Of a stretch of DNA of 24,000 bases, positions 1 to 24,000 are shown one piece after another (the stretch's first letter is position 1; each line of letters starts with the position of its first letter). The DNA comes from Parvibaculum sp. (lineage in GTDB: Bacteria > Pseudomonadota > Alphaproteobacteria > Parvibaculales > Parvibaculaceae). Under the pieces are notes generated by a model. That model did no database searches. It was not told where the DNA came from and saw only the letters and a program-made list of their open reading frames with translations. The translations under genes and the position numbers were made by a program. The DNA is taken from positions 1,729,273-1,753,272 of the forward strand of contig NZ_JBKBHD010000001.1 of assembly GCF_046297875.1 (NCBI RefSeq), in the 5' to 3' direction.

Positions 1-34
1 CTTTACCTGCGCGCCCGCCGGAGTCACACTCACT

Positions 35-142
35 GCAACCGAGGGGGGCCGGCGGCAGCCGGCTGAGATGAGCCTGACACCGGTCCACCACCCTTAGAAC
101 CTGATCCGGGTCATGCCGGCGAAGGGACGGGATATCAGTTGC
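35..142 (+). promoter_or_regulatory. TPP (thiamine pyrophosphate, THI-box) riboswitch aptamer
   Basis: The conserved THI-box core is readable: GGGGGGCC...CUGAGA (63-68)...ACCCUUAGAACCUGAUCCGGGUCAUGCCGGCGAAGGGA (90-127). A closing P1 helix pairs GCAAC (35-39) with GUUGC (138-142). Downstream, CCCGC-cauu-GCGGG (172-185) can pair into the GGGAGG Shine-Dalgarno (183-188) of the first ORF. The element lies upstream of an operon ending in thiC. Confidence 0.85.
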
Positions 143-193
143 TATTTGCGCCCGCTCTCCGCCGTCCATGCCCCGCCATTGCGGGAGGAATGG

Positions 194-571
194 ATGGTTT
201 TCTGGCGATATCTTGCTGTTTTCCTCGGCCTGCTGCTGATGGGCGGCGAGCTTTACCGCAGCTGGGGCATGGGCAGGCCGCTCGTTTTCGTGCTCGACGA
301 TTTTTGCATCGGCATTCCTCTCGTCGTTACCGGGTTGCTGATGGCGAAGGACACATTTGCGCGCCGCGCCGCCTTTGCGGGCGCCTGGGGCGCGACGGCC
401 GGCATGCTTTATCCGAGCTTTTTCGGCAAGCTGATCGAGCCGACACCGGAGGGTGTCGCCACAACCAACATCCCCTTCGATCTATTGACCGCGATCATCG
501 GCATCATCTTTGCGCTGTCGCTTGCCGGTCTCATCGCCAGCGTGGCGCTGAAGCAGCGCCACGCACCCTGA
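194..571 (+). CDS. small integral membrane protein (about 4 predicted TM helices), function unknown; first gene after the TPP riboswitch
   Basis: This is the frame of track ORF 113..571. I place the start at ATG 194 (MVFWRYLAVFLGLLLMGG...), 5 nt after GGGAGG, because codons 113-193 overlap the riboswitch aptamer. Four hydrophobic segments are visible. I recognise no family. Confidence 0.6.
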   Translation: MVFWRYLAVFLGLLLMGGELYRSWGMGRPLVFVLDDFCIGIPLVVTGLLMAKDTFARRAAFAGAWGATAGMLYPSFFGKLIEPTPEGVATTNIPFDLLTAIIGIIFALSLAGLIASVALKQRHAP

Positions 572-600
572 AGCACAGGCCAAGGCAAAGGAGCGAAGCC

Positions 601-2870
<2,270 letters not shown>

Positions 2871-2895
2871 AAGCCGCGTGGCCTTCCGGCGAAAC

Positions 2896-2965
2896 ATGCG
2901 CGGCGAGAAGCTGCCCGATGTTCTCGTGCCGGGTCTCGATGTCGTGTTCACGGGCACGGCGCCTT
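2896..2965 (+). pseudogene. N-terminal stub of a Mug/TDG-family G:U/T mismatch DNA glycosylase (truncated)
   Basis: MRGEKLPDVLVPGLDVVFTGTAPS resembles the E. coli Mug N-terminus as I remember it (DILAPGLRVVFCGINPG). Similarity stops after about 23 codons, and the frame then runs into IS-derived sequence. The match is short, so this is tentative. Confidence 0.4.
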
Positions 2966-2990
2966 CACGCGGTTCTCGCCGGCGATCGAC

Positions 2991-3380
2991 GTCCGCTTTA
3001 CCTACAAGGGGGTGGACGTCGTCGACACGCTTGAGCGTGTCGCCCGGGAGGTCGGCTACCCGAAGACGATGCGTCTGGACAATGACCCGGAGTTCATCTC
3101 TCGCGAACTCGATCTGTGGGCCTTCATGCGTGGCGTCACGCTCGACTTCTCGCGGCCAGGAAAACCGACGGATAATGCCTTCATTGAAAGCCTCAACGGC
3201 AAGTTCCGCGCGGAGTGCCTGAACGCCAACTGGTTCCTGAGCCTCGACGAAGCACGATCAAAATGCGAGGCTTGGCGTAGAGACTACAACGAGGTCCGAC
3301 CGCACAGCGCGATCGGAAACGAAGTACCGATCAGGCTTCATCTTCCGGCCGGCAACCCCGGCCAGCCTGCCGTCAGATGA
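2991..3380 (+). pseudogene. IS3-family (IS2/IS407-like) transposase OrfB, C-terminal integrase-core fragment only
   Basis: The sequence ...MRLDNDPEFISRELDLWAFMRGVTLDFSRPGKPTDNAFIESLNGKFRAECLN...YNEVRPHSAIG is the distal part of an rve/DDE domain. The second Asp and the Glu are present. The first catalytic Asp, the HTH region and OrfA are absent. The ORF-track start at 3012 is a GTG inside the homology. Confidence 0.85.
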
Positions 3381-3478
3381 AGCCGGAATTTACCAGCCCA
3401 GCCGGTCCAAGGTTGGGGGCAAGTTCAATCATTCAAAGGACTCTGCTTCCAACTGGATGAAGGTTGGGGCTCAGGTCA
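2991..3478 (+). mobile_element. 5'-truncated IS3-family insertion sequence remnant with intact right end
   Basis: The transposase fragment is followed by a terminus reading, in reverse complement, TGACCTGAGCCCCAACCTTC... It therefore ends ...GGTCA at 3478, the typical IS3-family TG...CA end. A subterminal imperfect direct repeat aaggttgggg-N2-NagNtcaa occurs at 3409-3428 and 3460-3479. No left end is present. Confidence 0.7.
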
Positions 3479-3620
3479 AAGGGATTTGAGAATCCTTGGG
3501 GAGAAGTTGCTAAACGGAAGTCCAACAAGGCAACGCCAGAGAGAACCGAGCGAGCAAAAGTGTTGTACGAGTCTCTCTTGCGTGTAAATGTTCCTTCACC
3601 ATTGCCAGCCGTCTAGCTGC

Positions 3621-5342
3621 TTACTTCCCCTGCACCCCGCGAATGAGCCGCCCCGGCAATTCCCCCGTCGGCTCGTCATTCTCCGCCACGACGACCCCCG
3701 AAAGCACCGTCGCGCGGTAGCCCTTCGCGCCCTGCCAGAGGCGCCGGCCGCCCGCCGGCAGGTCGAAGCGCATTTCAGGATGCGTGAAGGAGAGGTTTTC
3801 GAAGTCGATCACGTTCACATCGGCCTTCATGCCGGGCGCAAGCACGCCCCGGTCGTAAAGCCCATATTGCTCCGCCGTGTCCTTCGTCTGGATGCGGATG
3901 ATGTCCTCGATGGGCAGCCTCGCTCCTCTTGTCCGGTCGCGCGCCCAATGCGTCAGCATGAAGGTCGGCGTGCCGCCGTCGCAGATCGCGCCGACATGGG
4001 CGCCGCCATCGGCCAGGCTGAGGCCGGTCTGCGGGTGGCGCAGCGTTTCCTCGATCGCCGTGTAGTCATTGGTCGAATAGCCGAACAGCGGAAAATAAAG
4101 CATCGCCTGCCCGTCATTCACCATCATCGCGTCATAGGCGAGTTCGGTGGGCGTCTTGCCCTCGCGTTGCGCCACGGCGGCCACGCTGTCATCCGGCGAA
4201 GGCTCGTAATTCTCGCGCTCGCCCATCGGATACATCTTGTGGAAGGACGTCGTGATGAAAGTGCCGAAAGCGCCGAGCTTGTCGACATTCTTCCCGCCGG
4301 TGATTTCCGCCCGCACCTTCGGGTCCTTCAGCTTCTCGATCCGCTCGGCGAAAGGCATCTGCGCGTAAGGGCGGTATTCCGGGAAGCCGATAAAGGGATG
4401 AACGGATGTCTGCCAGCCCATCAGCAGGCCGACCGGCCGTCCCGAATGCTGGCCGCGAATATTGGTCACGCCTTCGGCGCGCGCCCTGTCCAGATGCGCC
4501 AGCATCTTCTTGTAAAGATCCGGCGCTTCGTCGATCTGCTGCACCTGGAAGGTGACCATGCGGCCGGTCTCCTTCGCCATTTTCAGCATCCAGTCGAATT
4601 CCTGTTCCATCTCGCGATGCGTCGCCGCGATCTGGAAGACGCCGGACCCATGTTCCTTCAGCGCATCGGCAATGCCGAAAAGCTCGTCATTCGCCGCCAG
4701 CGTGCCGGGCACCGGGTCGCCCTTCAGCGTGTTGTGGAGGTCGGTCCGCGAGGTCGAGAAGCCGAGCGCGCCTGCCTGCATCGCCTCATAGGTCAGGTCG
4801 CGCATCTTCGCGATGTCCTCGGGCGTCGCTGGCTCATTGCCGACGCCGCGGCTCCCCATGACATAGACGCGCAGTGCGCAATGCGGCATCTGCGTACCGA
4901 TATCGGTGGCGAAGCGGCGCTTGTCCAGCGCATCGAGAAACTCGGGGAAGCTCTCCCATTCCCATTTGATGCCTTCATGCATCGCCGCGCCCGGAATGTC
5001 CTCCACCGCTTCCATGAGGTCGATGAGTTCGCCCCGCGCTTCGGGCTTCACCGGCGCAAAGCCGACGCCGCAATTGCCCATCACGACGGTCGTCACGCCA
5101 TGCTGCGAGGAGGGCGTGAGCCAGGGGTCCCAGGTCGCCTGCGCGTCGTAATGCGTGTGAATGTCGACAAAACCCGGCGTGACGAGAAGGCCCTTCGCGT
5201 CGATCTCGCGCCGGCCCTTGCCGTCCACGCGGCCGACGGCGCTGATCCTGCCACCGTCGATCGCTACATCGCCGGCAAAGGGCTTTGTCCCCGTTCCATC
5301 GACGATCGTGCCGCCGCGGATTACGAGATCATGCTCAGCCAT
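3621..5342 (-). CDS. N-acyl-D-amino-acid deacylase (D-aminoacylase) family amidohydrolase
   Basis: MAEHDLVIRGGTIVDGTG...GFVDIHTHYD (metal-binding HxH) together with overall D-aminoacylase-type architecture of about 573 aa. The start is set at ATG 5342, which has GGGAGA upstream, rather than at the track start 5411. Confidence 0.85.
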   Translation of the reverse strand: MAEHDLVIRGGTIVDGTGTKPFAGDVAIDGGRISAVGRVDGKGRREIDAKGLLVTPGFVDIHTHYDAQATWDPWLTPSSQHGVTTVVMGNCGVGFAPVKPEARGELIDLMEAVEDIPGAAMHEGIKWEWESFPEFLDALDKRRFATDIGTQMPHCALRVYVMGSRGVGNEPATPEDIAKMRDLTYEAMQAGALGFSTSRTDLHNTLKGDPVPGTLAANDELFGIADALKEHGSGVFQIAATHREMEQEFDWMLKMAKETGRMVTFQVQQIDEAPDLYKKMLAHLDRARAEGVTNIRGQHSGRPVGLLMGWQTSVHPFIGFPEYRPYAQMPFAERIEKLKDPKVRAEITGGKNVDKLGAFGTFITTSFHKMYPMGERENYEPSPDDSVAAVAQREGKTPTELAYDAMMVNDGQAMLYFPLFGYSTNDYTAIEETLRHPQTGLSLADGGAHVGAICDGGTPTFMLTHWARDRTRGARLPIEDIIRIQTKDTAEQYGLYDRGVLAPGMKADVNVIDFENLSFTHPEMRFDLPAGGRRLWQGAKGYRATVLSGVVVAENDEPTGELPGRLIRGVQGK

Positions 5343-5497
5343 GACGATTTCTCCCTGAATTTCCTGTCTTTTGCGGCAGTTTGCCCGGAGCCTGTCCCAA
5401 GGGCAAGGCAAGCCGCGGTTCCCTTGCTGACAGGCCTTTCCGGGGGGATTAAGCTGACCTACATCATGGTCAAATCCATGCCCCAGGGAGGCCGCTC

Positions 5498-6154
5498 ATG
5501 TTCAATCTGCGCAAAAAGACCGAAATGCCCGCGCCGCAAGAGGCTCTGCCCGGACGCGATTTCGAGATCCCGACCGCGAGCCGCCATTTCGTGAACAGCG
5601 CCGACCTCAAGGGGCCTTACCCGGAAGGGACGGAGCTTGCCTATTTCGGGCTCGGCTGCTTCTGGGGCGCGGAGCGCAAATTCTGGCAGGTGCCGGGCGT
5701 CCATGTCACGGCGGTCGGCTATGCAGCAGGCTTCACGCCGAACCCGACCTATGAGGAAGTCTGCTCGGGCCGCACCGGGCACAATGAAGTCGTGCTCGTC
5801 GTCTACGACCCGAAGAAAGTATCCTACGAGACGCTGCTCAAGACCTTCTGGGAAAATCACAACCCGACACAGGGCATGCGTCAGGGGAATGATATCGGCA
5901 CGCAATACCGCTCCGGCATCTATGTGACGAGCGAGAGCCAGCGCATGGCCGCCGAGGCGTCGCGCGCGGCTTACGCGGCCGAGCTTTCAAAGCGCGGCTT
6001 CCCTCACATCACCACCGAAATCCTCGACGCACCGGAATTCTATTTCGCCGAGGACTACCACCAGCAATATCTGGCGAAGAACCCCAACGGCTATTGCGGC
6101 CTCGGGGGTTTGGGCATTTCCTGTCCGATCGGAACGGGTGTCGCCGCTCAGTAA
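5498..6154 (+). CDS. msrA: peptide-methionine (S)-S-oxide reductase MsrA
   Basis: The GCFWG(A)E catalytic motif is present, along with ALPGR, HNEVV and [10 protein letters not shown]. The product is collinear with E. coli MsrA. Confidence 0.97.
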
Positions 6155-8391
6155 AGCGCGCCGAAGATGCTCGCGTGATCGTCGGTCCAGAGCGGTGTCC
6201 TGTCCGTGCGGCGCGCGGGATTCCAATTTCCGCTCGCGGCGAGAGCGGTGAGCGCCGCTTCGTCTCGTGACAGCGCCACCCAGTGGGACGCAAGCGCCAG
6301 CACTTCGCCTTCGCGCCGCGGGCCGGGATCGAAATTCTGTTCAAGCGACTTGAAGCCGGCCTTTTCCGCTGCGCGCGCAACGACAGGCGCGAGGTCGAGA
6401 TGGCGGTTCGAGACGTTGACGAGCAGAAGCCCGTCGTCTGCCAGCGCGCGGCCATATGTCTCGAAGGCTTCGCGGGTGATGAGGTGGATTGGCACGGCGT
6501 TCGACGAGAATGCGTCCATCACGATGAAATCGAATGCACCTTCCGGCTCACGCGAAAGCATAAGCCGCCCGTCGCCCGTCACAATGCGCGCTTGCGGCGT
6601 GCAGCTTGCGAGGGAGTGGAAGAAGCGCCGGTCCTGCGCCACGCGCACGACAAGCGGATCGATCTCGAAATAGGTCCAGCTTTGTCCTTCGCGCGCGTGG
6701 CAGCCCATATTCCCGATGCCGAGGCCGAGTACGCCGATCCGTTCGAAGCGGTGTCCCAGGGCCGCCATCGCCTGACCGAGCGGTCCGCGCGCATGATAAT
6801 AGGTGGCGGGCTCGGGCCGCTCGCGGAAGCGGTCCTGCCGCTCGAAGCCGTGTGCCGTCGTACCCATCAGAAAATGAAAACCTTGATTGGCCCGGTCCGT
6901 TTCCACCGCGTAATGGCCGAAGAAGCTCCGCCCGTTCCAGACGGCTGTGCCATTGCCCGCATCGCCGCTGGCGGGGCCCATGAACCAGCCGCCGAGGAAA
7001 AGCGCAGCAAGCAGCAGCGGGAAGCGCGCGGCAAGTGCGAAGGCGAAGGCGGCGGCGGCGAGAATGGCGACGAATAGAAATGCGACACCGACCGGACCGA
7101 GGCCGGCGGGCGACGGCAAGACGAATACGACAGCGATCGCGAGCAGCGCGGCGCCAAACGCCAAGCTGAGCTTCCGGCGGCCCGCTTTGCTTGTCATCGC
7201 TTTTGTCGCCCGTCCCGGCAGGGCGAAGCAGGCAAGCGCGATCAGCAGCGGATATTCGAGCGGTGTCGACAGCAGCATGGGCGGCAGAAAGGCTGTCGCC
7301 GCGGTGCCGGTGACGCCGCCTGCCGCGAGAATGAGGAAGAACTCCGTCGCGCGCGCCGGCGCCGGGCGCTTCGCATAAAGTGTTGCATGGCAGGCGAGCG
7401 CCATCGCGGCGAAGCCCGCAAGATGCGCTGCCATCGGCCAGGCGAAACCGGCTTGTGAAAACCAGATCGAGACGACGAAGAAGGCAAGCGCCGGACCGGC
7501 CGCGAGCCCGGCCTGTTCCGCGCGGGAGGGAAGCCCCGCAAATGCTGCGATATAGGTCGCGAGGTAGAGCCCGAGCGGCAACACCCAGAGCAGCGGGAAA
7601 GCGGCGACATCGGTTGTGATATGCGCAGTCACGGCGGCAAGCAATGCAGTGGGCAGCGCGGCGCAAAGGAACCAGCCCGCGCGCTCGCGCCACTTGCCCG
7701 CGCTCGCGGCAAATTCCGGTTTTTCAAGGGCGGTTGCGCGCGGACGCATGAGCGCCGTCAGTCCGGCGGCAAGCGTGCCGGCCATCACGAGCCCATAAAG
7801 CGCGCTCCAGACGAGCGCCTGCGTGGCGAGCGAGGCAAGGGGTTCGATCAGGAAGGGATAGGCGGCCAGCGCGCCGAGCGAGCCTGCGTTGCTTGCTGCG
7901 TATAGCCGGTAAGGATTTTCCGCCTGCGGATGATCCTGCGTCGCGAACCAGTGCTGCAGCAGCGGCGCCGTTGCCGAAAGCGCGGCAAAGGGCAGGCCGA
8001 GATGGACGAGAAGGGCTGCAAGGATCGCGAGCGCGGGCGAGCCGTCCGGCGCAATCGAAAAATCGGGCGAAAGGCCCGGAGGCAGGAAAAAGAATGCGGC
8101 GAGCGCCAGCATGAGAAGATGAAAGGAAATCTGGCCCGTGAGCGGCAGCCGCGTCCGCAGCAGGTGGGCATAGGCATAGCCTGCGAGCAGCGCCGCCTGA
8201 AAGAAGACGATCGCCGTCAGCCAGACGCCTGCAGCGCCACCCGCATGGGGCAGCAGCGCGCGGCCGAAGAAGGGCTGGATCCAGAAGACGAGCAGCGCCG
8301 ATCCTGCAAGCACGCCCGCATATAGCGCGATCGCAGGCCGGTCTCCAGGGCGGAATCGTGCTCCCGCCGCAAGTGCTGCAAGCCTTTGCAT
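6148..8391 (-). CDS. fused polytopic membrane domain / spermidine-synthase-like (class I SAM-MTase fold) protein
   Basis: The 747-aa product has more than 10 hydrophobic segments in its N-terminal two thirds. The C-terminal domain carries [10 protein letters not shown]...[24 protein letters not shown], which is aminopropyltransferase-like. The 3' end overlaps the msrA stop by 7 bp in convergent orientation. Confidence 0.8.
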
Positions 8392-8465
8392 GGCCGGTCC
8401 TCCGGCCTGATGGTCGGCGGATCATGGTTAAGTCCGGGTTAATTCATGCGGACGGTGTCCCGCGA

Positions 8466-9593
8466 TCAGTCCGGTAGCGGGCTGCCATTCGCGTTCTGGC
8501 CGGGCAGCGCCCTCCCGTCGATGAAGATCGAGAATTTGCGCAAGGGCTCGATCTGCGCGAAGCAAGTATTCATCATCACGAGAATGGGAACCGCAAGTAC
8601 CGCCCCGATGACGCCCCACATCCAGCCCCAGAAGATGATGGAGAGGAAGACAACGGCTGCGTTCAGCGTGTGGCGGCGCCCGAGGATCGAGGGCGTGACG
8701 AATTGCGACTCGATCAAGTTCCAGCCGAAATAGATAGCCGGTGCGAGGAGTGCCCTGCCGGGATCGTCGAAGGCGATGAAGCCGACAAGGCCGGTCAATG
8801 CCATGCCGGCGGCCGCGCCCGCATAGGGCACGAAATTGAGCAGCGCCCCTGCAACCCCCCAGAGCGCGGCATTGGGCAGTCCGATCGCCCAGAGCGAGAG
8901 CCCTATCGCCAGGCCCAGCCCTGCATTGATGAGCGAGATGGAAAGAAGATAGGTCGAGATCTCTCGCTCCATGCTGCGCAATATGCGCCGCGCCTTCTCC
9001 TTGTCGGTCAGGCTCCTTGCCGAGCGGATCACACGGTCGCGCAGCAATTCGCCCGTCGCCAGCAGGAAATAAATCAGCACGATGAAAATGAGGAAGGACG
9101 CACCCTTCTGTCCTGCCGCCTCCATCGCCCGGTCGATCAGGCTTTGCTCGCGCATGACAATGGACTGCCTCTGGTTGCGGTCGCGCGTGAGCTCTTCCAT
9201 CTGCTCGCCTGCGCGGCGCATCGCTTCGACCGGCTCGACGATGTCGCCCGATTTCTGCTTGAGTTCCGCAACCGTGGCGGGGATGCGGCCCGCCCACTCT
9301 GCCGCGGGCTCGGCAAGAGCCCAAACCGCGGCGGCGAGCGCGCCGACAATTGCCAGCACGATCAGCGCGGCAGAGAGAGCATCCGGCAGAACGCGAAAGG
9401 GAACCGTGCGCATCAGCGGCATCAGGATGAAGCTCGCAACGAGCGCCGCCGTGATCGGCGCAACGAGATTTTGCGCCAGATAGGCCGTGTAGAGGATGGC
9501 GAGCACGGACAGCACGGCGAGCGAGGTTTCCGCGCGCATAGCCGCGGCGCGGATGCCACCCCTTACCCGCCCGGTAGCCGGATCGTTCGTCAT
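8466..9593 (-). CDS. AI-2E family transporter (PerM/UPF0118)
   Basis: This is a multi-TM protein with the family-typical LLNFVPYAG segment and an overall PerM-like layout. I prefer ATG 9593 (MTNDP...). The track start at 9647 is a TTG. Confidence 0.85.
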   Translation of the reverse strand: MTNDPATGRVRGGIRAAAMRAETSLAVLSVLAILYTAYLAQNLVAPITAALVASFILMPLMRTVPFRVLPDALSAALIVLAIVGALAAAVWALAEPAAEWAGRIPATVAELKQKSGDIVEPVEAMRRAGEQMEELTRDRNQRQSIVMREQSLIDRAMEAAGQKGASFLIFIVLIYFLLATGELLRDRVIRSARSLTDKEKARRILRSMEREISTYLLSISLINAGLGLAIGLSLWAIGLPNAALWGVAGALLNFVPYAGAAAGMALTGLVGFIAFDDPGRALLAPAIYFGWNLIESQFVTPSILGRRHTLNAAVVFLSIIFWGWMWGVIGAVLAVPILVMMNTCFAQIEPLRKFSIFIDGRALPGQNANGSPLPD

Positions 9594-9681
9594 GCCGCAT
9601 CTCCGTGCCAGAGAAGCGGCCGCGAAAAGAGGGCCGCGCAAGCTCAACGGCTCACACGGGCAAAGGTTCCCGGCGGTATCC

Positions 9682-10599
9682 TCAGAAATCCGCCAGCGCG
9701 TCCCGCCTTGCGTCTGCCTGGTCGCGCATGGCGTTTTTCATCGCCTTTTGCAGCTTCTCGAAGGCGCGCACCTCGATCTGGCGCACGCGCTCGCGGGAAA
9801 TGCCATATTCCTGGCTGAGATCTTCCAGCGTCGCAGGCTCGTCCTTCAGGCGGCGCTCTGTCAGGATGTGCATTTCGCGCTCGTTCAGCGTTTCCATGGC
9901 GCGGGCGAGCATTTCGCGGCGGAGGCCCAGCTCCTGTTCCTCACCAAGCGTCGCTTCCTGATCGGCCGTGTCGTCGACCAGCCAGTCCTGCCACTCGCCG
10001 CTTTCCGAATCCTGCCGGAGCGGCGCATTCAGCGAATTGTCGGGGCCCGCCATGCGGCGGTTCATGGAGATGACTTCGTCCTCCGTCACGCCGAGGCGCT
10101 CGGAAATCGTCTTCACCTGATCGGGGTGAAGGTCGCCATCCTCGATCGCCTGGATCTGGCCCTTCACCTTGCGCAGGTTGAAGAAGAGCTTCTTCTGCGC
10201 CGCGGTCGTGCCCATCTTCACGAGCGACCAGCTCCTCAGGATATATTCCTGGATCGAGGCGCGGATCCACCACATGGCATAGGTCGCCAGCCGGAAGCCC
10301 TTTTCCGGCTCGAAGCGCTTCACCGCCTGCATCAGGCCGACATTGCCTTCCGAGATCACCTCGCCGATGGGCAGGCCATAGCCGCGATAGCCCATGGCGA
10401 TCTTCGCCACGAGGCGCAGATGGCTCGTCACCAGCTTGTGCGCCGCATCGGTGTCCTCATGCTCCTTCCAGCGCTTGGCGAGCATGTATTCCTCCTGCGG
10501 CTCCAGCATTGGGAATTTGCGGATTTCCTGCAGGTAGCGCGACAGCGACCCTTCCGGGTTCGGCGCGGGCGCAAGCATTTTCGACTTCGTTTCGGCCAT
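9682..10599 (-). CDS. rpoH: RNA polymerase sigma-32 heat-shock factor RpoH
   Basis: Sigma-70 regions 2-4 are present, plus an RpoH box (QKKLFFNLRK). The product also shows LRLVAKIAMGYRGYGL and IEVRAFEKL. ATG 10599 (MAETKSK) is preferred over the track TTG at 10611. Confidence 0.95.
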   Translation of the reverse strand: MAETKSKMLAPAPNPEGSLSRYLQEIRKFPMLEPQEEYMLAKRWKEHEDTDAAHKLVTSHLRLVAKIAMGYRGYGLPIGEVISEGNVGLMQAVKRFEPEKGFRLATYAMWWIRASIQEYILRSWSLVKMGTTAAQKKLFFNLRKVKGQIQAIEDGDLHPDQVKTISERLGVTEDEVISMNRRMAGPDNSLNAPLRQDSESGEWQDWLVDDTADQEATLGEEQELGLRREMLARAMETLNEREMHILTERRLKDEPATLEDLSQEYGISRERVRQIEVRAFEKLQKAMKNAMRDQADARRDALADF

Positions 10600-10604
10600 T
10601 GGGG

Positions 10605-10646
10605 CCCCCAATCCGGCCCGCGGGGCTCCCCTTTGGGATTTGGGGG
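10605..10646 (-). promoter_or_regulatory. predicted stem in the rpoH 5' leader that sequesters the G-rich ribosome-binding region
   Basis: On the minus-strand mRNA, CCCCCAAAUCC (complement of 10636-10646) can pair with GGAUUGGGGG (complement of 10605-10614). That gives 10 bp with a 1-nt bulge. The stem ends 5 nt before the AUG at 10599. A further C-rich run (CCUCCCCCUCCCCC) lies just upstream. Confidence 0.3.
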
Positions 10647-10891
10647 AGGGGGAGGCGCGAGCCCTGTCATTCTTCCGTTCCGGGCCTTATGCCAAGGCCC
10701 GCCGCCGGATAATACCCGACGGATAAGGTCGGGCTATAAGATAACGGAAGAGGGGCGGAAAAATGGCATCCGTCCCCTCTCAAGGCGCATCCTGCCACGG
10801 GGATCGGCCTCAAGGCCCCCCGGCCGGCAGAGGGCTTATATGGGGAGGGGATCAGGGAGTTAAAGGGGTTGGCGGCCGCTAGGTACAACAA

Positions 10892-12082
10892 ATGACCGCA
10901 CCAACCGCGCATAGATTGGCGGCAAAATATTATGAGGCTAATCTTGGCAGAGAATTCAGATGCAGTTTTAAAGGACATGGGAAAGTGGACAGAGTCTCTC
11001 GAAGAATAAAGGCGCTCGAAGATCAGGCGCTTTACGAAGATGACACGAACGAGGTCCCACCGTCTGATATCGTCGCTTACAACGAGCTGCGATCTTGTGC
11101 CGATCTTTTCAGAATGGCCAACCAAGGGATTTTAGATATCCAACCCGATTTCCAGCGCGATATCGTTTGGAAAGGCACGGATCAGACCCGTTTCGTGGAT
11201 TCGCTAATCAAACAACTTCCGATCCCTAGCATGTGCTTTGCTATGGACCACCGCGCTCAACGTTGGATAGTTATCGATGGTCTGCAGCGGATCTCGACAA
11301 TTGTCAGATTTCTGAGAGGCGAGGATTGGCGACTTTCGCAGCTCGACGATATAAACCAAGACATTGCCGGTAAAACAGCTGCTGCGATTAAGACGTCTAC
11401 AGATGATCTGCATCAATACTATTCAAGGGTTGAGAATCAAACCCTCCCGATAAATGTTCTTCGTTGCAATTTTCAGAAACGAGAACACATGGAATATCTG
11501 TTCACGATTTTTCACCGGTTGAATGCCGGCGGGATAAAGTTGAACAATCAGGAGATTCGAAACTGCATATTTAGCGGACCGTTCAATGAGCTTCTCAAAG
11601 ATTTGGATCAATATGTGCCGTGGAGAAAACTCAACCGTATGTCTGCCGAGGGATTGTATCGATTCACAAAGCAAGAGCTAATACTGAGATTCTTTGCATT
11701 CTTGGAACAGCGAGGAAAGTACAAAGGGCAAGTGGCCAAGTTTTTGAACAGCTACATGCATGAAAACCGTAACGCTGACTTAGATACACTCGATCAAAAA
11801 TCCAGACTGTTTCGCCGGACGGTTGACGTCATTCTTCGGACTGTCTTTTCGGAAGGGCCCCCAACAAAGATGCCGGTGACAATTATGGAGTCACTTCTGG
11901 TTGGAGTGGCTGCCAATATTGAGAGATTGGAATCAATAGACGCGGTCTCGGCCCACGAGATGTATGTCAAATTGATCGAGCATCCGCACTTTTCAGAGGA
12001 CGCGTTAGCTGAGGGCTTGTCGAAGAAACCGAAAGTCGAGGAGCGTTTCTCAACAGCCGTAGAGATATTTGCGGGACGTTAA
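10892..12082 (+). CDS. DUF262 domain protein (ParB/sulfiredoxin-like NTPase fold, GmrSD N-terminal-domain type) lacking a DUF1524/HNH nuclease domain
   Basis: DUF262 signatures are present: IQPDFQRDIVW (FQR at 11150-11158), IVIDGLQRISTI (DGLQR at 11276-11290, a variant of DGQQR), and FHRLNAGGIKLNNQEIRN. The product is 396 aa and I recognise no C-terminal His-Me finger motif. Confidence 0.85.
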   Translation: MTAPTAHRLAAKYYEANLGREFRCSFKGHGKVDRVSRRIKALEDQALYEDDTNEVPPSDIVAYNELRSCADLFRMANQGILDIQPDFQRDIVWKGTDQTRFVDSLIKQLPIPSMCFAMDHRAQRWIVIDGLQRISTIVRFLRGEDWRLSQLDDINQDIAGKTAAAIKTSTDDLHQYYSRVENQTLPINVLRCNFQKREHMEYLFTIFHRLNAGGIKLNNQEIRNCIFSGPFNELLKDLDQYVPWRKLNRMSAEGLYRFTKQELILRFFAFLEQRGKYKGQVAKFLNSYMHENRNADLDTLDQKSRLFRRTVDVILRTVFSEGPPTKMPVTIMESLLVGVAANIERLESIDAVSAHEMYVKLIEHPHFSEDALAEGLSKKPKVEERFSTAVEIFAGR

Positions 12083-12583
12083 ATGATTTCTAGAACGGAG
12101 ATTGATCGGAATTTGAGAGCGCTCAACGGCAAGTTCCTTAAGGCAAGGCGAACAAAAGATGCTTTGTTCTTTTCGAAGCTGGCAATTATGGAATTGGGCG
12201 GGTGGATTGAGGTTTCGATGGATGACGTTGTGCGTCGTTGTTCAAAACGCATTCTCAAAGAGAGGGACAATCTTCAGCTGATTGAAACTAGCATCAAAAA
12301 GAATCACGGATTTAATTACAAGGAAAATTTCCGCCGTATGCTGATAGATCTAGTCGGAATTGTGAATGTTGAGCGAATCGAACGTCGAGCAGATCAGTCT
12401 AAGCGTTTGAAGATGGAGGCTGCGCTGAAGCACATTAAGGCATCGCGTGATCCCGAGGCCCATACTTACATAAAAGGAACCACTCGGACCATTGATGCGC
12501 CTTCACTTACTTACAGTAAGTTCGTTGATATTTACGAAGGACTTCAGGAGATAGAAAGAGTGTGTAGGTCGCAAAAATTTTGA
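12083..12583 (+). CDS. small alpha-helical protein with R-x4-H HEPN-type motif (putative HEPN RNase partner of DUF262)
   Basis: The ATG at 12083 directly abuts the TAA of the DUF262 gene (TAAATG). The product is 166 aa and looks helix-prone. The motif ASRDPEAH (R122 at 12446-12448, H127 at 12461-12463) fits the HEPN Rx4-6H signature, with a polar residue after the Arg, and lies about 40 aa from the C-terminus. The fold assignment is not verified. Confidence 0.55.
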   Translation: MISRTEIDRNLRALNGKFLKARRTKDALFFSKLAIMELGGWIEVSMDDVVRRCSKRILKERDNLQLIETSIKKNHGFNYKENFRRMLIDLVGIVNVERIERRADQSKRLKMEAALKHIKASRDPEAHTYIKGTTRTIDAPSLTYSKFVDIYEGLQEIERVCRSQKF

Positions 12584-12585
12584 GT

Positions 12586-13002
12586 TTATTTCTCCAAGAA
12601 CTCCGATATCACTTTTTCCAATGTGCGGGTATCTTTCACTGCGCACTCCCAAATTATCAATTTCTCCCATCCTTCGGCGATTAGACGTTCCTCGGTCTCT
12701 TTGTCCCTTTTTTTGTTCCTATTTAGCTTTTTACTCCAATATTGTTCATTGGACTTCGGCATCCGTCCATCGAGGCAGGCCGGGTCGCTATGCTGATGCC
12801 AGAAGCATCCATGGACGAAAATCACTTTCCGGCGCGAGGAAAAGACCAGATCGGGTTTGCCAGGAAGGTCCTTGCGATGCAGACGGTAGCGGTATCCCAT
12901 GCCGTGCACGAGCCGCCGGACAATCATTTCCGGCTTCATGTTCTTGCTTCGAATGCGCCGCATGTTTTCGCTGCGCCGTTCCTTCGAAATCCTGTCAGAC
13001 AT
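12586..13002 (-). CDS. vsr: very short patch repair endonuclease Vsr
   Basis: The 138-aa product is classic Vsr. It shows RSENMRRIRSKNMKPE, YRYRLHRKDLPGKPDLVF, IFVHGCFWHQH, YWSKKLNRNKKRD and IIWECA. Confidence 0.95.
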   Translation of the reverse strand: MSDRISKERRSENMRRIRSKNMKPEMIVRRLVHGMGYRYRLHRKDLPGKPDLVFSSRRKVIFVHGCFWHQHSDPACLDGRMPKSNEQYWSKKLNRNKKRDKETEERLIAEGWEKLIIWECAVKDTRTLEKVISEFLEK

Positions 13003-13006
13003 TGCG

Positions 13007-13891
13007 TTAGTCGATCAGTTTGGTCCGCCGCAGGTAACTGAGGTCTGTTTCATTGCGCGGGCTGACAGCAATCATTTCGTCGTCACCCGTATGCGGTGCC
13101 TTCAGAATCCGGAGAGCTGCCTTGTCGTAAAAGCCCGAGAGTAGCGCGACGCCTTCCGTACGAAGAATATCTCTGGCGCCTTGATTTCCACGGAGACGCT
13201 TCATGTAGTCCCGCTGATCGAAGAGAAGGGCCTGAATGACAGAACGGTGAACCGGCCTGCCGATATTCTCACGAAAGAACTGGGCAGCCCTTTTTGTACC
13301 GCCAGAAATCTCTCTTAGCTCCCGGAAGCGTTGCATATCGAGACCTTCCCAGTGACCTCGGGGATAAGGGGCTTCATTCACAAGCCATAGAATGTTTTTG
13401 AATGCCCCTTTCCTGACGCTCCTCTTCCTGTCCTGATTGGGGCTGTTCAGATAAGCGTCGCGTGCCAGCATGACGCCCATCCAGCACCGCTGATCCTGCT
13501 CGTCAAATGCGACCACGATGCAAGGCTCTTCGCTGCGATAGATTTCAGGGGGAATCATCCAGGATTCGCGGGTCGTATTCTTCACATCGACGTCCATTCC
13601 GTCGATGACCAGGTCCCGCAAACCCTTTGGGACATCCAGCATATCGCGAATGAAGTGTTCGACCTTCAAGCCAATAAATGTCTTCTCGACATTGTCCAGG
13701 TCTGACAGGCGCGTACGGCCTGTGCGGACCGGGTCCAGCACGAAATCAACCGCATCCCGCACGAGGACTGGCAGCTTTTCTTCAAGAGCGGTTTTGCCAC
13801 CGGCACGATTCAGAACAAACCTGGCAATCTGATCCAGAACGGGGAAGTCTGGGTGTCCGGCCTTGACAATGCTTTCCGGAATATTCTTCAT
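13007..13891 (-). CDS. type II restriction endonuclease, NaeI-like (PD-(D/E)xK)
   Basis: It sits between the m5C MTase and vsr in one operon. E78...D93...D102-V-K104 have the same spacing as the NaeI catalytic residues as I remember them (E70/D86/D95/K97). The WMIPPE and DYMKRLRGNQGARDILRTEG segments resemble NaeI from memory. Neither the family nor GCCGGC specificity has been confirmed. Confidence 0.6.
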   Translation of the reverse strand: MKNIPESIVKAGHPDFPVLDQIARFVLNRAGGKTALEEKLPVLVRDAVDFVLDPVRTGRTRLSDLDNVEKTFIGLKVEHFIRDMLDVPKGLRDLVIDGMDVDVKNTTRESWMIPPEIYRSEEPCIVVAFDEQDQRCWMGVMLARDAYLNSPNQDRKRSVRKGAFKNILWLVNEAPYPRGHWEGLDMQRFRELREISGGTKRAAQFFRENIGRPVHRSVIQALLFDQRDYMKRLRGNQGARDILRTEGVALLSGFYDKAALRILKAPHTGDDEMIAVSPRNETDLSYLRRTKLID

Positions 13892-13911
13892 GCGCCGACG
13901 CTATACGGCGC
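13892..13911 (-). promoter_or_regulatory. perfect 6-bp hairpin abutting the restriction endonuclease start codon
   Basis: GCGCCG-N8-CGGCGC lies at 13892-13911. On the mRNA its 3' arm ends at the nucleotide before the AUG (13891). No Shine-Dalgarno-like purine run is visible in the 44-nt MTase-REase spacer. Confidence 0.35.
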
Positions 13912-13935
13912 TTGAGCGGAATTCTAGAGCTTAGC

Positions 13936-14898
13936 TTAGGCGCTTCTGCGAAGCGGTCTGCTATTCCGTTGCAAAGCAATGGCTATGTACTCGGCAACCG
14001 CCTGTGCAACCGGTGGCGGAAATGCATTCCCGACCTGTCTATAGGCAGCGGTTTTGCGGCCGGTAAAATACCAATCGTCAGGAAACCCCTGAAGCCGTGC
14101 GACCATCTGAACGGTCAGGCGCGGCATACCTGCGAAATTGGCGTCGGGTGCTTCCTCGGCAATGGTCATGCCATTGACGCCCAATGCGGCCCAGGCTTTC
14201 TTTGCGCGCGTCGGACCGAGATCGGGGCCGCCATGTTTCTTTGATCCGCCAACGATTGTAGGTGCAATTTCATTTGCGCGCGCAGCCCATGTCTTGGCGC
14301 CCCGCCACCCATTGGCCGCCATTAGATCGGCCAATGTTTCACCGACAGTTTTCGGCTTGCGCAAGGATTCTGTTGGCCAGACGAATGCGTCTGCCTGTTC
14401 CTTTCTGATTGCGGCAATTACAACTCTCGGGCGCAATTGGGGTACACCAAACCCGGACGCATTGAGGAGCCTCCAGTCAGTTGCGTAGCCTAGTTTGTCC
14501 AGTTGCTGCCGCAGTCCTTCTCTGTATTCACGGAAAACCGGATCGAGAAATCCGCGCACATTCTCGATCATCACAGCGCGGGGCCTGATGGCATCGATAA
14601 TGTCGATGGCGTCTGGAAACAGATTGCGCTCGTCGGCGGCGCCTAGCTGCCTTCCTGCAACCGAAAAAGGAGGACATGGCAGGCCGCCTGCAACAAGGTC
14701 GACACCTTTGAAGTCTGCCGCTCTTTCCTTGAACAGCCGAAGGTCTTCTTCAAAAACTTTCCACCCGGCGCGGTTGTGACGAAGGGTATTGCAGCAATGA
14801 GGGTCAATTTCGACAAGCGCCTCGTGTTCAAAGCCGGCCATTTCAAGGCCAAGGGCCTGTCCGCCGGCTCCCGCGCACAATTCGATGGATGTCAACAT
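13936..14898 (-). CDS. DNA (cytosine-5)-methyltransferase
   Basis: The m5C MTase motifs are present: I (ELCAGAGG), IV (GGLPCPPFS), VI (ENV), and X (GNAFPPPVA). GAGGGGAAAG lies upstream of ATG 14898. Confidence 0.95.
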   Translation of the reverse strand: MLTSIELCAGAGGQALGLEMAGFEHEALVEIDPHCCNTLRHNRAGWKVFEEDLRLFKERAADFKGVDLVAGGLPCPPFSVAGRQLGAADERNLFPDAIDIIDAIRPRAVMIENVRGFLDPVFREYREGLRQQLDKLGYATDWRLLNASGFGVPQLRPRVVIAAIRKEQADAFVWPTESLRKPKTVGETLADLMAANGWRGAKTWAARANEIAPTIVGGSKKHGGPDLGPTRAKKAWAALGVNGMTIAEEAPDANFAGMPRLTVQMVARLQGFPDDWYFTGRKTAAYRQVGNAFPPPVAQAVAEYIAIALQRNSRPLRRSA

Positions 14899-15078
14899 AT
14901 CGGTGGCTTTCCCCTCATTAAGCCCAAATGTAGTGGTGCTTTACTCTTGAGTCATGGCGAAACTTGTTTCTATTTTGTTCCTTTTGTCTGTCTGACGCAA
15001 GCTGAAGCTGGGCCGATTTGGAACGTAGTTTTGGAGCGCACTGGAGATGGCGAAAGGCTGCGTGTGGTTTAGCAGCGC

Positions 15079-16167
15079 CTAGACTTCCTCCAACTCCCCC
15101 ACGAGCTCCGCAATATCCTCCGGCAACGGAGCATCGAAGCTGAGGTGTTCGCCGGTCACCGGGTGCTCGAAGCCGAGGTGCCAGGCGTGGAGGGCCTGGC
15201 GGTCGAGGCGGGCAAGCGCCGTGCGGGCTTCGTCGGAGAGTTTTGAGGCGCGGGTTTTCATGCCGGTGCCATAGGTGGGGTCGCCCAGCACCGGGTGGCC
15301 GATATGCGTCATGTGCACGCGGATCTGGTGGGTGCGGCCGGTTTCGAGCCGGCATTCGACGAGCGAGACGAGGCCGTCTGCGAATTCCTGCTCCACCTCG
15401 TAATGCGTGATGGCGCGGCGGCCGGCGGTGTTGTCGTCGCCTTCATCTTCGTTCCGCCGCGCGCGCGGCTTCAGCGCCGCCATCTTCATGCGGTTGTGGC
15501 TCGAGCGCGCGATATTCGCGTCCACCGTGCCGCGCTTTGGCGATGGCACGCCCCAGACCAGCGCCTTGTAGGCGCGGGTCAGTTTTCCGTCGCGGCCATG
15601 CGCGGCGAATTGTTCGGCGAGGCCGCGATGCGCGCGGTCGGTCTTGGCGACGACCATCAGGCCAGAGGTTTCCTTGTCGAGCCGGTGGACGATGCCGGGC
15701 CTGCGCTCGCCGCCAATGCCCGACAGCGTTTCGCCGCAATGGGCGATCAGCGCATTCACAAGCGTCATGTCGGGATTGCCGGGGGCGGGATGCACCACGA
15801 GCCCCGCCGGTTTCATCACCACAATGAGGTCTGCATCCTCGTAAACGACATCGAGCGGGATCGCCTGTCCCTCGGGCCTTGCGGGCGCGGGCGGCGGCAA
15901 GGTGAGCGTCAGCCGTTCGCCCGCTTTCACACGATATGAGGCATCGGTGAGCGGGCGCGGCCGCGTGCCCTCGATTTCGACGCGACCTTCCTCGATCAAT
16001 TGCTTCACGCGGGCGCGGGACGGCGGCCCCTCGGCGTTTTCCTCCGCCTCGAACTTGCGGGCGAGCGCATCCGTGAGATACTTGTCGAGGCGCATGCCGC
16101 TTTCGTCATCAGCGACGGTCAGGGCGTGGCGCGTTTCATCATCTGAAGGCAGGGCGGCGGACATCAT
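15079..16167 (-). CDS. rluD: 23S rRNA pseudouridine synthase, RluA/RluD family
   Basis: There is an S4-like N-terminus (MRLDKYL...RVKQLIEEGRVEIEG), a catalytic HRLDKETSGLMVVAK, and HQIRVH. The start is placed at the MMSAALP/MSAALP ATGs (16167 or 16164) rather than the track start 16302. Confidence 0.9.
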   Translation of the reverse strand: MMSAALPSDDETRHALTVADDESGMRLDKYLTDALARKFEAEENAEGPPSRARVKQLIEEGRVEIEGTRPRPLTDASYRVKAGERLTLTLPPPAPARPEGQAIPLDVVYEDADLIVVMKPAGLVVHPAPGNPDMTLVNALIAHCGETLSGIGGERRPGIVHRLDKETSGLMVVAKTDRAHRGLAEQFAAHGRDGKLTRAYKALVWGVPSPKRGTVDANIARSSHNRMKMAALKPRARRNEDEGDDNTAGRRAITHYEVEQEFADGLVSLVECRLETGRTHQIRVHMTHIGHPVLGDPTYGTGMKTRASKLSDEARTALARLDRQALHAWHLGFEHPVTGEHLSFDAPLPEDIAELVGELEEV

Positions 16168-16573
16168 GGGCGAGACTATATCACCGGAAGGTTCCACGTC
16201 GCGCGAGGCGCCAGAACCGGGCCAGCCTCTTGATGAAGCAAAGCTGAGGAAGCTGAAGCTCCTCATGGGCATGATGTCGGGCTTTCTCGTGCTCACCTTC
16301 ATGGTGGTGATCGCCGCCTTTGTCTGGCGCCTGTCGGGCGGCGGCGCGGAAGGCGGGGCGCCGCGTGCGTCGCTGCCGGCCGGTTATTTCGGCATTTCGC
16401 ATGTCGGCATAGCGCCGGGCCAGATGGTGCGTTCCGTCACGCTGGGCGAGGGCCGTGTCGCCATCCATGTCACGGGCGGCGACGCCGACATGGTGATCCT
16501 CGCCGATCCGAAGAGCGGCGCCGAGCTTGGCCGTATCGTGGTCACGCCCATGTCCGATTTCGCGGCGCGATGA
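16166..16573 (+). CDS. small single-pass membrane protein, function unknown
   Basis: MGETISPEG...LRKLKLLMGMMSGFLVLTFMVVIAAFVW has one TM helix followed by a soluble domain of about 70 aa. It is in frame with the distal part of track ORF 15902..16573, whose 5' part is antisense to rluD. An alternative start is ATG 16265. Confidence 0.6.
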   Translation: MGETISPEGSTSREAPEPGQPLDEAKLRKLKLLMGMMSGFLVLTFMVVIAAFVWRLSGGGAEGGAPRASLPAGYFGISHVGIAPGQMVRSVTLGEGRVAIHVTGGDADMVILADPKSGAELGRIVVTPMSDFAAR

Positions 16574-16891
16574 GATCGCGCCCAGGGTTTGATTTCGCTG
16601 TGCGCTGATCGCATCACAAGGATTGCCGGACATCCCAATGCCAGCCGCCGCGCCGGAAGCCTTCCGCGCGGGCCATCATGCTGCCGATTTTCGGGGGAGG
16701 GAGGGTGCCGCCGGTGCCGGGGGAGGAGGGAGGATGGCACCGGCGGCAATCTGAAAACCGGTCGGGGAGGAGGTCGACCGGCGTTTCGTGACACCAATAT
16801 CGCCATGAAATGACATATTGTCAATCGTGATTTTTGTGCGTTGCAAAACTTTAACGTAGATTGGGATGAGAGCGGATTGCAGTGTAACTAT

Positions 16892-16920
16892 ATGAAATCC
16901 CTTACGTAAATTGCTAAAAT
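16892..16920 (+). promoter_or_regulatory. possible sigma-70-type promoter (ATGAAA-N17-TAAAAT) upstream of tRNA-Glu
   Basis: TAAAAT at 16915-16920 has a weak -35 (ATGAAA, 16892-16897) at 17-nt spacing, inside an AT-rich non-coding stretch. This is pattern match only. Confidence 0.25.
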
Positions 16921-17087
16921 GCGGAGTTTCGGACCGCGAAATCCGGCCCGGTGCGGTCGAATGACGCAGTGCGGGGAATTTGTTTTAGGGGGCAACCCCT
17001 AGTCTCTCTGGGGAGCGCGGCAGGGCGCAAACGAATGCTCTTGCGCGGCCCGGCACGGCATCATAGAAGGGGCGCCCGAACTGGTCC

Positions 17088-17163
17088 GTCCCCTTCGTCT
17101 AGCGGTCCAGGACGTCGCCCTCTCACGGCGAAAACAGGGGTTCGAGTCCCCTAGGGGACGCCA
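17088..17163 (+). tRNA. tRNA-Glu (anticodon CUC)
   Basis: A 76-nt cloverleaf folds by hand. The acceptor stem is GTCCCCT/AGGGGAC, with discriminator G and an encoded CCA. The anticodon stem is TCGCC/GGCGA with loop CT-CTC-AC. The T arm is AGGGG-TTCGAGT-CCCCT. Confidence 0.95.
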
Positions 17164-17195
17164 TTTTCTCTTTTGAAAATCAACGTTTCACGCTG

Positions 17196-17606
17196 TCAGA
17201 AATAGACAGCGGCCGCTTCCATGGCCAGTGCGATCAGCGAACCAAGCAGGAGGATCACGGTCGAGGCGAGGCCGACGGTGAATCCGGTGGAGCGCTTGAG
17301 CGCCGCCGCATAGTAGCCGCGGGCATAGAGAACGCGGCCGACGGGATAGAAGATGCCAATGGCGGCGGCCCAGATGTCGCCGACCGTCAGCGCGAAGAGC
17401 CAGATCGCCGGCAGGAACAGCAGCAGGTTTTCGGCTGTATTTCCCTGAACCCTCAGCACACGAAGGAAGTCGTCGGGCCCGTCCATGCGGGGCGCCGGAA
17501 TGCCGAATGCGGCGCGCGCCTTGCCGACCTTGAAGGCCATCCAGAAATAGACGATGAGCGTAATGATCGTGACCAGGCCGGTCAGCGGATAGGCGAAGGA
17601 CGTCAT
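17196..17606 (-). CDS. MAPEG family membrane protein (glutathione-transferase-like)
   Basis: The 136-aa product has 4 TM segments. It shows ...KVGKARAAFGI..P.M.G...F.R..R.Q.NT.E.L..FLP..W.. and the pattern VGRVLYARGY, which is typical of MAPEG. Confidence 0.8.
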   Translation of the reverse strand: MTSFAYPLTGLVTIITLIVYFWMAFKVGKARAAFGIPAPRMDGPDDFLRVLRVQGNTAENLLLFLPAIWLFALTVGDIWAAAIGIFYPVGRVLYARGYYAAALKRSTGFTVGLASTVILLLGSLIALAMEAAAVYF

Positions 17607-17684
17607 GGCAGTCTCCCCGATGCGGTGCTCACATCAAAGAAATCAGCTTGCAGTGATTCCAGCAATCAAAAGAGAGGGGCCCGG

Positions 17685-18419
17685 CTAGTTGGCCACACCA
17701 GCCTCCAGCGCCCGGATGCGGGCGAGCAGGGCCTTGTCGCCGATATGGGCCTCCGTCAGGCGGTCGTCCGCTGAGGGAGCTGTGGTCCGGTCGTCTTCGG
17801 CCGTGGCGTCGAGCCGCTCCAGCGAGGCCTTGACCTCGGCCAGTGTGCGCGCCGCCTCGTCTTCATTTACCGCTGTTTCGGCTTTCGGGGCTTCGGCATG
17901 CGTTGCCTCAATCGGCTCCTCAGCGAAGACATGGGGATTGGCTGTCGCCACGGGAACCGGGCTGGGTTCAGGCGCATCGCCGATCGCTGTCTCGAGCGCG
18001 GAAATCTCATGCTTCAGCGCTGCGATCCGCTCAGCGATATAAACGGCATTCTGGCCGATATGGGCGCGCAATGCCGCTGCCTCCGCGCCCAGCCGGCCTG
18101 TCTCCGCCCGCAAGCTATTGATTTCACTGGCTAGAGCGGTGTTTTCGCGCACCAGGTCGTCATGTGACGCCGAAAGGGCTTCCTTGTCGCTGCGCAGACG
18201 GCTGATTTCGGCTTCGAGAGGGGCCGTTTCGCTGCGATGGCGCTGCATCAGGTTGTCGAGTTCGCGCACCCGCGCATCGTCAACGGTTTCGGTTTCCGTC
18301 TCGACGAGGCTGCGTCTGGTCACAGTGACAGCCCGGCGCCACACGAACTGGGCTGCAATTGCCGCAAACAGCGTGGCAACGAAAAAGCCAAGAGCAATCA
18401 GCATCAGGCTCTCGATCAT
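17685..18419 (-). CDS. membrane-anchored coiled-coil protein, function unknown
   Basis: There is an N-terminal TM helix (MIESLMLIALGFFVATLFAAIAAQF). It is followed by Ala/Glu/Leu/Arg-rich heptad-like sequence. I recognise no family. Confidence 0.6.
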   Translation of the reverse strand: MIESLMLIALGFFVATLFAAIAAQFVWRRAVTVTRRSLVETETETVDDARVRELDNLMQRHRSETAPLEAEISRLRSDKEALSASHDDLVRENTALASEINSLRAETGRLGAEAAALRAHIGQNAVYIAERIAALKHEISALETAIGDAPEPSPVPVATANPHVFAEEPIEATHAEAPKAETAVNEDEAARTLAEVKASLERLDATAEDDRTTAPSADDRLTEAHIGDKALLARIRALEAGVAN

Positions 18420-18543
18420 GGCTTACCTGCATGGAACGGCGCCATTTGGCGCGTCGGGATGGAAAACTCCGGGAGCCTGCCAGAAATCCGGCCATGCTTC
18501 CACCTTGGACGCATGTCAGGCAGTCAATTCGCGGATGTGTGCG

Positions 18544-19155
18544 TCAGAAGGGCAACCATTCGCGCGTTTTAGTATATTTGAGGTAGCCGACAGATGCGCC
18601 GAGCCGGACGCCGACGCCAGAACGCATCGGTGCCAGAATAACGTCGTCGCGCTGCTGATAATTGATGCCGATGCCGCCGATCAGATAGGCGCTGCCCTCG
18701 ACGCCGGGATAGCGCCGGTAAATGGTTTCTCCGTTGGGCAGATTGTAGACCAGGGTGAATACCTTCACCGCGTTGCCACCAAAGTCCCAGCCTGCGCTCG
18801 GCCCCTGCCAATAGACGCGCTGCCGCGTGCCGTTCTTCATCACGAGTTCGCCCTGGCCATAGCGCAGCCCGAGAACGAAGGCGCCGCTTGCTTCCTCGCC
18901 CTTGATATAGGCATTGGGTTCGCCATAGGCCTCGAAAACACTATGAACGGCATCGGCGAGGCCCTGCGATACGTCGCCAAAGAAGTCGCCTGCCTCCTTG
19001 ACGATCTCATCCTGCTTGTAGGTGTCTTGATTGTTCCCGGATTGGGCGGCAGAGGGCTGAGCAGCAAATGTCAAGAGCGCAAGACCGATACACATGCCTG
19101 CAATGACCGGCGATCCCCGGAACATGCGCCTCGGCTGCGAATTGAAGATGGTCAT
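18544..19155 (-). CDS. DUF1134 periplasmic protein (EipA-like envelope integrity protein)
   Basis: A signal peptide (…LALLTFAAQPSAAQ) is followed by GLRYGQGEL...YWQGPSAGWDFGGN...GSAYLIGGIGINY...GVRLGASVGYLKYT, matching DUF1134/Brucella EipA as I remember it. The start is at ATG 19155, preceded by GGAGGG. Confidence 0.8.
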   Translation of the reverse strand: MTIFNSQPRRMFRGSPVIAGMCIGLALLTFAAQPSAAQSGNNQDTYKQDEIVKEAGDFFGDVSQGLADAVHSVFEAYGEPNAYIKGEEASGAFVLGLRYGQGELVMKNGTRQRVYWQGPSAGWDFGGNAVKVFTLVYNLPNGETIYRRYPGVEGSAYLIGGIGINYQQRDDVILAPMRSGVGVRLGASVGYLKYTKTREWLPF

Positions 19156-19345
19156 GCTGCCCTCCTGTCCCGTCCGGCGCTTGCCGCCCGGCATCGTCCG
19201 TTTGCCATCGAATCGCCGTCAATGATTGCGAAAGTCTATATTAGAATCACATAGATTGAGGCATGGCGATATTGACGGCAGAGCATGGCGAAACAGTGGC
19301 CGGCCCGCGATGGCGCAAGTCCGGCTGCGTTGGAGCGCAATCGAT

Positions 19346-21415
19346 ATGCTGAAGGGCCGATGGCGCAAGCTGGCATTTTTCACTGTGCTCCTGCTGCTGG
19401 CGGTCATGATTGCCGCCGTGTGGGCCTGGCAGCAGCGCCGCGGCCTCGCCGAGCAGGTGATCGGTCAGGCGCTGGCGGAGCGTGGCATTGAGCCTGTGTC
19501 GTTCTCCGTCTCATTTATCGGGCTGCGGAGCATTTCGCTTTCGGATGTGGTGATCGGCGACCCGGCTGCACCGGATGTTCATGTCGACAATGTCTCGGTC
19601 TCCTATTCTCTCGGCGAGCTCATGTCCGGCCGCGTCCGTTCAATCGATGTTGGCGAGGCGAGGGGCCGGCTGGCATTGTCGGAAGATGGCCTGTCTTTCG
19701 GCGCGCTCGATCCGCTGCTGAAGGGGGAGGGCGGTGGCGGCGCGGCGCAGATACCACCGGTCGAGATCGAAAGTGCCCATATCGAAATCAAAACAAAGGA
19801 AGGCATACTTTCGATTGTTGGGCCTCTAGCCATTGTTCCGGACGGTGATGCATTTGCCGTTTCGACTGCAGGTATCCTTATCAGCGAGACAGGCGATGCG
19901 CCTCGTGTCGCTCCATTGCACGCGGCAGGTGCAGCGCGCATCGCGCCCGGCGCGATTTACCTCGAAGGCCAGATATCTACTGCGGACGGAGAACGCAGCG
20001 GCGTTCCGTTGATGCGCGTCGAGGGTGAATACGACATCGCCTTGCGGCAAGGCGCCCTGCGCGGCGAGGGCACGTTGTCGCTCGATAGAGATGGATTGAC
20101 GGTTTCGCGTCTCGCCCCGGTGCTCGCGCCTTACTACATCGACCTTACGGGCGCCGTTTCATATCGCGGGGAAGCTGTTTTCGACGGTGAGGCGATTTCG
20201 GTGAACGGCGAAGCCGACATGCAGAATCTCGCCTTGCGGCAAACGGCGGCAGGCGATGCGCGCCTGACTGGCCTTGTGAAATTGGCTGCGGTAACGGGGG
20301 GCGCTGCCGTGCCGCTTCGTCTGGAATTTTCCGGCGTTCGGGTGGAGGACATGTCACGCCCGGAGCGTTTCGCGCCGGTGACGATCGAGGGGCCTTTGAC
20401 GATGGTGAGGCGGCAGATTGAAGCCAAACTTGTCGTACGCAGCGCGCTTCCCGCGATCCGCGGCGCGCGCCTTGCGAATATCGACGGCCGGTTCGATATT
20501 GCCAAGGGTGAGGGGGAAATGCGGGCCAATGGCGACCTTGCCCTGGCGCCGGACAAGCTCGAATTGCAGACCATATTGCCGGTGTTCAAAGATGCCGTCA
20601 TGCAGATGAGCGGCGGTCTGTCCTATTCGGCGCAAGCGAGACTGTCGGGCACCGGGCTGGCGACATCGGGCCGGGTGACGCTTAAAGATACCGGATTTGT
20701 TGCTGCCGCAGTTACTGCGCGTGGCGTCAGCGGTGTGGTCAACTTCAAAAACCTTGTTCCGCCGGCAACGAGTGGCGTGCAAACGCTGACGGTACGGGAA
20801 ATCGACGCTGGCGTTCCGCTCGAGAAGGGAACGGTCTCATTCGAAGTGGATCGGACGGGCGTGCGGATCGTCGATGCGACCTGGCCCTTTGCCGATGGCA
20901 GGCTCGTTCTCGCATCCCGGGGTACATCGGCGTTGGCGGACGACGCGGCGTTTCTGTTGACGGTCGAGAATGTCGATCTGGGCATTTTGCTCGAGATCGC
21001 AGATGTCCCCGGCCTGCGGGCCACAGGACATATTTCCGGTGGCATTCCCGTCGTGATCCGTGATGGCGACCTCGTTCTTGTTGATGGTGCATTGGCCGCG
21101 CAGGAGAAGGGCACCATCGTCTATCGGAGCGAGGCGGGCGATGCTGTGCAGACCGAGCAGACGAAGCTGCTCACCGATGCGTTGAATAATTTCCATTATA
21201 CGGAACTCAGTGGCGGTCTGTCCGGCAATGCAAATGGCGAAGTAGTGCTGCGCCTTTCATTGCGCGGGTCCAATCCCGATCTTTATGAGGGATATCCGTT
21301 CGCGATCAATGTGAATGTCGAAGGATCGCTTGCAGACCTGTTTCGCCGTGGTACCGTTGGCTTCAGGCCTCTTGAGCTCATCAAGCAGCACCCGGATGCG
21401 ACCAGGGTGCCGTGA
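19346..21415 (+). CDS. ydbH: YdbH-like (AsmA-like family) envelope protein
   Basis: There is an N-terminal TM anchor and a long beta-rich repetitive body. The C-terminal segment is YdbH-type (...LNNFHYTELSGGLSGNANGEVVLRLSLRGSNPDLYEGYPFAINVNVEG). It is followed by ynbE and ydbL homologues, as in the E. coli ydbH-ynbE-ydbL operon. The start is uncertain (ATG 19346 or 19310; the track gives 19226). Confidence 0.8.
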   Translation: MLKGRWRKLAFFTVLLLLAVMIAAVWAWQQRRGLAEQVIGQALAERGIEPVSFSVSFIGLRSISLSDVVIGDPAAPDVHVDNVSVSYSLGELMSGRVRSIDVGEARGRLALSEDGLSFGALDPLLKGEGGGGAAQIPPVEIESAHIEIKTKEGILSIVGPLAIVPDGDAFAVSTAGILISETGDAPRVAPLHAAGAARIAPGAIYLEGQISTADGERSGVPLMRVEGEYDIALRQGALRGEGTLSLDRDGLTVSRLAPVLAPYYIDLTGAVSYRGEAVFDGEAISVNGEADMQNLALRQTAAGDARLTGLVKLAAVTGGAAVPLRLEFSGVRVEDMSRPERFAPVTIEGPLTMVRRQIEAKLVVRSALPAIRGARLANIDGRFDIAKGEGEMRANGDLALAPDKLELQTILPVFKDAVMQMSGGLSYSAQARLSGTGLATSGRVTLKDTGFVAAAVTARGVSGVVNFKNLVPPATSGVQTLTVREIDAGVPLEKGTVSFEVDRTGVRIVDATWPFADGRLVLASRGTSALADDAAFLLTVENVDLGILLEIADVPGLRATGHISGGIPVVIRDGDLVLVDGALAAQEKGTIVYRSEAGDAVQTEQTKLLTDALNNFHYTELSGGLSGNANGEVVLRLSLRGSNPDLYEGYPFAINVNVEGSLADLFRRGTVGFRPLELIKQHPDATRVP

Positions 21416-21480
21416 TGCTGAAGGCGAGAGGAGAACCCGCAGAAATTTTGGTTCGGAGCGCGAGAATGCGAGGGAGATAC

Positions 21481-21702
21481 ATGTACAGAAATCAAGCCTT
21501 CGAACTCCGGCGGCACCGTGCCATGGCATTCGTGGTCGCTGCGACTTGCCTCGTCGTGGCTGGCTGCAATCCGACGGTGAAGATCGAGGCGCCGGACAAG
21601 CCCATCGAAATCAATCTGAATGTGAAGATCGAGCAGGAGGTGCGCGTCCGGGTCGACCGCGATCTCGACGATCTTCTTGCCAAGAACCCCGACCTGTTCT
21701 GA
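21481..21702 (+). CDS. ynbE: YnbE-family small lipoprotein
   Basis: A lipobox (LVVAGC) is followed by NPTVKIEAPDKPIEINLNVKIEQEVRVRVDRD, the YnbE signature. ATG 21481 follows GGGAG. Confidence 0.75.
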   Translation: MYRNQAFELRRHRAMAFVVAATCLVVAGCNPTVKIEAPDKPIEINLNVKIEQEVRVRVDRDLDDLLAKNPDLF

Positions 21703-21716
21703 GGGAGAACTGGATC

Positions 21717-22067
21717 ATGTATGCAATCGCAAAGCGCCATCTCCCGCTTGCCCTGTTTCTTTTCGTCTTTCTGGCCGTTTCCCCTGCATGGGCGATGGAT
21801 CTCGACTCCGCCAAGGCGCAGGGCCTCGTCGGCGAGAAGCTGAACGGTTATGTTGGTATCGTTACGGCCTTGCCCACGCCGGAAGTGTCGAACATGGTGG
21901 ACGAGATCAATCGCCGCCGCCGGGGCTCCTATCAGGAAATCGCCAACAGGACGCCGGGCGCGACGCTTGCCTCGGTCGAGGTGCTGGCGGGTGAAAAGCT
22001 GATCCAGCGAACGCCTTCGGGCCAGTTCGTGGAGACAGCGCCCGGGCGCTGGGTGAAGAAGCCCTGA
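21717..22067 (+). CDS. ydbL: YdbL-like periplasmic protein (DUF1318)
   Basis: A signal peptide is followed by LDSAKAQGLVGEKLNGYVG...EINRRRRGSYQEIA, which is DUF1318/YdbL-like. ATG 21717 follows GGGAGA. It is in frame with the distal part of track ORF 21315..22067. Confidence 0.75.
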   Translation: MYAIAKRHLPLALFLFVFLAVSPAWAMDLDSAKAQGLVGEKLNGYVGIVTALPTPEVSNMVDEINRRRRGSYQEIANRTPGATLASVEVLAGEKLIQRTPSGQFVETAPGRWVKKP

Positions 22068-22319
22068 TCTGACCCGTTTCGGCACGCGCGCGCCCATATT
22101 GGAGCGCATGGTGCGGGAATACTGGCTTCGAATGCCGGTTTGCGGTCCATTCCCGCCCGCCCGGCGCGGCATATGCCTTGCAAATTACTTTGCAGCAAGC
22201 TCTTCCGCCCGCCGTTTCATCCGCGTGGCGGAGCCGGTGCGGGCCTCCGACGGTCGGGGGGCCAGTTCGCAGTCCGCACCGGTCAGCTCGCTTTATCCGA
22301 CGGCCTCGACAGCACCGCG

Positions 22320-22346
22320 CCCGGATCCGCTTTCAGCGGGTCCGGG
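22320..22346 (-). terminator. GC-rich hairpin downstream of cysQ (terminator-like, no U tract)
   Basis: On the minus strand, CCCGGACCCGC-UGAAA-GCGGAUCCGGG pairs at 10 of 11 positions. It begins 18 nt after the cysQ stop. There is no following U-run, so an intrinsic-terminator function is uncertain. Confidence 0.3.
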
Positions 22347-22363
22347 CAGGGTGCCGCGCGTTC

Positions 22364-23185
22364 TCAAACAAGTATGCCGCGAGCAACGAAGAAGGGATTG
22401 TCGAGCCCGCGTTCCGTCTTGCCATAGATGAGCGGTGTGCCGTCGAGCTGGGTTACGCTGCCACCCGCCGCAGCAAGTACGGCGTGTCCGGCGGCTGTAT
22501 CCCATTCCATGGTGCGGCCATGACGGGGATAGAGATCGGCTTCGCCTGCTGCGATGACGCAGAATTTGAGCGACGAGCCGGCGGCGAGAAATTCCTTCAC
22601 CTTGTAGAGGTTCAGATATTCGTCGGTCTTGGTGTCGCGATGGGTGCGGCTTGCAATGACGACGAGCCCGTCGTCTGCGGGTCTGCGCGCAGAGATCGCG
22701 TGTGAGGGGCCTTCGCTGCTTCCCTTGCTGCAGGCAGCAACCGTCTCCTCGAAAGCGTGTCCCTTGCCGTATCCGAAGAACATGCGCTCCTTTGCGGGCG
22801 CATAGACGACACCCGCGACCGGCAACCGGCCTTCGATGAGCGCGATGTTGACCGTGAATTCACCGTTCTTGTTGATGAACTCCTTGGTGCCGTCGAGCGG
22901 GTCGACAAGGAAGAAAGCGTGCCCGACATCGGGAATATGACCCGCGGCGGCGGCCTCTTCGGAAACGATGGGAATGTCGGGGGCAACGCGGCGCAGCTCG
23001 GCAAGGATGATCGCCTCGGCATCATTGTCAGCTGCCGTGACCGGGCTGTTGTCGTCCTTCCGGATCACTTCGAAATCGGTGCGATAGTGATCCATGATGG
23101 CGGCGCCGGCCATCAGGGCGATGCGGCGCAGTTCGCGGGTCAGGCCCGCCTTGTCGGAAATTGTCAAAACTCTGGTCCCTGGCAT
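22364..23185 (-). CDS. cysQ: 3'(2'),5'-bisphosphate nucleotidase CysQ (inositol monophosphatase superfamily)
   Basis: The product shows SPVTAAD, VSEE, LVDPLDGTKEFINKNGEFTVNIALIE and WDTAAGHAV. It is collinear with E. coli CysQ. The start is at ATG 23185. Confidence 0.88.
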   Translation of the reverse strand: MPGTRVLTISDKAGLTRELRRIALMAGAAIMDHYRTDFEVIRKDDNSPVTAADNDAEAIILAELRRVAPDIPIVSEEAAAAGHIPDVGHAFFLVDPLDGTKEFINKNGEFTVNIALIEGRLPVAGVVYAPAKERMFFGYGKGHAFEETVAACSKGSSEGPSHAISARRPADDGLVVIASRTHRDTKTDEYLNLYKVKEFLAAGSSLKFCVIAAGEADLYPRHGRTMEWDTAAGHAVLAAAGGSVTQLDGTPLIYGKTERGLDNPFFVARGILV

Positions 23186-23326
23186 CTGCCGGCCCCGCAT
23201 TCTTGCCGATCTGGTCCGGTCCTCGCCATGTGGGAGAGGTTGCCGCAAGTCGGGCAGGGCTGGCATTGAAGGCGGTGCAATGCTATCAGGCTTTCTAGAC
23301 TTTCAGGGGTGCCGGGGCAATTCGAT

Positions 23327-23989
23327 ATGAGCGAAGCAACCGAAGTTTCCGCGCTTGAGCTTGCAGCTTTGATGTGCAGCCGGGTGTGCCACGATGTCAT
23401 CAGCCCGGTGGGGGCGATCACCAACGGGCTTGAGGTGCTCGCGGATGATGACGATCCCGAGATGAAGGCCCATGCGATGGAGCTCATTACCAAGAGCGCC
23501 GCGCAGGCCTCGGCGAAGCTGCAGTTCGCACGGCTCTGTTTCGGGGCCGCCGGTTCGGCGGGGGCCGAACTCGATCTTCAGGACGCGAAGGCTGTGGCCG
23601 AAGGCCTCATGGCGGGGGAGAAGGCATCGCTTGCCTGGGATGCGCCTGCTGCGACCATCGGCAAGGACTATGTGAAACTGCTTCTCAACATGGTGCTGAT
23701 CGGCATGGCCGCCATTCCGCGCGGCGGAGAGGTAGCGGTGACGGTCGAAGGCGATCTCGCAAAACCGGTATTGCGTGTCCGCTCGACAGGGCAGGCTGCG
23801 CGCGTGCCGGAGGAAACGGACAAGTTTCTCGGCGGGCGGGCGGCGGACCGTTTCCTCGATGCGCGCGCCGCGCAACCTTATTTCACGGGGCTTGTCGCGC
23901 GTTCGCTCGGTCTGACGATCAATGCGCGGATGGATGCCGATGCCTTTGTGATCGAGGCCTATTTCGCCGATGCGGGCGCCGGCGTCTGA
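23327..23989 (+). CDS. chpT: histidine phosphotransferase ChpT (CckA-ChpT-CtrA phosphorelay)
   Basis: LAALMCSRVCHDVISPVGAITNGLEVL is the ChpT-type DHp helix with the phosphorylatable His. It is followed by a degenerate CA-like domain. ATG 23327 is preferred over the track GTG at 23309. Confidence 0.85.
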   Translation: MSEATEVSALELAALMCSRVCHDVISPVGAITNGLEVLADDDDPEMKAHAMELITKSAAQASAKLQFARLCFGAAGSAGAELDLQDAKAVAEGLMAGEKASLAWDAPAATIGKDYVKLLLNMVLIGMAAIPRGGEVAVTVEGDLAKPVLRVRSTGQAARVPEETDKFLGGRAADRFLDARAAQPYFTGLVARSLGLTINARMDADAFVIEAYFADAGAGV

Positions 23990-24000
23990 TCCTGGTTCGT

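Follow-up and report, generated by a model that had tools for sequence, protein, structure and literature searches.

Does a pair of abutting genes in a Parvibaculum sp. chromosome, one coding for a DUF262 protein and the other for a small protein with a HEPN-type motif, represent a two-gene defence system that has escaped description, or does it belong to a system that is already known? A sequence-only reading of the 24,000 nt stretch of DNA in which the genes lie (the window) had favoured the former. We conclude, with little doubt, that the pair belongs to the anti-phage defence family PD-T4-2, a system already known from its experimental validation in E. coli in 2022 and represented by models in the defence-system databases.

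The gene pair and its two products

The two genes, designated A and B, and their main features are the following.

10892..12082, + strand: gene A (PD-T4-2_A), 396 aa, matching PF03235 and the PADLOC model PD-T4-2_A
12083..12583, + strand: gene B (PD-T4-2_B), 166 aa, a stand-alone protein of HEPN type, predicted to belong to the RiboL-PSP-HEPN family and matching the PADLOC model PD-T4-2_B
12080..12085, + strand: A/B junction (TAAATG), read from the sequence, in which the stop codon of A abuts the start codon of B
11276..11290, + strand: codons of the DGLQR motif of A (D129-G-L-Q-R133), the variant in this family of the DGQQR nucleotide-pocket motif of DUF262
12446..12463, + strand: codons of the HEPN Rx4H motif of B (R122-D-P-E-A-H127), the putative catalytic motif, from conservation in 40 homologues

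The abutting ORFs of 396 and 166 aa, the TAAATG junction and the motifs quoted by the sequence-only reading were all recovered. The motifs of A are PDFQRDIVW (aa 85–93), IDGLQRI (aa 128–134) and FHRLNAGGIKLNNQEIRN (aa 207–224), and the abutment of the A stop codon with the B start codon points to translational coupling. The product of gene A is identical to NCBI WP_409812654.1 of Parvibaculum sp., and the annotated ORF possibly carries an N-terminal extension of 31–35 aa compared to its homologues. Since these homologues (361–363 aa) begin near window residue 36, the real start of the gene may be the GTG at 10985, which has the sequence AAAGGA just upstream and would specify a protein of 365 aa, the version called in other assemblies. 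For gene B, the NCBI annotation gives a product of 156 aa named 'hypothetical protein', but the ORF of 166 aa is favoured because conservation starts at residue 1. A scan for promoters and terminators gave signals at or below the shuffle expectation, and was uninformative.

The protein specified by gene A shows a match to Pfam family PF03235 (GmrSD_N/DUF262) over aa 71–227 (E = 7e-25) and none to DUF1524 at E ≤ 1, in agreement with the earlier description of a DUF262 protein devoid of a DUF1524/His-Me nuclease. Across 27 homologues, the region corresponding to aa 230–396 has neither an invariant His nor a DHxxP-type motif. The PADLOC model for NsnA also matches A (aa 46–393, E = 1.2e-56). Judged from these comparisons, A is a protein with a predicted ParB/Srx-like DUF262 domain of NTPase type (aa 71–227) followed by a predicted all-helical C-terminal domain (aa ~230–396) of the NsnA-C/'ParBDB' type; domains of the NsnA-C/SspE-M type have been reported to bind DNA (PMC12065111). 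The DUF262 motifs of A are unchanged across the 27 homologues, and sequence identity between members from different phyla is 62–66%. In DUF262 proteins, the DGQQR motif functions in NTP binding and hydrolysis (PMC10952713). The motif of this family is instead DGLQR, which is invariant among the 27 homologues and is also present in the E. coli homologue, so that the NTPase competence of A is not assured. The structural model of A reached a pLDDT of only 67.8 overall, with the DUF262 half poorly modelled, and the best match that Foldseek returned for this model in the PDB was a weak one to SspE (E = 0.025). A profile of the A family gave no usable match to PDB sequences, with BrxU marginal at E = 0.28. 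A guanylate kinase (E = 0.7) that turned up in these profile searches of PDB sequences was dismissed as a chance match.

Assignment of B depends more on its family than on the single sequence. The window protein itself has no Pfam match at E ≤ 1, PF18735 included, and no NCBIfam match, while 28 of 40 members of its family match PF18735 (HEPN_RiboL-PSP), the best with E = 1.1e-10. HEPN domains are recognized by a conserved Rx4-6H motif in which the arginine is followed by a polar residue (PMC3710099). Among the 40 homologues, R122 and H127 never vary and position 123 holds D or N, giving the motif R-[D/N]-x-x-A-H; three acidic residues of helix 2 (H24-57), namely E37, E43 and D47, are likewise invariant. 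The AlphaFold2 model of B is all-alpha (pLDDT 90.8) and places the Rx4H motif at the end of helix 105–125 and the start of the loop preceding the last helix (140–163), which is the location described for HEPN domains (PMC3710099). A helical insert lies between the acidic residues of H24-57 and the motif helix. Foldseek found nothing significant for this model in the PDB, HEPN entries appearing at E values of 1–2 only, and a profile of the B family had no usable match among PDB sequences. The family (678 clusters) consists nearly entirely of stand-alone proteins of about 166 aa. The proposal of a HEPN-type protein carrying a conserved Rx4H motif was upheld for B, which is predicted to be a member of the RiboL-PSP-HEPN family acting as a metal-independent RNase effector.

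Relationship to PD-T4-2

Both products are matched by PADLOC models over their full lengths. The model PD-T4-2_A (PDLC04027) aligns to aa 36–394 of A over model positions 7–362 of 363 (E = 3e-156), and PD-T4-2_B (PDLC04028) aligns to aa 1–163 of B over positions 1–165 of 168 (E = 2.3e-56). PD-T4-2, listed as 'DUF262, HEPN', comes from E. coli ECOR65 and blocks phage T4 (Vassallo et al. 2022, PMC9519451). The ECOR65 pair confers protection from T4 on K-12 when cloned there with its own promoter, and likewise protects its native strain, ECOR65, in which its deletion restores plaquing by T4 (PMC9519451). In the published HHpred analysis, PD-T4-2B matched HEPN_RiboL-PSP (97.8%) and HEPN_MAE_28990 (96.9%) (PMC9519451). 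Systems selected with T4 were generally protective against T2 and T6 as well, phages with hypermodified cytosine, and later reviews cite PD-T4-2 as a DUF262 plus HEPN system.

For a direct comparison between species, an E. coli pair was reached by way of a Shewanella homologue as a bridge. This pair, from strain 2009C-3133, may differ from the cloned ECOR65 genes, which are RCO39066.1 and the ORF following it on QOYX01000002 (338334–339873); it matches the PD-T4-2_A and PD-T4-2_B models with E values of 2.3e-162 and 7.9e-64, respectively, is annotated as a DUF262 protein and a 'HEPN domain-containing protein' with a gap of 4 nt between the genes, and is carried within a P4-like satellite. Protein A of the window is 50% identical to its E. 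coli counterpart over 356 aa (E = 2e-133), and B is 38% identical over 166 aa (E = 2e-49). A BLASTn search of 5,426 complete E. coli genomes with the window pair gave no match. The Parvibaculum and E. coli pairs share the same two protein families, the order DUF262 then HEPN, tight coupling and the lack of a DUF1524 domain. They differ in host and setting, the window pair being alphaproteobacterial and lying next to a type II restriction-modification (R-M) system in a chromosomal islet flanked by rpoH and rluD, whereas the E. coli pair is in a satellite. Phage resistance by PD-T4-2 has been shown for the E. coli representative only; the Parvibaculum pair is known from its sequence.

The arrangement of the pair is strongly conserved. 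At 59 of the 60 genome loci with upstream DNA, drawn from many phyla, gene A is directly upstream of gene B on the same strand, and the distance from the A stop codon to the B start codon ranges from -11 to +12 nt (53 homologous loci). This neighbourhood survey confirmed the tightly coupled, syntenic pair that had been proposed. The immediate neighbours of the pair differ between genomes, which, together with the stand-alone nature of the B family, counts toward autonomy of the pair. No match to B was found by tBLASTn in a collection of plasmids or in one of phages.

An even earlier record exists, as Anantharaman et al. (2013), in a purely computational study, noted RiboL-PSP-HEPN proteins 'in operon with ParB'. 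The operons of RiboL-PSP-HEPN and MAE_28990 proteins with ParB-like genes resemble the window pair in that the B family matches PF18735 and conserves Rx4-6H, but the B protein of the window has no endoRNase L-PSP fusion. The claim that the pair was uncharacterised, with no counterpart studied by experiment, therefore fails on the full-length PADLOC PD-T4-2 matches, the T4 validation (PMC9519451) and the 2013 record; the sequence-only reading had itself stated that its novelty would be removed if defence databases already contained such a system. The defence role that it proposed is supported. What stands of that reading are the domains, the synteny, the defence role and the islet (described below), and what falls is the novelty, the system being the known PD-T4-2.

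The islet and its restriction-modification genes

The islet has a GC fraction of 0.46–0.56 over about 10.7–15.0 kb of the window, compared to 0.60–0.66 in its flanks, and is bounded by rpoH and the gene for an rluD-type pseudouridine synthase. Downstream of the pair it contains three genes, all on the opposite strand.

12586..13002, - strand: Vsr very-short-patch-repair endonuclease (PF03852, E = 1.2e-29; TIGR00632, E = 6e-45), converging on B with a gap of 2 nt and outside the two-gene system
13007..13891, - strand: NaeI-family type II restriction endonuclease (PF09126 NaeI, E = 1.4e-40), a context gene
13936..14898, - strand: C5 cytosine DNA methyltransferase of the R-M cassette (PF00145, E = 7.7e-69; PADLOC MTase_II/DruM-type models), a context gene

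The low GC and the presence of the NaeI enzyme, C5 methyltransferase and Vsr genes agree with the earlier view of a horizontally acquired defence islet beside an R-M system. Searches for direct or inverted repeats that might bound the islet, or an invertible A–B module, returned only short, chance-like matches, and the only tRNA gene (tRNA-Glu, at 17088) is away from the islet border. Genes A and B have a GC fraction of 0.44–0.47, against 0.50–0.57 for the R-M genes. A separate and more recent acquisition of A–B was considered and rejected: since A–B is the lowest-GC part of every R-M-linked locus, its low GC is a family trait.

A side observation concerns the R-M genes themselves. An orthologous NaeI-type m5C R-M cassette adjoins the pair in about 20% of genomes, mostly of Alphaproteobacteria. 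Among about 58 genome loci, 11–12 have the pair flanked by orthologues of the methyltransferase (56–83% identity), the restriction enzyme (38–57%) and Vsr; three arrangements occur, the divergence of these genes is non-congruent, and a census of 107 neighbour ORFs found R-M/Vsr genes to be the commonest immediate neighbours. This combination recurs at the rluD/rpoH site of a second Parvibaculum genome, where the pair has the opposite orientation. This R-M is absent from about 80% of the genome loci with the pair and, seen from the R-M side, only 2 of the 47 metagenomic NaeI-type loci whose flanks were adequate have the pair. An obligate five-gene system of R-M plus pair was eliminated by the neighbour census and by this R-M-side survey. 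The linkage of the pair to the NaeI-type R-M is recurrent and facultative, an observation that may be new.

Alternative explanations and a possible mechanism

Several other explanations of the locus were weighed against membership of PD-T4-2 and a sensor–effector mode of action. That it is a previously unrecognised and uncharacterised two-gene system could be argued from the missing Pfam and NCBIfam matches of window B and its NCBI name, but both genes are matched at full length by PADLOC models, and the 2022 validation has since been cited in reviews, making this extremely improbable. The pair might instead be a toxin-antitoxin or addiction module, in which B would be a constitutively toxic HEPN RNase and A its protein antitoxin, with stabilisation of the R-M/defence islet as the main role and phage defence a by-product. 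HEPN RNases are indeed the toxins of HEPN-MNT and RnlAB-type modules, the bicistronic coupling of A and B is tight, and the window pair is found in a small mobile islet and its E. coli counterpart in a P4-like satellite. However, the gene order is large protein first and small putative toxin second, the supposed antitoxin would be a highly conserved NTPase-type protein of 360 aa, unlike typical antitoxins, and the domain search detected no MNT/nucleotidyltransferase or other known HEPN antitoxin, the partner being a DUF262 protein. The E. coli system, in addition, was obtained by selection for phage defence and confirmed in that role in its native strain, and the plasmid collection was without B matches. 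We consider a toxin-antitoxin role unlikely.

Slightly less credence is given to DNA targeting akin to type IV restriction, where the ParB-like DUF262 domain of A would itself cut or nick modified phage DNA and B would have an accessory or regulatory function. Anantharaman et al. treat ParB-like domains as DNases and term the operons 'ParB nuclease' plus HEPN; the best-known DUF262 proteins (GmrSD, BrxU and SspE) act on modified DNA, and the T4-selected systems generally covered T2 and T6, with their hypermodified cytosine, as well. Yet cutting by those three proteins is performed by DUF1524, which A lacks (Pfam), as it does an invariant His in its C-terminal half, and the invariance of Rx4H in all 40 B homologues argues for a catalytic, not a structural, role of that motif. 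A similarly low probability attaches to a five-gene composite tying the pair to the NaeI-type m5C R-M and Vsr, either as a guard setting off the HEPN RNase once R-M is inhibited (PrrC-EcoprrI-like) or as a complementary arm against modified DNA (BREX-BrxU-like). The flanking orthologues, the rank of R-M genes in the census and the second Parvibaculum locus speak for it; set against these are the sufficiency of the E. coli pair when cloned alone in K-12, the roughly four-fifths of loci without this R-M, the scarcity of the pair at metagenomic NaeI-type loci, and the common co-location of defence genes in islands without functional coupling. Equally doubtful is a selected partnership in Alphaproteobacteria between PD-T4-2 and the NaeI-type m5C R-M (with Vsr), in which the DUF262 sensor would read the cytosine-modification state or the integrity of R-M, and the five genes would form a layered unit, R-M acting against unmodified DNA and the DUF262/HEPN arm against hypermodified DNA or restriction-inhibiting phages.

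No paper in the literature searched gives a mechanism for PD-T4-2. By analogy, the most likely arrangement is a HEPN RNase licensed by a DUF262 sensor, and we infer the direction from sensor to effector, the trigger and the RNA target from GmrSD/BrxU/SspE and other HEPN systems. Sensing and regulation would fall to protein A, whose DUF262 NTP pocket and C-terminal domain of DNA-binding type would recognise a feature of the infecting phage DNA, possibly hypermodified cytosine as in the T-even phages, or a nucleotide cue. Protein A would then release or activate B by an NTP-dependent conformational switch of the kind typical of GmrSD, BrxU and SspE. B, probably a dimer in which two Rx4H motifs are brought together, would cleave RNA independently of metal, so that translation halts and phage production fails.

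Related systems show parts of this design. GmrSD, BrxU and SspE share with A an N-terminal DUF262 ParB-like domain of NTPase type with DG(Q/L)QR and a role in defence, and the middle helical domain of A resembles SspE-M, SspE being the top but weak fold match; A differs from them in lacking the DUF1524 His-Me nuclease, its effector being a separate HEPN protein. In Menshen (NsnABC), NsnA is matched by A over its full length (ParB-DUF262 plus ParBDB), the effectors are mostly RNases, and the logic of DUF262 sensor plus RNase is common to both; the window locus, however, lacks the NsnB ABC-ATPase transducer and the inPIN-containing NsnC, and downstream of A are the HEPN gene and then the convergent Vsr gene. 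EcoSlfn7, a DUF262-Schlafen fusion of the bacterial Schlafen defence (2026), also joins DUF262 to an RNase effector against phage, but with the Schlafen nuclease fused in cis, whereas the HEPN protein of the window is supplied in trans. PrrC-EcoprrI and RloC are R-M-linked HEPN anticodon nucleases that are active against T4. Their HEPN assignment (PMC3710099) and the genetic linkage of a HEPN RNase to R-M recall the present locus, but PrrC brings an ABC-type NTPase domain of its own and lies within a type I R-M, while the R-M of the window is NaeI-like type II, its linkage is facultative and the NTPase-type partner is a DUF262 protein.

As a discovery the locus has small value, as a PADLOC or DefenseFinder run would label it PD-T4-2. 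It does extend the picture of the family, with strict synteny and translational coupling in at least seven phyla, and the combination of DUF262 sensor and RNase effector recurs in Menshen and the DUF262-Schlafen fusions. The recurrent, facultative linkage of the pair to a single specific m5C R-M cassette could help in finding what triggers PD-T4-2, and a selected partnership with that cassette, if true, would provide the first handle on what PD-T4-2 senses.

Identity of the gene pair

Both open reading frames described in the sequence-only reading are present in the window, joined through TAAATG, and every motif cited there was found.

10892..12082, + strand: ORF A, DUF262 protein, 396 aa
12083..12583, + strand: ORF B, small HEPN-type protein, 166 aa
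12080-12085: TAAATG junction, comprising the stop codon of A and the start codon of B
12446-12463: codons of the B motif R122-D-P-E-A-H127

Protein A is identical to WP_409812654.1 of Parvibaculum sp. The start codons of both genes are uncertain. Homologues of A begin near window residue 36, and an alternative start, GTG at 10985 with AAAGGA in front, would give the 365-aa form seen in some assemblies. NCBI annotates B as 156 aa, yet the family conserves residues 1-11.

The two proteins give full-length matches to the PADLOC models of PD-T4-2, an anti-phage system of E. coli: A to PD-T4-2_A (PDLC04027; E 3e-156, aa 36-394 on model positions 7-362 of 363) and B to PD-T4-2_B (PDLC04028; E 2.3e-56, aa 1-163 on model positions 1-165 of 168). 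PD-T4-2 was recovered from the E. coli pangenome by functional selection, originates from strain ECOR65, and is listed as 'DUF262, HEPN' and validated in Table S1 of Vassallo et al. 2022, where the cloned two-gene fragment protected K-12 (PMC9519451). Using HHpred, the same authors matched PD-T4-2B to HEPN_RiboL-PSP (97.8%) and HEPN_MAE_28990 (96.9%) (PMC9519451). Later papers name PD-T4-2 among the DUF262 systems without DUF1524 (PMC10952713, PMC12065111) and also count it among HEPN defence systems, and a RiboL-PSP-HEPN family 'in operon with ParB' was already described by Anantharaman et al. 2013.

A search of 5,426 complete E. coli genomes with the window DNA gave no blastn match, and a Shewanella homologue used as query retrieved 17 E. 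coli chromosomes from the same set. One of these, 2009C-3133 (L066:4890-8807), carries a pair in which 4 nt separate the gene of a 375-aa 'DUF262 domain-containing protein' from the downstream gene of a 167-aa 'HEPN domain-containing protein'; the two proteins score 2.3e-162 and 7.9e-64 against the PD-T4-2_A and PD-T4-2_B models, the assignment being made through these PADLOC models and not by an accession match to the cloned ECOR65 genes. The window proteins share 50% identity (A; 356 aa, E 2e-133) and 38% identity (B; 166 aa, E 2e-49) with this pair. It lies in a P4-like satellite at ssrA, with psu on one side and the integrase gene on the other, an interval that is the known defence hotspot of P4-like elements.

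The A-B pair is a member of PD-T4-2, a known system that is experimentally validated in its E. coli representative and present in defence databases. The earlier proposal of an uncharacterised two-gene system is contradicted by the PADLOC models for both genes and by the validated PD-T4-2, so that its novelty is unsupported, while the domain-level part of the proposal, a DUF262 protein with a small HEPN-type protein, was largely correct.

Domains, conserved residues and gene order

Residues 71-227 of A match PF03235 (GmrSD_N/DUF262; E 7e-25), and no other Pfam domain, DUF1524 included, was detected at E<=1. Across 27 homologues, no invariant histidine occurs in aa 230-396, and neither result points to a hidden nuclease in A. 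It matches NsnA of Menshen over its whole length (E 1.2e-56, PADLOC), a protein in which ParB-DUF262 is joined to a helical, DNA-binding 'ParBDB' domain akin to the middle domain of SspE (PMC12065111); the best fold match of A is SspE, although weak (E 0.025). The motif DGLQR (window 11276-11290) replaces the canonical DUF262 DGQQR throughout the PD-T4-2_A family; it is invariant in the 27 homologues and also occurs in E. coli.

Window protein B has no Pfam match at E<=1, although 28 of 40 family members match PF18735 (HEPN_RiboL-PSP; best E 1.1e-10). When these 40 homologues, which share 32-54% identity with the window protein, are aligned, R122 and H127 never vary, D or N occupies position 123, and A126 and T128 are invariant or nearly so, consistent with the HEPN-like character claimed for B. 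The long helix 2 holds a further invariant block, K32-L-A-x-x-E37-x-x-G40-W41-x-E43-x-x-x-D47. The AlphaFold2 model is confident (pLDDT 90.8, pTM 0.86) and all-helical; in it the R122-H127 motif spans the last part of helix 105-125 and the loop that comes next, ahead of the last helix (140-163). An exhaustive profile search found 678 clusters of B-like proteins at 50% identity, nearly all of them stand-alone proteins of 160-175 aa.

Taking one genome per species, 65 loci carried a B homologue; of the 60 with upstream DNA, 59 have an A homologue immediately before it in the same orientation, and the two genes are thus syntenic across genomes. The hosts include Nitrospirota, Acidobacteriota, Chloroflexota, Pseudomonadota, Bacteroidota, Cyanobacteria and Patescibacteria. 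The distance from A stop to B start is -11 to +12 nt (53 measurable junctions), for example as ATGA, TAATG or TAAATG. The sole exception to this gene order (L046:6001-6444), a B homologue with 39% identity that covers residues 1-148, lacks an A homologue in the 6 kb upstream of it and may be an orphan or decayed copy.

Association with the restriction-modification cassette

The pair and the adjacent R-M cassette form an islet (about 10.7-15.0 kb) with a GC content of 0.46-0.56, compared with 0.60-0.66 in the surrounding DNA, bounded by an rpoH-type gene on one side and an rluD-type gene on the other.

9682..10611: rpoH-type sigma factor gene, islet border
12586..13002, - strand: Vsr, neighbour of the pair
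13007..13891, - strand: NaeI-family restriction enzyme
13936..14898, - strand: C5 methyltransferase
15079..16302: rluD-type pseudouridine synthase gene, islet border

Elsewhere in the window, a TPP riboswitch (RF00059, 67 bits; 32-144) lies upstream of thiC (1002-2870; ThiC equivalog, E 0), with a 282-aa ORF (139-987) between them. A 2.3-kb stretch (6148-8391, - strand; GC 0.66-0.68), missing from the collinear region of another Parvibaculum (L008), codes for a protein of 747 aa whose C-terminal part resembles spermidine synthase (NF037959, fused MFS/spermidine synthase, E 5.6e-18).

A tblastn search of the 65 genome loci with the three window proteins of the cassette placed orthologues immediately next to the pair at 11-12 loci, or about 20% of the species-level genomes (L008, L022, L025, L028, L032, L035, L036, L039, L041, L042, L047; also L112, L144), with identities of 56-83% (methyltransferase), 38-57% (restriction enzyme) and 50-72% (Vsr). 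The hosts are Parvibaculum, Qipengyuania, Hohaiivirga, Sphingopyxis, Robiginitomaculum, Harenicola, Aliiroseovarius and Dinoroseobacter, together with an Acetobacteraceae metagenome-assembled genome (MAG) and two other proteobacterial MAGs. The genes are arranged in three ways: MT-RE-(Vsr)-A-B, A-B-MT-RE-(Vsr), or convergent, as in the window (12586-14898).

In L008 the cassette occupies the same rluD/rpoH site, but the A-B module is inverted; no inverted repeats bounding the module were found. The A-B DNA (window 10611-12586 vs L008:4730-6917), at about 67% identity, is more diverged than the rpoH-side flank (79-80%), and the R-M and rluD-side segments are 71-80% identical. The genes of the two loci have diverged incongruently, with identities of 83% for the methyltransferase, 39% for the restriction enzyme, 61% for A and 49% for B, and the restriction enzymes form two clades at odds with the methyltransferase tree, which suggests replacement of the restriction gene within a conserved cassette.

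Among 107 immediate neighbour ORFs, Vsr, NaeI, phage integrase and C5 methylase were the leading Pfam families, the rest being heterogeneous; viewed from the R-M side, 47 metagenomic NaeI-type loci had adequate flanks, and the pair occurs in only 2 of them. The association recurs but is facultative, and is compatible with ordinary defence-island dynamics; the chance that functional complementarity lies behind it is small.

Possible mode of action

The family identity, domain content, coupling and conserved catalytic-type residues of the pair are direct observations, and anti-T4 activity was shown by others for the E. coli representative (PMC9519451). Protein A would be the sensor and switch, with an NTP pocket (FQRD and DGLQR motifs) and a DNA-binding-type domain, and B would be a HEPN RNase effector, probably dimeric; cleavage of RNA would then block phage development. 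Systems selected on T4 generally protect against T2 and T6 as well (PMC9519451), and characterised DUF262 enzymes read modified DNA (PMC10952713), making a cytosine-hypermodification cue, by analogy only, a plausible trigger.

Other readings of the same genes appear less likely. The ParB-like domain of A could itself be the nuclease, leaving B some role other than effector, or the two coupled genes could be a toxin-antitoxin pair. A composite with the adjacent R-M genes, which would make the facultative neighbour a working part of the system, is likewise the less likely account. With the pair taken as PD-T4-2, the interest that remains lies in the mechanism of this system and in its association with R-M genes.
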